A stretch of 64,000 nucleotides of DNA from a phage. This document shows positions 1 to 64,000 of the stretch, one piece after another. The position numbers and the translations under genes are program-made. Location: sequence record PZ452582.1. The stretch is one strand, 5' to 3'. A model generated the notes under the pieces. That model saw only the letters and a list, made by a program, of their open reading frames with translations, was not told where the DNA came from and did not search any database. Every line of letters starts with the position of its first letter. Positions within the stretch are counted from its first letter, which is position 1.

Positions 1-2
1 TG

Positions 3-371
3 TACGCGGATTATCAGGCTAATCCATCTGAAAAGCCAGATTGCCAAATTGGATGGGCTCATGATACCCTGCTTGAAGCAGTAGATGCTGCTCAAAAATT
101 AGGATATAGTTATGTAGATATTGTTCAACCTGGTGGAACAGTTATTACTCTTGAAGAGTTTAATAATATTAAACCAAACTTTTTACTTTTTGCAGGTGAT
201 AATTATTATCCTCGTGGTGGATATGCTGATTTAATCGCGAAAGCCGCTACCGAAGATGAACTCCGTGATATTATCAAAGAAAATGAAAACAAACCGATGT
301 ATGGTTCTAATCGCTTTGATTGGTGGCAAATTGTAAATGCCCACACTCATACTATTGTTGATGAAGGCTGA
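3..371 (+). CDS. hypothetical protein, C-terminal fragment (5' end outside window)
   Basis: Open frame from window edge to TGA at 369-371; stop overlaps next start (TGATAATG); phage-like codon usage. Confidence 0.45.
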   Translation, partial: YADYQANPSEKPDCQIGWAHDTLLEAVDAAQKLGYSYVDIVQPGGTVITLEEFNNIKPNFLLFAGDNYYPRGGYADLIAKAATEDELRDIIKENENKPMYGSNRFDWWQIVNAHTHTIVDEG

Positions 372-373
372 TA

Positions 374-661
374 ATGATTCTTTATGCTAAAGTATCATCC
401 ATTGAAAATGGATATAAATATGATCAAGACGCGGCTAAAGCCTTGATTGATGATTATGGCGTTTTAACATGTTTTGAAGTTGAAAAGGTTTATGTTGACC
501 GTTCATCTTCTCAAGTTAAATTAGTGAAGGAAGACCGTAAATTTAATACAGTAAATTTTGATTTCTTTATTGAAACAGAAAAAGGTCCTCTTGAATATGA
601 TATTTTCAAGAATCCTTTGGGTCTTGAATGCATCGTAAATATGTATTATCATAAATGGTAA
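374..661 (+). CDS. hypothetical protein (95 aa)
   Basis: ATG ORF coupled to upstream stop; no recognisable motifs. Confidence 0.45.
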   Translation: MILYAKVSSIENGYKYDQDAAKALIDDYGVLTCFEVEKVYVDRSSSQVKLVKEDRKFNTVNFDFFIETEKGPLEYDIFKNPLGLECIVNMYYHKW

Positions 662-758
662 ATATGCTTTAAGAATTATTTGTTATTATTAACTCATACC
701 GCACTGATTAATACCCTCTATCATCAAGGGTTCTTGTTTGAGAGCCTTTGTTAATAAT

Positions 759-831
759 TGGGAATTAGCCAAGTTGGTAAGGCATAGCACTTTGACTGCT
801 AGATGCAAAGGTTCGAGTCCTTTATTCCCAG
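759..831 (+). tRNA. tRNA-Gln (anticodon UUG)
   Basis: Cloverleaf: acceptor tgggaat/attccca, anticodon loop cTTTGAc... read as UUG at 792-794, T-loop ttcgagt. Confidence 0.85.
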
Positions 832-832
832 C

Positions 833-919
833 GCGAGAATGGTCAAATTGGTAAAGGCACAGCACTTAAAATGCTGCGGAATGATTTCCTTGTGGGTTCG
901 AGTCCCACTTCTCGCACCA
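833..919 (+). tRNA. tRNA-Leu (anticodon UAA), class II with long variable arm, CCA encoded
   Basis: Acceptor gcgagaa/ttctcgc, anticodon loop cttaaaa, T-loop ttcgagt, 3' CCA. Confidence 0.85.
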
Positions 920-924
920 AATTT

Positions 925-998
<74 letters not shown>

Positions 999-1008
999 AT
1001 TTAATTTA

Positions 1009-1082
1009 CTCCGTGTAGCTCAGTTTGGTAGAGCGCCTGATTTGGGATCAGGAGGTCCAAGGTTCAAATCCTTGTATGGAGA
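1009..1082 (+). tRNA. tRNA-Pro (anticodon UGG)
   Basis: Acceptor ctccgtg/tatggag (G-U pairs), anticodon stem cctga/tcagg loop tttggga, T-loop ttcaaat. Confidence 0.8.
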
Positions 1083-1084
1083 CT

Positions 1085-1174
1085 GGAGGCGTGGCAGAGT
1101 GGTTTAATGCACCGGTCTTGAAAACCGGCAGTCGCTCCGGCGACTCATAGGTTCAAATCCTATCGCCTCCGCCA
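1085..1174 (+). tRNA. tRNA-Ser (anticodon UGA), class II
   Basis: Acceptor ggaggcg/cgcctcc, anticodon loop cttgaaa, long variable arm, T-loop ttcaaat, CCA encoded. Confidence 0.85.
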
Positions 1175-1179
1175 GTTTT

Positions 1180-1255
1180 GCTGATTTAGCTCAGTAGGTA
1201 GAGCAACTCACTTGTAATGAGAAGGTCGGCGGTTCGATTCCGTCAATCAGCGCCA
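1180..1255 (+). tRNA. tRNA-Thr (anticodon UGU)
   Basis: Acceptor gctgatt/aatcagc, anticodon stem actca/tgaga loop cttgtaa, T-loop ttcgatt, CCA encoded. Confidence 0.85.
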
Positions 1256-1256
1256 A

Positions 1257-1331
1257 GGCCCTGTAGCTGGAAGGTTCAAGCAAGCGACTCATAATCGCCA
1301 GATGGTGGTTCAATTCCACCCAGGGCCACCA
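1257..1331 (+). tRNA. tRNA with CAU anticodon (Ile2 by T4 analogy, or Met)
   Basis: Acceptor ggccctg/cagggcc, anticodon loop ctcataa, T-loop ttcaatt; T4 has an AUA-reading tRNA-Ile here (from memory). Confidence 0.75.
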
Positions 1332-1340
1332 AATTAATTT

Positions 1341-1427
1341 GGGGAGTTATCCCGTAGAGGTAGCGGTGTGGACTGTAAATTCATTGTCATTGCGACTCGG
1401 GTGGTTCGACTCCATCACTCCCCACCA
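1341..1427 (+). tRNA. tRNA-Tyr (anticodon GUA), class II
   Basis: Anticodon loop ctgtaaa and variable arm gtcattgcgactc closely match recalled E. coli tRNA-Tyr; acceptor ggggagt/actcccc; weak anticodon stem. Confidence 0.65.
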
Positions 1428-1431
1428 ATTT

Positions 1432-1506
1432 GGATGTGTAGCTCAATGGCAGAGCGATCGCCTGTTAAGCGATTGGTTATAGGTTCGAATCCTATCACGT
1501 CCGCCA
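1432..1506 (+). tRNA. tRNA-Asn (anticodon GUU)
   Basis: Acceptor ggatgtg/cacgtcc, anticodon stem atcgc/gcgat loop ctgttaa, T-loop ttcgaat, CCA encoded. Confidence 0.75.
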
Positions 1507-1620
1507 AATTTGTGACAACTGTCACATTAATATCTACTTGACGCGATTATAGGGGTTGAACTGATCACTCTTCTCTTAATTTCGTGTGAAGACATCTTGA
1601 TTGTTGGAGTAGGTATTAAT

Positions 1621-1696
1621 GTGGCCGTAGTTCAGTTGGTAGAACTCGAGATTGTGATTCTCGTAGTCATGGGTTCGACTCCCATCGGTCACCCCA
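1621..1696 (+). tRNA. tRNA-His (anticodon GUG)
   Basis: Acceptor gtggccg/cggtcac, anticodon stem cgaga/tctcg loop ttgtgat, T-loop ttcgact, CCA encoded. Confidence 0.75.
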
Positions 1697-1700
1697 ATTA

Positions 1701-1776
1701 CGGGGCATAGCTCAGAAGGAAGAGCAAGGACCTTCTAAGTCCTAGGTCGTAGGTTCGATCCCTACTGCCTCGACCA
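1701..1776 (+). tRNA. tRNA-Arg (anticodon UCU)
   Basis: Acceptor cggggca/tgcctcg, anticodon stem aggac/gtcct loop cttctaa, T-loop ttcgatc, CCA encoded. Confidence 0.85.
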
Positions 1777-1794
1777 ATTATAAGTGAGGAAAAT

Positions 1795-2145
1795 ATGAAA
1801 GGTAATGTTTATTTAGTAGTTCATGATTTAACATTTTACTTCAATGAATATGAAAAACATATCTCATTTCGTGAAATTAATTTACTTTATCAACATGCGG
1901 ATTATATTTATATTCAAAACGAATTTGGTCATTGGCAATTTCTCAAAAATCGTTCATTTGGCTTAGATGGTTACGAATATTTTGAACGTAAAGACCTTTT
2001 AGATAAAATTCCGTTATCTACACAATATCAAAATCACAAATCTTTATATAAATGCCGTCCAATTCGAAATGTTGAATCCGCGTATGAAGCAATTGATTTA
2101 TGGCGTGAACGCCGTAAACAGATTGATGCTTTAAAAGAATATTAA
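1795..2145 (+). CDS. hypothetical protein (116 aa)
   Basis: ATG with SD gtgagga 8 nt upstream, directly after tRNA-Arg. Confidence 0.6.
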   Translation: MKGNVYLVVHDLTFYFNEYEKHISFREINLLYQHADYIYIQNEFGHWQFLKNRSFGLDGYEYFERKDLLDKIPLSTQYQNHKSLYKCRPIRNVESAYEAIDLWRERRKQIDALKEY

Positions 2146-2454
2146 GAAACCGGGTCGCTACCGGTAAGTCGTCGGACTGATGTTCCCTGAGTAAGGAATT
2201 GCGTTAATAATCTTTGCGTTTATTGATGCCCTCTTACATCACAGCAGAAACGGCGCACCGAATTATCGATTCGAGGAAATATCTTTGCCGTAAGCCGAGT
2301 AGCGTTTTTGACGGAACGTTCGGATATGGTCGAGATATGGCCTTTTAAAAATATTGAGTAGCGTCAACTGCTTAATAACCGGGTTCGAATCCCGGCGTTT
2401 CGTACAAACACTTGCCTTAGCAGGTGGAACCCCGACAAGGTTGCCGCAAGGCTT
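2146..2454 (+). ncRNA. putative stable RNA(s) with tRNA-like T-arm; candidate counterpart of T4 species 1/2 RNAs
   Basis: About 300 nt GC-rich with no ORF, hairpins (accgggtcgctaccggt), T-arm-like gggttcgaatccc, ends at an intrinsic terminator. Confidence 0.4.
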
Positions 2455-2482
2455 AGCCCCGACCGAAAGGTTGGGGCTTTTT
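2455..2482 (+). terminator. rho-independent terminator
   Basis: agccccgacc-gaaa-ggttggggct stem followed by TTTTT. Confidence 0.7.
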
Positions 2483-2484
2483 GG

Positions 2485-2492
2485 TATAAATA
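2485..2492 (+). promoter_or_regulatory. T4-type late promoter core TATAAATA
   Basis: Exact TATAAATA about 40 nt upstream of the CTS-bearing ORF at 2533. Confidence 0.5.
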
Positions 2493-2532
2493 TAGTAGTA
2501 TATTAAATCCACGAATTAAAACAGGAAATAAG

Positions 2533-2706
2533 ATGAAATCATATACTCAATTTTTAAATGAAGCGGTGTTAAATGAAGCATCTAGCACCGAAATTCAAGC
2601 TGTCGCAAAAGCAGCCATTGCAGCGGGTAAATATTCTTATAAAGATGCTTCTGATGAATCGCGATTCCAGTTCGCACGCGACATGAAAGCGGAAGGATTT
2701 ACGTGA
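2533..2706 (+). CDS. small protein (57 aa) with capsid-targeting-sequence-like N-terminus (candidate internal protein)
   Basis: N-terminus MKSYTQFLNEA resembles T4 internal-protein CTS MKTYQEFIAEA; SD agga; late promoter upstream. Confidence 0.5.
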   Translation: MKSYTQFLNEAVLNEASSTEIQAVAKAAIAAGKYSYKDASDESRFQFARDMKAEGFT

Positions 2707-2718
2707 AATGCAGTTAGT

Positions 2719-3006
2719 ATGGCCTGGAAAAGTTTAGTTGCTACTGGAGCTGCTTTTGCAAAGGCTTCAGGTAAACCTGCTCCTAAGGCTGACCCTAAAG
2801 CAGCACAAGAAAAAAATATTGCTAAAGGAATTATCTCTAGGTATGAAGCAATTCTTAAAGAACTTTTGATAATTAAGACCGAAGGCCAGAAACTTGCGCG
2901 AGCTCATAGTTTCAAAGATAACCCACATGCTCACTCTCTTGAGTATGTTGAAGACATCCAAAAAATTATTAAAGACCGCATTTGGTCTGCTAAACAAATC
3001 AAATAA
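2719..3006 (+). CDS. hypothetical protein (95 aa), Lys/Ala-rich N-terminus
   Basis: ATG ORF ending just before a terminator hairpin. Confidence 0.55.
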   Translation: MAWKSLVATGAAFAKASGKPAPKADPKAAQEKNIAKGIISRYEAILKELLIIKTEGQKLARAHSFKDNPHAHSLEYVEDIQKIIKDRIWSAKQIK

Positions 3007-3013
3007 CATTCTT

Positions 3014-3042
3014 AGCCCCGACCAAAAGGTTGGGGCTTTTTG
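3014..3042 (+). terminator. rho-independent terminator (second copy of the 2455 hairpin)
   Basis: agccccgacc-aaaa-ggttggggct plus TTTTT; near-identical to 2455-2482. Confidence 0.7.
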
Positions 3043-3133
3043 GTATCTAGGCCTTTCCGGGCCTCTCTAGACATCATTTAGTTTCTACCCTTTATAATAT
3101 ATTATCCTATCTTTTAATTGCCCCTCCCTGCCC

Positions 3134-3250
3134 TAGAATTCCCCAAAACTTTTTAAAAATTTTTTCACAAAACAGTTTACATCCTTACCCTTCCATGGTA
3201 CTATACAACTATCAACTACTGATACAGAAAACAACTTGGAGAATGAAATG
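3134..3250 (+). repeat. promoter-leader cassette copy A (PeSL-like), near-identical to 46217-46316
   Basis: Shared tagaattcc...ttttcacaaaac(a/t)gtttaca...ccatggtactatacaactatcaactactgatacag...ttggagaat(g/a)aaatg. Confidence 0.7.
3176..3204 (+). promoter_or_regulatory. early sigma70-type promoter (TTTACA-17-TACTAT, A/T-rich UP region)
   Basis: GTTTAC -35 motif typical of T4 early promoters; 17 bp spacer. Confidence 0.7.
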
Positions 3251-3511
3251 GATAATTACGGCGAACTGTTCAACTTCTTTATGAAATGTGTTTCAGAAGA
3301 TTTTGGTCGTACAGTGAATGATATTAAAGTTATCGGTCCTGATCATCCGATGTTTGAAACTTACGCAGTAATGGGTAATGAAGATGGTCAGTGGTATACT
3401 GTAAAGGTTGTGATTAACATGTTCACTGCTGAAGGTTATGTTAAACTGTCTTCTAAAGTTTACCATGATAACGATGAAATCGCAGAAGAATATTTCAATA
3501 ATATGAAATAA
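3248..3511 (+). CDS. hypothetical protein (87 aa)
   Basis: Track ORF starts at TTG 3236; ATG 3248 has SD GGAG 6 nt upstream. Confidence 0.6.
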   Translation: MDNYGELFNFFMKCVSEDFGRTVNDIKVIGPDHPMFETYAVMGNEDGQWYTVKVVINMFTAEGYVKLSSKVYHDNDEIAEEYFNNMK

Positions 3512-3512
3512 G

Positions 3513-3541
3513 TTTACACAGGCTCATGATTGAGATATTAT
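3513..3541 (+). promoter_or_regulatory. early promoter (TTTACA-17-TATTAT) with 8 bp inverted repeat bracketing the -10
   Basis: GTTTAC motif; aggctcat (3520-3527) and atgagcct (3540-3547) flank the -10 hexamer. Confidence 0.6.
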
Positions 3542-3567
3542 GAGCCTATAACTTTGAGGAGAACATT

Positions 3568-3900
3568 ATGAAACGTAACTTTAGTAAAGCTTTTTGTAAT
3601 AGAAATTATTATCCTGAAGAGCTTTTTGAATCTAAGGACTTTAAAGAGTTTAACGAACGTTCTCAAAACATGCCTGTACAATGGGTGTTAGATTATGCCA
3701 AACGTATCTTTGAAGGTGTACGTTGGTTCAGTCCTGATGATGAAGCCCCATATTTTCAAAGGGCATGGTCTATAGTCAATCAAGCTTATATTGATGCTTT
3801 AGAAAATATTAATATTATGGATGATGATGCTTTGTTAATCATCGATGAGTCTATTAATAGTAGTATCGATAAATTTATTGATGAATTGGACGAAGAATAA
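3568..3900 (+). CDS. hypothetical protein (110 aa)
   Basis: ATG with SD gaggag. Confidence 0.65.
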   Translation: MKRNFSKAFCNRNYYPEELFESKDFKEFNERSQNMPVQWVLDYAKRIFEGVRWFSPDDEAPYFQRAWSIVNQAYIDALENINIMDDDALLIIDESINSSIDKFIDELDEE

Positions 3901-3901
3901 G

Positions 3902-3930
3902 TTTACAAACTCTTGGGAGTAGAGTATAAT
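3902..3930 (+). promoter_or_regulatory. early promoter (TTTACA-17-TATAAT) with inverted repeat gggagta/tactccc around the -10
   Basis: Consensus -10 and GTTTAC -35; inverted repeat 3915-3936. Confidence 0.7.
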
Positions 3931-3975
3931 ACTCCCACGGATTATAAAAACCCTTAATTAACTAAAGGAAATGCT

Positions 3976-4569
3976 ATGAACATGCTGAAGAAAATTGTTG
4001 AGTTTATTCGCACTAAACTTGGTTCTGCTATGGCTAAAAATTTATCTGTTGAAGAACAGTATACTGCTGCGGCAGCAAAACTACTTGATAAGATTAAAGA
4101 TCTAAAAACTGCTTCTGTTAAATCTATTAATGAAGAAAAACGTATTCGTGAACTTATTGTCGAAAAGAATCGACAGGCCGAATCAAAAGAGCGTGAAATT
4201 CGCAAGCTTCTTTCTGAAGGTCAAGATGTAACAATGCATGCTAAACTCGGCTTGCTATATCGTCGAACAGCTGAACAGTTGACTACTAAAGCTGATGGTT
4301 ATGCTGAAATGCGAATTGAAATCGCCAAGAAAGTAGTTGAATTGGATGATGCTCGCCAAGAACTTGCAGTTAAATTGGAATATATCCGTGAAACTCGTGC
4401 AGCAAATGCCCTTGGAATTAGTACTGCTGATGATGTAGTTGAAATTGCAGCGCTAACTAAAGTTGATATTGAAGATACTCTCGCCCGAGTTGAAACCTTT
4501 AATGGTAATATTTCTGGGGTTGAAACTACCTCTGCCGATGTTCAGGAATATATTAATTCTCTGAAATAA
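3976..4569 (+). CDS. coiled-coil protein (197 aa), possibly PspA/IM30-like
   Basis: SD aagga; Lys/Glu-rich heptad-like sequence; PspA resemblance is tentative. Confidence 0.6.
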
Positions 4570-4610
4570 TGATAAGGGGCTTCGGCCCCTATTACTTGGA
4601 GTAAGTAGGA

Positions 4611-5216
4611 ATGAAAATGCAAAGTGATTTCAATTCAATGTTTGAAGAGTTCCAAAGACAGGTTGATGTTCCAGACCAATTATTAAATGCTCTTAAACGT
4701 ATGGCAGAAGGACGTAATTATTATTGGGGTTCTTCATATGAAACTGATGAAAGTCTTTCTGGATTTTATAAAGGTAAAAAGTCTTTAATACGTCCTGGAA
4801 TACTTATTAACAGTATTGAATCAATTCATTTATTAACATGCGATTTTGACGTTGAATTTACTGATTTTGTTTCTCCTGAATGGACGGTCTGTTATTTAAA
4901 CGACGATTATGATTATCTTGGCGTTTATAGTTTAAGTGATGCATGGTTTAAACGTAATTTACAAAAGTCAAATTTATTCTATATTGATACTACTGTAAAA
5001 TTTCAGGGCAAGAAATATTTCTTTACTCTTATAGTTGATTCTGAAACGAAGCATGAAAATAAACGTATTCTTAGTAAAAAGAATATCTTAACTATTGTCG
5101 ATGATCTTTTTGATAAATTCGTAGAAAATCCCAATTTTGAAAGCGATTTATTATTAGAAAAATTTGTGAAGGAATGCAGAGAATATGTCAAAGCCATCAA
5201 TGTATCTTCCAAGTAA
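4611..5216 (+). CDS. hypothetical protein (201 aa)
   Basis: SD ggagtaagtagga; C-terminal FVKECR motif shared with the three downstream genes. Confidence 0.6.
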   Translation: MKMQSDFNSMFEEFQRQVDVPDQLLNALKRMAEGRNYYWGSSYETDESLSGFYKGKKSLIRPGILINSIESIHLLTCDFDVEFTDFVSPEWTVCYLNDDYDYLGVYSLSDAWFKRNLQKSNLFYIDTTVKFQGKKYFFTLIVDSETKHENKRILSKKNILTIVDDLFDKFVENPNFESDLLLEKFVKECREYVKAINVSSK

Positions 5217-5577
5217 ACCCTTAAAGTATGAATTAAAGCGTCAGATAATTTCTACTGATGTGTTAATAGGTCCTGTGGTAGCTGTATCATTTGTGATTCT
5301 GCTGATTGCTGGAATGGTTATAGACGTTATGACTGATATTGAATCTGGTGCAATATTTGGAGCAACACTAATTCTTCCATTGGTAGTTCCGCTTTTATTA
5401 GTACCTATAAATTGGATAGGATATTGGTATCAAGGAAGACACTATCGTAAACGTGTACGTGATTGGAAAGCTCAGTGTAAAAAGATTAAAAAGGAACATC
5501 AGCTTAAACTTGCTGCGCATGAATTTGATGAAATTATGAAATTTGTTAAGGAATCACGATGCAAAAGCCAAAACTAA
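5185..5577 (+). CDS. small membrane protein (130 aa, two predicted TM helices)
   Basis: Hydrophobic core; basic C-terminus; overlaps upstream gene. Confidence 0.55.
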   Translation: MSKPSMYLPSKPLKYELKRQIISTDVLIGPVVAVSFVILLIAGMVIDVMTDIESGAIFGATLILPLVVPLLLVPINWIGYWYQGRHYRKRVRDWKAQCKKIKKEHQLKLAAHEFDEIMKFVKESRCKSQN

Positions 5578-5921
5578 ATAAAGTCAAATATTCTCTTCCT
5601 GAGGCACTATTAATTCTTGCCGTATCAGCATTTGCAGCTCTTGCGGGTAGTCTTTTTGGATTGTTAATTGACTGTCTTATTTTAAACATTGACGGCACAG
5701 TAAATATAATAGAAGTTTGGAGTGAACTTCACTATACTAAAATTATTTCATTATTTTCATTCTTTGGTACAATGTTATATTTTCATTATGATAATTTTAA
5801 AATAAATTGGCAAAGAAAAAAGGATTACAAAATACAATTAAAGGAATATAATAGCTACATGTCTTATATTGAAAAAGAATCAATGGAAGAGTTTGTGAGT
5901 GATTGTAGGAAAATTAAATGA
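5559..5921 (+). CDS. small membrane protein (120 aa), paralog-like
   Basis: Two hydrophobic segments; C-terminal EEFVSDCRKIK; start overlaps upstream stop. Confidence 0.55.
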   Translation: MQKPKLNKVKYSLPEALLILAVSAFAALAGSLFGLLIDCLILNIDGTVNIIEVWSELHYTKIISLFSFFGTMLYFHYDNFKINWQRKKDYKIQLKEYNSYMSYIEKESMEEFVSDCRKIK

Positions 5922-6402
5922 TTTTAAAAACTCGCTGGTATGATTTAGATGATGGGGATGATGGCATTTCAGTTGATAGAGTTGACTGGAATGGTTGTTC
6001 CGAAGATATGAAAAATTTGTTGATTAGGGAGTTTAGAATGGAATATCAAGCAGCTAAGCCATCTATTATAACAGATGATAAATTCGTGTGTATTCATAAT
6101 GGTCGTGCTAAGTTAACGAACGCTGATTGGTTCACAGATAAAATTATGATTCTGTGGTATATTATTAGTCTTCCTGTGACATCATTCGTATTTTACTTTT
6201 TTATAAAAAATCCAATGGACAGAATAGGAGATTGGATTCTTTTAACCATACTTGTTAATATTTTTACAGCAGCAATATTATCAGGAATATGGTGCATATT
6301 CATTGAAATGCCATGGCGTTTACGCAGACAGCAAAAGATTTTTGATGAAAAGAAATACGCTCAAAATTTAAATAACTTTATCACTGAATGCAGGAAATTA
6401 AA

Positions 6403-6406
<4 letters not shown>
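5918..6406 (+). CDS. membrane protein (162 aa), paralog-like
   Basis: TM segments; C-terminal NNFITECRKLK; ATGA overlap with upstream gene. Confidence 0.55.
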
Positions 6407-7375
<969 letters not shown>

Positions 7376-7380
7376 AGTTG

Positions 7381-7409
7381 TTTACTTTCTCCTAGAATTG
7401 TGATAGTAT
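7381..7409 (+). promoter_or_regulatory. early promoter (TTTACT-17-TAGTAT)
   Basis: GTTTAC motif upstream of denV. Confidence 0.55.
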
Positions 7410-7434
7410 ATTCACAGTTACTTGGAGGGATAAA

Positions 7435-7851
7435 ATGACTCGTATTAATTTGACTTTAGTATCTGAACTTGCTGATCAACATTTAATCGCAGAATACCGT
7501 GAATTGCCACGTGTTTTTGGTATAGTTCGTAAGCATGTGGCAAATGGTAAGCGCGTTAAAGATTTTAAAATATCTTCTAAATTTATTTTAGGTTCTGGTC
7601 ATGTTACTTTCTTTTACGATAAGTTAGAATTTTTGCGAAAGCGTCAATCGGACATTATAACGGAATGCTTAAAACGCGGGTTCAGTATAAAAGATACTGA
7701 AGTTCCTGACATCAGCGATATTCCAGTAGAATGGAAAAATGATTATAATCCATGCAAATCAGCTATTAAATTGAGTCAACAACGACTTGATGAAAAAATT
7801 TTAATGAAACCACATTGGTATAAGTATTACGGTAAAAATATTTACATTTAA
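7435..7851 (+). CDS. denV: endonuclease V (pyrimidine dimer DNA glycosylase)
   Basis: 138 aa, strong similarity to recalled T4 EndoV ([17 protein letters not shown]...[10 protein letters not shown]). Confidence 0.95.
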
Positions 7852-7860
7852 AGGAAACAT

Positions 7861-8334
7861 ATGAAAACATATCAAGAATTTATCACTGAAGCAGCTATTA
7901 ATTCTCAAATTATTGCTGAATCTTTTACTGATCTTTTGAAATTTAAAAAAGGTCAAAAAATCACTGCTGTATTGGATGATGGTACAGAAGTTGAGATGGA
8001 TGTACAGGGATATAATTATGCAGTAGATGGAAAACTGTATAATAAATCTCATGCTAAATTTGATTCATTTGACGACTTTGTTAATACAGTTGAAGATGAA
8101 AAAACTCGTAGATCCATTGCAACTGGTGATGCTAAGGTTCTTATGGCACATGGTCATGAACGCATTCGCGCTAAACAGAATAAAATGGGTGAAGATAATT
8201 TTGCATTAGTTGGTTATCAATCTGGTAAACAAACTTATGGCTATCAACGTACTGCTACCATGTATAATAAAAATGGTAAAATTGCCTTTGTGAATAGTAA
8301 GGGTTCTATTCAGTACGTTAAATCGTTCAAATAA
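7861..8334 (+). CDS. internal protein with capsid targeting sequence (IPII/IPIII family)
   Basis: N-terminus MKTYQEFITEA matches T4 internal-protein CTS; sits at the IP locus next to denV. Confidence 0.7.
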   Translation: MKTYQEFITEAAINSQIIAESFTDLLKFKKGQKITAVLDDGTEVEMDVQGYNYAVDGKLYNKSHAKFDSFDDFVNTVEDEKTRRSIATGDAKVLMAHGHERIRAKQNKMGEDNFALVGYQSGKQTYGYQRTATMYNKNGKIAFVNSKGSIQYVKSFK

Positions 8335-8468
8335 TATGGGAACAGCCTGGACCTCATTTGAGGTATTCCCGCCAACCTGTGATAAGGTCGAGCCAAAGCG
8401 CGGTAATGGGTAATGCAGGAATGGACAATTCATGCGCCACGGAATGGCCCAAATTTAGAGAGAATAAA

Positions 8469-9008
8469 ATGAGAACATTTTTAACTGGTCCTTATCTATC
8501 CCTGATGAATGCTTTTACACACCATTCTGACGCTAGAGTAGAAGAAATTTGTAAAAACGAATATATCCCGCCATTTGAAGAATTACTTAAACAGTACTGC
8601 ACACTTCGTATAGATGGTGGACGTCAATCCGGTAAATCAATTGCTGTGACTAACTTTGCTGCTAATTGGTTGTATGATGGCGGAACAGTTATTGTTCTTT
8701 CTAATACTTCAGCTTACGCTAAAATTTCTGCAAATAACATTAAAAAGGAATTTTCGCGTTATTCTAATGATGATATGCGTTTTCGTTTATTTACTGATTC
8801 TGTGCGCAGTTTTATTGGTAATAAAGGAAGCAAGTTCAGAGGTTTATCGCTTTCGCGAATTTTGTATATAATTGATGAGCCTGTCAAATCTCCTGATATG
8901 GATAAGATTTATAGCGTCCATATTGACACTGTACACTACTGCTGTAATAGTAAATGTTGCATTGGTGGTATTACTCGTCCACAGTTTTTCGTAATCGGAA
9001 TGCAATAA
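8469..9008 (+). CDS. hypothetical P-loop protein (179 aa)
   Basis: Walker A-like GGRQSGKS and Walker B-like LYIIDEP; track ORF extends upstream from TTG 8358 through a GC-rich leader. Confidence 0.5.
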   Translation: MRTFLTGPYLSLMNAFTHHSDARVEEICKNEYIPPFEELLKQYCTLRIDGGRQSGKSIAVTNFAANWLYDGGTVIVLSNTSAYAKISANNIKKEFSRYSNDDMRFRLFTDSVRSFIGNKGSKFRGLSLSRILYIIDEPVKSPDMDKIYSVHIDTVHYCCNSKCCIGGITRPQFFVIGMQ

Positions 9009-9334
9009 TGACAGACACACAGCTTTTCGAATATCTCTATTTTTCGCCAAAAACTATTAAAAATAAATTGGTAAATCATTTTGAAATTTTGGCAAATAAC
9101 AACATTTTAAGCGAATTTTATCCCAAGCAATACAAATTACAAAAAGGCGTATTCAAAGGATGCAGAGTTTTGTGCACTGCTCCTAACGCGCAGTTAATGA
9201 ATAAAATTCCATATTTTACCATGGAATTTATTGATGGACCTTTTAAAGGACTAATCACCCAAAGTTTAATGGCATATGATTCTGAGCCATTTTTAATTAA
9301 AGAACAATCTTGGATAAATTTATTTTCTAATTGA
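9008..9334 (+). CDS. hypothetical protein (108 aa)
   Basis: ATG overlaps upstream stop (TAATG); track ORF started earlier at a non-ATG codon. Confidence 0.5.
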
Positions 9335-9341
9335 GGTTTAT

Positions 9342-9704
9342 ATGAAAGCATATCAAATTCTTGAAGGCACACATAAAGGTACTATTTATTTTGAAGATGG
9401 TATTCAAGCACGAATTATTGTCTCTAAAACCTTTAAAGAGGACTCTTTTGTAGACCCGGAAATTTTCTACGGTTTGCATGCCCGTGAAATTGAAATTGAA
9501 ACACAACCTACAGTTAAAATTGAAGGTGGTCAACACCTGAACGTTAACGTTCTGCGTCGTGAAACTCTGGAAGATGCAGTTAAGCATCCGGAAAAATATC
9601 CGCAGCTGACCATCCGTGTATCCGGTTATGCAGTTCGCTTTAACTCTCTGACTCCGGAACAGCAGCGCGACGTTATCGCTCGTACCTTTACTGAGAGTTT
9701 GTAA
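9342..9704 (+). CDS. autonomous glycyl-radical cofactor, GrcA/YfiD-like (T4 Y06I-like)
   Basis: C-terminal 63 aa match recalled E. coli GrcA incl. RVSGYAVRF glycyl-radical motif; SD gagg. Confidence 0.85.
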
Positions 9705-9925
9705 TGGCAAAGATAATTATTGAAGGTTCTAAAGATGTGCTAAATGCTTTCGCCAAGTGGTTTAGTAATTCAGGCGAACAGCAATTTAACGAAGCCTGGA
9801 ATATGGGTGATATTGATGGAATTTATCCTACGACAGAAATTTCTGTTCAGGGATATGGCATTCATGAACCTATTCGTTTAGTTGAATATGATTTATGTAC
9901 TGGTGAGGAAGTCAAATATGATTGA
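9704..9925 (+). CDS. hypothetical protein (73 aa)
   Basis: ATG overlapping upstream stop. Confidence 0.5.
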   Translation: MAKIIIEGSKDVLNAFAKWFSNSGEQQFNEAWNMGDIDGIYPTTEISVQGYGIHEPIRLVEYDLCTGEEVKYD

Positions 9926-10184
9926 AGACATTAAAGGTTATAAGCCGCATACTGAAGAGAAAATCGGTAAAGTGAATGCTATCAAAGACGCTGAAGTTCG
10001 TTTAGGACTTATCTTTGATGCTTTATACGATGAATTTTGGGAAGCATTTGATAGCTGTGAAGATGATGAACTCGCGAAGAATTACGCCGAAAGCCTCGAT
10101 CAGTTAACTATTGCTAAAACGAAACTCAAAGAAGCTAGTATGTGGGCTTGTCGCGCAGTGTTCCAACCAGAGGAAAAATACTAA
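9918..10184 (+). CDS. hypothetical protein (88 aa)
   Basis: ATG 9918 with SD gagga; track ORF started at 9882. Confidence 0.5.
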
Positions 10185-10462
10185 TGGCTCAATTAAGCGC
10201 AGGGTTTGGTTATGAGTATTATACTGCCCCTCGTCGTGTATCTGTTGCTCCTAAGAAAATTCAAAGTCTTGATGATTTCCAGGAAGTAGTTCGTAACGCT
10301 TTTCAGGACTATGCACGTTATCTTAAAGAAGATTCACAGGACTGTCTCGAAGAAGATGAAATTGCTTACTATGAACAGCGTCTTGAACAGCTTAAAAACT
10401 TACATGAGGTTCGTGCAGAAGTTTCAAAGTCTATGAATAAATTGATCAGATTTAAAGAATAA
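10184..10462 (+). CDS. hypothetical protein (92 aa)
   Basis: TAATG overlap with upstream gene; SD gagga. Confidence 0.5.
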
Positions 10463-10465
10463 TTG

Positions 10466-10494
10466 TTTACTTTTCCTCTTGACTGTGGTATAAT
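10466..10494 (+). promoter_or_regulatory. early promoter (TTTACT-17-TATAAT)
   Basis: GTTTAC motif with consensus -10 upstream of regB. Confidence 0.75.
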
Positions 10495-10521
10495 TTTTCT
10501 ATCAGTTAAGAGGAGAATAAC

Positions 10522-10983
10522 ATGACTATCAATACAGAAGTTTTTATCCGTCGAAATAAGCTTCGTCGTCACTTTGAGTCGGAGTTTCGTCAAATTAACA
10601 ATGAGATTCGTGAGGCATCAAAAGCAGCAGGAGTCTCATCGTTTCATCTAAAATATTCTCAGCATCTTCTTGATCGCGCAATTCAACGGGAGATTGATGA
10701 GACATACGTTTTTGAATTATTCCATAAAATAAAAGACCATGTTTTAGAAGTTAATGAATTCCTGAGTATGCCTCCGCGTCCTGACATTGACGAGGATTTT
10801 ATTGATGGGGTTGAATATCGTCCTGGACGTTTAGAAATCACAGATGGAAATCTTTGGCTTGGATTTACAGTTTGTAAGCCTAATGAGAAGTTCAAAAACC
10901 CGTCACTTCAATGCAGGATGGCAATTATCAACAGTCGTCGTTTACCAGGAAAGGCTTCTAAAGCAGTAATTAAAACTCAATGA
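10522..10983 (+). CDS. regB: RegB site-specific endoribonuclease
   Basis: 153 aa, position between vs.x genes and vs, strong SD gaggag; matches T4 RegB size and context. Confidence 0.8.
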   Translation: MTINTEVFIRRNKLRRHFESEFRQINNEIREASKAAGVSSFHLKYSQHLLDRAIQREIDETYVFELFHKIKDHVLEVNEFLSMPPRPDIDEDFIDGVEYRPGRLEITDGNLWLGFTVCKPNEKFKNPSLQCRMAIINSRRLPGKASKAVIKTQ

Positions 10984-10990
10984 GGTAAGC

Positions 10991-11536
10991 ATGAGAAAAG
11001 CACTACTCGCTGGTCTATTGGCCATTTCAATGATGGCACATAGCTCCGAGCATACTTTCAGTAATGTCCAACTCGATAACATGCGTTACGCGTATCAATT
11101 CGGGGAACAATTTTCTAAGGATGGAAAATATAAAACACACAAAAATATCCACAAGAGCGGATTAGGTCATATAATGGCTGCTATTTTATGGCAAGAAAGC
11201 TCTGGCGGAGTTAATTTAAAATCTAAACCAAAGCATCACGCCTACGGAATGTTCCAAAATTATTTGCCTACTATGCGAGCAAGAGTTAAGGAACTTGGTT
11301 ATAATATGACCGATGCTGAAATAAAAAGAATGTTGAATAAACGGTCCAATTCAGCTTCCTGGGCGTACATTGAACTTTCTTATTGGTTAAATATACATAA
11401 GGGCGATATAAGAAAAGCAATATCCTCTTATAATTCGGGATGGAATGTTAAAGCTGGTTCTAAATATGCTTCTGAAGTCCTAGAAAAGGCTAATTACCTT
11501 AAAAATAATAAACTTTTGGAAATAGTAAATGACTAA
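10991..11536 (+). CDS. secreted lytic transglycosylase-like protein (T4 vs.1-like)
   Basis: Signal peptide MRKALLAGLLAISMMAHS; SLT motifs LWQESSGG and AYGMFQ. Confidence 0.65.
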   Translation: MRKALLAGLLAISMMAHSSEHTFSNVQLDNMRYAYQFGEQFSKDGKYKTHKNIHKSGLGHIMAAILWQESSGGVNLKSKPKHHAYGMFQNYLPTMRARVKELGYNMTDAEIKRMLNKRSNSASWAYIELSYWLNIHKGDIRKAISSYNSGWNVKAGSKYASEVLEKANYLKNNKLLEIVND

Positions 11537-11876
11537 AATTTTGGTTTTATGTATAGGATTAATTTCATTTTCTGCTTCTGCATCAGCAGATACATCATAT
11601 ACTGAAATTAGAGAATATGTAAACCGTACTGCAGCGGATTATTGCGGGAAAAATAAAGCATGCCAAGCTGAATTTGCGCAGAAATTAATATATGCATATA
11701 AAGACGGAGAAAGAGATAAATCAAGCAGATACAAAAATGATACATTGTTAAAACGATATGCTAAAAAGTGGAATACCTTAGAATGTTCAGTTGCGGAGGA
11801 GAAAGATAAAGCCGCTTGTCATTCAATGGTTGACCGTTTGGTAGATTCTTATAATCGAGGATTGAGTACTAGATGA
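11529..11876 (+). CDS. vs: Vs-like protein (valyl-tRNA synthetase modifier position), signal peptide
   Basis: 115 aa at the vs position upstream of tk; N-terminal signal-like segment. Confidence 0.45.
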   Translation: MTKILVLCIGLISFSASASADTSYTEIREYVNRTAADYCGKNKACQAEFAQKLIYAYKDGERDKSSRYKNDTLLKRYAKKWNTLECSVAEEKDKAACHSMVDRLVDSYNRGLSTR

Positions 11877-12352
11877 TTGTAAAATATATCAAGGGCGATA
11901 TTGTCGCCCTATTTCTTCAAGGTAATATTATTGCGCACGGGTGCAATTGTTTTCATACTATGGGTTCAGGTGTAGCTGGTCAATTAGCAAGAGCCTATCC
12001 CAAAATTTTAGAAATAGATAAAACCACTACTGAGTACGGTTCTCGTGATAAATTAGGCGATATGTCTATTGTTTTTAAACATAAACCTAATGGTTTTGGT
12101 ATATGCTATAACCTGTATACGCAATACGAACCAGGTCCTAATCTTGATTATGGTGCTTTAGTAAACTGCATGATAGAATTAAATCTACAGGCAGAAACCC
12201 TTTTGTTTAAACCAGTAATTTACATTCCACGCATAGGTTGTGGTATTGCTGGCGGCGATTGGGATAAGGTTTCTAAATTAATCGACATGTTTACTCCTGA
12301 TATTGATTTAATAGTGGTGGATTATGAAAGTACATTACCCACATCCGTTTGA
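11873..12352 (+). CDS. macro-domain protein (ADP-ribose binding/processing fold)
   Basis: GDIVALF...AHGCNC...GSGVAGQL and IGCGIAGG parallel the macro-domain GDIT/NAAN/GGGV/G-x-G motifs. Confidence 0.6.
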   Translation: MIVKYIKGDIVALFLQGNIIAHGCNCFHTMGSGVAGQLARAYPKILEIDKTTTEYGSRDKLGDMSIVFKHKPNGFGICYNLYTQYEPGPNLDYGALVNCMIELNLQAETLLFKPVIYIPRIGCGIAGGDWDKVSKLIDMFTPDIDLIVVDYESTLPTSV

Positions 12353-12536
12353 TCCTAAAAACAAAGTGGAAATTATTCGTCAATGGGAACGCATTTGCCG
12401 TACTAAATGTCCAATTAATAGTCCACATGATGTAGATAAAGACTACATTGGAACATTCGTTGAATATACCTTTATTGATAAGAAAGGTCGTAAACAACAT
12501 GTAGAAGAATATTGCTTAAAGGTTACATGGTTATGA
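12324..12536 (+). CDS. hypothetical protein (70 aa)
   Basis: ATG ORF overlapping the 3' end of the macro gene by 29 nt. Confidence 0.4.
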   Translation: MKVHYPHPFDPKNKVEIIRQWERICRTKCPINSPHDVDKDYIGTFVEYTFIDKKGRKQHVEEYCLKVTWL

Positions 12537-12739
12537 GCCAAACTAGTATTCTTAAAAATGCCCATTGTGAAAAGTGTAAATGGCCTGTTGTTTTTGCTTT
12601 ATGTAATGATGAAATGGCTTGTGATTTCGATTATTGGTGCTATTGTTCTAATAAAGGATGCATCAATCATAAAGGTGAAGGATTTTATTCAGGATTTTAT
12701 CCTTATCCTGATTTCGTTAAAGAAGGTAAACCAAAATGA
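12527..12739 (+). CDS. Cys-rich small protein (about 70 aa), zinc-finger-like
   Basis: CEKCKW...C-x...CDFDYWCYCSNKGC cysteine clusters; start ATG 12527 or 12533. Confidence 0.45.
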   Translation: MVMSQTSILKNAHCEKCKWPVVFALCNDEMACDFDYWCYCSNKGCINHKGEGFYSGFYPYPDFVKEGKPK

Positions 12740-12909
12740 ATAGTTTTGAGTTACAATACGAAGTGTTACGTGAGCTTGATAATTTAATTGAACTCGCTGT
12801 TAATAAAGGTTTTGCCATTGGAATCGGTCAAAAAGATACTGGTCATTTAACTATGGAAATATTTAAGCAAAAGCGAATTATTTTAAAACTCCTGGAAATT
12901 AATATATGA
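12736..12909 (+). CDS. hypothetical small protein (57 aa)
   Basis: ATGA overlap with upstream stop and with next start; below track size cutoff. Confidence 0.4.
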   Translation: MNSFELQYEVLRELDNLIELAVNKGFAIGIGQKDTGHLTMEIFKQKRIILKLLEINI

Positions 12910-13091
12910 GTCTGAGTAAAGAACAAAAAGATAAATTGTTTGAGCTTATCCATGAACTTCTAGATGAGCATATAGAAGCAAACACCTTTTATGATGAATA
13001 CGGCCCGCTATCTCCCGAACAGCAGGAAGAATTTGCTGATCGGTTTGATAAGAAAGAAAATGAATTAATAGCTTATGTGAATACGCTTTAA
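12906..13091 (+). CDS. hypothetical acidic protein (61 aa)
   Basis: ATG ORF coupled to upstream. Confidence 0.5.
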   Translation: MSLSKEQKDKLFELIHELLDEHIEANTFYDEYGPLSPEQQEEFADRFDKKENELIAYVNTL

Positions 13092-13100
13092 GAAGGTGAT

Positions 13101-13682
13101 ATGGCGAGTTTAATTTTTACTTATGCAGCAATGAATGCTGGAAAATCTGCTTCTCTTTTGACTGCTGCACATAATTATAAAGAACGTGGAATGAGTGTAT
13201 TAGTTCTTAAGCCTGCTATTGATACTCGCGATTCTGTCTGTGAAGTTGTTTCTCGCATTGGAATTAAACAGGAAGCGAATATTATTACAGATGATATGGA
13301 TATTTTCGAGTTCTATAAATGGGCTGAAGCACAAAAAGATATTCATTGCGTATTTGTAGATGAAGCTCAGTTTTTAAAAACTGAACAAGTGCATCAATTA
13401 AGTCGAATTGTTGATACATATAATGTTCCTGTTATGGCTTATGGATTAAGGACTGATTTCGCTGGAAAATTGTTTGAAGGTTCTAAAGAACTTTTAGCGA
13501 TTGCAGATAAACTTATTGAACTAAAGGCAGTTTGTCATTGCGGCAAAAAAGCGATTATGACAGCTCGATTAATGGAAGATGGAACACCAGTTAAAGAAGG
13601 TAATCAAATCTGTATTGGTGATGAAATTTATGTTTCTTTGTGTAGAAAACATTGGAATGAATTAACTAAAAAGCTCGGTTAG
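13101..13682 (+). CDS. tk: thymidine kinase
   Basis: 193 aa; P-loop NAGKSASLL; strong similarity to recalled T4 Tk. Confidence 0.95.
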   Translation: MASLIFTYAAMNAGKSASLLTAAHNYKERGMSVLVLKPAIDTRDSVCEVVSRIGIKQEANIITDDMDIFEFYKWAEAQKDIHCVFVDEAQFLKTEQVHQLSRIVDTYNVPVMAYGLRTDFAGKLFEGSKELLAIADKLIELKAVCHCGKKAIMTARLMEDGTPVKEGNQICIGDEIYVSLCRKHWNELTKKLG

Positions 13683-13691
13683 TGCAAAAGT

Positions 13692-13699
13692 TATAAATA
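13692..13699 (+). promoter_or_regulatory. T4-type late promoter core TATAAATA
   Basis: Exact TATAAATA 26 nt upstream of ATG 13725. Confidence 0.55.
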
Positions 13700-13724
13700 G
13701 GTTTATCTAACTAAAGGGGTATAT

Positions 13725-13937
13725 ATGCTACAATTAACTGAAAAGCAACTTCGCAATCTTACTGTGCTTCAATTAGATGAAATTCGTAGGGAAGTTGGAA
13801 ATGTTATTTCAGCTTTGCGTCGAGAAGTATCACTCAACCAATCTCCGGCAGACTATACTAGATTGCGAAATTTTGAAAAATACCTTGATAAAGTTAAGGC
13901 CGTGCATCGGCATAAAGTAAATACAGGACAAAAATGA
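13725..13937 (+). CDS. hypothetical protein (70 aa)
   Basis: SD aaagggg; late promoter upstream. Confidence 0.55.
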
Positions 13938-13949
13938 TAGGAGGCCTTT

Positions 13950-14243
13950 ATGGCCTTAAAAGCAACGGCACTATTTGCCATGCTAGGATTGTCATTTGTT
14001 TTATCTCCATCGATTGAAGCGAATGTCGATCCTCATTTTGATAAATTTATGGAATCTGGTATTAGGCACGTTTATATGCTTTTTGAAAATAAAAGCGTAG
14101 AATCGTCTGAACAATTCTATAGTTTTATGAGAACGACCTATAAAAATGACCCGTGCTCTTCTGATTTTGAATGTATAGAACGAGGCGCGGAGATGGCACA
14201 ATCATACGCTAGAATTATGAACATTAAATTGGAGACTGAATGA
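13950..14243 (+). CDS. rI: lysis inhibition regulator rI
   Basis: 97 aa with N-terminal signal-anchor; matches recalled T4 RI length and context next to tk. Confidence 0.85.
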   Translation: MALKATALFAMLGLSFVLSPSIEANVDPHFDKFMESGIRHVYMLFENKSVESSEQFYSFMRTTYKNDPCSSDFECIERGAEMAQSYARIMNIKLETE

Positions 14244-14626
14244 AATTCAGCGACTTTTCACAAAGTGGAAAACCTTCAAAGGCAGATGAATACTTAGGTT
14301 TATTAATGGCTGCACAAGCTTATTTTCATTCTGCACATTTTGAAACTAAAAGTTATGCTAGACACAAAGCATACGATTTTATTTTCTCCGAGTTGCCAGA
14401 TTTGATTGATAAATTTGGTGAGCAATATTTGGGGTATTCTGGTAGAAAATACACACCTTCAATTCCAGATGCCAGTAAACTTCCTACCGACACAATTAAA
14501 ATGATTGATCGCATACTAGACCAATCTAACAGCATTTATAAAGAAATGCCTCCAGCCATTCAAAGCACGATAGATGATATTACTGGAATGTTTTACCAGA
14601 GTAAGTATCTTCTTTCCCTCGAATAA
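14240..14626 (+). CDS. hypothetical protein (128 aa)
   Basis: ATGA overlap with rI stop. Confidence 0.55.
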
Positions 14627-14630
14627 CATT

Positions 14631-14654
14631 AGTCTCCTTCGGGAGACTTTTTTC
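14631..14654 (+). terminator. rho-independent terminator (UUCG tetraloop)
   Basis: agtctcc-ttcg-ggagact followed by TTTTTT. Confidence 0.8.
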
Positions 14655-14664
14655 ATTTTACCGG

Positions 14665-14693
14665 TTTACTTTCCGTTTGAGCTGTGGTACTAT
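14665..14693 (+). promoter_or_regulatory. early promoter (TTTACT-17-TACTAT)
   Basis: GTTTAC motif; shares ggtactatacaactatc leader with other copies. Confidence 0.65.
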
Positions 14694-14721
14694 ACAACTA
14701 TCGGATAAAGAGGAGAACATC

Positions 14722-14910
14722 ATGAAAATTGAAGCACTCAATCAAGAAGGAAATATCTACGTCATCATTAATGGTGATTTTTTCGTCGACATGGATGAAG
14801 TTACTAGTGAAGAACTTGTAGAACTTCTTAAGAAACGTTATAATATGTGTGATGAAGTTGCAACTCACATGGCGTGTGCAATATTCTCTCTTTCATATGT
14901 GGTGGAATAA
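14722..14910 (+). CDS. hypothetical protein (62 aa)
   Basis: ATG with SD gaggag; track ORF began at TTG 14677 inside the promoter. Confidence 0.5.
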
Positions 14911-15113
14911 TGATTAGTATAGAGCAAGCAGATAAAATCAAGGAATTAGTGGCTTCAATTCGTAAAGCAGATGAGGAACTTAGTGACTTTGCTTGGTTTT
15001 CGTCAGGCATTGCAAATAAAGGTATTGATGAACTTGAAGCTAAAGTTGATAATGCTTTAGAAGCGTTAGATATGTTTCTTGATGAAATTATCGATCATAA
15101 TACGAGAGTTTAA
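14910..15113 (+). CDS. hypothetical protein (67 aa)
   Basis: TAATG overlap with upstream stop. Confidence 0.5.
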   Translation: MISIEQADKIKELVASIRKADEELSDFAWFSSGIANKGIDELEAKVDNALEALDMFLDEIIDHNTRV

Positions 15114-15115
15114 GT

Positions 15116-15310
15116 ATGCTAACACGCGAACAGTTTGAAAAAATCATTAAATTAGCACGTGATATTGAAATAGATTCATATCAATTAGCAGTTGAGCATT
15201 GTGAAGGATATTCATACGACGGTATAGAAGCAGCTAAAAAGGATTTGGATAAATCTAAAGCTAAGTTAGTTCAATATCTTGAAATGATTAGGTGGAATAA
15301 TGAAAACTGA
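15116..15310 (+). CDS. hypothetical protein (64 aa)
   Basis: ATG ORF. Confidence 0.5.
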   Translation: MLTREQFEKIIKLARDIEIDSYQLAVEHCEGYSYDGIEAAKKDLDKSKAKLVQYLEMIRWNNEN

Positions 15311-15473
15311 AAAGCAGATGTTTTTAATGAAACTAATTGAAGAATATGCTAATGCAGTTTCTGACTATGAGTATTCTGCTCGGGAAAGAGGCACAGCTTT
15401 CGCAAAAGAAGAAATGAAAATCATGGTTGATGCTCACACAAAGCTTCAGAATTTTATTGAAAACGTCATTTAA
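15300..15473 (+). CDS. hypothetical protein (57 aa)
   Basis: ATG overlapping upstream gene end; below track cutoff. Confidence 0.4.
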   Translation: MKTEKQMFLMKLIEEYANAVSDYEYSARERGTAFAKEEMKIMVDAHTKLQNFIENVI

Positions 15474-15476
15474 TGG

Positions 15477-15505
15477 TTTACAAGTTGGCAAGGTTATGGT
15501 ATAGT
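15477..15505 (+). promoter_or_regulatory. early promoter (TTTACA-17-TATAGT)
   Basis: GTTTAC motif. Confidence 0.6.
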
Positions 15506-15637
15506 AATCTTGTCAACTGTCAAGGAGAAGAGAATGAAAATTTTGTTTGTTGTGTATGTGATGATTCAATATAATTACCCAATGTTTACTTATAATCTGG
15601 TGAACAACATTATTGATATGATTCAGAGGAGTATACA

Positions 15638-16183
15638 ATGATGAGTGAGGCGAAACGATTAGTATTAGAAGTTAGTTCACTTTTTGGTGAATTGGCTATA
15701 GAAAAAGTAAATAATATGTATCGTTTGACACAAGAAGACGATATGCTATATTTTACGCCTAACGAAATTGTTCGTTTAACCCAAATTGAAAATTCTTATA
15801 CTGATAAAATTGTAAGCATTAATGATGAGCATAAAATTCATTTCTATTCTTTATGCCCAGGATTTAATATTGAAAGCGAGTCAATATGCTTATCAATTAA
15901 TAATTGGGATAATTTTATAACTAAGATTAAATATTTTTATTATTCTAATGAAAGAAAACATAGTTTAAAATGGTTTAAAAATTGCAATGCTATTATTACT
16001 AACGCTTGCAATCAGAATGATGAAACTGTTTTAAACGTATCAAAATGTTATGAAGATGGAGATGTCTTAACTATTCGTCAAATTGATGATTTTCGATCGC
16101 ATATTGTCACATTTACCAAAGACGAAGCTATTGCACTAAAGACTTATCTTGATTCTGTTATTCCAACTATGATTTCAAAGTGA
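15638..16183 (+). CDS. hypothetical protein (181 aa), paralog of 16190-16711
   Basis: Shared motifs GFNIE(S/D)E and C-terminal (A/E)(L/M)(K/I)(T/K)YL(D/T)(S/T)V(I/T)P(T/S)M. Confidence 0.6.
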   Translation: MMSEAKRLVLEVSSLFGELAIEKVNNMYRLTQEDDMLYFTPNEIVRLTQIENSYTDKIVSINDEHKIHFYSLCPGFNIESESICLSINNWDNFITKIKYFYYSNERKHSLKWFKNCNAIITNACNQNDETVLNVSKCYEDGDVLTIRQIDDFRSHIVTFTKDEAIALKTYLDSVIPTMISK

Positions 16184-16189
16184 GGAAAT

Positions 16190-16711
16190 ATGTTTATTTC
16201 AAGTGAAAGCGGTTTAATTCGTGTTGAATTTAAAAATGACATCTTTCTTAGTCAAGGAGATGATATTATTAAAATGAGTTATGACGAAATCAAGAAAATT
16301 TGTCATACTCTTGAAAGCCGTGGAAAAGTAAATGCTGTTATTGACATCGGTGATTTATGGGTAACACTTTATGAAGTATCCGAAGGATTTAACATTGAAG
16401 ATGAAAATAACATTTTAGCTATTGATAAAAGAAGTGATTTGTTTGATGTATTAAAAGTTTATGAACAGTCAAACGGTGGAAGAAAAGCTGTATTGATTTA
16501 TCAAAAACCACATTCGTGTGGAACTGCTTCAATCATTTCAAATATTGAAGGCGAAGTTGATACTTATATGTGTGTTTTAAAAGCCGGTGGTGACCGTCAT
16601 CCGGATTTTATTTCTATTCGTCAAAACAATGGAGAAATTTCATTATCAAAATCAGAAGCTGAAGCTATGATTAAGTATTTAACAACCGTTACGCCTTCAA
16701 TGAAAGGATAA
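16190..16711 (+). CDS. hypothetical protein (173 aa), paralog of 15638-16183
   Basis: SD gtgagga; shared motifs with upstream gene. Confidence 0.6.
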   Translation: MFISSESGLIRVEFKNDIFLSQGDDIIKMSYDEIKKICHTLESRGKVNAVIDIGDLWVTLYEVSEGFNIEDENNILAIDKRSDLFDVLKVYEQSNGGRKAVLIYQKPHSCGTASIISNIEGEVDTYMCVLKAGGDRHPDFISIRQNNGEISLSKSEAEAMIKYLTTVTPSMKG

Positions 16712-16713
16712 TT

Positions 16714-17175
16714 ATGATTATTAATGAAAACTCTTGGCACTATAAATTATTCAAATTGTTTAACGATGAATGGCAACGACCTAAGACACTATGCGCATAT
16801 TTTTGGTCTATTGCCATTCCTATATTTTTCGTTTCTATTTTTGGGTGTGCTATACTCGTAGGGCTAACAATTATTTGTGCAGAAAGCCTACAACGCTGGC
16901 TTATTTTTGGTAGTTTATGGACTCTTATTCCATCAGCATTTATACTTGCCATTTTGCTTGTTTTACTTATTATTGGTTCATTTGTTATTCCTGCACAACT
17001 GCATGAAAAATATAAAGATTATAAATGGAAAAAGGATTATGCTTTACATGTAGAAAATATTGATAGGGCGTATAAAGGTTTACCTCCTATTCAACCCAAG
17101 AAATCTATTATCGTCGAATTTTTAAAAGCGCGTAAAGCTAAAGTATGTCCTGTTATTGAATATAAGGCTGAATGA
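16714..17175 (+). CDS. membrane protein (153 aa, 3-4 TM helices)
   Basis: Long hydrophobic segments; overlaps next gene (ATGA). Confidence 0.6.
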   Translation: MIINENSWHYKLFKLFNDEWQRPKTLCAYFWSIAIPIFFVSIFGCAILVGLTIICAESLQRWLIFGSLWTLIPSAFILAILLVLLIIGSFVIPAQLHEKYKDYKWKKDYALHVENIDRAYKGLPPIQPKKSIIVEFLKARKAKVCPVIEYKAE

Positions 17176-18185
17176 TGAAAACAGTAATGAAAAGCTATTT
17201 TGGTAGTCATCTTTATGGAACTTCTACTCCAGAATCTGATGTAGATTTTAAAGAAATCTTTGTTCCTCCTGCTCGCGATATTCTTATCGGAAATGTTAAA
17301 GAGCATATGAGCAAAAACACTAACAATACATCATCTAAAAACACTAAAGATGATATTGACCATGAACTATACAGTCTTAAATATTTCTTTAAATTAGCAG
17401 CAGATGGTGAAACTGTAGCATTGGATATGCTTCACACTCCACCTGAACTAGTGGTTAAATCTGATTTGCCTGATGTGTGGAAGTTTATTCAAGACAACCG
17501 TTCTCGTTTTTATACGACTAACATGAAATCCTATTTAGGATATGTCCGCAAGCAAGCTTCTAAATACGGTGTCAAGGGTTCTCGTTTGGCTGCATTACGT
17601 GATGTATTGAAAGTAGTTAATCAAATCCCCGAGCAATGGGTTGATTACCAAGAAGACGGTTCCATTAAGCAGCGTCGCACTAAAGTTGAAGATATTAAGC
17701 ATCGTCTTCCAGAAAACGAATTCTGTGAATGGGTGTTCCATAATCATGAGAAAACAGGCCCACAAACGTTCTACACTGTGTTGGGTCGTAAATATCAGAC
17801 AACGCTTTCTCTTATTGAGCTTAAGCAGTCACTGAACAAATTAGATGCTGAATATGGTGAACGTGCTCGTAAGGCCGAAGCCAATGAAGGTATTGACTGG
17901 AAAGCTCTGAGTCATGCTTGCCGTGGTGGACTCCAACTATTGGAAATTTACAAAACTGGTGACTTGGTTTATCCACTCAAAGATGCTCCATTTATTCTCG
18001 ACGTGAAGTTGGGTAAACATCCATTTAAAACGGTTCAAGAGTTTTTGGAAGATGTGGTCGATCAAGTAGAAGCAGCATCTACTGAAGCTTCTAAGAACGG
18101 TATGCAGCAAAAAGTAGACATGGGTTTCTGGGATGACTTCCTTGAGAAGGTCTATCTTGAAAACCACCGAAGTTATTATAAATGA
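17172..18185 (+). CDS. nucleotidyltransferase-fold protein (Pol-beta superfamily-like), 337 aa
   Basis: N-terminal GSHLYGTSTPESDVDF matches the G-S-x(n)-[DE]-h-[DE] NTase signature. Confidence 0.6.
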   Translation: MMKTVMKSYFGSHLYGTSTPESDVDFKEIFVPPARDILIGNVKEHMSKNTNNTSSKNTKDDIDHELYSLKYFFKLAADGETVALDMLHTPPELVVKSDLPDVWKFIQDNRSRFYTTNMKSYLGYVRKQASKYGVKGSRLAALRDVLKVVNQIPEQWVDYQEDGSIKQRRTKVEDIKHRLPENEFCEWVFHNHEKTGPQTFYTVLGRKYQTTLSLIELKQSLNKLDAEYGERARKAEANEGIDWKALSHACRGGLQLLEIYKTGDLVYPLKDAPFILDVKLGKHPFKTVQEFLEDVVDQVEAASTEASKNGMQQKVDMGFWDDFLEKVYLENHRSYYK

Positions 18186-18187
18186 TA

Positions 18188-18211
18188 GGGAGCCTTCGGG
18201 CTCCCTTTTTT
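18188..18211 (+). terminator. rho-independent terminator (UUCG tetraloop)
   Basis: gggagcc-ttcg-ggctccc plus TTTTTT. Confidence 0.8.
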
Positions 18212-18236
18212 ATTTCAAAAATTTTTCACAAAACTG

Positions 18237-18265
18237 TTTACAAGCATAAAGCTTTATGGTACTAT
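18237..18265 (+). promoter_or_regulatory. early promoter (TTTACA-17-TACTAT)
   Basis: GTTTAC motif; conserved ttttcacaaaac upstream and ggtactatacaactatcaa downstream. Confidence 0.65.
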
Positions 18266-18303
18266 ACAACTATCAAAACAAATGAGTAAATTGGAGATAC
18301 AAA

Positions 18304-18504
18304 ATGACTACTTTGAATAAACGTTTCGGTAAAGCTAAATCTGGTTGTGCAGCTGAACGTCGTTATGTTTTCGCTCAGTTAGAAGATGTAGAGTATCAGA
18401 TTAATCAAGTTCACATTACTGGTATCGAGCCTATGTGTGGCCTTGAAGCTCTTCGTGAAGTTCGTGACGGGTATCGTCGTGCCATCGAAGAAATGTCAAA
18501 ATAA
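18304..18504 (+). CDS. hypothetical protein (66 aa)
   Basis: SD ggag; ATG ORF. Confidence 0.5.
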   Translation: MTTLNKRFGKAKSGCAAERRYVFAQLEDVEYQINQVHITGIEPMCGLEALREVRDGYRRAIEEMSK

Positions 18505-18505
18505 G

Positions 18506-18534
18506 TATACAAACTGATAGGACTATGTTATAGT
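18506..18534 (+). promoter_or_regulatory. early promoter variant (TATACA-17-TATAGT) with inverted repeat taggacta/tagtccta around the -10
   Basis: Inverted repeat 18518-18541 flanks the -10 hexamer. Confidence 0.5.
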
Positions 18535-18561
18535 AGTCCTATCAAATCAAAGGAGAATAAA

Positions 18562-19530
18562 ATGAAAACTGTAACTATCAATAAGGGTATCTACTTCGGT
18601 AAAGAAATCTCTGGAACTTTTGAGCTCTTAGGTGAATGGTTCCCAGATAATGCTCCGGTAGATGCACAAGGAGATGGTAAAGTTTTTGTTGAAATTGACG
18701 GTAAGCGTCGCGGTGTTTGGGTTTACAAATCAGACATTTCATATGATGGTGTAAAAGTTGAAGAAGTTAAAGAATCATATGAAGATATGAAAACCCGCAT
18801 TAATAAAAGATTTAATGTTATGGGAATGATGACGAATGGTATTATTAACGGAAACATTCGTTCATTAATTATCTCGGGAGCAGCAGGTATTGGTAAAACG
18901 TATTCTTTAGATAAAGCTTTAAATAAAGCAAATGATATTGGATACATTGAATATAAAAGCATTAACGGTAAAATCTCTGGTATTGGTCTTTATGAGCAGC
19001 TTTGGAATAATCGTGAAGAGAATTCTGTCCTTTTGATTGATGATGTGGATGTTTTCTCTGATATGGACATTCTTAATCTTCTGAAAGCTGCTCTGGACAC
19101 TGGAGAGACCCGTAAAGTCTGCTGGAGCACTGCATCTTCTTACTTAGAAGAAAAAGGCATTGAGCGTGAGTTTGAATTTAAAGGAACGATTGTTTTTATC
19201 ACAAACGTTGACATTGACCGCGAATTAGACCGTGGTACTAAACTTGCTCCACATTTACAAGCATTAGTGTCCCGCTCAGTTTATTTGGATTTGGGTGTTC
19301 ACACTAATGAAGAAATTATGGTCAGGGTTGAAGATGTTATTCTTTCAACTGACATGATGCAAAAGCGCGGTCTTTCTGATGAAGAAACTTATAAAGCATT
19401 ATCATGGATGAAAGTCAATGTTAATCGTTTACGCAATGTTTCACTGCGTACTGCTCTTTATCTTGCTGACTTTATTATGACCGACAAAAACGGTTGGGAA
19501 GAAATTGCTGAGGTTACTCTTCTGAAATAA
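18562..19530 (+). CDS. AAA-type ATPase (322 aa)
   Basis: Walker A GAAGIGKT, Walker B LLIDDVD; SD aaggag. Confidence 0.7.
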   Translation: MKTVTINKGIYFGKEISGTFELLGEWFPDNAPVDAQGDGKVFVEIDGKRRGVWVYKSDISYDGVKVEEVKESYEDMKTRINKRFNVMGMMTNGIINGNIRSLIISGAAGIGKTYSLDKALNKANDIGYIEYKSINGKISGIGLYEQLWNNREENSVLLIDDVDVFSDMDILNLLKAALDTGETRKVCWSTASSYLEEKGIEREFEFKGTIVFITNVDIDRELDRGTKLAPHLQALVSRSVYLDLGVHTNEEIMVRVEDVILSTDMMQKRGLSDEETYKALSWMKVNVNRLRNVSLRTALYLADFIMTDKNGWEEIAEVTLLK

Positions 19531-19631
19531 TTCATAAGAGGACTTCTATGACAAAAAGGCAGTTCAGAAATAGATTATATGGACTGCCATTAAAAAGATG
19601 ACTAGAATTAAACTGGTGAATGGAGGTAGTG

Positions 19632-19934
19632 ATGTTATACTCAAAGGCTCGTGAAATTTATGAAACTAAAATTAAAGACGCGGTTCATCAGTTCGCAACG
19701 ACAATGCGTTGGACAAATGATTGGGAGTATTCAAAAAATCATAAGAAGCCCTTGGTGACAAGAAAGGCTCATATGTTAGTGTTAATAGACCGTGAGCAGA
19801 TTAAAGCCCGAGAAGCCCTCCAGAATCATAAAAAGGCTGCCTTTGAATGGTTTATGGATAACACTGCTCCTGAGACTAAGAAAGCAGTGAGCGCTTGGTT
19901 CAGTGGAAAAAATTGTGAAAGAAGTTTCTTTTAG
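19632..19934 (+). CDS. hypothetical protein (100 aa)
   Basis: ATG 19632 with SD ggagg; alternative ATG 19620. Confidence 0.5.
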   Translation: MLYSKAREIYETKIKDAVHQFATTMRWTNDWEYSKNHKKPLVTRKAHMLVLIDREQIKAREALQNHKKAAFEWFMDNTAPETKKAVSAWFSGKNCERSFF

Positions 19935-19937
19935 TTG

Positions 19938-19966
19938 TTTACAAGACCGTTCCTCTGTGGTACTAT
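19938..19966 (+). promoter_or_regulatory. early promoter (TTTACA-17-TACTAT)
   Basis: GTTTAC motif; same leader ggtactatacaactatcaactac. Confidence 0.6.
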
Positions 19967-19994
19967 ACAACTATCAACTACGGAGGAACACAAA

Positions 19995-20522
19995 ATGAAC
20001 GCTAAAGATATTTTCAACCTGGTAAATTACAACGATGGTAAATTTAAATCTGAAGCACAAAGCAAGTTCTTTAATGACATCTCAATCGGAGGTGAAATCA
20101 CGGTTGATGGAGGACAAATTTACAAATCCCGTTGGAATTGGATCGTTATTATCGATGAGATTGGTATTGTAGAAATTTACAAGAATACGAATAAAAATCG
20201 TACATTACACTGGTCTCGTGATACTAACGAACAGTACAAAAAGGATAAAGCATCTAAATTATCTCGTGTAACTCAAGAAGATATTGAGTTCATCAAGAAA
20301 GATATTTTGATGTATGATAAATTAATTGCTGAAGAGCAAGCTGTTATTGATAAATTTGACGAGATTAAAGCTTCTCGTGAAATTCCTGATTTTATGAAAG
20401 AATCAGTAAATGAACGATACACTCTCATTTCAGAGCGTATTGAAACTTACAAAAAGCAAAGAGCTGAACGCCAAAATACTCTTCGGAAGTTTGAAGAACG
20501 GTTAAAGACGGTACTCGCATAA
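19995..20522 (+). CDS. hypothetical protein (175 aa)
   Basis: ATG with SD ggagg; track ORF started at TTG within the promoter. Confidence 0.6.
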   Translation: MNAKDIFNLVNYNDGKFKSEAQSKFFNDISIGGEITVDGGQIYKSRWNWIVIIDEIGIVEIYKNTNKNRTLHWSRDTNEQYKKDKASKLSRVTQEDIEFIKKDILMYDKLIAEEQAVIDKFDEIKASREIPDFMKESVNERYTLISERIETYKKQRAERQNTLRKFEERLKTVLA

Positions 20523-20577
20523 CCGCTTTATACCAAGGATGGTATAATGGTTCTAAGCCCTTTTAATTGAGATTATT

Positions 20578-20985
20578 ATGAAACAGTTGATAATTAAAAG
20601 ATTGAATTTATTGATATGTTGTTTATGCGTAGTAGTTGCATATGGTTATTATGCTATTAATGATTATATGCATTATAAAGATTATGATGTTACTGTAGTT
20701 AATACCCTTACAGGAACTCAAGGAAAGGGGTCTAGTTTATCGTTTATTGCCGTATATGAACTCAAAGACGGCTATAGATTTAGCGAATATATTTCGCCAG
20801 AGATGTATTCATCAATAGAAAAAGGCGATAATATTACTGTAAGTTTACGTCCTTTCGACGTAAAACAGACATTGTTTGATAATATTGTTTGGTTCTTTGG
20901 AATGGTATTAGTTCAATCTGTGTGTGGTGCTTATATAGTCTGTTCCATCTTATTCTGTATATTTAGTAAAATTGAAATTGAGTGA
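20578..20985 (+). CDS. membrane protein (135 aa)
   Basis: N- and C-terminal hydrophobic helices. Confidence 0.55.
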   Translation: MKQLIIKRLNLLICCLCVVVAYGYYAINDYMHYKDYDVTVVNTLTGTQGKGSSLSFIAVYELKDGYRFSEYISPEMYSSIEKGDNITVSLRPFDVKQTLFDNIVWFFGMVLVQSVCGAYIVCSILFCIFSKIEIE

Positions 20986-20992
20986 GGAAAAT

Positions 20993-21880
20993 ATGTCAGT
21001 AGTAATTAATAATGTCAATGCAGTAATTAAATCTTTAGTTAATAAAAAATTGAATGAATGGATTGTACTTCGTCGTGGAGAGCCAGATAAATTTTTTCAT
21101 AGATTTAACCCAACTTTGGATTTGAATGTTATTGACAGAGATGTTCATGCTGAAATTTTAGATAAATTTAAAGTTGATATTGGGTTTGGATTAGATAAAC
21201 ATTTACAACGAACAAACGGGTCTGGAATGGGTTTATCTAATCGCATCATGAAAGCCCTTAATAAAATTGGAGCGTTGTCTCGTATTAATGCGAGTGAAAT
21301 CCTTCGCAATTATAATAAAGGATATGACCTTTATGGTCGGCTAATGCCGAAATTATCATTTGACCAAATGATCGCAGATTTGTGGGAAAATCAACGACGA
21401 TTATTAGCATTAGGCGCTCGATTAGCTAAAGGTCTAGATAAACAAATGATTTTTAAGACCAATAATACAGAAGACCTTAAATGCTTTAAATTTAGTATTC
21501 GGGGCGATGATTATTATATCAGAGCTCGCTCTACAGATTATGTTAATATGGGGCATCATCTCTGTTTAGCTTTTGAAGTTTTAAAAGAAGCCGGAACATT
21601 AGAATATTCATCTGGTGCAAAATGTCCAATTGGTTCAAGTTGTATTTTAATTTATCGCCCGGATGAATCCAGTTCAACTAAATTGCCTACAAAACCTGTA
21701 CCAGTTCGTAGTAACGAAAAACATTCTGAGCAAATTGATTATTTTAATAAGCAAATTGAAGAGCTGAATATTTCTATTCAACAATATGATGATGAAATTT
21801 TTAGACTATCTGGATTGAGTAGTAAAGCTAAATCTGAGCGTGAAAAATTAATTAAAATTGTTGATTTACTTAAATCTTAA
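20993..21880 (+). CDS. hypothetical protein with C-terminal coiled coil (295 aa), member of 4-gene tandem family
   Basis: SD gtgagga; C-terminal heptad-rich Lys/Glu segment. Confidence 0.6.
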   Translation: MSVVINNVNAVIKSLVNKKLNEWIVLRRGEPDKFFHRFNPTLDLNVIDRDVHAEILDKFKVDIGFGLDKHLQRTNGSGMGLSNRIMKALNKIGALSRINASEILRNYNKGYDLYGRLMPKLSFDQMIADLWENQRRLLALGARLAKGLDKQMIFKTNNTEDLKCFKFSIRGDDYYIRARSTDYVNMGHHLCLAFEVLKEAGTLEYSSGAKCPIGSSCILIYRPDESSSTKLPTKPVPVRSNEKHSEQIDYFNKQIEELNISIQQYDDEIFRLSGLSSKAKSEREKLIKIVDLLKS

Positions 21881-21888
21881 GGAACACT

Positions 21889-22908
21889 ATGAAAACTCGT
21901 TCTCAAATTGAAGATATGGTTCGTAATGCCAGCTATACTCGTGATGTTATGACATTTTTGTGCCAAAATAATTTAGACCCTGATAAAGTTAATCGTGATA
22001 TTCACTTTAAATATATGAATAGCAGTGAATGGTTACGTCATTTTAGTAAAGCGGGGTATATTACACAAATGACTGCTCGTGAGCAGCTCACCGATTTCTG
22101 TAAAACTATTGATTATAAAAATCCTCTGTTTGTTCAAGGTGTTGGTCAGAGTAAGGTCGATTTATCATCTGGATTTTTTAATCCAAATCATTATCGTCTT
22201 GAATGGAGATTTATTGCTCTATTCCGTAAACAATTAAAGCAAATTTTGTCGACGGCTAGTCGATTAAAAGGCTCTGATATTAACTTAAAGAATCTGAAAT
22301 TTGATGGTTATACTCTTCAGATGGAAGTAAGACCATTAAAAGAAAATAATAGAACTGCACGAATTAGCTTTAAACCTAATACAAAAAATTCTCTTTCAAT
22401 TTGTGAATGCCTTAAATCACAGTTGACAGAAGCATTTAAGTATATGGATGTTGTTGCCGCTGTTCAGTCTAAGATTTCACAGCATTTCGAACGATTTAAA
22501 TTAGACACAACAACGTATGAACTTGATATGATCGTTTCATTTAAATATGAATTTTTGAGAAAAGATGAAGTCCCGCAAGAGAAAAAGCAGGAAGTGCAAG
22601 ATAACTTAAATTTATCTAATTACTCATCAAACGATCCTAAATTTTGGATGTATAGTTCAGGTAATAAAGATGCATGGAAATTCAATAAAGTGAATTTTCT
22701 TCCTGTTGAAAATCCGAGTCTTAAACCTGTTGAAAAATGGCACGCGGATGCGATTGAGAAGTCTCTTAAGGCAGTAGATGATGAACTCGTTAAAGCGACC
22801 AATGAAGTGTTAGAAGCTGAAAAGATGCTAGAAAAAGCACAAGAAAAAGTCAAAAATCTCACGAAGCAACGTTCTAAATTGAACAATGCACTAAATGCAC
22901 TGAACTAG
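21889..22908 (+). CDS. hypothetical protein with C-terminal coiled coil (339 aa)
   Basis: Starts MKTR like 24020 ORF; C-terminal coiled coil. Confidence 0.6.
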   Translation: MKTRSQIEDMVRNASYTRDVMTFLCQNNLDPDKVNRDIHFKYMNSSEWLRHFSKAGYITQMTAREQLTDFCKTIDYKNPLFVQGVGQSKVDLSSGFFNPNHYRLEWRFIALFRKQLKQILSTASRLKGSDINLKNLKFDGYTLQMEVRPLKENNRTARISFKPNTKNSLSICECLKSQLTEAFKYMDVVAAVQSKISQHFERFKLDTTTYELDMIVSFKYEFLRKDEVPQEKKQEVQDNLNLSNYSSNDPKFWMYSSGNKDAWKFNKVNFLPVENPSLKPVEKWHADAIEKSLKAVDDELVKATNEVLEAEKMLEKAQEKVKNLTKQRSKLNNALNALN

Positions 22909-22937
22909 TTTACTTTGCCACAAGGATGTGGTATAAT
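22909..22937 (+). promoter_or_regulatory. early promoter (TTTACT-17-TATAAT)
   Basis: GTTTAC motif with consensus -10. Confidence 0.7.
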
Positions 22938-22965
22938 GTTCTTACTTTCTACTGAGGAGATTATT

Positions 22966-23967
22966 ATGACTCGTAACGAATATATCAAATCATTCAATAG
23001 CGTTATTGATGATAAAGCTATACCGATGTTTGGCCAAAATAGCGTTCTTTCTATTATCAATCAATGGCTCAATAGTGTTGATGCAGGTATTGTTTCTTCT
23101 GCTAAATTTATTCATGAAATTCGTAAAATTTCTAGCCGTGTAGATAAAGATAATATCAAGAAAACTTTTAAAGAGTCTCGTCTTCTTTCATATTTGGTTA
23201 ATCGGGATATTCTAGGTAATTTTGGGAAAGAAATTAAACGAACCAAAGATGTAGTAGGATATAATTGGTTCGGTGATGTTAATTCTTATCATCTTAATAA
23301 TAAAGAAGACCCTGAGAATATTTTTACTCGTCGTTGGATTAGTAATTTCAGACTTTTCAAAGGACAGATTCTAAAATCAGCTTCTAAATTATGTTATGGC
23401 GATTATCGTCAAATTCATCCTTTGGCTTCTGATATGATTATCATAAAAGAATATGAACTTGATAAAAATAAAGTATCTATTTTTGTGAATTATGGATTTT
23501 TTACACCAGAAACTAACCAAAAGAACATTAATAAATTTTTCTCAATTGCTAGCACTATAACTCGTCAATTAGAGACCGCATTACTTTGTATGGAAACAGT
23601 AGAAAATATTCATACATATCCTTTTAAGAATATATGCGGCTGGGAAGGATATAAAATTGTAATTAGTCTTCGTGAAGTAAAGTGCGCGTACTCACCGACT
23701 AATAAAGAAATTTACCAACAAAAATGTGAGGAAATTGTGAATACTCCTAAAGAAGAAACTACCCTTGAGGAACTAATGGATAATCTTGATGATTCGCCTG
23801 AACCGGCAGAAATTCGTCCAGAAGTTATTGCACTAGAAAAAGCTTATAAAGAAGTTCTAGAAATTTCTAATAAAGCGCAGAAAGAATATGAGCAGGCTAA
23901 AAAGATTTGGGAAGAATCCGTTAATCGTCTTGATCGTCTTGAACAAGCTTTACAGTTAATTAAGTAA
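22966..23967 (+). CDS. hypothetical protein with C-terminal coiled coil (333 aa)
   Basis: ATG with SD gaggag; track ORF began at 22915 inside the promoter. Confidence 0.6.
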   Translation: MTRNEYIKSFNSVIDDKAIPMFGQNSVLSIINQWLNSVDAGIVSSAKFIHEIRKISSRVDKDNIKKTFKESRLLSYLVNRDILGNFGKEIKRTKDVVGYNWFGDVNSYHLNNKEDPENIFTRRWISNFRLFKGQILKSASKLCYGDYRQIHPLASDMIIIKEYELDKNKVSIFVNYGFFTPETNQKNINKFFSIASTITRQLETALLCMETVENIHTYPFKNICGWEGYKIVISLREVKCAYSPTNKEIYQQKCEEIVNTPKEETTLEELMDNLDDSPEPAEIRPEVIALEKAYKEVLEISNKAQKEYEQAKKIWEESVNRLDRLEQALQLIK

Positions 23968-24019
23968 TTTAAAGCCAAGGATGGCTCGGAGTATAAACCA
24001 TTAACCAAGTGAGAAGAAT

Positions 24020-24943
24020 ATGAAAACTCGTAAACATTATATTGATTATTTTGACAGTCTTATTACTAAACACCGTAATTATCAGATCGGACACAGAGCA
24101 GTAATCAATAATATTCTTCGTGATTTTTTAGACTATATTGGATGGGAAAACCATATTTGTAAAGATACACAAAATGCGTATTCACATTCTCTTGGTTCTT
24201 TGCTCGAGTGGTTCAAACGTTCCCGATTACTATCTTCTGTGATAGCTGTTAATAATGTTAAAAAATTTATGTATCCAAGCTACATTGAGACTAATGTATC
24301 AAATGCTAATGTTGTTACATTTAATATTATTAATGACGTGAAAAGAACTTATTTAGAAGAATGGTTTTCTAAAAATAGTAAAGAAAAATTTGCTAGTGAG
24401 TTTTCACACGAATTTAATAATAATGTGAATATGCTTTTTAAGCATTCTCGTAGACTGTTTTGTCATGGCGATGACCGTACTATTAATGTAAATGTAAAAG
24501 ATTGGGTTACGGCTAAATTCATTCCATCGCAGAATGGACCAGTTGAATTGTCAATTATTGTTTGTGCTCCACATGAAATATATAAAAATCTTCCATATAT
24601 GAAACCATGCGAAGCTAATAAACATAATAAAACGATTCGTTCTTTGACTTATAATCTTCGTACGTTATTGTCTAAAATGGACGTAGTTGAATCCTTTGAT
24701 GATAATACAAATTATGGTCTTTCACTGTTTGAAACTAAAATTGTTATTAAGTTAAAGGACCCTAGTAAATTTAAACCTACACCAAAGCCCAATCATGGGA
24801 ATGATACTATGAAAGAAGAACGCGAATATCTCAGTGCTCGTTTGATTGAAGTTGAAAAACAGATTGAAGAGCATACTAAAGTTCTTAAGGCTTTAACAGC
24901 CAAAGCAAATGGTTTACGTGATGCTATTGAGGTACTGAAATGA
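24020..24943 (+). CDS. hypothetical protein with C-terminal coiled coil (307 aa)
   Basis: SD gagaag; C-terminal coiled coil. Confidence 0.6.
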   Translation: MKTRKHYIDYFDSLITKHRNYQIGHRAVINNILRDFLDYIGWENHICKDTQNAYSHSLGSLLEWFKRSRLLSSVIAVNNVKKFMYPSYIETNVSNANVVTFNIINDVKRTYLEEWFSKNSKEKFASEFSHEFNNNVNMLFKHSRRLFCHGDDRTINVNVKDWVTAKFIPSQNGPVELSIIVCAPHEIYKNLPYMKPCEANKHNKTIRSLTYNLRTLLSKMDVVESFDDNTNYGLSLFETKIVIKLKDPSKFKPTPKPNHGNDTMKEEREYLSARLIEVEKQIEEHTKVLKALTAKANGLRDAIEVLK

Positions 24944-25257
24944 AAAAGCGTTTATTAGAAGATATTGCAGCTTCAAGTAATTCCAGTCTAATTAAAATTA
25001 TTATGGCTGGTGAGGAAGATGATATGGAAATGCGTGGAAAGATTCACGGCTGCGACGATTTAGATTTTAAACCTCCAGCATGGGATGCTATTATGGCTAT
25101 GGTTGAACGACGTGAAAGAGCTTCTAAAAACGTTCCTAATTGCCCTGAGTGTGGAACTGAACAGGTGCAATTGGTCCATTGGCAGACTAATAATCTTCGT
25201 TATAAATGTCGTCATTGTAAACACCGATTTGACCGAGAAGAAAATGACAAAGCGTAA
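24940..25257 (+). CDS. zinc-ribbon protein (105 aa)
   Basis: CPECG...CRHCKH motif; ATGA overlap. Confidence 0.55.
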
Positions 25258-25486
25258 AGAATATATGGAGGCTGCTGAAAAGGCAGTCCGTGAATTAGCA
25301 ATAGCTTATTATAATGAACATGGTAAATTTCCTGATAGATACAGCGTGCTTAAATCAGCTTTAACTCGTTCATATAAAAATATGCTATCAGAAGTAAGTG
25401 ATATTATATACAAACATAAAGAACAAACGGGCCAAAGTCTTGATTACGACGAGACTTTTAAACAAGTACTAGGAATTAAGGAATAA
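25244..25486 (+). CDS. hypothetical protein (80 aa)
   Basis: ATG overlapping upstream end; track ORF 25085 is a spurious N-terminal extension. Confidence 0.45.
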
Positions 25487-25487
25487 T

Positions 25488-25751
25488 ATGTTTAAAGTAT
25501 ATGGTTATGATAGCAACATCCATAAATGCGTGTACTGCGATAATGCAAAACGTCTTTTGACTGTGAAGAAACAGCCGTTTGAATTTATCAACATTATGCC
25601 AGAAAAAGGTGTTTTTGATGATGAGAAAATTGCTGAGCTTCTGACTAAACTAGGTCGTGATACTCAAATCGGCTTGACAATGCCTCAGGTATTTGCTCCT
25701 GATGGAAGTCATATTGGTGGATTTGACCAATTGCGAGAATATTTTAAATGA
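25488..25751 (+). CDS. nrdC: glutaredoxin/thioredoxin NrdC
   Basis: 87 aa, CVYC active site, matches recalled T4 NrdC. Confidence 0.9.
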   Translation: MFKVYGYDSNIHKCVYCDNAKRLLTVKKQPFEFINIMPEKGVFDDEKIAELLTKLGRDTQIGLTMPQVFAPDGSHIGGFDQLREYFK

Positions 25752-25963
25752 TGCTTGAAGGAACTGACTATATTCACGATTACCGCGGCAGCGCGGTATA
25801 TGTAGGTGATGAAGTTGCAGTTTACTATGGGTATGGAACTTTGATGACAGCCAAGGTTATTCAAATTAAAAATAATCGTGCTAAACTCGAAGTTTATTAT
25901 TCTAACGGCGAAAAGTCTATTTCTAAGTGGAAATACGGCGATTGCATGGTCAAACTGGGGTAA
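25748..25963 (+). CDS. hypothetical protein (71 aa)
   Basis: ATGA overlap with nrdC. Confidence 0.5.
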   Translation: MMLEGTDYIHDYRGSAVYVGDEVAVYYGYGTLMTAKVIQIKNNRAKLEVYYSNGEKSISKWKYGDCMVKLG

Positions 25964-25965
25964 AT

Positions 25966-26136
25966 ATGATATACGATATTAGTGCAGCAAGAGCTCCATC
26001 AATGGTTACTATTCCTGTTGAAGAATTAGATCGTCTTCATAAAATTGAAGAACTTCTTTGGGAAATTGAATGTGACCTGCCATCAGGATTAGAATCCTGG
26101 ATTGATTATGAAGAACTTAATAAGCTTCGGGGTTAA
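25966..26136 (+). CDS. hypothetical protein (56 aa)
   Basis: First ATG after upstream stop. Confidence 0.4.
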   Translation: MIYDISAARAPSMVTIPVEELDRLHKIEELLWEIECDLPSGLESWIDYEELNKLRG

Positions 26137-26258
26137 ACCTTGGTGGGCGGCTAGATGGGAAACTGTAGAGCCAGAGCCGGAAGAACCGGTTTACACTGAT
26201 GAAGAAACAGTATATAATGAACCAACGATAAATGACTTAATTGATATGGAGATGGGAC

Positions 26259-26744
26259 ATGATTACAGTAGATAAGTGGTTTAGAATTAATCGTGCTGAT
26301 ACAGGGCTGTGTAATTACTGGCCGGAACTTAGTGCAGGTACTGTCTTTAAAGTTCGTGAACTTGCAAAAGAATGTGAAGATGATATAGAGCCTGACACTG
26401 GAATTATTGAAATTGAACTTTCTGATGGAAAAATTATTAACATCTACGATAAGCCAATTACGTATTGGTGCTTGTGGAATACTGAATCAGTCGAAAATGG
26501 CGAAATTGAAGAAGTTGTAGAGCGAACTAATCAAGTTGTTCAGAAGCCTAAAGCCGATTTTCAAGGTGAACGTATTTCATACGCATTAGCTAAATTAGCT
26601 GCACAAGAAAATAACGATGGCTATGAAGGAAATTTGATGCAAGCTGCGGCAGAATATATTGAATGGCTTGAAACCCAAATTTCTTTTTCTGACCAAAAGA
26701 TTCGGCAATATAAGCGATTGAATCAAATGTTTTACAATACTTGA
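26259..26744 (+). CDS. pin: hypothetical protein at the T4 pin position (161 aa)
   Basis: Position between nrdC and gene 49; size matches T4 Pin; no diagnostic motif. Confidence 0.45.
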   Translation: MITVDKWFRINRADTGLCNYWPELSAGTVFKVRELAKECEDDIEPDTGIIEIELSDGKIINIYDKPITYWCLWNTESVENGEIEEVVERTNQVVQKPKADFQGERISYALAKLAAQENNDGYEGNLMQAAAEYIEWLETQISFSDQKIRQYKRLNQMFYNT

Positions 26745-26755
26745 AAATAATAAAT

Positions 26756-26783
26756 ACCCTTATCTATTTAAGGTAAGGGTTTT
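26756..26783 (+). terminator. hairpin, weak intrinsic terminator
   Basis: accctta-(11 nt loop)-taagggt followed by TTT. Confidence 0.5.
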
Positions 26784-26786
26784 ATT

Positions 26787-27260
26787 ATGTTATTGACTGG
26801 CAAATTATACAAAGAAGAAAAACAGAAATTTTATGATGCACAAAATGGTAAATGCTTAATTTGCCAACGAGAACTAAATCCTGACGTTCAAGCTAATCAC
26901 CTCGACCATGACCATGAATTAAATGGACCAAAAGCAGGAAAGGTACGTGGATTGCTTTGTAATCTCTGCAATGCCGCAGAAGGTCAAATGAAGCATAAAT
27001 TTAATCGTTCTGGCTTAAAGGGACAGGGTGTTGATTATCTTGAATGGTTAGAAAATTTACTTACTTATTTAAAATCCGATTACACCCAAAATAATATTCA
27101 CCCTAACTTTGTTGGAGATAAATCAAAGGAATTTTCTCGTTTAGGAAAAGAGGAAATGATGGCTGAGATGCTTCAAAGAGGATTTGAATATAATGAATCT
27201 GACACTAAAACACAATTAATAGCTTCATTTAAGAAGCAGCTTAGAAAGAGTTTAAAATGA
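26787..27260 (+). CDS. 49: endonuclease VII (Holliday junction resolvase)
   Basis: 157 aa; zinc-binding CLICQ...CNLC; matches recalled T4 gp49. Confidence 0.95.
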   Translation: MLLTGKLYKEEKQKFYDAQNGKCLICQRELNPDVQANHLDHDHELNGPKAGKVRGLLCNLCNAAEGQMKHKFNRSGLKGQGVDYLEWLENLLTYLKSDYTQNNIHPNFVGDKSKEFSRLGKEEMMAEMLQRGFEYNESDTKTQLIASFKKQLRKSLK

Positions 27261-29074
27261 CAATTGAAAAAGAAATTGAAGGATTGATTCATAAAACTAA
27301 TAAAGACCTTTTAAACGAGAATGCTAATAAAGATTCTCGTGTTTTTCCAACTCAACGGGACCTTATGGCTGGTATTGTGTCTAAACACATTGCCAAAAAT
27401 ATGGTCCCGTCTTTTATTATGAAAGCGCATGAAAGCGGAATTATTCATTTCCATGATATTGATTATTCCCCTGCTCTTCCATTTACTAATTGTTGTTTAG
27501 TAGATTTAAAAGGAATGCTTGAGAACGGATTTAAGCTTGGTAATGCACAGATTGAAACTCCTAAATCAATTGGAGTTGCTACTGCAATTATGGCACAAAT
27601 TACTGCACAGGTTGCTTCCCATCAATACGGCGGAACGACTTTTGCTAATGTAGATAAAGTACTTTCTCCTTATGTTAAACGCACCTATGCAAAACATATT
27701 GAGGATGCAGAAAAATGGCAAATCGCTGATGCGTTGAATTATGCTCAATCTAAAACAGAAAAAGACGTATACGATGCATTCCAAGCTTATGAATATGAAG
27801 TAAATACTCTCTTTAGTTCAAACGGGCAAACACCTTTTGTAACAATTACATTTGGTACAGGAACTGACTGGACTGAACGAATGATTCAGAAAGCAATTCT
27901 GAAAAATCGTATTAAAGGTCTCGGTCGTGATGGGATAACTCCTATTTTCCCTAAGCTTGTTATGTTCGTTGAAGAAGGTGTTAATCTTTATAAAGACGAT
28001 CCGAATTACGACATTAAGCAACTTGCTCTAGAGTGCGCAAGCAAAAGGATGTATCCTGATATTATTTCAGCTAAGAACAATAAAGCTATCACTGGTTCAT
28101 CTGTTCCTGTTTCTCCAATGGGTTGCCGTAGTTTCTTGAGCGTATGGAAAGATTCGACTGGTAATGAAATTCTTGATGGACGTAATAATCTTGGTGTTGT
28201 AACACTGAATCTTCCTCGCATCGCGTTAGATTCTTATATTGGAACACAATTCAATGAACAGAAATTTGTTGAGCTATTTAATGAACGAATGGATTTATGT
28301 TTTGAAGCTTTGATGTGTAGAATTAGTTCCTTAAAAGGAGTTAAAGCTACTGTTGCTCCTATTCTTTACCAAGAAGGTGCATTCGGGGTTCGTCTTAAAC
28401 CTGATGACGACATAATTGAGTTATTTAAAAACGGTAGAAGTTCAGTGTCTTTAGGATACATTGGTATTCACGAATTGAATATTCTTGTCGGTCGTGATAT
28501 TGGACGAGAAATTTTAACTAAAATGAATGCTCATCTTAAACAGTGGACTGAAAGAACTGGATTTGCTTTTAGTTTATATTCGACTCCTGCTGAAAACCTT
28601 TGTTATCGCTTCTGTAAACTCGATACAGAAAAATATGGAAGCGTAAAAGATGTTACCGATAAAGGCTGGTACACTAACAGTTTCCATGTTTCAGTAGAAG
28701 AAAATATTACTCCGTTTGAAAAGATTTCTCGCGAAGCCCCGTATCATTTCATTGCAACAGGTGGTCACATTTCTTATGTTGAACTTCCTGATATGAAAAA
28801 TAACTTAAAAGGTCTTGAGGCTGTATGGGATTATGCTGCACAACATTTAGATTATTTTGGTGTTAATATGCCAGTAGATAAATGTTTTACATGTGGAAGT
28901 ACCCATGAAATGACTCCTACTGAAAACGGATTTGTTTGTTCTATTTGTGGAGAAACTGATCCTAAAAAGATGAACACAATAAGAAGAACATGTGGTTATT
29001 TGGGAAATCCGAACGAACGCGGATTTAATCTCGGTAAAAATAAAGAAATCATGCATAGGGTTAAACACCAATGA
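27257..29074 (+). CDS. nrdD: anaerobic ribonucleotide reductase NrdD (class III, glycyl radical)
   Basis: 605 aa continuous ORF; C-terminal zinc ribbon CFTCGS...CSICG. Confidence 0.95.
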   Translation: MTIEKEIEGLIHKTNKDLLNENANKDSRVFPTQRDLMAGIVSKHIAKNMVPSFIMKAHESGIIHFHDIDYSPALPFTNCCLVDLKGMLENGFKLGNAQIETPKSIGVATAIMAQITAQVASHQYGGTTFANVDKVLSPYVKRTYAKHIEDAEKWQIADALNYAQSKTEKDVYDAFQAYEYEVNTLFSSNGQTPFVTITFGTGTDWTERMIQKAILKNRIKGLGRDGITPIFPKLVMFVEEGVNLYKDDPNYDIKQLALECASKRMYPDIISAKNNKAITGSSVPVSPMGCRSFLSVWKDSTGNEILDGRNNLGVVTLNLPRIALDSYIGTQFNEQKFVELFNERMDLCFEALMCRISSLKGVKATVAPILYQEGAFGVRLKPDDDIIELFKNGRSSVSLGYIGIHELNILVGRDIGREILTKMNAHLKQWTERTGFAFSLYSTPAENLCYRFCKLDTEKYGSVKDVTDKGWYTNSFHVSVEENITPFEKISREAPYHFIATGGHISYVELPDMKNNLKGLEAVWDYAAQHLDYFGVNMPVDKCFTCGSTHEMTPTENGFVCSICGETDPKKMNTIRRTCGYLGNPNERGFNLGKNKEIMHRVKHQ

Positions 29075-29541
29075 ATTACGATAGATTTTATCCCTGTGAT
29101 TTTGTGAATGGCCCTGGATGCAGGGTCGTTCTTTTCGTTACAGGTTGTTTGCATAAATGCGAAGGGTGTTATAATAAATCGACATGGAATGCTAGAAATG
29201 GTGTTCCATTCACTGGTGAAACACTAGAACAATTAATTGAATGTTTGAATAATGATTATATAGAAGGATTGACTATAACCGGAGGTGACCCTCTCTATCC
29301 TGATAACAGAGACGTGATTCACTCTGTGGTTCAAACTATTAAAAATCTTTATCCCAATAAAAGCATTTGGTTGTGGACAGGATATAAGTTTGAAGATATT
29401 AAACAACTAGAAATGCTTAAATATGTTGATGTTATTATTGATGGGAAGTATGAGAAAAATCTTCCGACTAAAAAGCTGTGGCGAGGATCAGATAATCAGC
29501 GACTTTGGTCAAATACCGATGGGGTGTGGACACATGATTAA
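29071..29541 (+). CDS. nrdG: anaerobic RNR activating enzyme NrdG (radical SAM)
   Basis: 156 aa; CLHKCEGCYN radical-SAM cysteine motif; ATGA overlap with nrdD. Confidence 0.9.
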   Translation: MNYDRFYPCDFVNGPGCRVVLFVTGCLHKCEGCYNKSTWNARNGVPFTGETLEQLIECLNNDYIEGLTITGGDPLYPDNRDVIHSVVQTIKNLYPNKSIWLWTGYKFEDIKQLEMLKYVDVIIDGKYEKNLPTKKLWRGSDNQRLWSNTDGVWTHD

Positions 29542-29656
29542 ATTGAATTACATTATGGATACTATAAATGATATGATTTTTCATTTTGGTCCAGAATTTT
29601 ATTCGCAATATAGTTTAGTGCTTATCAATGCTTGGTTAATCAATTAAGGGTAAAAT

Positions 29657-29869
29657 ATGTATAAATTTCGTAAAGGTTTAGCTGATTTTCTTACAACTGT
29701 AACATTCTTTCTGTTTATGGCAGTTGGAGCTATTTTCCTTATTCCTTTTATTGCTATATTTTTCGTGATTAGTTTAATTTCTCCAGAAAAGGGCTTATCT
29801 TCTAGTGAGTTCAATAAGCGTCTGGATAAAATTACTAACAAGCTGAATGCTGCTCTTAGTAAGGAATAG
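29657..29869 (+). CDS. small membrane protein (70 aa)
   Basis: Two hydrophobic segments; SD aaggg. Confidence 0.5.
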   Translation: MYKFRKGLADFLTTVTFFLFMAVGAIFLIPFIAIFFVISLISPEKGLSSSEFNKRLDKITNKLNAALSKE

Positions 29870-29871
29870 TT

Positions 29872-30180
29872 GTGAAACAAAATAAGATTGAAGTCTATGG
29901 AATTCCAGATGAAGTAGGTCGTTGTCCTGGATGTCAATCAGTTACAAAACTTCTAAAGGAGCTCAATGCTCCTTTTACTTTCTATAAAGTTCTTACAAAT
30001 AATGGTAAGATTGAGTATGATCGTCCGCTGATTGTATCTCTTGCTAAACGCGCTGGATTCACATCTCTTAACATTCGTTATCCAGTCATTTTCATTAATG
30101 ATTCTAGACAAAAGAACATTAAACACTTCAAAGAAACTCTCATTTCACTTGGATATGATAGAGATATCATAGAAGACTAA
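29872..30180 (+). CDS. nrdH: glutaredoxin-like protein NrdH
   Basis: GTG start with SD aagga; CPGC redox motif; position after nrdG. Confidence 0.7.
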   Translation: MKQNKIEVYGIPDEVGRCPGCQSVTKLLKELNAPFTFYKVLTNNGKIEYDRPLIVSLAKRAGFTSLNIRYPVIFINDSRQKNIKHFKETLISLGYDRDIIED

Positions 30181-30184
30181 GACG

Positions 30185-30207
30185 GGCCCTCTGGGCCTTT
30201 CTTTCTT
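30185..30207 (+). terminator. rho-independent terminator
   Basis: ggccc-tct-gggcc hairpin followed by T-rich tract. Confidence 0.6.
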
Positions 30208-30279
30208 ACATTCTGTATATTACCATTCTAAGCTATCGTTCCCTTCTTATCATTCCCTAAAATAATTTTCACAAAGTTG

Positions 30280-30308
30280 TTTACAACAAGTTCAAACCGT
30301 GGTATTAT
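30280..30308 (+). promoter_or_regulatory. early promoter (TTTACA-17-TATTAT)
   Basis: GTTTAC motif with ttttcacaaag upstream element. Confidence 0.6.
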
Positions 30309-30338
30309 TAACATATGAATTGCCTTTGAGGATTTGAT

Positions 30339-30521
30339 ATGGTTGTGGTTGATAAAGAAATTAAAAAGGGACAATATTATTTTATTAATGGTAATGTTGT
30401 TCGTGTTACTTACGTAAATGGTTATGATGTTTATTATCTTATACTTAAGTTACATAAACACATGATTTGTGATCGTGCTGTATTTAGTTCAGTTGCTAAG
30501 GAAATTAAACTCCATGGGTAA
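30339..30521 (+). CDS. hypothetical protein (60 aa)
   Basis: ATG with SD gagg. Confidence 0.5.
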   Translation: MVVVDKEIKKGQYYFINGNVVRVTYVNGYDVYYLILKLHKHMICDRAVFSSVAKEIKLHG

Positions 30522-30807
30522 AACGTATCGTCGTAAAGACTTGAAAGTTCGTGATTATGACTATTTCGGAAAGCGTAAAGCCCCTGATGGGGTAAGTCAT
30601 AAAGATATGGTTGAAAACATTTTTCGCTCAGATAAATGGCGTAGAATGAAAGGCATTGATTCAGAAGTTAAAGATGAGCTAAATCGCCAATTACGTGGTG
30701 AAGTAAGAAAGTTGAAAAAATCAGTTTACATTGACGATGATTTTGATTATAATACTTCTCAACGAGTTGCTAAACGTAAATCAAACGAGTGTTATCGTTA
30801 CAGCTGA
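30514..30807 (+). CDS. basic protein (97 aa)
   Basis: ATG overlapping upstream end; Arg/Lys-rich. Confidence 0.5.
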   Translation: MGKTYRRKDLKVRDYDYFGKRKAPDGVSHKDMVENIFRSDKWRRMKGIDSEVKDELNRQLRGEVRKLKKSVYIDDDFDYNTSQRVAKRKSNECYRYS

Positions 30808-30946
30808 GGAAAATATGAATATCAAACGAATGCTTTTTAAGCAAGGGCTATATACTTTAAATGTTACTCCAAAAGGTGATACAACTAAGTGGTCAGTAAA
30901 TGACTGGATTAAATTTATTGATGAAAACGGTAACTGGAAAATTTAA

Positions 30947-31147
30947 ATGAATCCTGAATCTAAATTATCACAACGAATTGCCGAATCTCGTCGTCAGTTC
31001 TTTGAAAATATGATAGCCCAAGGTATTGATGATGAAGTTTTTCTAAACTGGTTTTGGAATCACAAATATTCAAGTTGCTCAGGAGCAATATTAATATCAG
31101 CCGCAATGATGTATGAAGGCTGGAAGGGTGCCAAAAAGTTTAGCTAA
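30947..31147 (+). CDS. hypothetical protein (66 aa)
   Basis: ATG ORF ending at a terminator hairpin. Confidence 0.5.
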   Translation: MNPESKLSQRIAESRRQFFENMIAQGIDDEVFLNWFWNHKYSSCSGAILISAAMMYEGWKGAKKFS

Positions 31148-31164
31148 GGGCTTCGGCCCTTTTT
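31148..31164 (+). terminator. rho-independent terminator (UUCG tetraloop)
   Basis: gggc-ttcg-gccc plus TTTTT. Confidence 0.7.
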
Positions 31165-31199
31165 GGATAATAAAATTTTAACGTAATTGAGGATAATGT

Positions 31200-31526
31200 A
31201 TGACTATTCAAATTAAAAACGTCATTAATTCTTACGCATATGATAAAGTAGTTTCTTTGCTAGAAAAAGGCGATATTGTAACTCCTCAAATTTTGGATAA
31301 ATGGGAAAAAGAGCTTCATCAAACGATGAAACAGAATGATCAGAAGATTGGACGCAATACTGTCCGTGAATTGTTGGTTCAATATATCTTGTCAGAATTT
31401 GATGTTAAAGCTTTTGGCGTAGAATCTAAAGCTTATCAAAAGCATGAAATTTCCGATAAAACTATTCGTCGCATGAAAAATCAACGCAAGAAAAAATTTG
31501 CAGACCTGAAAATTACTAAGGTATAA
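31200..31526 (+). CDS. hypothetical protein (108 aa)
   Basis: SD gagga. Confidence 0.55.
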   Translation: MTIQIKNVINSYAYDKVVSLLEKGDIVTPQILDKWEKELHQTMKQNDQKIGRNTVRELLVQYILSEFDVKAFGVESKAYQKHEISDKTIRRMKNQRKKKFADLKITKV

Positions 31527-31528
31527 TT

Positions 31529-31744
31529 ATGAACGAAGCTCTTATTAACGATTTGCGTCTTGCCGGATATGAAGTAAATACAAATGGCATTGGTTTAACT
31601 CAAATTGAAGGAAATGGATTCATCCTTGAGTATGAATTTAGCCAATGGTGGTTATACGCTAATTACGGCGAATTGATTGAATATGTTGATCAATTTGATT
31701 CACTAGATGCAGCTCTTGAAGCGGCTAAGTTGATGAATGTATGA
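31529..31744 (+). CDS. hypothetical protein (71 aa)
   Basis: Coupled ATG. Confidence 0.5.
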   Translation: MNEALINDLRLAGYEVNTNGIGLTQIEGNGFILEYEFSQWWLYANYGELIEYVDQFDSLDAALEAAKLMNV

Positions 31745-32010
31745 AATTTATTAATATTTCTATTACTATTGAAAATTATGGCATTTTCTATGTTGACCAA
31801 TACATGAAAATTTCATTTTTCCCAAATAAGACTGGTGTTGGATATTGGGAAAGCCATGTTTCTGAATTAAATGAAAGTGAATATGTTAGTACACATGAAA
31901 AGTTTTTAGACTTTTTATATCATGCTGATCTAACTAGTCATTATATAGATATTCATGAATTTAAAAAGATGATGGAGAAAGTATTCCAAGCATACTGTTT
32001 ACTTAGATAA
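31741..32010 (+). CDS. hypothetical protein (89 aa)
   Basis: ATGA overlap. Confidence 0.5.
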   Translation: MKFINISITIENYGIFYVDQYMKISFFPNKTGVGYWESHVSELNESEYVSTHEKFLDFLYHADLTSHYIDIHEFKKMMEKVFQAYCLLR

Positions 32011-32088
32011 CTGATATCCTCTATGCTTTAAGATAGATCTTCAAATATTATGATATAATAGATCTATGAATTGAGCTAAGAGGTGAAA

Positions 32089-32646
32089 ATGTCAGAAACT
32101 AAGCCTAAATATAATTACGTAAACAATAAAGAGCTTTTACAAGCTATTATTGATTGGAAAACAGAATTAGCAAATAATAAAGACCCAAATAAAGTAGTTC
32201 GTCAGAATGATACTATCGGATTAGCCATTATGCTTATTGCAGAAGGCTTATCTAAACGTTTCAACTTTTCAGGATACACCCAGTCTTGGAAACAAGAAAT
32301 GATTGCAGATGGTATAGAAGCTTCTATTAAGGGGCTTCACAATTTTGATGAAACGAAATATAAAAACCCGCATGCATATATAACTCAAGCTTGTTTTAAT
32401 GCATTCGTCCAGCGTATTAAAAAAGAACGTAAGGAAGTTGCAAAGAAATATAGTTACTTCGTTCACAATGTCTATGACAGTCGTGACGACGATATGGTTG
32501 CGTTAGTAGATGAAACTTTTATTCAAGACATCTATGATAAAATGACGCATTACGAAGAATCAACCTATAGAACACCGGGGGCTGAAAAGAAAAGTGTTGT
32601 AGACGATTCTCCTAGTTTGGATTTTTTATATGAGGCTAACGATTAA
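32089..32646 (+). CDS. 55: late sigma factor gp55
   Basis: 185 aa from ATG 32089 (SD aagagg); matches recalled T4 gp55 ([20 protein letters not shown]...). Confidence 0.95.
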
Positions 32647-32848
32647 CCTCTCCGGATTCTTGGAAGAAATACCTGAAGTTGAAGCTATTCCCTATTTACT
32701 TAAAATGTATCTCAGGGAAGTTTTAGCTCTTGACATTGATATTGATCCAGAAAATCCGTATGATACCGCTTTTAAATCTAATGGTGTAGAATTAAACTAT
32801 CGGTATCATTTAACAGATGATGATTTTTATTTTATATTAGAGAAATAA
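32630..32848 (+). CDS. hypothetical protein (72 aa)
   Basis: ATG ORF overlapping 3' end of gene 55. Confidence 0.45.
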
Positions 32849-32849
32849 T

Positions 32850-33167
32850 ATGACTGATAAACCCGAAATTAATGATGAAGTGGAAAAGCTTATTTCTTCT
32901 ATTGAAGAAAAGAACCGTCTTGAAGCAGAAAGAAAAGCAAATAAGTTATTGTCTAAAAACAAACGCGAACTGAATCGTCTTTATAAGCACGCTCAGATCG
33001 CAGCTGAAAATAATAATTTTGCTCAATACGAATATGCTATCAAGAAAAGTCGGGATATTCTAAAACAGCCATATAACGATGAACTCATCAGTATTCTTTG
33101 GAAGACTACTAGATCGCAAATTGAGGATATGATTGATGCTTACACACGTAAAATTCAAGCGTCTTAA
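32850..33167 (+). CDS. hypothetical protein (105 aa)
   Basis: ATG ORF. Confidence 0.55.
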   Translation: MTDKPEINDEVEKLISSIEEKNRLEAERKANKLLSKNKRELNRLYKHAQIAAENNNFAQYEYAIKKSRDILKQPYNDELISILWKTTRSQIEDMIDAYTRKIQAS

Positions 33168-33339
33168 AATTAATGCAGGATTTACTGAATCTTTGAATGG
33201 TCATCTTTGTGTGAAAATTTCTGAAAAAGAATACCATGATAGTTCAATTAAAGAAGTTAATCCTCCTATTGTAAGAGCAGACCCTAATATGAAAGTGTGG
33301 GTTGATTCTTATCAAGTCAAAAAATGGTGGCAGTTATGA
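33136..33339 (+). CDS. hypothetical protein (67 aa)
   Basis: Overlaps upstream gene by 32 nt; weak support. Confidence 0.35.
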   Translation: MLTHVKFKRLKINAGFTESLNGHLCVKISEKEYHDSSIKEVNPPIVRADPNMKVWVDSYQVKKWWQL

Positions 33340-33342
33340 AAG

Positions 33343-33516
33343 ATGAACACCCAGACTTCTGAAATAGATTATAATAAAATTCGTTCCTCTAAAGAGGAAA
33401 TGATGAGACTCTTTAAAGCGTCTCATGATAAAGCTAAAGCAGAAGGAACTATAAAATATAAGCGCATAAAATTTAAAAGTTCTAACGAGCCTCTGTATGG
33501 CGTATTATGTGGATAG
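33343..33516 (+). CDS. hypothetical small protein (57 aa)
   Basis: ATG ORF ending in the hairpin at 33515; weak SD. Confidence 0.35.
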   Translation: MNTQTSEIDYNKIRSSKEEMMRLFKASHDKAKAEGTIKYKRIKFKSSNEPLYGVLCG

Positions 33517-33582
33517 GAGCTTCGGCTCCTATATTGCTTTATAAATTTTTGGTAAAATAAACCAAAACAAAGAGGATATTAA

Positions 33583-34785
33583 ATGAAAGTATGTATTTTT
33601 ATGGCTCGAGGTCTTGAAGGTTGTGGTGTAACTAAATTTTCTCTTGAGCAACGTGATTGGTTTATTAAGAATGGTCATGAAGTAACTTTGGTTTATGCTA
33701 AAGATAAATCATTTACTCGTAATTGCGCGCATGATTATAAATCATTTTCAATTCCGGTTTTATTGGCAAAAGAATATGATAAAACACTTAAGCTGGTAAA
33801 TGATTGTGATATTCTAATTATCAATTCAGTTCCTGCTACTTCGGTTGAAGAAGACACTATTAATAACTATAAAAAAATTATTGATAACATTAAACCTTCT
33901 GTTCGTGTTGTAGTTTATCAACATGACCATTCTTCTCTTTCTTTGCGCCGAAATTTGGGATTAGAAGAAACTGTTCGTCGAGCTGATGTTATTTTTAGCC
34001 ATTCTGATAATGGTGATTTTAATAAAGTTCTGATGAAAGAATGGTATCCTGAAACAGTTTCTCTGTTTGATGATATTGAAGAAGCACCGACAGTATATAA
34101 CTTTCAGCCTCCTATGGATATTGCGAAGGTTCGGTCAACCTACTGGAAAGATGTTTCTGAAATTAACATGAATATCAACCGTTGGATTGGTCGTACGACT
34201 ACATGGAAAGGTTTTTATCAGATGTTTGATTTTCATGAAAAACATCTTAAACCTGCAGGACTAAGTACTATTATGGAAGGTCTGGAACGTTCTCCAGCGT
34301 TCATTCCTATTAAAGAAAAAGGAATTCCATACGAGTATTATCGTCTTCATCAAGTAGACCAAATTAAAATTGCTCCTAATTTGCCAACGCAAATTCTTGA
34401 CCGTTATGTAAATAGCGAAATGCTTGAACGCATGAGTAAATCCGGTTTTGGTTATCAGCTGAGTAAGTTGGACAAAAAATATCTACAGCGTTCTTTAGAA
34501 TATACTCATCTCGAGCTTGGTGCATGCGGAACAATTCCGGTATTTTGGAAATCTACTGGCGAAAATTTAAAATTCCGTGTTGATAATACTCCTTTGACCT
34601 CGCATGATAGCGGTATCATTTGGTTTGATGAAAATGATATGGAATCAACATTTGAACGTATTAAAGAACTGTCATCTGACCGAACTCTTTATGACCGCGA
34701 ACGTGAAAAAGCTTATGAATTTTTGTATCAGCATCAAGATTCAAGCTTCTGCTTTAAAGAACAGTTTGACATTATTACAAAATAA
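33583..34785 (+). CDS. agt: DNA alpha-glucosyltransferase
   Basis: 400 aa, near-identical to recalled T4 Agt (M..CIFMARGLEGCGVTKFSLEQRDWFIKNGHEVTLVYAKDKSF...). Confidence 0.95.
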   Translation: MKVCIFMARGLEGCGVTKFSLEQRDWFIKNGHEVTLVYAKDKSFTRNCAHDYKSFSIPVLLAKEYDKTLKLVNDCDILIINSVPATSVEEDTINNYKKIIDNIKPSVRVVVYQHDHSSLSLRRNLGLEETVRRADVIFSHSDNGDFNKVLMKEWYPETVSLFDDIEEAPTVYNFQPPMDIAKVRSTYWKDVSEINMNINRWIGRTTTWKGFYQMFDFHEKHLKPAGLSTIMEGLERSPAFIPIKEKGIPYEYYRLHQVDQIKIAPNLPTQILDRYVNSEMLERMSKSGFGYQLSKLDKKYLQRSLEYTHLELGACGTIPVFWKSTGENLKFRVDNTPLTSHDSGIIWFDENDMESTFERIKELSSDRTLYDREREKAYEFLYQHQDSSFCFKEQFDIITK

Positions 34786-34824
34786 AGGGCTTCGGCCCTT
34801 TAGCTTTATACGGAGTTTGATATA

Positions 34825-34965
34825 ATGATATTTCTTGGATATGTGATACTTTTTCTAGCGTTTTATCTGTTCACCAGAGCATGTTGGATTGGGTTCTTTA
34901 GCACTCCGGACGGATTTATTTCAATAATTTTATTTTGCATTTCAATGACGGTTCTTGATATATGA
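34825..34965 (+). CDS. small hydrophobic protein (46 aa)
   Basis: SD ggag; ATGA-coupled to gene 47; two hydrophobic stretches. Confidence 0.45.
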   Translation: MIFLGYVILFLAFYLFTRACWIGFFSTPDGFISIILFCISMTVLDI

Positions 34966-35981
34966 AAATTTTAAATTTAGGTGATTGGCATTTAGGTGTT
35001 AAAGCCGATGATGAGTGGGTTCAATCCATTCAGTTGGATGGAATTAAACAAGCAATAGAATATTCTAAGAAAAATGGAATTACTACATGGATTCAATACG
35101 GCGATATTTTTGATGTGCGAAAAGCAATCACACATAAAACTATGGAGTTCGCTCGTGAAATAGTTCAAATGCTTGATGATGCTGGTATTACCCTACATAC
35201 TGTTGTAGGAAACCATGATATGCACTTTAAAAATACTTTAACTCCAAATGCTTCTACTGAGCTTTTGGCTAAATATCCTAATGTTAAAGTATATGATAAG
35301 CCTACTACAGTAGATTTTGACGGATGTTTGATTGATTTAATTCCTTGGATGTGTGAAGAAAATACTGGTGAAATTCTTGAACATATTAAAACTTCATCCG
35401 CTTCTTTTTGTGTTGGTCACTGGGAACTGAATGGGTTTTATTTTTATAAAGGAATGAAATCTCACGGTCTTGAACCTGATTTCCTTAAGACTTATAAAGA
35501 GGTGTGGTCTGGTCACTTCCATACTATCTCTGAGGCTGCTAACGTCAGATATATTGGGACACCATGGACACTAACTGCAGGTGACGAGAATGACCCTCGT
35601 GGGTTCTGGATGTTTGATACAGAAACAGAACGAATGGAATTTATTCCAAACAATACTACCTGGCATCGTAGAATTCATTATCCATTTAAAGGAAAAATTG
35701 ACTATAAAGATTTTACAAATCTATCAGTACGTGTTATAGTAACTGAAGTAGACAAAAATCTAACGAAGTTCGAATCTGAACTAGAAAAAGTTGTGCATTC
35801 ATTACGAGTTGTGTCAAAAATTGATAACTCTGTCGAGTCAGATGACAGTGAAGAAGTTGAAGTTCAATCTCTTCAGACGTTAATGGAAGAATACATTAAT
35901 GCAATTCCAGACATCACTGATTCTGACCGTGAAGCACTTATTCAATATGCGAATCAGCTATATGTAGAGGCAACACAATGA
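34962..35981 (+). CDS. 47: recombination nuclease subunit gp47 (Mre11-like)
   Basis: 339 aa; phosphoesterase motifs GDWHLG, GDIFD, GNHD. Confidence 0.95.
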   Translation: MKILNLGDWHLGVKADDEWVQSIQLDGIKQAIEYSKKNGITTWIQYGDIFDVRKAITHKTMEFAREIVQMLDDAGITLHTVVGNHDMHFKNTLTPNASTELLAKYPNVKVYDKPTTVDFDGCLIDLIPWMCEENTGEILEHIKTSSASFCVGHWELNGFYFYKGMKSHGLEPDFLKTYKEVWSGHFHTISEAANVRYIGTPWTLTAGDENDPRGFWMFDTETERMEFIPNNTTWHRRIHYPFKGKIDYKDFTNLSVRVIVTEVDKNLTKFESELEKVVHSLRVVSKIDNSVESDDSEEVEVQSLQTLMEEYINAIPDITDSDREALIQYANQLYVEATQ

Positions 35982-36241
35982 CTTTTGATGAATTTAAAAA
36001 TGTTATGATGAGTCAGCATTTTGAATGCGAAGTAAAAGATGATATTGGTCATAAAGAAATTATTGAATATTGGTTTGAACCGCTAGAGGTTGAACATAAT
36101 TGTATTAAAAAGGTTACGGTCTGCACTGACTGGGCTGTATCCTTTAACTTCAACATTTTAGATAATGACACACCTAAATCATTGCGAGATATGGCCGTAT
36201 CTTGTATTAAGGATGCATACTGTGAAGTTTTCGACATTTGA
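35978..36241 (+). CDS. hypothetical protein (87 aa)
   Basis: ATGA overlap with gene 47. Confidence 0.5.
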   Translation: MTFDEFKNVMMSQHFECEVKDDIGHKEIIEYWFEPLEVEHNCIKKVTVCTDWAVSFNFNILDNDTPKSLRDMAVSCIKDAYCEVFDI

Positions 36242-36428
36242 CATTAATGATGAATTCATAGCAAACATTGATTATACCGAAGAAGATTCTAGATATGTTG
36301 GAATAATTTATATTACATCAAAAACAGCACAAGGCGTTGTTTGCATGGCTGAATTTGATGAATACTTTTTAGATTATGATGATATGATAGAATGGTCTAA
36401 AAGATACATTAAAAGGAATCTTTTGTGA
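36213..36428 (+). CDS. hypothetical protein (71 aa)
   Basis: 5' end shares about 30 nt with the start of the downstream HNH gene. Confidence 0.45.
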   Translation: MHTVKFSTFDINDEFIANIDYTEEDSRYVGIIYITSKTAQGVVCMAEFDEYFLDYDDMIEWSKRYIKRNLL

Positions 36429-37279
36429 AGAATTTTAAACTTGACATTAATGATGAATTTTTAATAAAGGAATTAGTTGAAAAATTAGCGTTGAGTGAAG
36501 AAGACGCCAAGTCTTACATTAATTTTATTTCTATGAATTCAACTGTTAAAACTCCAGGTAAAACGGAAGCACATCACGTGCTTCCTAAATCAATATTTCC
36601 TGAATATTTAAAATCTACATGGAATTTAGTTAATTTAAGTCATTTTAATCATTTTAAAGCACATTTCTTATTAGCAAAAGGTAAAAATGGAAAAATGCTA
36701 AATGCTTTAAATAGAATGATGTCAGGAAAAACATATAAAAATTTATCTTTAGCCGAAGTTGATTTAATAGCTGCTGAATATAGTTTTATAAAACAAGATG
36801 TAAGTGACACAATATCAAAAAGGCTTCAACAATATTATTCAAATCCGCAAAATAGAAATGCTGCTAGAGAAAGGGCATTAAAATATTTTTCAGTAGCAAA
36901 AAATAGGAAAGATAACAAAGAAAGATTAAATAATTTTAAAACAAAACAAAAAATTTCAATGGCTTCAAGGGAATGGTTTAATAACGAAGAAAATAAAATT
37001 AAACACCAAAAGGCTGTTCGTGCTGCTTTATCAAAACCTGAATATAAAATAGCTATATCAAATTCAGTAGCTGCTAGTTGGAAAAATCCGGAGATTAGAA
37101 AAGCTCATATAGCATCTCGACGAAAAGGCTATCATTGGGATAATAAAGATAAATTGTATGAATTGTGGATATCATATAATCGTCCTAAACATGTGATGTT
37201 TAGGAAAATGTTAGTTAAGAATGGATATCCAATAGAGGCTTCATTACAGGCTTTAGTTAAAGAATTTTCTTCATTGTGA
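36425..37279 (+). CDS. free-standing HNH homing endonuclease with NUMOD-like DNA-binding repeats
   Basis: HNH motif AHHVLPKS...NLVNLSHFNHFKAH; repeated IS.S..W motifs; GTG start overlapping upstream stop; AT-rich. Confidence 0.65.
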   Translation: MKNFKLDINDEFLIKELVEKLALSEEDAKSYINFISMNSTVKTPGKTEAHHVLPKSIFPEYLKSTWNLVNLSHFNHFKAHFLLAKGKNGKMLNALNRMMSGKTYKNLSLAEVDLIAAEYSFIKQDVSDTISKRLQQYYSNPQNRNAARERALKYFSVAKNRKDNKERLNNFKTKQKISMASREWFNNEENKIKHQKAVRAALSKPEYKIAISNSVAASWKNPEIRKAHIASRRKGYHWDNKDKLYELWISYNRPKHVMFRKMLVKNGYPIEASLQALVKEFSSL

Positions 37280-37294
37280 ACAATTGGATACAAA

Positions 37295-38977
37295 ATGAAA
37301 TCATTTAAACTTAATAGAGTAAAATATAAAAATATAATGTCAGTTGGTCAAAATGGAGTTGACATTCAATTAGATAAGGTTCAAAAAACTCTTATTACTG
37401 GACGAAATGGCGGTGGTAAGTCTACTATGTTAGAAGCCATCACATTTGGGCTTTTTGGCAAGCCATTTCGTGATGTAAAGAAAGGCCAATTAATAAACAG
37501 CACAAATAAGAAAGAACTTTTAGTTGAACTGTGGATGGAATATGATGAGAAAAAGTACTATATCAAAAGAGGACAAAAACCAAACGTTTTCGAAATCACC
37601 GTTAACGGTACACGTCTTAATGAATCTGCCAGCAGTAAAGATTTCCAAGCAGAATTTGAACAGCTTATCGGAATGTCATATGCCAGTTTCAAGCAGATTG
37701 TTGTCCTTGGTACAGCAGGGTATACCCCTTTCATGGGTTTGTCGACCCCTGCACGAAGAAAGCTTGTGGAAGACCTGCTTGAGGTAGGAACATTAGCTGA
37801 AATGGATAAGCTTAATAAAGCACTAATACGTGAATTAAATTCACAAAACCAAGTGCTTGATGTTAAAAAAGATAGTATTATCCAACAAATTAAAATATAT
37901 AATGATAATGTTGAACGCCAGAAAAAATTGTCTGGTGACAACCTTACTCGTCTTCAAAATATGTATGATGATTTGGCAAAAGAAGCTAGAACGCTAAAAT
38001 CAGAAATAGAAGAAGTTAATGAAAGATTAGTTAATATTGTTTTAGATGAAGACCCGACTGATGCATTTAATAAAATCGGTCAAGAAGCAGTTTTAATTAA
38101 ATCAAAAATTGACTCGTATAATAAAGTCATTAATATGTATCACGAAGGCGGATTATGCCCAACCTGCTTGTCACAATTAAGTTCAGGTGATAAAGTTGTT
38201 TCTAAAATTAAAGATAAAGTTTCTGAATGTACGCATTCGTTTGAACAGCTTTCAACACATCGTGATAATTTAAAAGTTCTTGTTGATGAATACCGAGATA
38301 ATATTAAAACCCAACAGTCGTTGGCAAATGATATTCGCAATAAAAAGCAATCTCTAATCACGACGGTAGATAAAGCTAAAAAAGTTAAAGCAGCTATAGA
38401 AAAAGCATCTTCTGAGTTTATTGACCATGCTGATGAAATAGCACTGCTTCAAGAAGAACTTGATAAAATTGTTAAGACAAAAACTAATTTAGTAATGGAA
38501 AAATACCACCGAGGAATTTTGACTGATATGCTCAAAGATTCTGGTATTAAAGGTGCTATTATTAAAAAGTACATTCCATTATTTAATAAGCAGATTAACC
38601 ATTATCTTAAAATAATGGAAGCGGATTATGTGTTTACATTAGATGAAGAATTTAATGAGACAATTAAATCCCGTGGTCGTGAAGATTTTAGTTATGCTTC
38701 ATTCAGTCAAGGTGAAAAAGCACGAATTGATATTGCTCTTTTATTTACTTGGCGTGATATTGCTGAAAAAGTTTCAGGTGTTAAAATAAACACACTAATT
38801 CTTGATGAAGTTTTTGATTCAGCGACCGATGTTGAAGGTGTAAAAGCTATTTCAACTATTTTAGATAGTTTAAAAAATACTAATGTTTTTGTTATTTCGC
38901 ATAGAGACCATGACCCACAAGCATATGGTCAGCACCTTCAAATGAAGAAAGTTGGTCGATTTACTGTAATGGTTTAA
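37295..38977 (+). CDS. 46: recombination ATPase gp46 (Rad50/SbcC-like)
   Basis: 560 aa; Walker A GRNGGGKST; zinc-hook CPTC; long coiled coil. Confidence 0.95.
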   Translation: MKSFKLNRVKYKNIMSVGQNGVDIQLDKVQKTLITGRNGGGKSTMLEAITFGLFGKPFRDVKKGQLINSTNKKELLVELWMEYDEKKYYIKRGQKPNVFEITVNGTRLNESASSKDFQAEFEQLIGMSYASFKQIVVLGTAGYTPFMGLSTPARRKLVEDLLEVGTLAEMDKLNKALIRELNSQNQVLDVKKDSIIQQIKIYNDNVERQKKLSGDNLTRLQNMYDDLAKEARTLKSEIEEVNERLVNIVLDEDPTDAFNKIGQEAVLIKSKIDSYNKVINMYHEGGLCPTCLSQLSSGDKVVSKIKDKVSECTHSFEQLSTHRDNLKVLVDEYRDNIKTQQSLANDIRNKKQSLITTVDKAKKVKAAIEKASSEFIDHADEIALLQEELDKIVKTKTNLVMEKYHRGILTDMLKDSGIKGAIIKKYIPLFNKQINHYLKIMEADYVFTLDEEFNETIKSRGREDFSYASFSQGEKARIDIALLFTWRDIAEKVSGVKINTLILDEVFDSATDVEGVKAISTILDSLKNTNVFVISHRDHDPQAYGQHLQMKKVGRFTVMV

Positions 38978-38991
38978 TTTATAAGAGATTA

Positions 38992-39015
38992 TGCTTTAAT
39001 TTATTAGAGTATAAT
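38992..39015 (+). promoter_or_regulatory. candidate MotA-dependent middle promoter (MotA box TGCTTTA, 11 bp, TATAAT)
   Basis: tATGCTTTAa then 11 bp then TATAAT; embedded in 9 bp inverted repeat agagattat/ataatctct. Confidence 0.5.
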
Positions 39016-39032
39016 CTCTGTGGAGGAAAAAC

Positions 39033-39221
39033 ATGGAATATTCAACTGGACAACATCTATTAACTATTCCTGAAATAAAACGATATATTCTGAGAAATAA
39101 TTTTTCTAATGAAGAGCATATAGTTACTGAATCTATGCTTAGGAATGCATTTAAAGCAGAATATACAAAAATAATGTCCAATAGAAATGAAGCTTGGACT
39201 GTTACTGATTATTATGACTAA
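39033..39221 (+). CDS. hypothetical protein (62 aa)
   Basis: SD ggagga. Confidence 0.5.
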   Translation: MEYSTGQHLLTIPEIKRYILRNNFSNEEHIVTESMLRNAFKAEYTKIMSNRNEAWTVTDYYD

Positions 39222-39230
39222 AGGTGTATT

Positions 39231-39620
39231 ATGACTAAAATTACTGTGAATTATACTGTTGATGTAAAAGATATTCAGCCAAAACACGTGCGTTCTGAAT
39301 CAAATCCACAAAACCAAAATAAAATTCGTCGAGCATGGGTTTTGTCTCTTTCTGATAACGCAATGGAAGTTATTCAGAACAAAATTAAATCTGCACCTGC
39401 TCGTCATGCGTATTATGAAGCTATCGATCGTGAAGTAAGTAATAAATGGATTGAACTAATGCGCAAACATACTACAGAATCCCTAAATGCCGGTGCTAAA
39501 TTTATTATGACTTCATGTGGTGAACGCCTTGAAGATGAATATTGCGGTAATGCAGATGAACGTCTAATTGTTGCTGCTCAAATTGTTGCCGAAACAATTG
39601 TGGCCGAGTTTAATAAATGA
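39231..39620 (+). CDS. rpbA: RNA polymerase-binding protein RpbA-like (129 aa)
   Basis: Size and position between 46 and 45 match T4 rpbA; no diagnostic motif. Confidence 0.5.
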
Positions 39621-40504
39621 ATTTAGTATATCTTATTAGCTTTCCAGAGCGGGAAGCTAAAAATATTTTTCCGTGTTATTATATAGGTTCAAAAATTAAC
39701 GCAATTTTCGATGGAACAAATATAATTGATTCAGCTGGAAAGATTTATACTGGAAGCGTGTCATCGAGTTATAGCGATGAATATTTTGAACTTATTAAAA
39801 CCACTAAATATACCGTCAAAATTTTAGCTGAAACTATATTAGATCCAAGAAAATTGGAGAGATTTTTTCAATTAAAAGTTAAAGCAAAAAGTAATATAAA
39901 ATATTTTAATAAAGCATACGCAGATGAAAATACTTTAATTGGTGCTAAAGGATATGGAACATATAAAAATGTTTTAACTGGAAAAATTGTAAAGCTTTCG
40001 CAATCTGAAATTACGCCTGAGTATGTCGGTATTCGTAAAGGTTACAAACATAGTTCTGAAGTAAAATACAAAATATCTAATTCAATGAAGAATCACTGGA
40101 CCGATGAGAAAAAGCTTAAACTCTCAAATAAGATGAAATTGAAATATCTTGATTGTAGTTATGCTAAAAAGTTTAGTGATATAATGAATTCAGAAAGTGT
40201 AAGATCAAAAATTTCTAAATCTCAAAAAGAATTATGGAATAATGCTGAAAGAAGACAGAGAGCTTCAATTCAAGCAACTGTTAGAAATAATTTACCGGAA
40301 TTCAAATCAAAATTTAGAAAATCTAAAGCTAGAGGAACTTGGATTGAACATGAAGATGAATTAAAATCTTTATGGCATGCTTACGGAAAACCAAGTTATA
40401 ATAAATTTCGTAAAATTGCAGTAGCTAATGGGTTTAACGACGAATCTTATCAGGGTGCTGTACGGTCCTGGTCTAACTATTATGTAAATAGGAAATTGAA
40501 ATGA
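39617..40504 (+). CDS. free-standing GIY-YIG homing endonuclease (Seg-like) with NUMOD-like repeats
   Basis: LVYLISF...(11 aa)...YYIGSK matches GIY-YIG; C-terminal domain resembles that of the HNH ORF at 36425. Confidence 0.65.
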
Positions 40505-41187
40505 AATTATCTAAAGACACACTGAATATTTTGAAAAATTTCGCTACTATTAACTCCGGTATTATGCTTAAATCCGGTCAATTTATTATGACTCGTGCAG
40601 TTAATGGTACAACTTATGCGGAAGCAAATATTTCTGACGTTATTGATTTTGATGTAGCAATTTACGATTTGAACGGTTTTCTCGGTATTCTGTCTCTAGT
40701 TAATGATGATGCAGAAATTTCCCAGTCAGAAGATGGAAATATTAAAATTGCTGATGCCCGCTCAACAATTTTTTGGCCAGCAGCCGATCCGAGTACAGTA
40801 GTTGCTCCTAATAAACCAATTCCATTCCCGGTAGCATCTGTTGTTACTGAAATTAAAGCTGAAGACCTTCAACAACTGTTGCGTGTATCTCGTGGTCTGC
40901 AAATTGATACAATTGCTATCACGGTAAAAGAAGGTAAAATCGTAATTAATGGTTTTAATAAAGTAGAAGATTCTGCTCTTACCCGTGTTAAATATTCTTT
41001 GACTCTTGGTGATTATGATGGTGAAAATACATTTAATTTCATTATCAATATGGCAAATATGAAAATGCAACCAGGAAATTATAAACTTCTGCTTTGGGCA
41101 AAAGGTAAACAAGGTGCTGCTAAATTTGAAGGTGAACACGCGAATTATGTAGTAGCTCTTGAAGCTGATTCTACCCACGATTTTTAA
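40501..41187 (+). CDS. 45: sliding clamp gp45
   Basis: 228 aa, matches recalled T4 gp45 ([21 protein letters not shown]...). Confidence 0.95.
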   Translation: MKLSKDTLNILKNFATINSGIMLKSGQFIMTRAVNGTTYAEANISDVIDFDVAIYDLNGFLGILSLVNDDAEISQSEDGNIKIADARSTIFWPAADPSTVVAPNKPIPFPVASVVTEIKAEDLQQLLRVSRGLQIDTIAITVKEGKIVINGFNKVEDSALTRVKYSLTLGDYDGENTFNFIINMANMKMQPGNYKLLLWAKGKQGAAKFEGEHANYVVALEADSTHDF

Positions 41188-41190
41188 TAG

Positions 41191-41206
41191 AGGGCTTCGG
41201 CCCTTT
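41191..41206 (+). terminator. UUCG tetraloop hairpin, weak terminator
   Basis: agggc-ttcg-gccct followed by TTT. Confidence 0.5.
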
Positions 41207-41238
41207 ATAATTTACACTAAAACTTGAATGAGGAAATT

Positions 41239-42198
41239 ATGATTACCGTAAATGAAAAAGAACACATTCTTGAACAGAAATATCGTCCATCTACTATCGA
41301 TGAATGTATTCTTCCCGCCTTTGATAAAGAAACCTTTAAATCTATTACAAGTAAAGGTAAGATTCCACATATTATTCTTCATTCTCCTTCTCCAGGAACA
41401 GGTAAAACAACTGTAGCAAAAGCATTGTGTCATGATGTAAATGCTGATATGATGTTTGTGAATGGATCAGATTGTAAAATTGATTTCGTTCGTGGTCCTT
41501 TGACTAATTTTGCCAGTGCAGCTTCATTTGATGGTCGTCAAAAAGTAATCGTTATTGATGAATTTGACCGCTCAGGGTTAGCAGAGTCTCAGCGACATCT
41601 TCGTTCCTTTATGGAAGCTTATAGTTCAAACTGTAGTATTATTATTACTGCTAACAATATTGATGGTATTATTAAACCGCTTCAGTCACGCTGCCGAGTT
41701 ATTACGTTCGGTCAACCGACCGATGAAGATAAAATTGAAATGATGAAGCAGATGATTCGTCGATTGACTGAAATCTGCAAGCATGAAGGAATTGCTATAG
41801 CTGATATGAAAGTTGTAGCAGCTTTGGTTAAAAAGAATTTTCCTGATTTTCGTAAAACTATTGGCGAGCTCGATAGTTATTCATCTAAAGGTGTTTTGGA
41901 TGCTGGTATTTTATCACTGGTTACTAACGATCGTGGTGCTATTGATGATGTTCTTGAGTCTCTCAAAAATAAAGATGTTAAACAACTCAGAGCTTTAGCA
42001 CCAAAATATGCAGCCGATTATTCGTGGTTCGTGGGTAAACTTGCCGAAGAAATCTATTCACGTGTAACTCCACAGAGTATTATTCGTATGTACGAAATTG
42101 TCGGCGAAAATAATCAGTATCATGGTATTGCAGCTAATACTGAATTGCATCTAGCTTATCTTTTCATTCAATTAGCATGCGAAATGCAGTGGAAGTGA
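41239..42198 (+). CDS. 44: clamp loader large subunit gp44
   Basis: 319 aa from ATG 41239 (SD gagga); Walker [10 protein letters not shown]. Confidence 0.95.
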
Positions 42199-42199
42199 T

Positions 42200-42763
42200 A
42201 TGAGCTTATTTGAAGATGATATTCAATTAAACGAGCATCAAGTTGCTTGGTATTCTAAAGATTGGACAGCTGTCCAATCTGCTGCTGATACTTTTAAAGA
42301 AAAAGCTGAAAATGAATTTTTTGAAATAATTGGAGCTATTAATAATAAAACTAAATGCTCTATTGCTCAAAAAGATTATTCAAAATTCATGGTTGAAAAT
42401 GCATTATCACAATTTCCAGAGTGCATGCCAGCTGTATATGCTATGAATTTAATTGGATCAGGCTTAAGTGATGAAGCTCATTTTAATTATCTAATGGCTG
42501 CAGTTCCTCGTGGTAAAAGATATGGTAAATGGGCAAAACTAGTTGAAGATTCCACCGAAGTATTGATTATTAAGTTACTTGCTAAGCGGTATCAAGTTAA
42601 TACAAATGATGCAATTAACTATAAATCAATTCTTACTAAAAATGGAAAACTACCTTTAGTATTAAAAGAACTTAAAGGATTAGTCACGGATGATTTTTTA
42701 AAAGAAGTGACTAAGAACGTAAAAGAACAGAAACAACTCAAAAAACTAGCATTGGAATGGTAA
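42200..42763 (+). CDS. 62: clamp loader small subunit gp62
   Basis: 187 aa directly after gene 44. Confidence 0.9.
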
Positions 42764-42764
42764 A

Positions 42765-43133
42765 ATGATTGAAATTACTCTTAAAAAACCTGAAGATTTT
42801 CTGAAAGTAAAAGAAACTTTGACTCGTATGGGAATTGCTAATAATAAAGATAAAGTTCTGTATCAGTCCTGTCATATTCTTCAGAAAAAAGGACTATACT
42901 ATATCGTTCATTTTAAAGAAATGCTTCGTATGGATGGTCGCCAAGTTGAAATGACAGAAGAAGATGAAGTTCGTCGTGATTCGATTGCATGGCTGTTAGA
43001 AGATTGGGGACTGATTGAAATCGTTCCTGGTCAAAGAACTTTTATGAAAGATTTAACTAATAACTTCCGAGTTATTTCTTTTAAACAAAAACATGAATGG
43101 AAACTCGTTCCTAAATATACGATTGGTAATTAA
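42765..43133 (+). CDS. regA: translational repressor RegA
   Basis: 122 aa between 62 and 43; matches T4 RegA size and context. Confidence 0.9.
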   Translation: MIEITLKKPEDFLKVKETLTRMGIANNKDKVLYQSCHILQKKGLYYIVHFKEMLRMDGRQVEMTEEDEVRRDSIAWLLEDWGLIEIVPGQRTFMKDLTNNFRVISFKQKHEWKLVPKYTIGN

Positions 43134-43134
43134 T

Positions 43135-43356
43135 ATGACTGCTATAACTCCACAAGAATACATGGCGTCTCTTAAAGAAAAATATAATCTTTCTGCGACA
43201 GAAACACTTTTTGATTTACCAGAAAACCTCCAACTAAAATTTCAAGTAGAATTTCAAAAACTAGTTCACCCAGAACAAAAACATTTTACTGCAGTCATTA
43301 AGTCAATTAATGCAGATGGATTGACAATTTTCACCCGGCAAATAGTACTAATTTAA
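43135..43356 (+). CDS. hypothetical protein (73 aa)
   Basis: ATG immediately after regA stop; track ORF 43093 started earlier. Confidence 0.5.
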   Translation: MTAITPQEYMASLKEKYNLSATETLFDLPENLQLKFQVEFQKLVHPEQKHFTAVIKSINADGLTIFTRQIVLI

Positions 43357-43358
43357 GC

Positions 43359-43374
43359 AGGGGCTTCGGCCCCT
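43359..43374 (+). terminator. UUCG tetraloop hairpin (aggggc-ttcg-gcccct), no strong U-tract
   Basis: Perfect 6 bp stem; followed by tatttgg. Confidence 0.5.
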
Positions 43375-43433
43375 TATTTGGAGTATAATATATCAAGAGC
43401 CTAATAACTCGGGCTATAAACTAAGGAATATCT

Positions 43434-46130
43434 ATGAAAGAATTTTATATCTCTATTGAAACAGTCGGAAATAACATTGTTGAACGTTATATTGATGAAA
43501 ACGGAAAGGAACGTACTCGTGAAGTAGAATATCTTCCGACTATGTTTAGGCATTGTAAGGAAGAGTCAAAATACAAAGACATCTATGGTAAAAACTGCGC
43601 TCCTCAAAAATTTCCATCAATGAAAGATGCTCGAGATTGGATGAAGCGAATGGAAGACATCGGTCTCGAAGCTCTCGGTATGAACGATTTTAAACTCGCT
43701 TATATCAGTGATACATATGGTTCAGAAATTGTTTATGACCGAAAATTTGTTCGTGTAGCTAACTGTGACATTGAGGTTACTGGTGATAAATTTCCTGACC
43801 CAATGAAAGCTGAATATGAAATTGATGCTATCACTCATTACGATTCAATTGATGATCGTTTTTATGTTTTCGACCTTTTGAATTCAATGTATGGTTCAGT
43901 ATCAAAATGGGATGCAAAGTTAGCTGCTAAGCTTGACTGTGAAGGTGGTGATGAAGTTCCTCAAGAAATTCTTGACCGAGTAATTTATATGCCATTCGAT
44001 AACGAGCGTGATATGCTCATGGAATATATCAATCTCTGGGAACAGAAACGACCTGCTATTTTTACTGGTTGGAATATTGAGGGATTTGACGTTCCGTATA
44101 TCATGAATCGCGTTAAAATGGTTCTCGGTGAACGTAGTATGAAACGCTTCTCTCCAATCGGTCGAGTAAAATCTAAACTAATTCAAAATATGTACGGTAG
44201 CAAAGAAATTTATTCTATTGATGGCGTATCTATTCTTGATTATTTAGATTTGTACAAGAAATTCGCTTTTACTAATTTGCCGTCATTCTCTTTGGAATCA
44301 GTTGCTCAACATGAAACCAAAAAAGGTAAATTACCATATGATGGCCCTATTAATAAACTTCGTGAGACTAATCATCAACGATACATTAGTTATAACATCA
44401 TTGACGTAGAATCAGTTCAAGCAATTGATAAAATTCGCGGGTTTATCGATCTAGTTTTAAGTATGTCTTATTATGCTAAAATGCCTTTTTCTGGTGTAAT
44501 GAGTCCTATTAAAACTTGGGATGCTATTATTTTTAACTCATTGAAAGGTGAACATAAGGTTATTCCTCAACAAGGTTCGCATGTTAAACAGAGTTTTCCG
44601 GGTGCATTTGTGTTTGAACCTAAACCAATTGCTCGTCGATATATTATGAGTTTTGACTTGACGTCTCTGTATCCGAGCATTATTCGTCAGGTTAACATTA
44701 GTCCTGAGACTATTCGTGGTCAGTTTAAAGTTCATCCAATTCATGAATATATCGCAGGAACAGCTCCTAAACCAAGTGATGAATATTCTTGTTCTCCGAA
44801 TGGATGGATGTATGATAAGCATCAAGAAGGTATCATTCCAAAGGAAATCGCTAAAGTATTTTTCCAGCGTAAAGATTGGAAAAAGAAAATGTTCGCTGAA
44901 GAAATGAATGCCGAAGCTATTAAAAAGATTATTATGAAAGGCGCAGGGTCTTGTTCAACTAAACCTGAAGTTGAACGATATGTTAAGTTCAGTGATGATT
45001 TCTTAAATGAATTATCGAATTACACTGAATCTGTTCTTAATAGTCTGATCGAAGAATGTGAAAAAGCAGCTACACTTGCTAACACAAATCAGCTGAACCG
45101 TAAAATTCTTATTAACAGTCTTTATGGTGCTCTTGGTAATATTCATTTCCGTTACTATGATTTGCGAAATGCTACTGCTATCACAATTTTCGGCCAAGTT
45201 GGTATTCAGTGGATTGCTCGTAAAATTAATGAATATCTGAATAAAGTATGCGGAACTAATGGCGAAGATTTCATTGCAGCAGGTGATACTGATTCGGTAT
45301 ATGTTTGTGTAGATAAAGTTATTGAAAAAGTTGGTCTTGACCGATTCAAAGAGCAGAACGATTTAGTTGAATTCATGAATCAGTTCGGTAAGAAAAAAAT
45401 GGAACCGATGATTGATGTTGCATATCGTGAGTTATGTGATTATATGAATAACCGCGAGCATCTGATGCATATGGACCGTGAAGCTATTTCTTGCCCTCCG
45501 CTTGGTTCAAAGGGTGTCGGTGGATTTTGGAAAGCGAAAAAGCGTTATGCTCTGAACGTTTATGATATGGAAGATAAGCGATTTGCTGAACCGCATCTAA
45601 AAATCATGGGTATGGAAACTCAGCAAAGTTCAACGCCTAAAGCGGTTCAAGAAGCTCTCGAAGAAAGTATTCGTCGTATTCTTCAGGAAGGTGAAGAGTC
45701 TGTCCAAGAATATTACAAAAACTTCGAGAAAGAATATCGTCAACTTGACTATAAAGTTATTGCTGAAGTAAAAACTGCGAACGATATAGCGAAATATGAT
45801 GATAAAGGTTGGCCAGGATTTAAATGCCCGTTCCATATTCGTGGGGTGCTAACTTATCGTCGAGCTGTTAGCGGTTTAGGTGTAGCTCCAATTTTGGATG
45901 GAAATAAAGTAATGGTTCTTCCATTGCGTGAAGGAAATCCATTTGGTGACAAGTGCATTGCTTGGCCGTCGGGTACAGAACTTCCAAAAGAAATTCGTTC
46001 TGACGTACTGTCTTGGATTGACTACTCAACTTTGTTCCAAAAATCGTTTGTTAAACCGCTTGCAGGCATGTGTGAATCGGCTGGTATGGACTATGAAGAA
46101 AAAGCTTCGTTAGACTTCCTGTTTGGCTGA
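43434..46130 (+). CDS. 43: DNA polymerase gp43 (family B)
   Basis: 898 aa; exonuclease and polymerase motifs incl. YGDTDS. Confidence 0.97.
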   Translation: MKEFYISIETVGNNIVERYIDENGKERTREVEYLPTMFRHCKEESKYKDIYGKNCAPQKFPSMKDARDWMKRMEDIGLEALGMNDFKLAYISDTYGSEIVYDRKFVRVANCDIEVTGDKFPDPMKAEYEIDAITHYDSIDDRFYVFDLLNSMYGSVSKWDAKLAAKLDCEGGDEVPQEILDRVIYMPFDNERDMLMEYINLWEQKRPAIFTGWNIEGFDVPYIMNRVKMVLGERSMKRFSPIGRVKSKLIQNMYGSKEIYSIDGVSILDYLDLYKKFAFTNLPSFSLESVAQHETKKGKLPYDGPINKLRETNHQRYISYNIIDVESVQAIDKIRGFIDLVLSMSYYAKMPFSGVMSPIKTWDAIIFNSLKGEHKVIPQQGSHVKQSFPGAFVFEPKPIARRYIMSFDLTSLYPSIIRQVNISPETIRGQFKVHPIHEYIAGTAPKPSDEYSCSPNGWMYDKHQEGIIPKEIAKVFFQRKDWKKKMFAEEMNAEAIKKIIMKGAGSCSTKPEVERYVKFSDDFLNELSNYTESVLNSLIEECEKAATLANTNQLNRKILINSLYGALGNIHFRYYDLRNATAITIFGQVGIQWIARKINEYLNKVCGTNGEDFIAAGDTDSVYVCVDKVIEKVGLDRFKEQNDLVEFMNQFGKKKMEPMIDVAYRELCDYMNNREHLMHMDREAISCPPLGSKGVGGFWKAKKRYALNVYDMEDKRFAEPHLKIMGMETQQSSTPKAVQEALEESIRRILQEGEESVQEYYKNFEKEYRQLDYKVIAEVKTANDIAKYDDKGWPGFKCPFHIRGVLTYRRAVSGLGVAPILDGNKVMVLPLREGNPFGDKCIAWPSGTELPKEIRSDVLSWIDYSTLFQKSFVKPLAGMCESAGMDYEEKASLDFLFG

Positions 46131-46143
46131 TAGAATAAATCTA

Positions 46144-46164
46144 GGGACCTCCGGGTCCCTTTTT
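46144..46164 (+). terminator. rho-independent terminator
   Basis: gggacc-tccg-ggtccc plus TTTTT. Confidence 0.8.
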
Positions 46165-46216
46165 CATACAAGTAATATAAATCTATACTTATGAAAAACA
46201 GATGATTCTGGACCTT

Positions 46217-46316
46217 TAGAATTCCCTAAAAAATTTTCACAAAACTGTTTACAAGACTGTTCTTCCATGGTACTATACAACTATCAACTACTGATACAGA
46301 TTTGGAGAATAAAATG
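46217..46316 (+). repeat. promoter-leader cassette copy B (PeSL-like), near-identical to 3134-3250
   Basis: Same -35/-10, leader and ttggagaat.aaaatg start context as copy A. Confidence 0.7.
46248..46276 (+). promoter_or_regulatory. early promoter (TTTACA-17-TACTAT)
   Basis: GTTTAC motif. Confidence 0.65.
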
Positions 46317-46550
46317 AAAATTGTTATGGGATGCTTAGCAGTTTGTTTAGTTGCATTAGCAGCAGTTCCATTTGTTAGTGTTGAAAATGATACTCAACCT
46401 GCGATTGAATCTAGCACCGTTATTCACACTAATGGTAAAATATCAGTTAAAATTGATGATAATCTTCATGTGAATACAAATGGATCTTTAGGTGTGCAAA
46501 TGGGTAATACCTGCATAAGCACTACTGGAGTAATTACTACTTGCATTTGA
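46314..46550 (+). CDS. secreted small protein (78 aa) with N-terminal signal peptide
   Basis: MKIVMGCLAVCLVALAAVPF hydrophobic N-terminus; SD ggag; track ORF began at TTG 46302. Confidence 0.55.
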   Translation: MKIVMGCLAVCLVALAAVPFVSVENDTQPAIESSTVIHTNGKISVKIDDNLHVNTNGSLGVQMGNTCISTTGVITTCI

Positions 46551-46560
46551 GGAAATTATT

Positions 46561-46941
46561 ATGAAAATCGCTATTTTGGTTATTGCATTAGGTCTTACTG
46601 GTTGTGTAGCTCAAGGACCGGTAGTAAATCAGTCTGATGTAGGAAAAATTGTAAACTGTTCAAGCAAATTTTATAATCCTAATGTCAAGTGTTATAAAGA
46701 AGCTCCAAAGCAAACAGTAGAACAAATGCAGGCGAATTTTGACGAAGCTATTCGTCCAGATGAATCTGCTCAAGCATATCGTAATTCGGATGTAATTACA
46801 CGCGAAGAAAAAATTGAAAATTACTGCGCCGAGCTTTGGGCTAATTGGGCTAATAATTACCAATGGCGTACTGGTAAAAATGCTCCGATGGAGTATGTAG
46901 TGAATTCTTATAATTCATGTGTAAAAAATTTGACTAAGTGA
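46561..46941 (+). CDS. predicted lipoprotein (126 aa)
   Basis: Signal peptide with lipobox LTGC (MKIAILVIALGLTGC); SD gagga. Confidence 0.6.
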   Translation: MKIAILVIALGLTGCVAQGPVVNQSDVGKIVNCSSKFYNPNVKCYKEAPKQTVEQMQANFDEAIRPDESAQAYRNSDVITREEKIENYCAELWANWANNYQWRTGKNAPMEYVVNSYNSCVKNLTK

Positions 46942-46948
46942 GGAAAAT

Positions 46949-47263
46949 ATGGAAACTTTAGTAGCAGGTTCAATTTTTATGGTTTTAGTTTCAGGTGTGT
47001 TGGCTATTATTATATACATGCTTCCATGGTTTATTGCTTTGATGCGTGGGTCAAAATCGACAGTAGGAATCTTTTTCACATCTTTACTGTTTAACTGGTC
47101 AATTATTGGTTGGTTTATTACATTTATTTGGTCAATTGCGGGTGAAACTAAAAAGTCTGCACAACCAAATCAGGTAATTATCATCAGAGAGAGAAGGAAT
47201 GAAAAGCAAAATTATAGCAGTGTTGCTTTTAATCTTGATGATTATAATAAGTATATACTATAG
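46949..47263 (+). CDS. imm: membrane protein at the imm position (immunity to superinfection-like)
   Basis: Two to three TM helices; directly upstream of gene 42 as T4 imm; SD gtgagga. Confidence 0.5.
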   Translation: METLVAGSIFMVLVSGVLAIIIYMLPWFIALMRGSKSTVGIFFTSLLFNWSIIGWFITFIWSIAGETKKSAQPNQVIIIRERRNEKQNYSSVAFNLDDYNKYIL

Positions 47264-47355
47264 TGTAACGGTTCCTCTTATGATTCCGACTATTATTTTA
47301 GGTTGGAGCTTATTACTGTTACAAGTTAAATATGAATGTATCAATTGAGGTTTAA

Positions 47356-48096
47356 ATGATTAGTGACTCTATGACAGTTGAAGAAATCCGTCTTCATTTG
47401 GGGCTTGCATTAAAAGAAAAAGATTTCGTAGTTGATAAAACCGGTGTTAAAACTATTGAAATTATTGGCGCATCATTTGTAGCAGATGAACCGTTTATTT
47501 TTGGTGCTCTTAATGATGAATACATTCAGCGTGAACTTGAATGGTATAAATCTAAGAGCTTGTTCGTTAAAGATATTCCAGGTGAAACACCGAAGATTTG
47601 GCAACAAGTAGCATCTTCTAAAGGCGAAATTAACTCGAACTATGGTTGGGCTATTTGGTCAGAAGATAACTATGCCCAGTATGATATGTGTTTAGCTGAA
47701 CTTGGTCAAAATCCTGATTCTCGACGTGGTATCATGATTTATACTCGTCCATCCATGCAATTTGACTACAATAAAGATGGTATGTCAGATTTCATGTGTA
47801 CTAATACAGTACAGTACCTGATTCGTGATAAGAAAGTCAATGCAGTAGTAAGCATGCGCTCAAATGACGTGGTCTTCGGATTCCGTAATGATTATGCATG
47901 GCAAAAATACGTATTAGATAAATTAGTATCTGATTTGAATGCCGGCGATTCATCTCGTCAGTATAAAGCAGGTTCTATTATATGGAATGTCGGAAGTCTT
48001 CATGTATATTCTCGTCATTTTTACTTGGTTGATCATTGGTGGAATACTGGCGAAACTCATATTGTGAAAAAAGACTATAAAGGTGAGTGGAAATGA
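47356..48096 (+). CDS. 42: dCMP hydroxymethylase gp42
   Basis: 246 aa thymidylate-synthase-like fold; position between imm and glycosyltransferase. Confidence 0.95.
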   Translation: MISDSMTVEEIRLHLGLALKEKDFVVDKTGVKTIEIIGASFVADEPFIFGALNDEYIQRELEWYKSKSLFVKDIPGETPKIWQQVASSKGEINSNYGWAIWSEDNYAQYDMCLAELGQNPDSRRGIMIYTRPSMQFDYNKDGMSDFMCTNTVQYLIRDKKVNAVVSMRSNDVVFGFRNDYAWQKYVLDKLVSDLNAGDSSRQYKAGSIIWNVGSLHVYSRHFYLVDHWWNTGETHIVKKDYKGEWK

Positions 48097-48935
48097 TTCA
48101 ATTCGTAATTCCAAGTTATCAGCGTGTCAGGGCAGTTTCTGCCCTTGATATGTTTCCGACTGATTATGAACCGCATATTGTAGTGCGTGAACATGAAGAA
48201 AAAGCTTATCATGACGCTTATGGGTCTAGAGCTAAAATTATAACTATTCCTGATGATGTAAACGGAATTGCCGGTACTCGTAAAGCAATTACCGATATAT
48301 ATGCAGGTCAACGAATCTGGATGATTGACGATGATACTACTATTCGTATGAGTTCAATGCGAAAAAGAGATGATCGTCGTTGCGTAGATAAAGTCAATCA
48401 ATTGACTCGTGAACAGTTCTATGAATTGATTCAATATGTTGAGGATGCCATGGATTGCGGGTATTATCATGGCCATGCTCGTCTACCTATTTTTAAAATT
48501 ACTTCATCTTGGGGTAATTATCGTGAAAATTCATATGGATTCACGAATACATGGTATGACCTCGGAAAACTTACGACAGAACAAATTGGGTATGGAAAAA
48601 TTGATTTATGCGAAGATATGTATGCATTTCTCAATTTAATTAATCAAGGTTATCCGCATTTGGCCTTGTTCAAATATCTAGTTGTATCTGGAAAAGCACA
48701 AGCTCCTGGCGGGTGCAGTTCAATTCGTAGTAATTCTAAACATAATAGAGCGCTTGAGCAGATTAATAGAGAGTTTCCAGAGCAAGCTCGTTGGAAAACT
48801 TCTAATATTGAAAAACGAAAATCGTTGGGTGAAGAAGACGAACCATTAAAGGTTCTTCGCATGTGCGTTTCACGTAAAGAAAAATCAGAAGCATTTCATA
48901 AGTTTAATGCTATTCATCCAATAGCAGTTGATTAA
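48093..48935 (+). CDS. GT-A fold glycosyltransferase (DxD motif) at the T4 beta-gt position; not T4 beta-gt
   Basis: WMIDDDTT DxD motif; ATGA-coupled to gene 42; 280 aa vs 351 aa for T4 beta-gt. Confidence 0.6.
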   Translation: MIQFVIPSYQRVRAVSALDMFPTDYEPHIVVREHEEKAYHDAYGSRAKIITIPDDVNGIAGTRKAITDIYAGQRIWMIDDDTTIRMSSMRKRDDRRCVDKVNQLTREQFYELIQYVEDAMDCGYYHGHARLPIFKITSSWGNYRENSYGFTNTWYDLGKLTTEQIGYGKIDLCEDMYAFLNLINQGYPHLALFKYLVVSGKAQAPGGCSSIRSNSKHNRALEQINREFPEQARWKTSNIEKRKSLGEEDEPLKVLRMCVSRKEKSEAFHKFNAIHPIAVD

Positions 48936-49012
48936 TGCCTAAATTTATTGTGTTATAATTACTCTATCTTTAACCAGTGAGGAAAATATAATGATGCCTA
49001 TGGAAAAAATGA

Positions 49013-50194
49013 ATGTCTATTGCAGATTTAAAATCCCGTTTGATTAAAGCTTCCACTTCTAAAATGACTGCTGAACTGACTACATCTAAATTCTTTAATG
49101 AAAAGGATGTAATTCGTACAAAAATTCCAATGCTTAATATTGCTATTTCTGGTGCGATTGATGGCGGCATGCAGTCTGGTTTAACTATTTTCGCAGGGCC
49201 TTCTAAACACTTTAAATCAAATATGTCTTTGACTATGGTTGCGGCATATTTGAACAAATATCCTGACGCGGTTTGTCTATTCTATGATAGTGAATTTGGT
49301 ATTACTCCAGCTTATTTGCGATCCATGGGAGTTGACCCGGAACGAGTAATTCATACGCCGATTCAGTCAGTTGAACAGCTGAAAATTGATATGGTGAACC
49401 AGCTTGAAGCTATTGAGCGTGGTGAAAAGGTTATTGTATTCATCGACTCAATTGGTAATATGGCTTCTAAGAAAGAAACGGAAGATGCCTTGAATGAAAA
49501 ATCTGTGGCAGATATGACTCGTGCTAAATCACTGAAGTCATTATTCCGTATTGTTACTCCTTACTTTAGCATTAAAAATATTCCATGTGTTGCGGTTAAC
49601 CATACAATTGAAACAATTGAAATGTTTAGTAAAACCGTGATGACAGGTGGTACAGGCGTAATGTATTCGGCTGATACTGTATTCATTATCGGTAAGCGTC
49701 AGATTAAAGATGGTTCTGATCTTCAGGGGTATCAATTTGTTCTAAATGTAGAAAAATCTCGTACCGTTAAAGAAAAAAGTAAATTCTTTATTGATGTTAA
49801 ATTTGACGGTGGTATCGATCCTTATTCTGGATTGTTAGATATGGCTCTAGAATTAGGATTTGTAGTAAAACCTAAAAATGGTTGGTATGCTCGTGAATTT
49901 CTTGACGAAGAAACCGGCGAGATGATTCGCGAAGAAAAATCTTGGCGTGCAAAAGATACTAACTGCACTACATTCTGGGGTCCTTTATTTAAGCATCAAC
50001 CATTCCGAGATGCTATTAAGCGTGCTTATCAGTTAGGTGCTATTGATAGTAATGAAATTGTTGAAGCGGAAGTTGATGAATTAATTAACTCAAAGGTTGA
50101 AAAATTTAAATCCTCAGAAAGTAAAAGTAAATCAGCAGCTGATTTAGAAACTGACCTCGAGCAGTTAAGTGATATGGAAGAATTTAATGAATAA
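49013..50194 (+). CDS. uvsX: recombinase UvsX (RecA-like)
   Basis: 393 aa, near-identical to recalled T4 UvsX over most of its length. Confidence 0.95.
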   Translation: MSIADLKSRLIKASTSKMTAELTTSKFFNEKDVIRTKIPMLNIAISGAIDGGMQSGLTIFAGPSKHFKSNMSLTMVAAYLNKYPDAVCLFYDSEFGITPAYLRSMGVDPERVIHTPIQSVEQLKIDMVNQLEAIERGEKVIVFIDSIGNMASKKETEDALNEKSVADMTRAKSLKSLFRIVTPYFSIKNIPCVAVNHTIETIEMFSKTVMTGGTGVMYSADTVFIIGKRQIKDGSDLQGYQFVLNVEKSRTVKEKSKFFIDVKFDGGIDPYSGLLDMALELGFVVKPKNGWYAREFLDEETGEMIREEKSWRAKDTNCTTFWGPLFKHQPFRDAIKRAYQLGAIDSNEIVEAEVDELINSKVEKFKSSESKSKSAADLETDLEQLSDMEEFNE

Positions 50195-50531
50195 AGATGA
50201 TTTAGATTTAGATCTAGAAATTATCGATGAATCCCCCTCTTCGGAGGGGGAAGAAGAAAGAAAAGAACGTCTTTTTAATGAATCTCTTAAGATAATTAAA
50301 TCTGCCATGGAAAATGTTATCCAGGAGATTGTCATTAAACTAGAAGATGGTTCTACACATATAGTGTATGTAACTAAACTGGATTGGGTTGATGGAAAGG
50401 TTGTAATGGACTTTGCTGTTCTTGACCAAGAAAGAAAAGCTGAGTTAGCTCCTCATGTAGAAAAATGTATTACAATGCAACTACAAGATGCATTTAATAA
50501 AAGGTCAAAGAAAAAGTTTAAATTCTTTTAA
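50187..50531 (+). CDS. 40: gp40-like head assembly protein (114 aa)
   Basis: Position between uvsX and 41; acidic N-terminus; ATG 50187 overlapping uvsX end. Confidence 0.6.
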   Translation: MNKDDLDLDLEIIDESPSSEGEEERKERLFNESLKIIKSAMENVIQEIVIKLEDGSTHIVYVTKLDWVDGKVVMDFAVLDQERKAELAPHVEKCITMQLQDAFNKRSKKKFKFF

Positions 50532-50540
50532 GGAGTAAGT

Positions 50541-51968
50541 GTGGTAGAAATTATTCTTTCTCATCTTATATTTGATCAAGCTTATTTTTCAAAAGTTTGG
50601 CCATATATGGATTCAGAATATTTTGAAAGTGGTCCAGCTAAAAATACATTCAAATTAATTAAATCTCATGTCAACGAGTACCATAGCGTTCCATCTATTA
50701 ATGCGTTAAATGTTGCATTAGAAAATAGTTCATTTACTGAAACAGAATATTCTGGTGTAAAAACACTTATTTCAAAACTGGCTGATTCTCCAGAAGACCA
50801 CAGCTGGTTAGTAAAAGAAACAGAAAAATATGTTCAGCAAAGGGCGATGTTTAATGCTACGTCTAAAATAATCGAAATTCAAACTAATGCTGAGCTTCCT
50901 CCGGAAAAACGAAATAAGAAAATGCCGGATGTTGGTGCTATTCCTGACATCATGCGGCAAGCATTATCTATTTCATTTGATAGTTACGTTGGTCATGATT
51001 GGATGGATGACTATGAAGCACGTTGGCTATCTTATATGAATAAAGCTCGTAAAGTTCCATTTAAACTCAGAATTCTAAACAAAATTACTAAAGGCGGAGC
51101 TGAAACAGGAACACTGAACGTTTTAATGGCTGGCGTTAACGTTGGTAAATCATTAGGATTGTGTTCATTAGCGGCAGATTATTTACAGCTCGGACATAAT
51201 GTTCTTTACATTTCCATGGAAATGGCAGAAGAAGTCTGTGCTAAGCGTATTGACGCTAACATGCTTGATGTTTCTCTTGATGACATTGATGATGGGCATA
51301 TTTCTTACGCTGAATATAAAGGAAAAATGGAAAAATGGCGTGAGAAATCTACCCTTGGTCGTTTAATCGTTAAGCAATATCCTACTGGTGGAGCAGACGC
51401 TAATACATTTCGATCACTTTTAAATGAATTAAAGCTCAAGAAGAATTTTGTTCCAACAATCATTATTGTCGACTATCTAGGTATTTGTAAATCTTGCCGC
51501 ATTAGAGTTTATTCAGAAAATAGTTACACAACTGTTAAAGCTATCGCAGAGGAATTGCGTGCTCTGGCTGTTGAAACCGAAACTGTTCTTTGGACTGCAG
51601 CACAGGTTGGTAAACAAGCTTGGGACTCTTCCGATGTTAACATGAGCGATATTGCAGAATCTGCTGGTCTTCCAGCAACAGCTGATTTTATGCTTGCGGT
51701 CATTGAAACCGAGGAGCTAGCAGCTGCTGAACAACAACTCATTAAGCAAATCAAATCACGATATGGTGATAAGAATAAGTGGAATAAGTTTTTGATGGGT
51801 GTTCAAAAAGGAAATCAAAAATGGGTAGAAATTGAACAAGATTCTACTCCAACTGAAGTGAGTGAAGTAGCAGGTTCACAACAGATTCAGGCTGAGCAGA
51901 ATCGCTATCAAAGAAATGAATCCACTCGAGCTCAGTTAGATGCTTTGGCAAATGAATTAAAATTTTAG
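50541..51968 (+). CDS. 41: replicative DNA helicase gp41 (DnaB-like)
   Basis: GTG start with SD aaggag; Walker A GVNVGKS; 475 aa. Confidence 0.95.
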   Translation: MVEIILSHLIFDQAYFSKVWPYMDSEYFESGPAKNTFKLIKSHVNEYHSVPSINALNVALENSSFTETEYSGVKTLISKLADSPEDHSWLVKETEKYVQQRAMFNATSKIIEIQTNAELPPEKRNKKMPDVGAIPDIMRQALSISFDSYVGHDWMDDYEARWLSYMNKARKVPFKLRILNKITKGGAETGTLNVLMAGVNVGKSLGLCSLAADYLQLGHNVLYISMEMAEEVCAKRIDANMLDVSLDDIDDGHISYAEYKGKMEKWREKSTLGRLIVKQYPTGGADANTFRSLLNELKLKKNFVPTIIIVDYLGICKSCRIRVYSENSYTTVKAIAEELRALAVETETVLWTAAQVGKQAWDSSDVNMSDIAESAGLPATADFMLAVIETEELAAAEQQLIKQIKSRYGDKNKWNKFLMGVQKGNQKWVEIEQDSTPTEVSEVAGSQQIQAEQNRYQRNESTRAQLDALANELKF

Positions 51969-51997
51969 TTTACAAGCTGACAAGACTATGGTATAGT
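51969..51997 (+). promoter_or_regulatory. early promoter (TTTACA-17-TATAGT) with inverted repeat caagacta/tagtcttg
   Basis: GTTTAC motif; inverted repeat 51981-52003 around the -10. Confidence 0.6.
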
Positions 51998-52026
51998 AGT
52001 CTTGTTGGTTAAATGAGGAGATTGTT

Positions 52027-52209
52027 ATGGAATTGGTAAAGGTAGTTTTTATGGGGTGGTTTAAGAATGAAAGCATGTTTACTAAAGAAACCACAATGAT
52101 GAAAGATGACGTTCAATGGGCTACTACTCAATATGCTGAAGTTAATAAAGCATTAGTTAAAGCTTTCATTGATGACAAGAAAGTATGTGAAGTAGATTGC
52201 CGAGGATAA
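52027..52209 (+). CDS. dmd: Dmd-like antitoxin (T4 61.5)
   Basis: 60 aa, near-identical to recalled T4 Dmd (MELVKVVFMGWFKNESMF...). Confidence 0.8.
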   Translation: MELVKVVFMGWFKNESMFTKETTMMKDDVQWATTQYAEVNKALVKAFIDDKKVCEVDCRG

Positions 52210-52210
52210 T

Positions 52211-52468
52211 ATGCATATTGTTTTATTTAAACCTACTCCGTATAACGTCAGGAAAAATACGCAATTCAAAGCACTTATTGCAGATACGTGGGAATTGGTG
52301 CTAGATATTCCAACAGAAGAAAGTCCTCCATTTGGTCGAGTGGAATTTATTAAGTTTGCTGTACGTCCTACGAAGAGGCAGATTCGTCAGTGTAAAAGGT
52401 ATTTTCGTAAAATCGTCAAGTTAGAGAAACAGTTTGTAACATGTGATTATGCAGAAGTTTTAAAATAG
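52211..52468 (+). CDS. T4 61.4-like small protein (85 aa)
   Basis: Position and size match T4 61.4 (reported as ToxN inhibitor TifA, from memory). Confidence 0.5.
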   Translation: MHIVLFKPTPYNVRKNTQFKALIADTWELVLDIPTEESPPFGRVEFIKFAVRPTKRQIRQCKRYFRKIVKLEKQFVTCDYAEVLK

Positions 52469-52471
52469 CTG

Positions 52472-52500
52472 TTTACTTTTGTTGGAAATTGAGATACTAT
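52472..52500 (+). promoter_or_regulatory. early promoter (TTTACT-17-TACTAT)
   Basis: GTTTAC motif. Confidence 0.6.
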
Positions 52501-52528
52501 ATAAACATAAACTACTGAGGAGATTATC

Positions 52529-52822
52529 ATGAAAAAATTTATCTTTGCTGCAATTTTTGCTTTAGCTTCTTGTGCTGCTCAGCCTGCTATGGCAGGTTAT
52601 GATAAAGATTTGTGTGAATGGTCTATGACTGCGGATCAGACTGAAGTTGAAACTCAAATTGAAGCGGATATTATGAATATCGTTGAGCGCGATCGTCCTG
52701 AAATGAAAGCTGAAGTGCAAAAACAGCTTAAGTCTGGTGGTGTAATGCAGTATAATTATGTTCTGTATTGCGATAAAAACTTTAATAACAAAAATATCGT
52801 AACCGAAATCACAGGTGAATAA
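52529..52822 (+). CDS. sp: spackle-like periplasmic protein (T4 sp / 61.3)
   Basis: 97 aa with signal peptide MKKFIFAAIFALASCAAQPAMA; matches T4 Sp size and position. Confidence 0.7.
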   Translation: MKKFIFAAIFALASCAAQPAMAGYDKDLCEWSMTADQTEVETQIEADIMNIVERDRPEMKAEVQKQLKSGGVMQYNYVLYCDKNFNNKNIVTEITGE

Positions 52823-53456
52823 TATGATTTATTATATGCACAAAAATCCACCGTTTAAATACGGTAAATTTCCTGATGCACAATGTTATAATATAACGCC
52901 TGATGAAAATAACCGTGGATATCTTATTGGCACAATTTTTGTAATTGTTAAAGATAACGAAATCGTTGCCTGGGCAGATTTTAAAGGTACAACACATGAT
53001 GTTAATCCGGTGCCTTTCACATATTACAATATAATGGATTTGGCATATGATTATAATTGGTTTAATCATGACACGTTGGCTCATATTGAAGGTGTAGGAT
53101 TTGACATCTCTTATTCTAGCTACTCATTGTGTCCTATGAGTCGGGCTCATAAAGAACCTGAATATTTTTCATTTAGGAAACGTGTAAACTTTAAACGCAA
53201 CACAGAGTATGTCGGTGGAATATTTGTTAAAGATAATCGAATTATTCGTATTAATTATCCTTTGAGCGTTAGTCAAAAAGATATTGATGTTGATTTAGAT
53301 TTCACTGAAAATAATATTAATCATATTGCTTCTGTGTATTTTGGTATCGATCACAAAATTGTAATATGTGGATATGAATTACCGTTTGAAGAACAGCCTA
53401 AAGTAAATGTTTCTATTGATGACCAAATTTTTAATGCTTTTATGAATAAAGGTTAA
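52815..53456 (+). CDS. T4 61.2-like protein (213 aa)
   Basis: Position and size match T4 61.2 (reported anti-DarT factor AdfA family, from memory). Confidence 0.5.
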   Translation: MNNMIYYMHKNPPFKYGKFPDAQCYNITPDENNRGYLIGTIFVIVKDNEIVAWADFKGTTHDVNPVPFTYYNIMDLAYDYNWFNHDTLAHIEGVGFDISYSSYSLCPMSRAHKEPEYFSFRKRVNFKRNTEYVGGIFVKDNRIIRINYPLSVSQKDIDVDLDFTENNINHIASVYFGIDHKIVICGYELPFEEQPKVNVSIDDQIFNAFMNKG

Positions 53457-53460
53457 TATG
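53409..53460 (+). repeat. direct repeat copy 1 (gene 3' end plus next start), repeated at 53767-53818
   Basis: tctattgatgaccaaatttttaatgcttttatgaata(a/g)aggttaatatg. Confidence 0.8.
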
Positions 53461-53814
53461 TATAGTTCTGAATTTTCATATTTAAAAATGGAAAAAATTT
53501 CATACGATTTTATAGATGAAAAGGTTTATTACAGTTTCCATGAACCACGTTTTAATAGTGAGGTTGGGTTTATTGTAGTAAAAGACAATTTTATTTTAAA
53601 AATATATTCAGCATTAAAGGATTTTCATTACGAAAATATTAACCTAAAATTTAATAAAGAAAACGTTCGTAATTGCGCAGTAACAATTACGGGAAATAAA
53701 GGTACATGTGTTATGCTATCTGATGAAATTAATGATTTGCTAAATGATGCAGAAAATATTACTGCACCATCTATTGATGACCAAATTTTTAATGCTTTTA
53801 TGAATAGAGGTTAA
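53458..53814 (+). CDS. T4 61.1-like protein (118 aa)
   Basis: C-terminal SIDDQIFNAFMNRG duplicates the tail of the upstream gene. Confidence 0.5.
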   Translation: MYSSEFSYLKMEKISYDFIDEKVYYSFHEPRFNSEVGFIVVKDNFILKIYSALKDFHYENINLKFNKENVRNCAVTITGNKGTCVMLSDEINDLLNDAENITAPSIDDQIFNAFMNRG

Positions 53815-53818
53815 TATG
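53767..53818 (+). repeat. direct repeat copy 2
   Basis: Near-identical to 53409-53460. Confidence 0.8.
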
Positions 53819-53980
53819 AAAACATATAAAGAATTTATCAAAGAAGATATGGTCGCTGGAGATTCAGGTGGTAGTCCTGAAAATATCTCTACTGGAACAA
53901 CGTCAGGCGCTGTAGTAAATAAAGGTCCTGAACAGATTCCTAAAAAGAAAAAAGAGGAATCTAAAGAAAAAGAAGAGTAA
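53816..53980 (+). CDS. small Lys/Glu-rich protein (54 aa) with CTS-like N-terminus
   Basis: MKTYKEFIKE matches the T4 internal-protein capsid targeting sequence; stop 3 nt before gene 61 ATG. Confidence 0.45.
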   Translation: MKTYKEFIKEDMVAGDSGGSPENISTGTTSGAVVNKGPEQIPKKKKEESKEKEE

Positions 53981-53983
53981 AGA

Positions 53984-55012
53984 ATGTCATCAATACCTTG
54001 GATTGATAATGAGTTTGCATACCGTGCATTAGCTCATTTACCTAAATTCACACAAGTAAATAATAGTTCAACTTTTAAATTACGGTTTAGATGCCCTGTT
54101 TGTGGAGATTCAAAAACCGACCAAAATAAAGCCCGTGGATGGTATTATGGTGATAATAATGAAGGAAATATTCATTGTTATAACTGTAACTATCATGCAC
54201 CAATCGGAATATATTTAAAGGAGTTTGAACCTGATTTATATCGTGAGTATATCTTTGAAATAAGAAAAGAAAAAGGTAAAAGTCGTCCAGTAGAAAAACC
54301 TAAAGAACTTCCTAAACAACTTGAGAAGAAAATAATTAAATCTCTTCCGTCATGTGTTAGATTAGATAAACTGGCGGAAGACCATCCAATTATAAAATAT
54401 GTAAAAGCTCGTTGTATTCCAAAGGATAAATGGAAATATCTTTGGTTTACAACCGAATGGCCTAAATTAGTTAATAGCATAGCACCGGGAACATATAAAA
54501 AGGAAATACCTGAGCCTCGTCTTGTTATTCCAATTTATAATGCTAATGGAAAAGCTGAGTCTTTTCAAGGACGTGCATTAAAGAAAGATGCTCCCCAAAA
54601 ATATATCACCATCAAAGCTTATCCTGAAGCAACAAAAATCTATGGAGTCGAACGAGTTAAAGATGGTGATGTATATGTTCTAGAAGGACCTATAGATTCA
54701 CTTTTTATTGAAAATGGTATAGCTATTACGGGTGGTCAATTAGACCTAGAAGTTGTTCCATTTAAAGATAGACGTGTGTGGGTTTTAGATAATGAACCTC
54801 GTCATCCTGACACTATTAAGCGAATGACTAAATTAGTTGATGCAGGAGAAAGGGTTATGTTTTGGGATAAATCTCCCTGGAAATCAAAAGATGTTAATGA
54901 TATGATTAGAAAGGAAGGTGCAACCCCTGAACAAATTATGGAATATATGAAAAATAATATTGCACAGGGGTTGATGGCTAAAATGCGGCTATCTAAATAT
55001 GCCAAGATTTAA
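53984..55012 (+). CDS. 61: DNA primase gp61
   Basis: 342 aa; N-terminal zinc finger CPVCGDS...CYNC; Toprim-like core. Confidence 0.95.
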   Translation: MSSIPWIDNEFAYRALAHLPKFTQVNNSSTFKLRFRCPVCGDSKTDQNKARGWYYGDNNEGNIHCYNCNYHAPIGIYLKEFEPDLYREYIFEIRKEKGKSRPVEKPKELPKQLEKKIIKSLPSCVRLDKLAEDHPIIKYVKARCIPKDKWKYLWFTTEWPKLVNSIAPGTYKKEIPEPRLVIPIYNANGKAESFQGRALKKDAPQKYITIKAYPEATKIYGVERVKDGDVYVLEGPIDSLFIENGIAITGGQLDLEVVPFKDRRVWVLDNEPRHPDTIKRMTKLVDAGERVMFWDKSPWKSKDVNDMIRKEGATPEQIMEYMKNNIAQGLMAKMRLSKYAKI

Positions 55013-55209
55013 ATTAACCCAACTAAAGCAAATGCTAGATCTACGAATGTATCAAGAGTAACCACTGGAATATTAATACCATGTGCAATTGCAATAGGTG
55101 ATAGAATAAAGTTCCAGAGTAAAATTCCTACCATAGCAGAAATAGTAAAAGCTATACGTTTTTTATTACCTTTTATGGCATTAACAAGTGCCATTAATTT
55201 TTGTACCAT
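55009..55209 (-). CDS. small membrane protein (66 aa) on the opposite strand
   Basis: Minus-strand ATG preceded by AAGGAGGA; hydrophobic helices; convergent with gene 61. Confidence 0.5.
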   Translation of the reverse strand: MVQKLMALVNAIKGNKKRIAFTISAMVGILLWNFILSPIAIAHGINIPVVTLDTFVDLAFALVGLI

Positions 55210-55254
55210 ATGTCCTCCTTTAAATTAATATTTATCACAAATTTCATAAATTTG

Positions 55255-55283
55255 TTTACTTTCTCAGCTTGTTATGGTATTAT
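55255..55283 (+). promoter_or_regulatory. early promoter (TTTACT-17-TATTAT)
   Basis: GTTTAC motif upstream of the 55309 ORF / dam operon. Confidence 0.6.
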
Positions 55284-55308
55284 AAAATAAATTGCTGAGG
55301 ATGATATA

Positions 55309-56648
<1,340 letters not shown>

Positions 56649-56649
56649 C

Positions 56650-56674
56650 TGCTTACATATTCAAATGATATAAT
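56650..56674 (+). promoter_or_regulatory. possible MotA-box middle promoter (TGCTTAC ... TATAAT)
   Basis: cTGCTTAca followed 13 bp later by TATAAT; box deviates from consensus. Confidence 0.35.
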
Positions 56675-56708
56675 TATTTAACTTATTAATGAATTGAAAG
56701 GAAAAATA

Positions 56709-57227
56709 ATGGCTCACTTTAATGAATGTGCTCATTTGATCGAAGGTGTTGATAAAGCAAATCGTGCATATGCTGAGAATATTATGCACAATATTGACCC
56801 ACTGCAGGTTATGCTTGACATGCAGCGGCATTTACAGATTCGTTTGGCTAATGATAAACCAGAAACAAATCGTCATCCTGATTCACTTGAAACTGCAGGA
56901 GAAGTTCTTGCTTGGTTGCGAAACCAAGACGATTATATCGCAGATGAAACCCGCGAGTTATATACTTCTCTTGGTGGTATGAGTAATGGCGAAAAAGAAG
57001 CTTCTGCTGTATGGAAACCTTGGAAGAAACGTTATTCTGAAATGCAATCCAAGAAAATTCAAGATTTATCTCCCGAAGATCAGCTTGAAATTAAATTTGA
57101 ACTTATTGACCAATTTCATTTTTTCATGAATAAATTTATTGCTCTTGGAATGTCAGCTGAAGAAATCTTTAAACTTTATTACCTGAAAAATGCTGAAAAC
57201 TTCGCTCGTCAAGACCGAGGTTATTAA
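56709..57227 (+). CDS. 56: dCTPase/dUTPase gp56 (MazG-like)
   Basis: 172 aa from ATG 56709 (SD aagga); matches recalled T4 gp56 N-terminus MAHFNECAHL. Confidence 0.9.
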   Translation: MAHFNECAHLIEGVDKANRAYAENIMHNIDPLQVMLDMQRHLQIRLANDKPETNRHPDSLETAGEVLAWLRNQDDYIADETRELYTSLGGMSNGEKEASAVWKPWKKRYSEMQSKKIQDLSPEDQLEIKFELIDQFHFFMNKFIALGMSAEEIFKLYYLKNAENFARQDRGY

Positions 57228-57421
57228 TGGCTCGTTTAAATAAGCGTCAGCTTAAGAAAGCCCATAAGAAACGTATTGACCAGCTATTTAAAGATTATAA
57301 CAAAGAGCTCGTGTGTGAGCTCTTAACTAATCAACTTCGTATGGTTGAAATTATAGAAGGTCCTGACGAAATTTTTGTCAGTGAAGAAGCTTTAAAATTA
57401 ATTATAGAGCATTCAAAATGA
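57227..57421 (+). CDS. hypothetical basic protein (64 aa)
   Basis: ATG overlapping upstream stop. Confidence 0.5.
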   Translation: MARLNKRQLKKAHKKRIDQLFKDYNKELVCELLTNQLRMVEIIEGPDEIFVSEEALKLIIEHSK

Positions 57422-57627
57422 AATTTGATTTTTATGCATGGCAAAAAGCTGGGAGACCAGCTACTCGAGCATTTGGTTCTGATGGATATAATATTAGAGC
57501 CCATTGGAAATTTAATGCTCCAGAAGATTATTCTCCGGTAATTATTAACGGCGATGTTGTTATATTAACTAAAATCGGGTATTTTAACGTTCCGCGAGAA
57601 TTTATTATAAATAATCATGTAATTTAA
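57418..57627 (+). CDS. hypothetical protein (69 aa)
   Basis: ATGA overlap. Confidence 0.5.
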   Translation: MKFDFYAWQKAGRPATRAFGSDGYNIRAHWKFNAPEDYSPVIINGDVVILTKIGYFNVPREFIINNHVI

Positions 57628-57643
57628 ATAAAAGGAGAATTAC

Positions 57644-57889
57644 ATGGCTAGTACTCGCGGTTATGTTAATATTAAAACATTTGAGCAGAAATTAGATGGA
57701 AATAAGAAAATTGAAGGAAAGGAAATTTCTGTAGCTTTCCCTCTTTATTCTGACGTTCACAAAATTTCTGGTGCTCATTACCAGACGTTCCCTTCAGAAA
57801 AAGCAGCATATTCTACAGTATATGAAGAAAATCAACGTACTGAATGGATTGCTGCAAATGAAGATTTGTGGAAAGTAACTGGTGAATAA
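57644..57889 (+). CDS. soc: small outer capsid protein Soc
   Basis: 81 aa, matches recalled T4 Soc; SD aaggag. Confidence 0.9.
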   Translation: MASTRGYVNIKTFEQKLDGNKKIEGKEISVAFPLYSDVHKISGAHYQTFPSEKAAYSTVYEENQRTEWIAANEDLWKVTGE

Positions 57890-57895
57890 ATGCAA

Positions 57896-57918
57896 GGACT
57901 CCTTCGGGAGTCCTTTTT
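57896..57918 (+). terminator. rho-independent terminator (UUCG tetraloop)
   Basis: ggactcc-ttcg-ggagtcc plus TTTTT. Confidence 0.8.
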
Positions 57919-57929
57919 CATTTAAACGG

Positions 57930-57958
57930 TTTACATATCAAAATGAGTATGGTATAAT
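57930..57958 (+). promoter_or_regulatory. early promoter (TTTACA-17-TATAAT)
   Basis: GTTTAC motif, consensus -10. Confidence 0.7.
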
Positions 57959-57984
57959 AGAATTATCTTATAGAGGAGAGCACT

Positions 57985-58191
57985 ATGTTAAATCGCTGGA
58001 TTAAACCAAATGAAGATTTAGATATTATCATTTCACGACATGTAATGAAGAAATATGAACTACAGCCATGGTCTACAGAAGTTGTTGTGCATTCATTTAT
58101 GATGTACGCAGATGGTTCTGTTGAATTTAATGCAGAGATTCGATATGATTATGGCGAGAAGCAAGTCGAATTTAAGAGAGGCTTTTTGTAA
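57985..58191 (+). CDS. hypothetical protein (68 aa)
   Basis: SD gaggag. Confidence 0.5.
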   Translation: MLNRWIKPNEDLDIIISRHVMKKYELQPWSTEVVVHSFMMYADGSVEFNAEIRYDYGEKQVEFKRGFL

Positions 58192-58523
58192 TGTTTATCT
58201 TTAATTGGTTTAAAAGTTTCTTTACAGATTTTTTCTCTACGACTCCTGGAGAAGGTGTAGTTCCTATTTCAAATGACTACCTTCCTTTAACTGTAGTTGA
58301 GTATGTTTATATGGGAGATGGAACAGTAGAAGCAGTCACTATGACTTATGAAGAAGCCCAAGAATATTATAAAAATCCTTGGCGCTGGTCAACACCTACT
58401 ACATCATCTAATACACAGTCTAGTTCTGATTCATATGATACAAATGTCCCTGTTCATGTATGGGCAGGTGATTCATGCGGAAGTTCTTGTGATTCTAGCT
58501 GTTCATCTACATCTTGTGATTGA
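58191..58523 (+). CDS. hypothetical protein (110 aa) with Ser/Cys-rich C-terminal tail
   Basis: Tail [18 protein letters not shown]; TAATG coupling. Confidence 0.5.
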
Positions 58524-59017
58524 GGAAAATTATGGAAGCAATTTTGTTTGAAATGTATATTAGCAGTAATAGCATGTCGTTTGCTAAAGATGTTCCAATT
58601 ACTGTAGCCGTAGTGATTGATAAGGGTTATTGTAACCCTATGTATCTCGTAGAAAATTTCGTTTCAATGCCAGTTCCAGAAGATGTTGAAATAAAACTTA
58701 AAAAGATCGGAATTATTGAAACTGTGCCAAATAGTCCGTTTAGAGCAATTGAAGCATTTACTAAATCCGAATACATTAATGTTAGCGCAGAACAATATAA
58801 TGGTAATCCTTTATCTTTTTATTCGTACGATTCAGTATATGACTGGAAAATAAATGAAGGAAATAAATTTATAATTGCGAGTGAAGATGCTTTATCATAC
58901 TTTATTTATTATGTATGGAATAATTTAAATCCAAAATTGCTAAAAATTCATGAATTTGACGATGCTCCTACTATTGTTTTAGGTAAAACAAATGAAAGTT
59001 CTGAAGAAAATGCTTGA
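58520..59017 (+). CDS. hypothetical protein (165 aa), at the T4 mrh position
   Basis: Size and position only. Confidence 0.4.
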
Positions 59018-59195
59018 ATGGTTCAATAGACCAAACTCAATGTATATTGACGATGGTTGGGTTGAACAAGCAAATAAAGAAATGCAGAACGAATCGGAAG
59101 AATGGATGAAATCAATGATTAGTGCTGAGAAAGAAAAGAAATTAGAACGCTCAGCGCTTAAATTGATGAGAGACATCTATGGTGATAAATCATGA
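58992..59195 (+). CDS. hypothetical protein (67 aa)
   Basis: ATG ORF overlapping upstream 3' end. Confidence 0.4.
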
Positions 59196-59356
59196 GCAAA
59201 GATATGACATTGGAAGAGGCTAAAGCAAAAGCAAATGAAGCAATGGATTTGCTTCTTAAAATTGGTAGTAAAATGATGGAAGAAAATGAGAAATATATCC
59301 AGGAAAATAAAATTCCTGACGGTCCATTAGTAGGCAAAAGGAAATCACATGATTGA
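59192..59356 (+). CDS. hypothetical small protein (54 aa)
   Basis: ATGA-coupled on both sides; below track cutoff. Confidence 0.35.
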
Positions 59357-59819
59357 AGTAGCAAAACTATATTCAATAGAATTTATGTCTAAAGAAGGTA
59401 AATCAGTAAATACACTTGATAAAAAATGCTCATTAATTATTCCTTTGGCAGAAAATCCGGATTTTTTAATTAAAGATATAAAAGAAAGAAAATATCCAGA
59501 AAATATTATTCTAATTATAAAGCATACTGAAGATATTTTGCAGAATACTGATTCGCCGTTTTCTTCTTCTGAAGCTTTAACTATTAAAGGCTATAAAAGA
59601 GCCCATGAATATGGTCTTTTTGACATGTTTGAAGACGATAAAGTTAAATTAGTGAGTCAACCTTCTAAAAGTAAAACATTCATTATTGAAGATATTAAAG
59701 ATATAAATGCATTTGTTAAGATGGTCTGGGCTCATTTTGATGTTGGACTACGTTGGAGAATGTCCGAAGAAGAAAGAAAGATTATTGAAGCTAATCGTCA
59801 ATTTGGTTTTTATCGCTAG
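59349..59819 (+). CDS. hypothetical protein (156 aa)
   Basis: ATG ORF. Confidence 0.5.
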
Positions 59820-59827
59820 GAATTAGT

Positions 59828-60010
59828 ATGGATTTATTTGAGATGTTAGAAGATAATCATTCTACGAATATCCAGAATGATTCTAGTGATTATAAGAAAG
59901 AATACCGTATAGTATTACAGAATTATGGAATTGAAGCCCCAGATGCTCTTCTAGAAGAACTAGCTTCATACCATCTTGACCCTCCGCCTTGGGCTCCCTG
60001 GGCAAAATAA
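59828..60010 (+). CDS. hypothetical protein (60 aa)
   Basis: ATG ORF. Confidence 0.45.
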   Translation: MDLFEMLEDNHSTNIQNDSSDYKKEYRIVLQNYGIEAPDALLEELASYHLDPPPWAPWAK

Positions 60011-60022
60011 TTCAAAAAGTTG

Positions 60023-60051
60023 TTTACTTTCCTTTCTAACGATGATATGAT
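60023..60051 (+). promoter_or_regulatory. early promoter (TTTACT-17-TATGAT)
   Basis: GTTTAC motif. Confidence 0.55.
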
Positions 60052-60077
60052 AGCTTCTGAAGTATACGGAGGCTATC

Positions 60078-60701
60078 ATGATTATTAATCCTGCAGATGT
60101 TGAACAGTTATCTATAAAAGCTGAAAGCGTTGATTTTCAATATGATATGTATAAAAAAGTCTGTGAAAAATTTACTGACTTCGAGCAGTCTGTTCTTTGG
60201 CAATGTATGGAAGCCAAAAAGAATGAAGCTCTTCACAGACAGTTGAATAAAATCATTAAAAAGCATTTAACTAAATCGCCTTATCAATTATATCGTGGTA
60301 TATCAAAATCGACAAAAGAACTTATTAAAGATTTACAGGTTGGAGAAGTGTTTTCAACGAACAGGGTAGATTCATTTACTACTAGTTTACACACAGCGTG
60401 TTCTTTTTCTTATGCTGAATATTTCACTGAAACAATACTTCATTTAAAAACTGATAAAGCTTTTAATTATTCTGACCATATCAGCGATATTATACTTTCT
60501 TCTCCTAATACTGAGTTTAAGTATACATATGAAGATACTGATGGATTAGATTCAGAGCGTACTGATAACTTAATGATGATTGTGCATGAACAAGAATGGA
60601 TGATTCCAATTGGAAAGTATAAAATAACTTCTATTTCAAAAGAAAAATTACACGATTCATTTGGAACATTTAAAGTTTATGATATTGAGGTAATTGAATG
60701 A
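60078..60701 (+). CDS. modB: ADP-ribosyltransferase (ModB-like, 207 aa)
   Basis: R-S-EXE-like triad: LYRG, FTTS, EQEWMIP; modA/modB assignment is by length only. Confidence 0.6.
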   Translation: MIINPADVEQLSIKAESVDFQYDMYKKVCEKFTDFEQSVLWQCMEAKKNEALHRQLNKIIKKHLTKSPYQLYRGISKSTKELIKDLQVGEVFSTNRVDSFTTSLHTACSFSYAEYFTETILHLKTDKAFNYSDHISDIILSSPNTEFKYTYEDTDGLDSERTDNLMMIVHEQEWMIPIGKYKITSISKEKLHDSFGTFKVYDIEVIE

Positions 60702-61300
60702 AATACTCAGTAATGCAACTAAAAGATTTTAAAATAAAATCAATGGATGCATCGGTGCGTGCTTCTATTCGTGAAGAATTACTTTCTGAAGGGTTTAATT
60801 TATCTGAAATTGAACTTTTAATTCATTGTATTACCAACAAACCAGATGACCATACTTGGTTAAATGAAATAATCAAATCTCGTTTGGTTCCAAACGATAA
60901 ACCTCTTTGGAGAGGTGTTCCAGCTGAGACTAAGCAGGTGTTAAATCAAGGAATTGATATTATTACATTTGATAAAGTCGTATCAGCTTCATATGATAAA
61001 AATATAGCTCTACATTTTGCTTCCGGTTTAGAGTATAACACACAAGTTATTTTTGAATTCAAAGCTCCTATGGTATTCAATTTCCAGGAGTATGCTATAA
61101 AAGCTCTACGCTGTAAAGAATACAATCCAAACTTTAAGTTTCCGGATAGCCATCGTTATCGTAATATGGAATTAGTTTCAGATGAACAAGAAGTAATGAT
61201 ACCAGCTGGAAGTGTATTTAGAATTGCAGATAGATATGAGTATAAAAAGTATTCAACATACACTATCTATACTCTTGATTTTGAAGGATTTAATCTATAA
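60698..61300 (+). CDS. modA: ADP-ribosyltransferase (ModA-like, 200 aa)
   Basis: LWRG, SAS, EQEVMIP motifs; paralog of upstream gene. Confidence 0.6.
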   Translation: MKYSVMQLKDFKIKSMDASVRASIREELLSEGFNLSEIELLIHCITNKPDDHTWLNEIIKSRLVPNDKPLWRGVPAETKQVLNQGIDIITFDKVVSASYDKNIALHFASGLEYNTQVIFEFKAPMVFNFQEYAIKALRCKEYNPNFKFPDSHRYRNMELVSDEQEVMIPAGSVFRIADRYEYKKYSTYTIYTLDFEGFNL

Positions 61301-61357
61301 TGGAAGGACTTAGATTCATTATACCATGAAATTTTTGAAGCATTTTTCATAAAATTG

Positions 61358-61386
61358 TTTACAAGCCAAGGTAAAAATGTTATAGT
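61358..61386 (+). promoter_or_regulatory. early promoter (TTTACA-17-TATAGT)
   Basis: GTTTAC motif. Confidence 0.6.
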
Positions 61387-61421
61387 ATAGTAGTCAATCG
61401 TCCGTAAGATGTGAGAAAAAT

Positions 61422-62168
61422 ATGAAACTGTCTAATAATCAAATTCGTAAAATTAAACGTCGTTTAGAGCACACTCAGGCATCTGCAAAAAGACGTTCTA
61501 AAGATTTTAACTTAGACTTCAATTACATTAAGAACATTTTAGACCAAAAAGTTTGCGCTTACTCGGGAGAACCTTTTGATAATCGTATTGAAGGAGAGAA
61601 ATTATCATTAGAACGTTTTGATAATAACGTTGGATACATTAAAGGGAATGTTATTGCAGTAAAGAAAAAGTATAATACATTTCGTTCTGATTATACTTTA
61701 GAGGAGTTGATTGAAAAACGTGATTTGTTTGCTTTGCGAATTGGTCGTTCATCTGCGAAAAAAGTTCATAAACTAAATTTAGATGAAAAGAAATGGGCTA
61801 AAATCAAAAAGACTTATAATCAAATTAAAGCTATACAGAAAAAACGTGAAAACCGAATTGAACACATTTCTCAGCTTTCTAAATCAAAACAGACCTCTGA
61901 CATTAAGCTAAGAATTATAGCACTTAAAGCTCGTATTGATGGTTCTCGTATAGCAGAAGGCGCTGAAGTTGTTAAATTGAACGTTCTTCTTAAAGGCTCG
62001 GATTGGAAAACTGTGAAAAAGTTGTCAGAAGCAGAAATGCAATATGATATGTGTGATAAAATTATTCAAGGTGTAGAGCGGTATCAAAACTTGTCTTTTA
62101 TTGATAAACTTAAACTGAAAAGAGGATATCCGCTGAATTGTTCAATTTTTAAACTTATCCGAGGATAA
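61422..62168 (+). CDS. hypothetical protein (248 aa), at the T4 srd position
   Basis: Position between mod genes and dda; basic N-terminus; no diagnostic motif. Confidence 0.45.
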   Translation: MKLSNNQIRKIKRRLEHTQASAKRRSKDFNLDFNYIKNILDQKVCAYSGEPFDNRIEGEKLSLERFDNNVGYIKGNVIAVKKKYNTFRSDYTLEELIEKRDLFALRIGRSSAKKVHKLNLDEKKWAKIKKTYNQIKAIQKKRENRIEHISQLSKSKQTSDIKLRIIALKARIDGSRIAEGAEVVKLNVLLKGSDWKTVKKLSEAEMQYDMCDKIIQGVERYQNLSFIDKLKLKRGYPLNCSIFKLIRG

Positions 62169-62169
62169 T

Positions 62170-62481
62170 ATGGTTTATGTATATGCGATAGTTTACCGAG
62201 ACAAAGACGGATTTACGGCGCCAGTTCCACTTGATGAACATCGTCCTGCTGTGTTTTTTGAAAGAGAGATTGCTGATAGAGTTTTTACTACTCTCAAAGA
62301 CCAATATAAATTAGCTTTAGGTATGGGAATTCCAAGATTAGTTGAGACTCCACGCAAGTTTTGGTTTAATAAAATAGAAGTTAAACATGTTAAGCCTGAC
62401 GTAGACACACAAAGATTATATCAGCGAATTTTAGATACTGGGCGTATTGTTAGTATACCAATTGCAGGGACTTTCCGATGA
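62170..62481 (+). CDS. hypothetical protein (103 aa), dda.1 position
   Basis: ATG ORF; ATGA-coupled to dda. Confidence 0.5.
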   Translation: MVYVYAIVYRDKDGFTAPVPLDEHRPAVFFEREIADRVFTTLKDQYKLALGMGIPRLVETPRKFWFNKIEVKHVKPDVDTQRLYQRILDTGRIVSIPIAGTFR

Positions 62482-63797
62482 CATTTGATGATTTGACCGA
62501 AGGCCAGAAAAATGCCTTTAACATTGTTATGAAGGCTATTAAAGAAAAGAAACATCATGTAACTATTAATGGACCTGCTGGTACTGGTAAGACTACTCTT
62601 ACTAAGTTCATCATTGAAGCTTTAATATCTACGGGTGAAACTGGTATTATTTTAGCAGCTCCTACTCATGCAGCTAAAAAGATTCTTTCAAAACTATCAG
62701 GGAAAGAAGCGAGTACTATTCATAGTATTCTTAAAATTAACCCAGTAACATATGAAGAAAACGTTCTTTTTGAACAGAAGGAAGTACCAGATTTAGCTAA
62801 ATGCAGGGTATTAATCTGCGACGAAGTGTCAATGTATGATAGAAAGCTATTTAAAATTCTGCTTTCAACTATCCCGCCATGGTGTACTATAATTGGAATA
62901 GGTGATAATAAGCAAATTAGACCTGTTGACCCAGGAGAAAATACTGCTTATATCAGTCCATTCTTTACACACAAAGATTTTTATCAGTGTGAACTTACTG
63001 AAGTTAAACGCAGTAATGCTCCTATTATTGATGTAGCTACTGATGTTCGTAATGGTAAGTGGATTTATGATAAAGTTGTTGACGGGCATGGAGTACGTGG
63101 ATTTACTGGTGATACCGCTTTACGCGATTTTATGGTAAATTATTTTTCAATCGTCAAATCACTAGATGATTTGTTTGAAAATCGCGTAATGGCATTTACG
63201 AATAAATCTGTTGACAAGTTAAACAATATTATTCGTAAAAAGATTTTTGAAACTGATAAAGATTTTATTGTTGGTGAAATTATTGTAATGCAGGAACCAT
63301 TAATTAAAACATATAAAATTGATGGAAAGCCTGTATCAGAAATTATTTTTAATAATGGACAATTAGTTCGTATTATAGAAGCAGAGTATACATCAACATT
63401 TGTTAAAGCTCGTGGTGTTCCTGGAGAATACTTAATTCGTCATTGGGATTTAACAGTAGAAACTTACGGCGATGATGAATATTATCGTGAAAAGATTAAA
63501 ATAATTTCATCTGATGAAGAGCTGTATAAGTTTAACTTATTTTTAGGTAAAACGGCAGAAACATATAAAAATTGGAATAAAGGCGGAAAAGCTCCATGGA
63601 GTGATTTTTGGGATGCTAAATCACAGTTCAGTAAAGTGAAAGCACTTCCTGCATCAACATTCCATAAAGCTCAGGGTATGTCTGTAGACCGTGCTTTCAT
63701 TTATACGCCTTGTATTCATTATGCAGATGCTGAATTGGCCCAACAACTTCTTTATGTTGGTGTAACACGTGGTCGTTATGATGTGTTTTATGTGTGA
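62478..63797 (+). CDS. dda: Dda DNA helicase (SF1B)
   Basis: 439 aa; Walker A GPAGTGKTT; matches recalled T4 Dda. Confidence 0.95.
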   Translation: MTFDDLTEGQKNAFNIVMKAIKEKKHHVTINGPAGTGKTTLTKFIIEALISTGETGIILAAPTHAAKKILSKLSGKEASTIHSILKINPVTYEENVLFEQKEVPDLAKCRVLICDEVSMYDRKLFKILLSTIPPWCTIIGIGDNKQIRPVDPGENTAYISPFFTHKDFYQCELTEVKRSNAPIIDVATDVRNGKWIYDKVVDGHGVRGFTGDTALRDFMVNYFSIVKSLDDLFENRVMAFTNKSVDKLNNIIRKKIFETDKDFIVGEIIVMQEPLIKTYKIDGKPVSEIIFNNGQLVRIIEAEYTSTFVKARGVPGEYLIRHWDLTVETYGDDEYYREKIKIISSDEELYKFNLFLGKTAETYKNWNKGGKAPWSDFWDAKSQFSKVKALPASTFHKAQGMSVDRAFIYTPCIHYADAELAQQLLYVGVTRGRYDVFYV

Positions 63798-63803
63798 GGC
63801 TAT

Positions 63804-64000
63804 ATGATTAACATCAATTCAAAATATTTAAATCGTCTAATAGATGGTATAAGGAAGCATACTAATAAGCAAGATAATCTCGATGTTATGGTAACAGGAG
63901 CTGAGCTCCTTCATAAGCTTTATCTTATAAGTGATACTATATTAGCAATTAAACGAATTGAAAAACAATCATATCACAGTAATACAGATACGGTAATTAC
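63804..64000 (+). CDS. hypothetical protein, N-terminal fragment (3' end outside window)
   Basis: ATG with SD gagg after dda; open to window end. Confidence 0.45.
   Translation, partial: MININSKYLNRLIDGIRKHTNKQDNLDVMVTGAELLHKLYLISDTILAIKRIEKQSYHSNTDTVI

What the first reader, a model, noticed from the sequence alone, without database searches (positions are those of the whole stretch)
46314..46941. Secreted protein and lipoprotein cassette next to imm
Directly behind promoter-leader copy B are a 78-aa protein with a signal-peptide-like N-terminus and a 126-aa predicted lipoprotein (lipobox LTGC), followed by the imm-like membrane protein. Envelope-targeted early proteins at this locus are candidates for superinfection exclusion or receptor masking; the lipoprotein is not something I recall in T4.
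Basis: partly seen in the sequence, partly recalled or inferred. Interest (0 to 1): 0.5.

Follow-up and report, generated by a model that had tools for sequence, protein, structure and literature searches.

The report
T4 Imm.1 lipoprotein plus accessory gene
The "lipoprotein" is the long-annotated but uncharacterised T4 gene imm.1, which stays next to the superinfection-immunity gene imm across T-even phages, while the 78-residue gene is a common accessory gene in a variable slot that T4 lacks.

Summary
They follow gene 43, its terminator and a standard T4 early promoter.

**The 126-aa protein** has a canonical lipobox (LTGC, Cys15). It is not absent from T4. It is T4 Imm.1, about 99% identical (Pfam DUF5481, phrog_1754), and is present in 657 phage records.

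New here: the lipobox cysteine is kept in Imm.1-family proteins from six Tevenvirinae genera. The gene always lies beside imm, although the pair sits in other genomic places in some lineages, and the lipoprotein gene lies downstream of imm in two genera. It is under very strong purifying selection (dN/dS 0.016). I read it as a periplasm-facing, probably outer-membrane lipoprotein that works with Imm. That function is inferred, not shown.

**The 78-aa ORF** (phrog_4189) is a real gene (dN/dS about 0.2) in 326 records. It has an N-terminal hydrophobic export or anchor segment and two conserved C-terminal cysteines. Its slot is empty in T4 and holds an unrelated gene in T2, so its position says nothing about its function.

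No structural or sequence relatives with a known function were found. Both genes are already known and functionally uncharacterised. Interest is modest.

The parts
46143..46160 (+). Intrinsic terminator after gene 43 (DNA polymerase, 43434-46130)
   Evidence: GC-rich 7-bp stem followed by a T run. Annotated as a terminator in related phage records.
46248..46276 (+). T4-type early promoter (TTTACA, 17 nt, TG-TACTAT) with a conserved leader running to the Shine-Dalgarno sequence at 46303-46306
   Evidence: Consensus scan. The same extended promoter-leader is repeated at about 3156-3250, 18217-18276, 19936-19984 and 30252-30286 of the window, and is identical upstream of T4 imm.1.
46314..46550 (+). 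ORF-A: 78-aa accessory protein with an N-terminal hydrophobic export or anchor segment and a beta-rich, acidic C-terminal part carrying conserved Cys67 and Cys77. Absent from T4.
   Evidence: phrog_4189 at 7.5e-30 with no Pfam match. Found in 326 phage records, always at this slot in every locus inspected. dN/dS 0.20. Alignment A1. AF2 pLDDT 54.6, six short strands.
46561..46941 (+). imm.1: 126-aa predicted lipoprotein (signal peptide residues 1-14, lipobox LTGC, lipidated Cys15, Val at +2). The mature domain has the YNPNVK.Y motif and a C-terminal helical hairpin with conserved Cys89 and Cys120.
   Evidence: About 99% identical to T4 NP_049661. DUF5481 at 5e-72 and phrog_1754 at 5e-44. PS51257-type pattern match. 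Alignments A2 and A5. AF2 model. dN/dS 0.016.
46949..47263 (+). imm: superinfection-immunity inner-membrane protein. It is 104 aa here because (AG)4 at 47186-47193, against (AG)3 in T4, shifts the frame after residue 81.
   Evidence: PF14373 at 1.2e-15. T4 Imm is 83 aa. No phage record carries this 2-nt insertion.
47199..47348 (+). 49-aa hydrophobic ORF overlapping the end of imm. A possible third member of the module.
   Evidence: phrog_3610 at 9.5e-26. Conserved after imm in Gaprivervirus and in a metagenomic contig. Present but unannotated in T4 RefSeq.

Best explanation
The interval holds two early genes transcribed with imm from one T4-type early promoter.

(1) The 126-aa gene is imm.1.
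- Its product is exported by Sec.
- It is predicted to be lipidated on Cys15.
- With no Asp at +2, it would be sorted by Lol to the inner leaflet of the outer membrane. There a roughly 110-residue, disulfide-stabilised and largely helical domain would face the periplasm.
- I propose that it is the accessory partner of the inner-membrane protein Imm. Together they would help stop a superinfecting T-even phage from carrying its DNA across the periplasm. The action would be on a target common to all T-even phages or to the host envelope, not on a particular receptor.

(2) The 78-aa gene is an unrelated, optional accessory gene that has landed in the variable slot just behind the promoter. Its product is either secreted to the periplasm or anchored in the inner membrane by its N-terminus with the C-terminal part in the periplasm. 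It evolves quickly. Its function is unknown, but it probably acts at the cell envelope.

Shown here: gene identity, targeting motifs, conservation, linkage and selection. Inferred: lipidation, outer-membrane location, the partnership with Imm and any exclusion activity.
For: Identity with T4 imm.1:
-.

Targeting motifs:
- The lipobox pattern is met.
- The lipobox Cys is kept in Tequatrovirus, Mosigvirus, Gelderlandvirus, Jiaodavirus, Gaprivervirus, Dhakavirus and two metagenomic lineages, never with Asp at +2.
- All of these proteins fall in phrog_1754.
- Two exceptions carry a signal-peptidase-I-type signal instead, so periplasmic exposure is the constant feature. One of them, the Yersinia phage MHG19 protein, matched no PHROG family, so its membership rests on position and motif resemblance.

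Linkage to imm:
- The gene is always next to imm while the surroundings change: 43|imm.1|imm|42 in Tequatrovirus; dmd|imm.1|imm|sp in Mosigvirus; after an FRD3 homologue in contig L006; 43|imm|small ORF|lipoprotein|uvsX in Gaprivervirus, and 43|imm|lipoprotein in Dhakavirus.
- 21 of 21 IMG/VR Imm loci on contigs of 51-172 kb (plus one 6.7-kb fragment) with 43-100% Imm identity show it.
- There is no terminator between the genes, and each stop codon overlaps the next Shine-Dalgarno sequence.

Selection:
- Imm.1 dN/dS is 0.016 and imm is 0.037, against 0.006 for the DNA polymerase C-terminus.

Same protein across receptor types:
- Imm.1 is nearly identical in T2 and T4.

ORF-A:
- dN/dS 0.20, with dN about 30 times that of imm.1.
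- The slot varies between phages.
- The two C-terminal cysteines are conserved in most variants.
Against: - No experiment links Imm.1 to exclusion, and I found no paper on its function.
- From my memory of Lu and Henning 1989, which I could not retrieve, plasmid-borne imm alone excludes T4. If so, Imm.1 is not required for the core Imm activity.
- Imm homologues outside Tevenvirinae have no adjacent lipoprotein (59 loci; 4 of 340 neighbouring ORFs against 36 of 1690 background ORFs).
- Gene order in T4-like phages is conserved in general, so part of the adjacency is simply inheritance.
- The structure model is poor for the N-terminal half (mean pLDDT 63.7), and no fold relatives with a known function were found.
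- Outer-membrane sorting rests only on the +2 rule.
Confidence: 0.4

Rival explanations
1. Imm.1 is an envelope lipoprotein with a role unrelated to Imm. Examples are lysis-inhibition signalling, resistance to lysis from without, envelope stabilisation during infection, or countering a host envelope defence. Its place beside imm would reflect only shared early expression and inherited gene order.
For: - Imm works without such a partner in many other phages.
- Synteny is generally conserved in T4-like genomes.
- In Mosigvirus the pair lies among other envelope and early genes (sp, dmd).
- No sequence or structural clue points to a specific activity.
Against: - The pair moves as a unit to different genomic contexts, and adjacency survives a change of gene order.
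- Selection is similarly extreme on both genes.
Confidence: 0.3
2. Imm.1 works like T5 Llp or the Cor proteins. In that case it is an outer-membrane lipoprotein that binds the phage's own outer-membrane receptor from the periplasmic side and masks it, blocking adsorption of further phage.
For: - It is a small, early-expressed predicted outer-membrane lipoprotein with an intramolecular cysteine pair, as described for Llp and Cor (PMC9586334).
- The lipobox is conserved.
Against: - Imm.1 is almost invariant between T2 and T4 and has dN/dS 0.016 across Tequatroviruses. Those phages use different receptors (textbook knowledge).
- It is linked to imm, not to adhesin genes.
- It shows no sequence similarity to any PDB chain, a set that includes FhuA-Llp entry 8A60, and Foldseek found no PDB match.
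- Classical T-even exclusion acts after adsorption (PMC7677548, and general knowledge).
Confidence: 0.08
3. The 78-aa ORF-A is itself a superinfection-exclusion or receptor-modifying factor. It would be fast-evolving because it tracks variable phage or host surface components.
For: - It is exported or anchored at the envelope, early-expressed, and has a possible periplasmic disulfide.
- Its amino-acid divergence is about 30 times that of its neighbours, yet dN/dS is below 1.
- It is present in about two-thirds of Tequatrovirus records.
Against: - It is dispensable: absent in T4 and T2.
- The slot also takes an unrelated, non-secreted gene.
- dN/dS of 0.2 gives no sign of positive selection.
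- No homologue has a known function, and the model is of low confidence.
Confidence: 0.2

Closest known systems
Phage T4 Imm.1 (gene imm.1, NP_049661; Pfam DUF5481; PHROG 1754)
   Same: It has the same length apart from one residue, is about 99% identical, lies at the same position between genes 43 and imm, and has the same promoter and leader.
   Different: The lipobox reads LTGC here and LAGC in T4, and there is one extra C-terminal Lys. In T4 the gene directly follows the leader. Here ORF-A lies in between.
T5 Llp and the Cor family of superinfection-exclusion lipoproteins
   Same: Both are small, early-expressed phage lipoproteins predicted to sit on the periplasmic face of the outer membrane and to carry an intramolecular disulfide. 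They serve as a model for how a phage lipoprotein can block superinfection (PMC9586334).
   Different: There is no detectable sequence or fold similarity. Imm.1 is twice as long. It is linked to imm, not to the receptor-binding protein gene. It is invariant across phages that use different receptors.
T4 Spackle (gp61.3)
   Same: Both are early periplasmic T-even proteins tied to superinfection exclusion alongside Imm (PMC7677548). In Mosigvirus the sp gene lies directly after imm.1-imm.
   Different: Spackle is a soluble periplasmic protein, not a lipoprotein. A profile comparison aligns only the signal peptides.
phrog_4189 (Tequatrovirus hypothetical proteins such as HY01_0043 and KMC07_gp047)
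   Same: ORF-A is 76-98% identical to these proteins and sits in the same slot.
   Different: Nothing notable. Some variants carry 7-residue duplications in the hydrophobic segment, and one of these creates an LAAC motif that UniRef labels 'Lipoprotein'.

Membership tests
T4 Imm.1 / Pfam DUF5481 / phrog_1754 | Profile match above the curated threshold over the whole domain | tested here: met
   DUF5481 scores 239.2 bits against a cut-off of 27, covering profile positions 1-103 of 103. phrog_1754 matches at E 5e-44.
T4 Imm.1 / Pfam DUF5481 / phrog_1754 | Orthologous position immediately upstream of imm, and near-identity to T4 NP_049661 | tested here: met
   T4 locus L001 shows 43|imm.1|imm|42. 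The translation differs by one residue plus a C-terminal Lys.
Bacterial lipoprotein precursors (PROSITE PS51257 type; Lgt/LspA/Lnt substrates) | Basic n-region, uncharged h-region, and a lipobox [LVI][ASTVI][GAS]C with the Cys at position 15-35 | tested here: met
   MKIAILVIALGLTGC has Cys15 and Lys2. The Cys is conserved in 9 of 11 diverged homologues.
Bacterial lipoprotein precursors (PROSITE PS51257 type; Lgt/LspA/Lnt substrates) | Actual diacylglyceryl modification, LspA cleavage, and membrane location | not testable with these tools
   This needs globomycin sensitivity, lipid labelling and membrane fractionation. An outer-membrane location is inferred only from the absence of Asp at +2.
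Llp/Cor superinfection-exclusion lipoproteins | Sequence or structural similarity to Llp or Cor | tested here: not met
   A profile search of all PDB sequences gave no relevant hit at E<=10. Foldseek against the PDB gave nothing below E 2.8, but the query model is of low confidence.
Llp/Cor superinfection-exclusion lipoproteins | Encoded next to the receptor-binding protein gene, and specific for that phage's receptor | tested here: not met
   The gene lies next to imm in all lineages examined. It is almost identical in T2 and T4.
Imm_superinfect (PF14373), for the neighbouring gene | Profile match above threshold and two hydrophobic segments | tested here: met
   57.5 bits against a cut-off of 27.9. 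Two transmembrane-like segments.
Sec signal peptide cleaved by signal peptidase I (for ORF-A) | n-region, h-region, and a polar c-region with small residues at -3 and -1 | tested here: inconclusive
   Lys2 and a 19-residue hydrophobic stretch are present. The only Ala-x-Ala site (residues 14-16) lies inside that stretch, and no polar c-region is conserved. It could be an uncleaved signal anchor. No SignalP was available.
phrog_4189 (for ORF-A) | Full-length profile match | tested here: met
   E 7.5e-30, ORF residues 1-78 against profile positions 1-71 of 71.
Spackle (gp61.3)-like periplasmic lysozyme inhibitor | Homology of the mature domain to Spackle | tested here: not met
   hhalign aligns only the 18-residue signal peptide, with probability 38%.

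The most novel reading that the evidence does not exclude
Imm.1 is the outer-membrane-anchored half of a trans-envelope superinfection-immunity device specific to T-even phages. The other parts would be Imm in the inner membrane and perhaps the conserved 49-aa membrane peptide. Imm.1 would engage the incoming tail tip or the periplasmic DNA conduit. That would explain how Imm, whose mechanism has stayed unknown since the 1980s, diverts DNA into the periplasm.
Probability: 0.25. Interest if true: 0.6.

Novelty: already known. Interest (0 to 1): 0.3.

Why it matters
How T4 Imm blocks DNA entry is still not understood. A strictly co-located, equally constrained lipoprotein partner is a cheap, testable lead, using deletion mutants, co-expression and interaction assays. 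Such a partner has been annotated for decades only as a "hypothetical predicted membrane protein", and in RefSeq is now mislabelled "iduronate sulfatase".

If Imm.1 takes part, superinfection immunity in T-even phages would span both membranes. That would matter for the design of phage cocktails and for understanding lysis inhibition.

If it does not, the result is simply a corrected annotation. Imm.1 would be a conserved lipoprotein of Tevenvirinae, and the 78-aa gene a common accessory gene in a variable slot.

Tried and rejected
- **Literature.** Searches for "imm.1", DUF5481 and NP_049661, and combinations with spackle, uvsX and superinfection, gave nothing relevant. "imm.1" collides with journal abbreviations. 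The T4 genome review and Lu and Henning 1989 are not held.
- **Homologue searches.** The word-indexed search found 3 clusters. The exhaustive HMMER search of 1.84 billion representatives found only 6, so the family is very narrow.
- **Structure.** The Imm.1 AF2 model has mean pLDDT 63.7 and is confident only for the C-terminal helical hairpin. The ORF-A model has pLDDT 54.6 and is unusable. Foldseek against BFVD returned only the protein's own family plus "Lipoprotein" entries from Citrobacter and Klebsiella T4-like phages. Foldseek against the PDB found nothing. The afdb50 library was unavailable.
- **Other sequence libraries.** PDB sequence profiles, NCBIfam and PADLOC gave no meaningful hits.
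- **Spackle homology.** Rejected, because only the signal peptides align.
- **ORF-A as a lipoprotein.** Rejected. VMGC (Cys7) is too close to the N-terminus, and LAVC has Val at -1. The LAAC motif in some variants arises from a repeat expansion inside the hydrophobic segment.
- **A general Imm-plus-lipoprotein association outside Tevenvirinae.** Rejected.
- **ORF-A as a functional part of the imm module.** Rejected, because the slot varies between phages.

Full report
**What is there**

The window comes from a T-even phage (Tequatrovirus). On the + strand the order is as follows:
- gene 43 DNA polymerase, 43434-46130
- an intrinsic terminator, 46143-46160
- a T4-type early promoter, 46248-46276 (TTTACA, 17 nt, TG-TACTAT)
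- a 78-aa ORF, 46314-46550, called ORF-A here
- a 126-aa ORF, 46561-46941
- imm, 46949-47263 (PF14373)
- a 49-aa hydrophobic ORF, 47199-47348
- gene 42, 47356-48096
- a T2/T6-type beta-glucosyl-HMC-alpha-glucosyltransferase, 48087-48935

Each of ORF-A, the 126-aa ORF and imm starts 7-8 nt after a GAGGA or GGAG. For the second and third genes that motif overlaps the preceding stop codon. No terminator separates them.

The promoter-leader is one copy of the extended T4 early-promoter consensus, which recurs several times in the window.

**The lipoprotein is T4 imm.1**

The T4 reference genome has imm.1 (NP_049661, 125 aa) directly between genes 43 and imm. Its translation is the same protein as the 126-aa ORF, apart from LAGC in place of LTGC and one missing C-terminal Lys.
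- The ORF scores 239 bits on Pfam DUF5481 and matches phrog_1754.
- tblastn finds it in 657 phage records. In 502 of them identity is at least 95%.

The lipobox itself holds up. The N-terminus MKIAILVIALGLTGC satisfies the PROSITE PS51257-type pattern, with Cys15 and Val at +2. The mature protein has four more cysteines.

**What the family looks like**

The family is very narrow. An exhaustive HMMER scan of 1.84 billion representative proteins found only six clusters.

By walking along imm loci I recovered further diverged members, and all fall in phrog_1754:
- Mosigvirus
- two metagenomic lineages
- Gelderlandvirus and Jiaodavirus
- Gaprivervirus and Dhakavirus

The lipobox cysteine is present in all of these (LAGC, LTGC, LVGC, TTGC or LSGC), and none has Asp at +2. 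By the established +2 rule this predicts Lol-dependent sorting to the outer membrane.

Two proteins have instead a signal-peptidase-I-type signal. They are P0018 and the protein upstream of imm in Yersinia phage MHG19. MHG19 matched no PHROG family, so I count it as a member only by position and motif resemblance. Periplasmic exposure is therefore the constant feature, and the lipid anchor is nearly constant.

One cysteine pair is nearly invariant (Cys89 and Cys120 in window numbering). In the AF2 model it lies in the only confidently predicted part, a C-terminal helical hairpin at residues 81-125.

No relative with a known function was found by Foldseek against BFVD or the PDB, by PDB sequence profiles, or in NCBIfam or PADLOC.

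**Linkage to imm**

In every lineage the lipoprotein gene is adjacent to imm, although the surroundings differ:

| Lineage | Gene order |
|---|---|
| Tequatrovirus and three other lineages | 43, imm.1, imm, 42 |
| Mosigvirus | dmd, imm.1, imm, sp |
| Metagenomic contig L006 | FRD3 homologue, imm.1, imm |
| Gaprivervirus | 43, imm, small ORF, lipoprotein, uvsX |
| Dhakavirus | 43, imm, lipoprotein |

In a systematic scan of 80 diverse Imm loci from IMG/VR, 21 carry the family next to imm. Those 21 lie on contigs of 51-172 kb (plus one 6.7-kb fragment) and have 43-100% Imm identity. The other 59 loci are mostly on contigs under 100 kb, with a few larger. They show no excess of lipobox ORFs near imm (4 of 340 neighbouring ORFs against 36 of 1690 in the background).

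The association is therefore specific to Tevenvirinae. It survives relocation and a change of gene order, which is more than inherited synteny alone would give.

**Selection**

I compared six Tequatroviruses chosen for divergent ORF-A:

| Gene | dN/dS |
|---|---|
| imm.1 | 0.016 (dN 0.002) |
| imm | 0.037 |
| gene 43, C-terminal part | 0.006 |
| ORF-A, mature part | 0.20 (dN 0.067) |

Imm.1 differs from the window's copy at 2 of 126 residues in T2 and at 1 of T4's 125 residues. These phages are textbook users of different outer-membrane receptors. That argues against an Llp/Cor-style receptor mask (PMC9586334). It fits a target shared by all T-even phages or by the host envelope, as is the case for Imm and Spackle (PMC7677548).

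**The 78-aa ORF**

ORF-A belongs to phrog_4189 and has no Pfam match. It occurs in 326 phage records, about two-thirds of the Tequatrovirus records that carry imm.1. In every locus I inspected it lies in this slot.

It is a real gene under purifying selection. Its protein sequence nonetheless diverges about 30 times faster than its neighbours, and its dS is also higher, which suggests old allelic lineages or imported alleles.

Its features are as follows:
- Residues 3-21 are strongly hydrophobic.
- Some variants carry 7-residue duplications (LAVCLVA) in this segment. One duplication creates an LAAC motif that UniRef labels "Lipoprotein".
- The only Ala-x-Ala site lies inside the hydrophobic stretch, so I cannot tell a cleaved signal peptide from a signal anchor.
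- The C-terminal 55 residues are acidic and predicted to be beta-rich. The two cysteines (67 and 77) are conserved in most variants, which fits a periplasmic location.

In T4 the slot is empty. The shared leader joins directly to the ATGAAAAT of imm.1, and the 247-bp extra segment in the window starts with the same 8-mer. In T2 the slot holds an unrelated 83-aa protein with no signal peptide, found in 38 records. Shigella phage CT01 has a scrambled partial duplication there. ORF-A's position next to imm.1 is therefore not evidence of a shared function.

**Conclusion**

It is partly wrong: the lipoprotein is T4's own imm.1, receptor masking is unlikely, and the two ORFs are not a cassette.

My best-supported mechanism, at confidence about 0.4, is that Imm.1 is a periplasm-facing, probably outer-membrane lipoprotein that acts with Imm in superinfection immunity. 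The main rival, at about 0.3, is an envelope role unrelated to Imm.

I found no published functional work on Imm.1 in the searchable library. From memory, imm alone on a plasmid excludes T4 (Lu and Henning 1989, not retrievable here). If that is right, Imm.1 would be an enhancer or act at a parallel step, not serve as an essential subunit.

Both genes are already known sequences of unknown function.

Noticed in passing
window 47186-47193 (3' end of imm): The dinucleotide run is (AG)4 here against (AG)3 in T4. This shifts the imm frame after residue 81, giving a 104-aa Imm with a new 23-residue tail in place of T4's 83 aa. None of 400 matching phage records has this 2-nt insertion (best identity 97.4%). 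It is either a rare variant or a sequencing error.
   Followed up: partly
window 47199-47348: A 49-aa very hydrophobic ORF (phrog_3610) overlaps the end of imm. The same ORF is present but unannotated in T4 RefSeq NC_000866. Homologues with a conserved C-terminus (MIPT..L.W...LQ.[KR][YF]EC[IF]N) follow imm in Gaprivervirus P479 and in metagenomic contig L006. It may be a third member of the imm module.
   Followed up: partly
L001 3637-4014 (T4 NC_000866 imm.1): RefSeq gives the product of T4 imm.1 as 'iduronate sulfatase'. Pfam, PHROGs and NCBIfam give no support for this, and it looks like an annotation error that has spread to other records (for example JLBYU31).
   Followed up: partly
window 46314-46560; L102 745-1100; L021 1160-1480: The slot between the early promoter and imm.1 is variable. 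It is empty in T4, holds ORF-A here, and holds an unrelated 83-aa gene plus a 35-aa ORF in T2. Shigella phage CT01 has a scrambled arrangement (imm.1 fragment, ORF-A fragment, promoter fragment, then full imm.1). The ORF-A segment is bounded by the repeated 8-mer ATGAAAAT. This suggests recombination at short start-of-gene homologies and repeated promoters.
   Followed up: partly
window 46220-46313, and about 3156-3250, 14685-14731, 18217-18276, 19936-19984, 30252-30286: The extended early promoter and leader are repeated. One 39-nt stretch is 100% identical at 3190-3228. This is the T4 early-promoter consensus extending well beyond the -35 and -10 elements.
   Followed up: partly
window 48087-48935: The gene after 42 is a beta-glucosyl-HMC-alpha-glucosyltransferase (phrog_842, Pfam TAGT), as in T2 and T6, not T4's beta-glucosyltransferase. 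Its start overlaps the end of gene 42. The phage is therefore of the T2/T6 type for DNA glucosylation.
   Followed up: no
L003 2495-3530 (Mosigvirus PhAPEC2): In Mosigvirus, imm.1, imm and sp (spackle) are contiguous between dmd and 61.2. The two known exclusion genes and the lipoprotein gene thus sit in one block.
   Followed up: partly

Follow-up and report, generated by a model that had tools for sequence, protein, structure and literature searches.

A T2/T6-type beta-glucosyl-HMC-alpha-glucosyltransferase gene predicted in the beta-glucosyltransferase slot of a phage genome

The gene that follows gene 42 in this phage (48093–48935, plus strand) is intact, encodes 280 amino acids and, by open reading frame and homology, is almost certainly the beta-glucosyl-HMC-alpha-glucosyltransferase gene of T2 and T6 (ba-gt, also named ggt or TAGT), the product of which would make gentiobiosyl-hmC together with that of alpha-gt. 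The identity of the gene, its synteny, its motifs and its GT-A-like fold come from the analysis described here, and the chemistry and the defence phenotypes are taken from the literature. The enzyme presumably corresponds to EC 2.4.1.28, glucosyl-DNA beta-glucosyltransferase. All coordinates refer to the window, by which we mean the whole 64,000-nucleotide stretch of sequence record PZ452582.1 that was analysed, a part of the phage genome.

The protein matched PHROG 842, named "beta-glucosyl-HMC-alpha-glucosyltransferase", at 1e-87, and scored 42.6 bits against Pfam family PF20691 TAGT (TET-associated glycosyltransferase; gathering cut-off 27.5), with residues 3–207 aligned to positions 2–205 of the 205-position profile. 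Together with its surroundings (1.8 kb of DNA), the gene shows 99.4% identity to phages RB51, RB68 and Ac3 and at least 98% to dozens more Tequatrovirus records; RefSeq names it beta-glucosyl-HMC-alpha-glucosyltransferase in numerous phages, RB51 and RB68 among them. A tblastn search with the protein found it in 689 phage records, 472 of them at 95% identity or higher and about 200 at 60–80% identity, the latter in phages of Klebsiella, Enterobacter, Salmonella and Citrobacter. The protein of phage teqdroes (MN895438) is 100% identical to that of the window, RB51 differs by a single substitution (I69M; 99.6% identity), TB37 (OZ035850) by three (99%), T2 by five in three records (98% over 280 aa), and T6, in two records, by five within the reading frame plus one lesion per record (98%). 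In RB51, T2, T6 and TB37, too, gene 42 precedes the gene and uvsX follows it.

The reading frame opens with an ATG at 48093, ends with a TAA at 48935 and spans 280 codons. The longest open reading frame call reaches an upstream GTG at 48087, which was dropped as a start because every homologue in the family alignment begins at the ATG, with M-IQFVIPSY. A Shine-Dalgarno-like AAGGTGA (48080–48086, plus strand), read directly from the sequence, lies 6 nt upstream of the ATG, and this start shares bases with the gene 42 stop codon in an ATGA at 48093–48096, an arrangement that suggests translational coupling of ba-gt to gene 42. Gene 42 itself (dCMP hydroxymethylase; 47356–48096, plus strand) is annotated in RB51, T2 and T6 and makes the hmC base needed by both transferases. 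Gene order is as in T4, running through gene 43 (43434–46130), imm.1, imm, gene 42, ba-gt, uvsX and genes 40 and 41; uvsX, which flanks the cassette downstream, lies at 49013–50194 (plus strand). A scan of 47000–49300 for promoters and terminators gave results not above background, with 14 promoter-like sites against 10.9 +/- 3.7 in shuffled sequence and two terminators against 1.3.

Nucleotide homology to T4 breaks off close to the end of gene 42. The stretch from 46561 to 48078, which covers gene 42 as far as 48078, is 96% identical to T4 by blastn; homology stops at 48078 and restarts at 49025, so that a 946-bp segment (48079–49024) is without nucleotide homology to T4 and has T4 homology of 94–98% on both sides. 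The counterpart of this segment in T4 measures 1941 bp and holds b-gt together with the homing endonuclease gene segA. The latter, which T4 has between its b-gt and uvsX genes (23570–24235 of the T4 record), is missing here, and the gap from ba-gt to uvsX is 77 bp (48936–49012). When the ba-gt protein was compared by BLASTP with T4 beta-gt (351 aa; NP_049658), chance matches alone were returned (best E = 2.3), and a tblastn search of the entire 64 kb window with T4 beta-gt gave nothing better than E = 8.7; beta-gt is absent from the window, and a copy elsewhere in the genome would be very unusual.

A sequence-only reading of this DNA had described a 280-aa, GT-A-type product after gene 42 that does not match the 351-aa T4 beta-gt, had pointed to the T2/T6-type enzyme known from this slot and to a probably different hmC sugar pattern, and had named alignment to both enzymes as a check. 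The alignments bear it out: given E values of 2.3 and 8.7 there is no high identity to T4 beta-gt, and the enzymes that T2 and T6 encode at the syntenic position share 98% identity with the protein, in agreement with the PHROG 842 match. The combination of alpha-gt and beta-gt found in T4 is itself rare, occurring in 6 of 753 phage genomes (PMC13216743). Since alpha-gt with TAGT is the common arrangement in Tequatrovirus, the description of the gene as "non-T4" is true, yet the gene is not unusual.

The window also holds other ORFs of note. An 87-aa ORF (43093–43356) lies between regA and gene 43, where the DNA at 43134–43352 is not in T4, and it matches Pfam PF25760, "Phage RB18 ORF43.1 protein" (E = 2e-29). 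An 82-aa ORF with a hydrophobic N-terminus (46302–46550), between gene 43 and imm.1, is absent from T4, the extra DNA being 46328–46560; it is also found in RB51 (RB51ncORF048c), T2 and TB37, and had no Pfam match. Weak tblastn matches of T4 SegA (E = 1e-3 at 40028–40450 and E = 6e-3 at 37136–37231) fall inside ORFs 39617–40504 (295 aa) and 36425–37279 (284 aa), for which Pfam gave nothing significant. Judging from these matches, the two ORFs, situated near genes 45 and 46, may represent insertions of a diverged, homing-endonuclease-like kind.

Sequence motifs and a structural model are both consistent with a GT-A enzyme. The WMIDDD motif, which the sequence-only reading had singled out, corresponds to W76-M77-I78-D79-D80-D81 and is encoded at 48318–48335. 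Residues D79-D80-D81 (codons 48327–48335, plus strand) form a DxD-type motif as in GT-A folds and come where predicted strand E74–77 ends; all three are invariant in a family alignment of 10 sequences reaching down to 32% identity, built from a homologue search that gave 11 clusters. These aspartates would bind metal and UDP-sugar. Besides DDD, 40 columns are invariant, P7, S8, Y9, R11, D175, G206 and G207 among them; the R11 codon lies at 48123–48125 (plus strand). A "CED" sequence includes E174 and D175 (codons 48612–48617, plus strand), of which D175 is invariant and E174 at least 90% conserved. GT2 enzymes have an ED/TED motif, and by analogy with it E174/D175 is a candidate catalytic base.

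Searching the PDB by sequence yielded nothing at E <= 1, and no solved structure of the family was found in this way. An AlphaFold2 model built from the 10-sequence alignment was of moderate quality (mean pLDDT 73.9, pTM 0.76), with pLDDT below 50 at residues 125–138 and 203–211; the 11 clusters sufficed for an alignment but were too shallow a basis for a high-confidence model. Its structural matches were to GT-A-type folds only, including the GT2 enzymes cellulose synthase and TarP, GalNAc-transferases, mannosylglycerate synthase and sugar nucleotidyltransferases of the same fold. By this model, the protein is a GT-A enzyme with a predicted single Rossmann-like nucleotide-diphospho-sugar transferase fold, which supports, at moderate confidence, the fold class first proposed from the sequence. 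GT2-like GT-A enzymes invert configuration, and such a mechanism is consistent with a beta product from UDP-alpha-glucose. Published work assigns TAGT to the GT-A class and places its gene at a position syntenic with that of T4 beta-gt (PMC13216743; PMC13390438).

The proposed substrate of ba-gt would be supplied by genes within the window. The T4-type alpha-gt that had been placed at 33583–34785 (plus strand; DNA alpha-glucosyltransferase, 400 aa) is indeed there, matching the T4 DNA alpha-glucosyltransferase structures 1XV5, 1Y8Z and 1Y6F over its full length at E = 2e-257; its product, alpha-glucosyl-hmC, is what ba-gt accepts as substrate, so that both parts of the acceptor supply, alpha-gt and the hmC pathway via gene 42, are present. 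In the pathway that we envisage, gp42 would provide hm-dCMP to be built into phage DNA, alpha-gt (GT-B) would modify some of the hmC with glucose in alpha linkage, and ba-gt (GT-A), an inverting enzyme with UDP-glucose as donor, would attach a second glucose to the 6-OH of the first, giving alpha-gentiobiosyl-hmC. Virion DNA would then be expected to contain hmC, alpha-glucosyl-hmC and gentiobiosyl-hmC, with beta-glucosyl-hmC absent. Published T6 deletion mutants agree with the last step, as they show that glucose is attached by the enzyme in beta-1,6 linkage to alpha-glucosyl-hmC to form gentiobiosyl-hmC, and T6 without ba-gt (g-gt) loses gentiobiosyl-hmC and is left with about 75% alpha-glucosyl-hmC (PMC11078745; bioRxiv 10.64898/2026.02.25.707755). 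An arabinosyl system of the RB69 type was ruled out by the T4-type gene 42 and alpha-gt and by near-identity to phages with measured glucosyl/gentiobiosyl DNA.

Nucleoside measurements on close relatives allow the sugar pattern to be predicted. In the Durham-collection study, where nucleosides were determined by HPLC/MS, Tequatrovirus with alpha-GT and TAGT had no beta-glucosyl-hmC; the group that includes TB37 had about one-third hmC and two-thirds alpha-gentiobiosyl-hmC with a trace of alpha-glucosyl-hmC, and another phage group was at about 1:2:2. Because alpha-gt is 100% identical and ba-gt 99% identical to their TB37 counterparts, we predict a T6/TB37-like pattern for the window phage, with DNA that would hold roughly one-third hmC and two-thirds gentiobiosyl-hmC.

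According to a 2026 NAR paper, TAGT homologues may accompany alpha-GT, accompany beta-GT or stand alone, so specificities within the family may differ, and the window protein does have a residue combination of its own (R13 and H40, common to RB51, plus I69). A family member of other specificity, one that transfers a different sugar or acts on hmC or beta-glucosyl-hmC and so yields a modification unlike that of T2/T6, is nevertheless very improbable here, as only 3 of 280 residues differ from TB37, the DNA of which was measured, and one from RB51, all at sites that the family does not conserve, and the partner alpha-gt is the same as that of TB37. The likely functional divergers are members at 65% identity or less, in other genera.

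With the T2/T6 specificity retained as the favoured reading, the extent of modification is a separate matter. Gentiobiosyl-hmC makes up about 5% in T2 and 72% in T6. The T2 and T6 enzymes are 98% identical despite this difference, so sequence is a weak guide to how much of the DNA is modified. In all three public T2 records (L004:3283-4125, L007:3286-4128, L008:3295-4137) ba-gt carries R11H and P251S, and TB37 and T2 differ at exactly these two positions. Across the family R11 does not vary, and P251 shows conservation of at least 90%. It is conceivable, though we hold it only tentatively, that the two substitutions cause the low gentiobiosyl-hmC of T2 (about 5%) relative to T6-like phages (about two-thirds or more); the contrast could stem equally well from expression or from alpha-gt. 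The window copy keeps both R11 and P251 (the latter at 48843–48845), and under this reading its enzyme would have full activity, as in T6-like phages.

The public T6 records carry lesions of their own. In MH550421 (L003:3138-3980) a TAG amber stands at ba-gt codon 10, and the CDS is annotated from M20; in AP018814 (L005:3135-3974) one Asp codon of D79-D80-D81 is lost in frame. T6 is the classic high-gentiobiose phage, despite a different ba-gt lesion in each of the two records. These lesions, with the odd substitutions in all T2 records, lend some colour to the notion that ba-gt could be present but inactive or weak, as may hold for laboratory stocks of T2 and T6, leaving DNA that is essentially alpha-glucosylated only. 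For the window phage we judge this to be the least probable of the readings considered, since its copy is full length, keeps Q10, R11, D79–D81, P251 and all invariant columns, and has a Shine-Dalgarno sequence and a presumed coupling to gene 42. None of the observations contradicts the assignment to the T2/T6-type enzyme.

The type of sugar on hmC decides which host defences attack a T-even phage, among them Brig1, BapA, GmrSD/BrxU, McrBC and CRISPR-Cas. The second sugar added by ba-gt would hide alpha-glucosyl-hmC from the Brig1 glycosylase and the BapA deglucosylase. Earlier suspicion, raised from the sequence, that the hmC sugar pattern affects sensitivity to host restriction is well founded in the literature: gentiobiosyl-hmC DNA of T6 resists Brig1, and the ba-gt deletion mutant is more sensitive (PMC11078745). 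DNA of T6 ba-gt deletion mutants is a substrate for both Brig1 and BapA, to which wild-type T6 DNA is resistant (PMC11078745; bioRxiv 10.64898/2026.02.25.707755). Since sugar type sets exposure to these defences, a correct ba-gt call predicts a T6-like rather than a T4-like restriction profile. The call can be regarded as correct and as routine annotation, alpha-gt with TAGT having been studied both genetically and chemically; the gene, its position, fold class, chemistry and role in defence evasion are already published.

Set beside known systems, the window gene is closest to the T2/T6 enzyme (ba-gt, ggt, g-gt; TAGT), with which it shares the length of 280 aa, the ATGA overlap with gene 42 and the partner alpha-gt. 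All conserved residues of that type are kept, and the window copy is without the R11H and P251S of T2 and without the Q10 amber and DDD-codon deletion of the T6 records. TB37 and teqdroes are natural Tequatrovirus isolates of T6-like type, and the TB37 alpha-gt is 100% identical to that of the window. The window as a whole is a mosaic with no exact match among the phage records found; over 25 kb the listed records are 96.8–97.8% identical.

T4 b-gt (GT-B fold; PDB 1JG7) shares with ba-gt the slot after gene 42, the UDP-glucose donor and a beta linkage on phage hmC DNA. The two proteins have no sequence similarity and belong to different fold classes, GT-B and GT-A, and their acceptors differ, T4 b-gt acting on the hydroxymethyl group of hmC and ba-gt on the glucose of alpha-glucosyl-hmC. 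The T4 segment also holds segA, whereas that of the window does not. Among cellular enzymes, the GT-A members of family GT2 (TarP, 6H1J; cellulose synthase BcsA) resemble ba-gt in having a DxD-type motif within a nucleotide-diphospho-sugar transferase fold; inversion, their stereochemical outcome, is expected of ba-gt as well.

Follow-up and report, generated by a model that had tools for sequence, protein, structure and literature searches.

A short reading frame upstream of uvsX as a candidate leader minicistron in T2-type and related T4-like phages

Recombination-dependent replication in T4-type phages is driven by UvsX, their central recombinase, whose dosage relative to UvsY and gp32 therefore matters. 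In the stretch of phage DNA analysed here (64,000 nucleotides of sequence record PZ452582.1, hereafter the window), the consensus Shine-Dalgarno (SD) sequence in front of uvsX is positioned for another ATG, which opens a short frame running across the uvsX start. A first-pass annotation of the sequence suggested from this arrangement that uvsX translation is coupled to, or limited by, the upstream open reading frame (uORF). The locus raises the question of whether the uORF takes part in uvsX translation and, if so, which of its properties count. Coupling through a uORF or minicistron is a known kind of control; at uvsX it appears undescribed in the searchable literature, in which we found no description of a uvsX uORF or of the uvsX leader.

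The uvsX locus and its leader

By nucleotide comparison, the window is a T2-type Tequatrovirus: positions 48850-49150 are shared with phage RB51 at 100% identity, and with T2, RB14 and hundreds of further T2-type Tequatrovirus records at 98-99.7%. The features of the locus are collected in Table 1. The identification of the 49013-50194 product as UvsX is secure, with E = 2.9e-203 to the T4 UvsX structure 3io5. This solved structure covers residues ~30-358 only and is uninformative on the N-terminus; an N-terminal extension of uvsX is ruled out by the in-frame TGA adjoining its ATG, and therefore no longer UvsX is possible. The same TGA is out of the uORF frame in the window and is the uORF stop in the A5 and 24-nt spacing variants. 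The intergenic region of 77 nt has the layout TAATGCCTAA-N11-TGtTATAAT-N17-GTGAGGAAAATATA-ATGATGCCTATGGAAAAAATGA-ATG(uvsX).

Table 1. Features of the uvsX locus in the window.
Feature	Position	Strand	Remarks
Gene 42	47356-48096	+	
beta-glucosyl-HMC-alpha-glucosyltransferase gene	end 48935	+	directly precedes the uvsX leader
MotA-box-like element TAATGCCTAA	48933-48942	+	8/10 to wwwTGCTTtA
Extended -10 TGtTATAAT, middle-type promoter (predicted)	48951-48959 (-10 hexamer 48954-48959)	+	sequence
uORF translation initiation region GTGAGGAAAATATAATG	48977-48993	+	SD GAGG 48979-48982, 8-nt spacer, ATG 48991
uORF, 18 sense codons MMPMEKMNVYCRFKIPFD + TAA	48991-49047 (TAA 49045-49047)	+	sequence, translation
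ATGG(A)	49000-49004	+	GGA = weak uvsX SD, 8-nt spacing
TGA in uvsX frame, adjoining uvsX ATG	49010-49012	+	sequence
uvsX (RecA-like recombinase), 393 aa	49013-50194	+	structure match; same annotation in RB51 and others
6-nt insertion ATTGCA (Ile-Ala), uvsX codons 3-4	49019-49024	+	alignment vs T4 and most genera
Genes 40 and 41	3' of uvsX	+	

With regard to the uORF, the first-pass annotation was exact: sequence and translation give the frame of 18 codons from ATG 48991 across the uvsX ATG, and the SD stretch GTGAGGAAAA (48977-48986) is indeed placed for the uORF start, its GAGG lying 8 nt ahead of the ATG. More ATGs follow in the uORF frame at 48994, 49000 and 49009. The uvsX ATG is found 22 nt 3' of the uORF ATG in a different frame, and 35 nt of the uORF extend over the start of uvsX, the uORF stop at 49045 being 32 nt past the uvsX AUG (+33 in Table 2, where the first base of the stop is counted relative to the A of the uvsX ATG). 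The uORF is not called in any inspected phage record.

The contrast that had been drawn between a strong uORF SD and a weak uvsX SD holds, because the SD:anti-SD duplex energy of -6.5 kcal/mol at the uORF start and of -3.3 kcal/mol at uvsX (GGA only, 8-nt spacer) lie on either side of the median of -5.7 kcal/mol for 73 long ORFs in the window. By this yardstick, the uORF has a good but not an exceptional SD, and that of uvsX falls in the lowest quarter among the window's long ORFs. Of the 112 long + strand ORFs in the window, only 4 start with any short, SD-led uORF running into them, and uvsX alone combines GAGG upstream with the lack of a 4-nt SD for itself. The window contains the exact 17-mer GTGAGRAAAATATWATG a single time, versus zero times in 100 shuffles. 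The near-identical GTGAGGAAAATATG precedes long ORFs at 1795, 20993 and 46949, and close variants of this initiation region are present at 16190 and 61422.

The leader is preceded by a predicted middle-type promoter. TAATGCCTAA agrees with the MotA box at eight of ten positions, by sequence only, and sits 11 bp 5' of TGtTATAAT; in T4 middle promoters, the MotA box wwwTGCTTtA lies 12 +/- 1 bp upstream of the sigma-70 -10 element (PMC2988021). Relatives exhibit better MotA boxes, such as TTAGCTTTA, and keep the -10 TATAAT 17-21 nt before the SD; the record of phage Lutter has a promoter annotated at the equivalent place. The transcript is predicted to start near 48966, ~25 nt before the uORF ATG. 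Another TATAAT inside the leader (48987-48992), considered as a second promoter, showed no -35 or MotA-box partner upstream on reading the sequence. In T4, the mapped PuvsX start (23752) is located inside segA and that of PsegA (24460) in the end of b-gt (PMC2988021, Table 1). As the T4 PuvsX lies inside segA, the promoter of the window is not its positional equivalent.

The leader is AU-rich and unstructured. Its single-sequence minimum free energy fold is no better than that of shuffled sequence (z = 0.23), and RNAalifold on 14 leaders gave neither a helix nor covariation between the SD and the uvsX AUG. No alternative hairpins or terminator were found in the leader, and an Rfam scan of it at E <= 10 returned only two chance snoRNA hits. 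Since no conserved RNA structure was found, models of the split ribosome-binding site type (T4 genes 25 and 38) and of the attenuator type are rejected.

Conservation of the start signal and variation of the stop

We compared uvsX loci from IMG/VR and GenBank phages. The 17-mer GTGAG(G/A)AAAATAT(A/T)ATG is nearly invariant before uvsX across Tequatrovirus (T2-type), Gaprivervirus, Dhakavirus, Mosigvirus, Karamvirus, Moonvirus, Jiaodavirus, Marfavirus and Pseudotevenvirus. The whole leader from the -10 to the ATG is recognisable in T2-type Tequatrovirus, Gaprivervirus (CJ20, VR20), Dhakavirus (Bp7), Mosigvirus (moha, FL18), Karamvirus (CW742, L017), Moonvirus (Moon), Jiaodavirus (KPV15) and Marfavirus (Marfa), and likewise in Erwinia phage Cronus and Proteus phage phiP4-3. 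The core TGAGnAAAATATwATG (48978-48993) emerges from 14 representative leaders, with 14 of its 16 positions invariant. In the same phages, only 8.4% of the uvsX third-codon positions are invariant, with a mean pairwise identity of 55%, and by this measure the silent sites of uvsX are saturated across the compared set. The SD and the first ATG are also intact in all eight T2-type variants inspected. As the uORF start signal is conserved across genera, it is more than chance.

Pseudotevenvirus (RB43, Lw1 and many Cronobacter/Enterobacter phages) also has the exact 17-mer before uvsX, at only 57% UvsX identity, with a DNA polymerase gene instead of the glucosyltransferase gene upstream and an unrelated uORF body of 8 codons (ATG CGT GTA TAT AAA CCG GAA AAA TAA, followed directly by the uvsX ATG). 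The 17-mer is not confined to uvsX: 26 of its 120 occurrences in IMG/VR precede this gene, and 82 of the remaining 94 open ORFs of at least 50 codons. Judged by this distribution, it is a standard strong initiation region in these phages. The upstream SD of most genera amounts to no more than GUGAGA, whose GAG core is 3 nt long, and therefore a "strong SD" is not a general property of the arrangement.

A further conserved element is the ATGG at 49000-49003, which recurs unchanged in 14 of 14 leaders irrespective of the frame it occupies with respect to the first AUG. Its GG(A/T) fits the weak uvsX SD, and the equivalent GGA/GGT is marked as the uvsX ribosome-binding site in the Moon and Marfa records; SD pairing does not account for the AT. 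In Cronobacter S13, an SD-led uORF of 3 codons begins at this very ATGG. The GGA of uvsX, though weak, is correctly spaced, and independent initiation at the uvsX start could occur. Over 46 distinct uvsX 5' regions, the median energy of the uvsX SD is -3.3 kcal/mol in the 22 distinct leaders with an SD-led uORF versus -5.85 kcal/mol in the 24 without (Mann-Whitney p = 2e-5, phylogenetic kinship ignored; the compared lineages are related, and therefore counts and p-values overstate independence). This is suggestive of a weak uvsX SD where the uORF is present.

The first-pass annotation had recommended the T4 uvsX 5' region for comparison, which turned out to be unsuitable: T4 does not have the arrangement, since segA and ~160 nt are inserted between leader and uvsX, and the two regions are not homologous there. 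The leader homologue ATCTTTAACCGGTGGAATAAATG is still present after b-gt in T4, and T4 uvsX has its own TAAGGT-N7-ATG. The displacement of the leader by segA explains why the arrangement is missing from the searchable T4 literature.

Beyond the start signal, little of the uORF is kept. Its peptide, length and frame are not conserved, ranging from 3 to 32 codons in all three frames among relatives (Table 2), and no conserved leader peptide or stalling motif was found across the compared leaders. A uORF of 3-9 codons whose stop falls at -6 to +6 of the uvsX ATG is the form seen in most lineages, and a stop at -6 to -2 is reached by at least five different, unrelated sequence solutions. Read from these leaders, the recurrent design is a short ORF ending on or beside the uvsX ATG, which is the textbook geometry of termination-reinitiation.

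Table 2. uORF product or length and stop position by lineage.
Lineage	uORF product or length	Stop
Karamvirus	METYGK	TAA TTA ATG, -6
Jiaodavirus	METYGI	TAA TGA ATG, -6
Moonvirus	MEINGKY	TGA ATG, -3
Marfavirus and others	MVTNGKY	TAATG, -2
Proteus phiP4-3	MFVIFKG	TAA AAA ATG, -6
Pseudotevenvirus	MRVYKPEK	TAA ATG, -3
Cronobacter S13	MET	TAA ATG, -3
Dhakavirus, Mosigvirus	MMPMEKYNV	+6
L011/L012	11 codons	+11
Window and Gaprivervirus	18 codons	+33
Erwinia Cronus	27 codons	+60
L028	32 codons	+78

In the comparison of leaders, the 18-codon form of the window is derived, because its spacer is 22 nt rather than 24 nt and uvsX carries a 6-nt insertion. The inserted ATTGCA removes the TCTGA that provides the +6 stop in Dhakavirus and Mosigvirus, which lengthens the uORF from 9 to 18 codons. 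The length of the A-run varies as well. The A6 form is found in 332 records identical to the window over 48960-49030, A7 in 11 records including RB32 and RB33, with a 13-codon uORF and a stop at +17, and A5 in at least two records, in which MMPMEK is followed by TGAATG with the stop at -3. A stop overlapping the downstream start or placed within a few codons of it is thus absent in the window and present in most relatives and in the natural A5 variant. As peptide and frame vary even among T2-type isolates, it is probably the act of translation that matters and not its product.

Proposed role of the uORF and alternatives

Based on these observations, we propose, with moderate confidence, that the uORF acts in cis as a leader minicistron that feeds or gates uvsX translation. 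A transcript starting at the middle-type promoter, ~25 nt before the uORF ATG, would offer ribosomes the conserved, unstructured initiation region GTGAGGAAAATATAATG. The ribosomes would translate a few uORF codons and terminate close to the uvsX start, where they or their 30S subunits would reinitiate at the uvsX AUG with the help of its weak GGA at 8-nt spacing. The upstream site would thereby supply ribosomes to uvsX, whose own SD is poor. Initiation at the uORF and its translation would be what counts, and the peptide would be irrelevant. We infer from the comparison of leaders that ribosomes translate the uORF and that uvsX relies on this for its own translation, and any sign given to the effect is likewise an inference; no usable ribosome profiling study of T-even phages was found in the searchable literature.

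The coupling claim of the first-pass annotation is therefore retained in part. The invariant SD and ATG, the stop positions and the weak uvsX SD tie the upstream start to uvsX translation, whereas the overlapping ORF of 18 codons and its peptide are not conserved, and the stop of the window lies outside the usual range of reinitiation. In T4, this range is roughly seven codons, and UAAUGA overlaps follow the same coupling logic (PMC2988022); the stop of the window lies beyond it, so the window itself lacks the coupling geometry. In T2-type Tequatrovirus and in Gaprivervirus, where the stop comes 32 nt after the uvsX AUG, ribosomes would have to scan backwards for coupling to occur, and the uORF may both feed uvsX and, in part, occlude its start.

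This geometry could also be read as pure limitation: ribosomes from 48991 would occlude the uvsX start and terminate too far 3' to reinitiate, and the uORF would be a brake on UvsX in the window's lineage. The overlap of 35 nt with the +33 stop in the window and Gaprivervirus and the long overlaps in Erwinia Cronus (+60) and L028 (+78) fit such a brake, and coupling and scanning usually lower downstream expression, according to a review of T4 mobile elements (PMC2988022). However, the stop lies on or beside the uvsX ATG in most lineages, which favours reinitiation, and the uvsX SD is weak exactly where the uORF occurs, which would be odd for a pure brake on an abundant recombination protein. 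The A5, A6 and A7 variants, moreover, move the stop (-3, +33 and +17, respectively) without apparent loss of viability, and we regard limitation as unlikely. If ribosome binding alone were required, the upstream binding site and its short ORF might serve mainly as a 5' mRNA stabiliser, the ribosome shielding the middle transcript against 5'-end-dependent decay wherever the stop lies. The short distance of ~25 nt between the predicted transcript start and the uORF ATG and the indifference to uORF frame and length are consistent with this role. It is nevertheless very improbable, as it leaves unexplained the many independent stops at -6 to +6 and the weak uvsX SD, and Pseudotevenvirus has a different sequence from the upstream hairpin to the SD.

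The conservation of the start region might instead reflect binding of a protein, the 17-mer being chiefly an operator for a phage translational repressor. RegA, which binds AU-rich sequence around an initiator AUG, is the candidate; repression of the minicistron would shut off the coupled uvsX late in the prereplicative period, and this reading is compatible with minicistron coupling. The best-studied RegA recognition element is the initiation region of gene 44, and in the window the uORF initiation region GUGAGGAAAAUAUAAUG is similar to its gene 44 counterpart (gaAUGAGGAAAUUAUG at 41239). The 122-aa ORF at 42765 is, by T4 gene order, presumably regA. Conservation also exceeds the SD core and the AUG, the A/U spacer being invariant too. 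Against this, GTGAGGAAAAT..ATG is a generic strong initiation region of many window genes and of unrelated phages, and therefore the resemblance to the gene 44 region is not specific; no link between RegA and uvsX was found in the searchable literature. We consider the operator reading quite improbable. Chance or decay, in the form of a functionless ORF left by a lost gene start or by the insertion scar of a mobile element, is suggested by the frequency of short ORFs in AT-rich DNA, by the position of the locus at the known insertion site of the homing endonuclease gene segA in T4, and by the fact that no annotator has called the uORF. A neutral remnant is unlikely to survive, however, because the start signal has been kept despite saturated silent sites (14 of 16 positions invariant) and a different upstream gene at 57% UvsX identity, and the motif is intact in each of the eight T2-type variants inspected; we find this explanation scarcely credible. 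Finally, the distant SD might serve the uvsX AUG directly through an intervening hairpin, as in T4 genes 25 and 38, where the distances between SD and start are similar to the ~30 nt seen here. This split-SD hairpin model was rejected, and its probability is close to nil, since no structure appeared in the single-sequence fold or in the alignment fold of the 14 leaders and the SD is followed at proper spacing by an AUG in each of the lineages.

A more elaborate form of the minicistron proposal can be put forward as a speculation to which we attach low probability. The uORF would be a tunable gate for UvsX dosage, its start region being the target of a repressor such as RegA and slippage between A5, A6 and A7 shifting the stop (-3, +33, +17) and creating heritable variation in coupling. 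T4 would have lost this control by segA invasion, hence its having gone unnoticed.

Significance and comparison with known systems

On comparison of the leaders, the uORF leader before uvsX is conserved in at least a dozen groups of T4-like phages and missing from T4. If the minicistron proposal is correct, most T-even relatives possess an unannotated control point for UvsX dosage, and the model phage T4 is the exception, a homing-endonuclease gene having entered its leader. For annotators and phage engineers, this would be a warning that the ~50 nt before uvsX are not dispensable spacer. The leader would also offer a compact natural coupling module on which models of bacterial reinitiation can be tested.

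Regulatory leader peptides, such as ermC, tnaC and the trpL-type attenuators, likewise place a short ORF ahead of a gene under regulation, within its 5' leader. In contrast, the uvsX uORF exhibits no conserved peptide, stalling motif, alternative hairpins or terminator. The split SDs of T4 genes 25 and 38 share with uvsX an SD ~30 nt from the start codon, whereas the uvsX leader has no hairpin and has a well-spaced AUG directly after the SD. The RegA operators of T4 include the gene 44 recognition element and rIIB. The uvsX leader is similar to them in being AU-rich, in containing UGAGGAAA together with an initiator AUG, and in belonging to a T-even phage with a presumptive regA, but the resemblance is one of sequence alone and is common to many ordinary initiation regions.

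Termination-reinitiation in T4 is exemplified by the clamp-loader genes 44/62 and by the UAAUGA at nrdA/mobE (PMC2988022). As in the T4 coupling pairs, the upstream cistron before uvsX has its own initiation region, the downstream SD is weak and, in most relatives, the stop overlaps or adjoins the AUG. The uvsX case differs in that the upstream cistron is an ORF of 3 to 18 codons with no conserved product and in that the stop of the window lies 32 nt past the AUG. Leader minicistrons that drive a second cistron are also known, from engineered "two-cistron" expression systems and from natural short leader ORFs in bacteria. Unlike the engineered leaders, the uvsX uORF is natural and conserved in at least a dozen phage groups. 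Like two-cistron leaders, it is a short first cistron that has a good SD, lies in unstructured AU-rich RNA and ends at the start of the real gene, and its role, too, would be the delivery of ribosomes rather than the production of a peptide.

Small ORFs around the leader and elsewhere in the window

With regard to the short ORFs, the window contains another SD-led frame, of 7 codons, which ends 7 nt upstream of an ORF (20578-20985) that has only a weak SD of its own. Two annotated small ORFs lie close to the leader or its counterparts. The 95-aa antisense ORF, which is named CJ20_008 (hypothetical protein) in the record of the Gaprivervirus phage CJ20, is probably a spurious call, as no minus-strand ORF of at least 100 aa is present in the window. 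The 29-aa ORF of the Karamvirus CW742, for which the window has no equivalent, overlaps the uvsX promoter at its MotA box and -10 region.

Coordinates of the features discussed in this part
Feature	Location	Strand	Remark
Short SD-led ORF, 7 codons, ATGGTTCTAAGCCCTTTTAATTGA	window 20547-20570		
A-run inside GGAAAAAATGA	window 49004-49009		A6 here
6-nt insertion ATTGCA in uvsX	window 49019-49024		product MS-IA-DLKS
Antisense ORF, 95 aa, TTG start	window 48970-49257	minus	opposite leader and uvsX 5' end
T4 leader-homologue ORF	T4 (NC_000866), about 3349-3275	minus	between b-gt and segA
T4 stretch TTCATCGAATAGCAGTTGATTAATG	T4 (NC_000866), about 3262-3238	minus	immediately 5' of segA ATG
29-aa 'hypothetical protein', TTG start	Enterobacter phage CW742, 319-408		annotated between beta-gt and uvsX

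Variation in and upstream of the uORF

The A-run of the uORF is polymorphic in length among T2-type phages, with six residues in 332 records, seven in 11 records, including RB32 and RB33, and five in at least two. The frame of the uORF relative to uvsX differs for each of these three lengths, and some of the length variants may reflect sequencing errors in the homopolymer. The ATTGCA insertion distinguishes the uvsX genes of T2-type Tequatrovirus and of Gaprivervirus from those of T4 and most other genera.

Upstream of the uORF, the four Pseudotevenvirus sequences (L124, L160, L166 and L203) exhibit a GC-rich hairpin, GGGGCAGAAATGCCCC, about 45 nt 5' of the ATG, followed by a T-run and TATATAAAC, immediately 5' of the conserved 17-mer that comprises the SD and start codon. 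Judging from the sequence, the hairpin and T-run look like a gene 43 terminator, which would be followed by a promoter very near the SD.

The segA locus of T4

The T4 homologue of the leader, ATCTTTAACCGGTGGAATAAATG, opens an ORF of 24 codons on the PsegA transcript that is not annotated, and the corresponding peptide, MLGPLLLIIGLGLFAFWDFFCYID, is strongly hydrophobic.

SegA is reported to have its cleavage site within uvsX (PMC2988022). The stretch preceding T4 segA is nearly identical to window positions 48913-48937, where the T2-type gene for beta-alpha-glucosyltransferase ends, and the gene upstream in T4 itself is b-gt, which is unrelated to beta-alpha-glucosyltransferase. This stretch looks like a recombination scar, which would mark the origin of the segA cassette.

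Follow-up and report, generated by a model that had tools for sequence, protein, structure and literature searches.

What does a stable, GC-rich RNA hairpin do when it lies not between two genes but inside one? This question is raised by a stretch of 64,000 nucleotides of phage DNA (sequence record PZ452582.1; the whole of this stretch is referred to below as the window), in which a hairpin with a UUCG loop falls within the first codons of gene 40, downstream of the recombinase gene uvsX and upstream of the helicase gene 41. The window belongs to a T4-like phage, an RB51-like relative and not T4 itself. Positions 49000-52000 are 98.5% identical to RB51, in which the region is annotated as uvsX/40/41 (100% coverage, 98.5% identity), and the identity of the locus to the T4 record X03099 is 91.5%. 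At least 80% of positions 49000-52000 is covered in 563 of 845 matching phage records. All of the large open reading frames (ORFs) of the window are on the plus strand.

The features of the locus, together with counterparts of the hairpin in related phages, are collected in Table 1. The ATG of gene 40, at 50187, overlaps the last codons of uvsX (ATGAATAA), and the translation of the gene 40 ORF begins MNKDDLDLDLEIIDESPSSEGEE. It is only because of this overlap between the gene 40 start and the uvsX stop that the hairpin comes to lie inside gene 40. The gene 40 product (gp40) is listed in the protein-class tables in the supplement of a T4 proteome and transcriptome study, tables that give temporal classes only. 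Gene 41 is the downstream cistron, and the level of its mRNA would be expected to depend on read-through or on stability past the hairpin.

Table 1. Features of the uvsX-40-41 locus in the window, and hairpins at the corresponding site of related phages
Feature	Coordinates	Strand	Sequence or remarks
uvsX (RecA-like recombinase)	49013..50194	+	393-aa ORF, TAA stop; hairpin 38 nt beyond
gene 40 (head vertex assembly chaperone)	50187..50531	+	ORF; same limits in RB51 and T4 annotation
gene 41 (replicative helicase)	50541..51968	+	ORF, GTG start; RB51 and T4 annotation
Hairpin 5' arm	50232..50239	+	UCCCCCUC; codons TCC CCC TC-
UUCG tetraloop	50240..50243	+	closing pair C50239-G50244
Hairpin 3' arm	50244..50251	+	GAGGGGGA; codons GAG GGG GA-
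Purine-only tract	50252..50268	+	AGAAGAAAGAAAAGAAC; directly 3' of stem, no U-run
T4 / window hairpin			UCCCCCUC-UUCG-GAGGGGGA
RB69 hairpin			UCCCCUUC-UUCG-GAAGGGGA; synonymous double change CCC/GAG to CCT/GAA
Ursula, SEA1 hairpin			CCCCCUC-UCAG-GAGGGGG
Jiaodavirus hairpin			UCUCCCUC-GGAA-GAGGGAGA; TCC/GGG to TCT/GGA
Marfavirus EI hairpin			CUCCCCUU-GAAG-AAGGGGAG; register shifted by 1 nt
Gaprivervirus hairpin			GGAGGGAGC-UAAG-GCUCCUUCU; purine arm first, peptide EGAKAPS
Dhakavirus / Kanagawavirus hairpin			GAGGGYC-CUAGU-GRCCCUC; one pair is C-G, U.G or U-A
Cronobacter S13 hairpin			12-bp stem; within the conserved gp40 core

A stable stem-loop behind the uvsX stop codon

A preliminary description of the window had placed the sequence CCCCCTC-TTCG-GAGGGGG at 50233-50250, 46 nt into gene 40 and just past the uvsX stop. 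The sequence is found exactly there and the ORF coordinates agree with the site, the hairpin starting at nucleotide +46 of gene 40 and 38 nt after the stop codon of uvsX. The perfect 7-bp stem of that description is correct in sequence and too short in length, as a flanking U-A pair makes it a stem of 8 bp spanning 50232-50251, in which six of the pairs are G-C. The calculated minimum free energy (MFE) is -15.9 kcal/mol for the hairpin alone. When it is folded with flanking sequence, a check that had been proposed at the outset, the hairpin persists at -16.7 kcal/mol, and it is kept in both the MFE and the centroid folds of its 181-nt context. No 28-nt window elsewhere in the 3.3 kb uvsX-40-41 locus folds as stably. 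A GGAG at 50243-50246 is sequestered within the stem, and the stem is followed by AGAAGAAAGAAAAG, 17 nt without any U. The minus-strand version of the hairpin has a CGAA loop and is without terminator features.

Hairpins of this design are strongly enriched on the plus strand of the window, where 11 hairpins with a TTCG loop and a stem of at least 5 bp are observed against 0.27 expected (maximum of 2 in 200 dinucleotide shuffles), and six with a stem of at least 7 bp against 0.015 expected. On the minus strand there is a single TTCG-loop hairpin, composed of AT pairs only. Similar hairpins had been listed at 4575, 14631, 18188, 31148, 33515, 34786, 41191, 43359 and 57896, positions that hold to within a few bases of stem extension. 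Those at 14631, 18187 and 57894 have U-tracts and are terminator-like. Extra-stable C(UUCG)G tetraloop hairpins were reportedly described in T4 mRNAs by Tuerk and colleagues in 1988. The C(UUCG)G hairpins of T4 mRNAs have since been summarised (Hall 2015, PMC4371310), and the gene 40 hairpin, one of the 11 in the window, resembles them in its UUCG loop, its closing C-G pair and its location on the RNA-sense strand. In contrast to the other strong UUCG hairpins of the window, which are found between ORFs (that at 34783 extends over the end of a small, unverified ORF), the gene 40 hairpin is situated 46 nt inside a verified coding sequence.

Codon choice in gene 40

The peptide S-P-S-x-E-G-E (TCN CCN TCN / GAR GGN GAR) fixes six of the eight base pairs, and given this peptide and the codon usage of the window, an 8-bp stem has a probability of 0.07. 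The presence of some hairpin is therefore only moderately improbable, since the peptide forces so many of its pairs. The choice among synonymous codons is another matter. The same peptide could be encoded with a structure of merely -0.3 kcal/mol in the least-structured recoding, whereas the actual codons rank among the seven most stable of 6,912 synonymous encodings, with a codon-usage-weighted P of 5e-6. Replacing CCC by CCA and GGG by GGT lowers the predicted stability to -5.8 kcal/mol, and with the RB69-like pair CCT/GAA it stays at -14.3 kcal/mol. The codons that achieve this include some of the rarest of the window: TCC and TCG account for 5.6% and 5.7% of serine codons, CCC for 3.4% of proline codons, GGG for 6.9% of glycine codons and GAG for 16% of glutamate codons. 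That rare codons give near-maximal stem stability indicates selection on the RNA, and the codons of gp40 residues 16-22 (S-P-S-S-E-G-E) would have been shaped to encode the stem.

The hairpin is a known element of T4

The hairpin is already known in T4, where it was described in 1985-1989 and revisited in 2025. GenBank record X03099 (T4 uvsX) carries a feature at 2504-2522 labelled 'stem-loop structure pot. transcription terminator', and the T4 assembly OZ209023 contains the identical 20-nt hairpin in the same place. The location is orthologous, downstream of uvsX, upstream of gene 41 and among the first 25 codons of gene 40; where the hairpin stands with respect to the uvsX stop and the start of gene 40 is unchanged, as are the flanking genes uvsX, 40 and 41. 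The one difference from X03099, which dates from 1985, is that the T4 record has four Gs in the 3' arm as opposed to five in the window phage, and the four-G arm is probably a gel compression error.

More recently, Kim et al. (2025, PMC12152347) studied the 358 nt upstream of T4 gene 41, a region that starts at the start of gene 40. The legend to their Fig. 5B, citing Hinton 1989, places an in vivo T4 3' end immediately downstream of a stem-loop within this region. The same article, again citing Hinton 1989, relates that more RNA ended at the stem-loop site in infections of rho mutants, and that gene 41 RNA was restored by GoF(D25Y). In the T4 reporter experiments described there, genes past the 358-nt region were expressed, the effect of GoF(D25Y) was post-transcriptional, with RNA half-life raised, and the 358-nt region gave the strongest stabilisation of a downstream reporter by GoF(D25Y). 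The stem-loop of Kim et al. and Hinton is presumably this very hairpin, because X03099 annotates a stem-loop here and because this is the sole strong structure in the 358-nt interval. Transferred from T4 to the window phage, the transcript 3' end would then fall in the purine-only tract that directly follows the stem. A literature search for a genome-wide dataset of T4 3' ends found none.

One structural site, many sequences

In order to compare the site across T4-like phages, uvsX-40-41 loci were gathered from IMG/VR and from GenBank phages, and each was scanned with a 28-nt folding window. The proteins encoded by gene 40 are too divergent for a single profile, and the loci were found with gp40 sub-alignments and a UvsX profile. 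A strong hairpin between -10 and +60 nt, counted from the uvsX stop, is present in about 19 T4-like lineages. Among these lineages the sequence of the hairpin, its loop, its register and the peptide that it encodes all differ, and the site is either gene 40 or the spacer between uvsX and gene 40. When gene 40 overlaps uvsX, the strong hairpin is located 24-58 nt past the uvsX stop, inside gene 40 (Table 1). When the two genes are apart, the hairpin is in the spacer and is then often followed by a short U-run; hairpins of this kind are found in ECD7, phiKp_4, Ac42/L067, Rgz1, Phynn and Thanatos, and in loci L065, L066 and L070-L072. Rgz1 has kept an acidic gp40 N-terminus, without an internal hairpin. 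In Aeh1 and Campylobacter CP30A the gene after uvsX is a different one, and the hairpin is still found behind uvsX.

In the first scan, the most stable 28-nt window lay within 180 nt of the uvsX stop in 36 of 43 distinct loci, and six loci of the Dhakavirus/Kanagawavirus type had between 1 and 17 more stable window positions elsewhere. The only locus of that scan without a hairpin was that of Acinetobacter PhT2, whose gp40 has no uvsX upstream (-5.4 kcal/mol). In each of the nine IMG/VR UvsX loci that have gp40 downstream, a hairpin reaching -12 kcal/mol or lower starts -10 to +40 nt from the uvsX stop, and the hairpin was top-ranked in five of them, as it was in four of five further GenBank phages. 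Environmental UvsX loci without gp40 downstream have a comparable hairpin in 12 of 59 distinct loci, from which it follows that the feature is specific to a clade or to this gene junction and is not universal to uvsX.

The loop is not kept in the relatives, which have UUCG, UUUG, UCAG, GGAA, GAAG, UAAG, CUAGU or ACUAU in its place. Because loops vary in this way while the stem is retained, it is the stem-loop as such that is conserved and not UUCG. The stem itself is altered by compensatory changes, as in RB69 and Jiaodavirus (Table 1) and in the Dhakavirus/Kanagawavirus group, where one pair passes from C-G by way of U.G to U-A and the change to U-A replaces Gly with Asp. In Dhakavirus, as in Gaprivervirus, the purine arm comes first. 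In a codon-consistent alignment of 11 sequences from the T4/RB69/Jiaoda group, two pairs show double changes, and 8 of 500 shuffles match the score, a covariation signal within the group that appears modest. The C and G arms are homopolymeric, and for this reason slid registers also pair fairly well. The argument for conservation would therefore seem to rest mainly on the turnover of sequence and persistence of structure across groups, and less on covariation.

Conservation in gp40 is lowest over the first ~30 residues, which some phages lack, a variability that would fit an extension of the coding sequence across an RNA element that was already there. A motif (S/T/A)PS(S/Q)EGE is conserved across several genera. 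Nevertheless, as judged from the sequence comparison, what is conserved is the structure and not the peptide, and this structure tracks the 3' end of uvsX. The hairpin is thus a real element: selection acts on it as RNA, and across T4-like phages its position is bound to the 3' end of uvsX.

Searches for other identities

Several other identities were considered for the hairpin. A Rho-type site is not indicated, as no C-rich, G-poor tract lies downstream: over the downstream 80-160 nt, C makes up 11% and G 19-22%, with a C/G ratio of 0.4-1.0 in 78-nt windows. Given this composition, a canonical rut site of the type described by Dar and Sorek is not evident. A scan of 49800-50700 against Rfam gave best scores of 12-19 bits, as compared to gathering thresholds of 38-94, and the assignment to a known RNA family was rejected. 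No late promoter (TATAAATA) was found at 49700-50560, even allowing one mismatch. A review of T4 origins places oriA and oriC near soc and rI.-1; a search of its text found the uvsX gene absent from the origin sections and gene 41 only in the reference list. On the text of this review and the minus-strand version of the hairpin, which lacks terminator features, a replication origin or another role at the DNA level was set aside.

A probable protected 3' end for the uvsX message

Two kinds of role had been suggested in the preliminary description: that of an element in RNA stability or processing, and that of a modulator of gene 40 translation. The former is supported by the T4 literature (the X03099 feature and the in vivo 3' end) and by the comparative data, and the latter is less likely as a primary role. 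We consider it likely that the hairpin is a 3'-end-forming, exonuclease-blocking stem-loop of the uvsX mRNA that lets uvsX outlast or outnumber the 40-41 segment. This explanation is favored because the element is tied to uvsX, is selected for stability and is without a U-tract, because the T4 3' end varies in abundance with rho alleles and with a factor acting on RNA half-life, and because the hairpin matches a class of stem-loops known from E. coli.

The mechanism of an exonuclease barrier, and the rationale of stoichiometry that goes with it, we infer to be as follows. The genes uvsX, 40 and 41 would be co-transcribed, and the C(UUCG)G hairpin would fold in the RNA past the uvsX stop. RNAs with ends generated further downstream, either by endonucleolytic cleavage or by non-canonical termination, would be trimmed back by 3'-5' exonucleases to the base of the stem, where the enzymes would halt, and the hairpin itself may also cause a small fraction of polymerases to pause or terminate. 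The outcome would be a discrete, protected 3' end and a long-lived uvsX segment that builds up relative to 40-41. Such an excess of uvsX would fit a high demand for recombinase and a lower demand for gp40 and the gp41 helicase.

Two groups of E. coli structures offer precedents. Stable stem-loops without uridines are found at steady-state 3' ends, where they block PNPase and RNase II (Dar and Sorek 2018, Nucleic Acids Research, PMC6061677). The gene 40 hairpin resembles the stem-loops described in that report in being stable and without a U-rich sequence on its 3' side, with a T4 3' end just downstream that is sensitive to rho alleles; it differs in that those stem-loops have rut sites immediately downstream, whereas the 80-160 nt downstream of the hairpin are A-rich, with C below G. 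In addition, protective structures internal to ORFs give segments of one operon different stabilities (Dar and Sorek 2018, PLoS Genetics, PMC5927463). Like the structures of that account, the hairpin is encoded within the cistron that comes next in a polycistronic message, shows conservation in excess of the needs of the protein, and marks a junction at which expression could plausibly differ. Unlike the E. coli operons, uvsX-40-41 is a phage operon, and different stabilities of its uvsX and 40-41 segments are predicted.

Four other explanations have to be weighed against an exonuclease barrier. That the hairpin is merely a by-product of protein selection for the acidic gp40 motif S-P-S-S-E-G-E, with no function as RNA, would account for the six pairs fixed by amino acids and for a motif shared by several genera. 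It is nonetheless most improbable, and is largely refuted by the codon statistics and the variation across lineages: a codon choice in the top 0.1% for stability, made with four rare codons, is not a requirement of the peptide, and hairpins also occur with the unrelated peptides EGAKAPS, EEGPSGPQ, EEGHYDPL and TEAHASV, with a shifted register (EI), or outside any coding sequence. Furthermore, the N-terminal 30 residues of gp40 are poorly conserved or absent, and gp40 without uvsX upstream has no hairpin. A more serious competitor, although still an unlikely one, is a genuine factor-independent terminator or attenuator at which RNA polymerase stops in a fraction of rounds, cutting transcription into 40 and 41. 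A potential terminator is what X03099 annotates in T4, and the GC-rich 8-bp stem with its tetraloop has the look of an intrinsic terminator, as do spacer homologues with terminator-like short U-runs (ECD7, ...GCCCCTTTTTTC; Phynn, GCCCCTTTT; Ac42, GTCCCTTTTT) and the three U-tract C(UUCG)G hairpins elsewhere in the window. However, there is no U-tract after the stem in either the window phage or T4, and a consensus terminator scan of 48700-52300 does not call the hairpin, and a canonical terminator was rejected on these grounds. In addition, reporter genes past the 358-nt region were expressed in T4 and the GoF(D25Y) effect was exerted through RNA half-life (PMC12152347).

The two remaining explanations concern ribosomes and the 5' end. 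In one, the hairpin is a translation-linked switch, or a brake on gene 40 translation, that forms only if gene 40 is untranslated: ribosomes re-initiating at the gene 40 ATG would melt it, and coupling to uvsX would decide between an RNA end and stable read-through. The overlap of the gene 40 start with the uvsX stop is a typical layout for coupling, and in about 10 lineages ribosomes translating the message would have to pass through the hairpin. Differential decay has been described as dependent on ribosome density as well as on protective structures (PMC5927463). Against a switch, elongating ribosomes readily unwind an 8-bp stem. Moreover, +46 from the start codon is beyond the footprint of an initiating ribosome, and a hairpin at this distance should not occlude initiation. 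In about nine lineages, furthermore, the hairpin is in an untranslated spacer or before a different gene, so that translation through it is not essential to the core role, and we regard a switch of this kind as quite improbable. In the other explanation, for which we see very little likelihood, an upstream endonucleolytic cut would leave the stem-loop to shield the gene 41 mRNA from 5'-end-dependent decay by RNase E. The strongest stabilisation of a reporter by GoF(D25Y) does come from the hairpin-bearing 358-nt region, but the T4 end mapped at the stem-loop is a 3' end and the text of the article reports no 5' end there (PMC12152347); moreover, such a cut would separate the start of gene 40 from its body.

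Implications for T4-like phages

To the biology of T4 itself these results add little, and the comparison across genera is a modest extension of what was described there. What the comparison shows is that a single structural slot is filled by unrelated sequences, in a spacer or in gene 40, and that the structure overrides codon usage and even amino-acid identity. A more speculative and, on balance, doubtful proposal is that gene 40, by extending at its N-terminus, has in several T4-like lineages absorbed an ancestral element of the uvsX 3' end, which now serves as a translation-sensitive attenuator. The RNA structure would then dictate a stretch of protein (S-P-S-x-E-G-E and its counterparts), ribosomes re-initiating at gene 40 would melt the stem and license read-through into gene 41, and untranslated RNA would end at the stem. 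If true, this could supply the mechanism that has been missing from earlier genetic work with rho(nusD) and goF on the expression of gene 41.

The hairpins of T4-like phages also constitute a natural set of variants for testing how 3' ends arise at hairpins without a U-tract, and how Rho alleles and GoF influence gene 41 mRNA. The gene 40 hairpin offers a clean and well-conserved case of an mRNA whose 3' end is defined, inside an operon, by an RNA structure within a coding sequence, and it probably sets the ratio of UvsX, which is needed in quantity, to the helicase and the chaperone, which are needed in smaller amounts.

Hairpins of the C(UNCG)G type across the window

Plus-strand C(UNCG)G hairpins form a family in the window, and the majority lie directly 3' of ORF ends. 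Hairpins with a TTCG loop are strongly strand-biased, with 11 on the plus strand versus 1 on the minus strand. Judged by their T-runs, the hairpins at 14631, 18187, 46143 and 57894 look like terminators.

Features of the window and of related uvsX-40-41 loci (L, locus handle, with coordinates within the locus; otherwise window)
Feature	Position	Strand	Remarks
C(UNCG)G hairpin, UCCG loop	1130-1145	+	
C(UNCG)G hairpin	4575-4590	+	No T-run; leads directly into GGAG Shine-Dalgarno
C(UNCG)G hairpin	14631-14648	+	T-run after stem; terminator-like
C(UNCG)G hairpin	18187-18206	+	T-run after stem; terminator-like
C(UNCG)G hairpin	31146-31161	+	
C(UNCG)G hairpin	33513-33532	+	
C(UNCG)G hairpin	34783-34802	+	No T-run; leads directly into GGAG Shine-Dalgarno
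C(UNCG)G hairpin	41191-41204	+	
C(UNCG)G hairpin	43359-43374	+	No T-run; leads directly into GGAG Shine-Dalgarno
C(UNCG)G hairpin, UCCG loop	46143-46160	+	T-run after stem; terminator-like
C(UNCG)G hairpin	57894-57915	+	T-run after stem; terminator-like
282-aa ORF, next upstream of uvsX	48087-48935		RB51 annotation: similar to T2/T6 beta-glucosyl-alpha-glucosyl transferases
Candidate MotA-box middle promoter	48932-48959		TTAATGCCTAAA, then TATAAT 10 nt on
uvsX in two pieces	L021 1-1441		Salmonella phage SEA1; inserted ORF interrupts uvsX
uvsX in two pieces	L029 1-1408		Shewanella phage Thanatos-1; GIY-YIG Seg-like endonuclease adjoins a short uvsX fragment
Gene 41 in two pieces	L027 1761-3193		vB_EcoM_005; gap ~150 nt, no annotated ORF inside
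12-bp hairpin	L144 about 2590-2617		Cronobacter phage S13; GATTACGGAGGC-TCAT-GCCTCCGTAGTT; -19.7 kcal/mol

Surroundings of the uvsX-40 hairpin

The element formed by TTAATGCCTAAA and TATAAT precedes the uvsX ATG by ~55 nt and resembles in its sequence a MotA-box middle promoter. In T4, by contrast, the annotated middle promoter is ~200 nt upstream, within segA, and the region upstream of uvsX in the window is without homology to that of T4. The slot held by the homing endonuclease gene segA in T4 is occupied in the window by the transferase-like ORF. The annotation breaks uvsX or gene 41 into two parts in some relatives (SEA1, Thanatos-1 and vB_EcoM_005).

A GGAG motif, the cleavage sequence of the T4 RegB endoribonuclease, is located at 50243-50246 within the 3' arm of the uvsX-40 hairpin. 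It would be base-paired in the stem and presumably shielded from RegB.

Arm length and protein sequence

The 3' arm contains four Gs in the 1985 T4 uvsX record X03099 (L001 2516-2522), versus five in the modern T4 assembly OZ209023 (L018), in the window (50244-50251) and in all close relatives. The four-G arm would frameshift gene 40, and the missing G is probably a sequencing compression due to the hairpin itself. Comparably, the 5' arm is one C short in IMG/VR contig 2974573174 (L016/L048).

The hairpin of phage S13 is followed by TCTCAATTTTTT and is located in the conserved gp40 core, where the encoded peptide is LITEAHASVVSQFF. S13 is the most extreme instance of RNA structure imposed on protein sequence.
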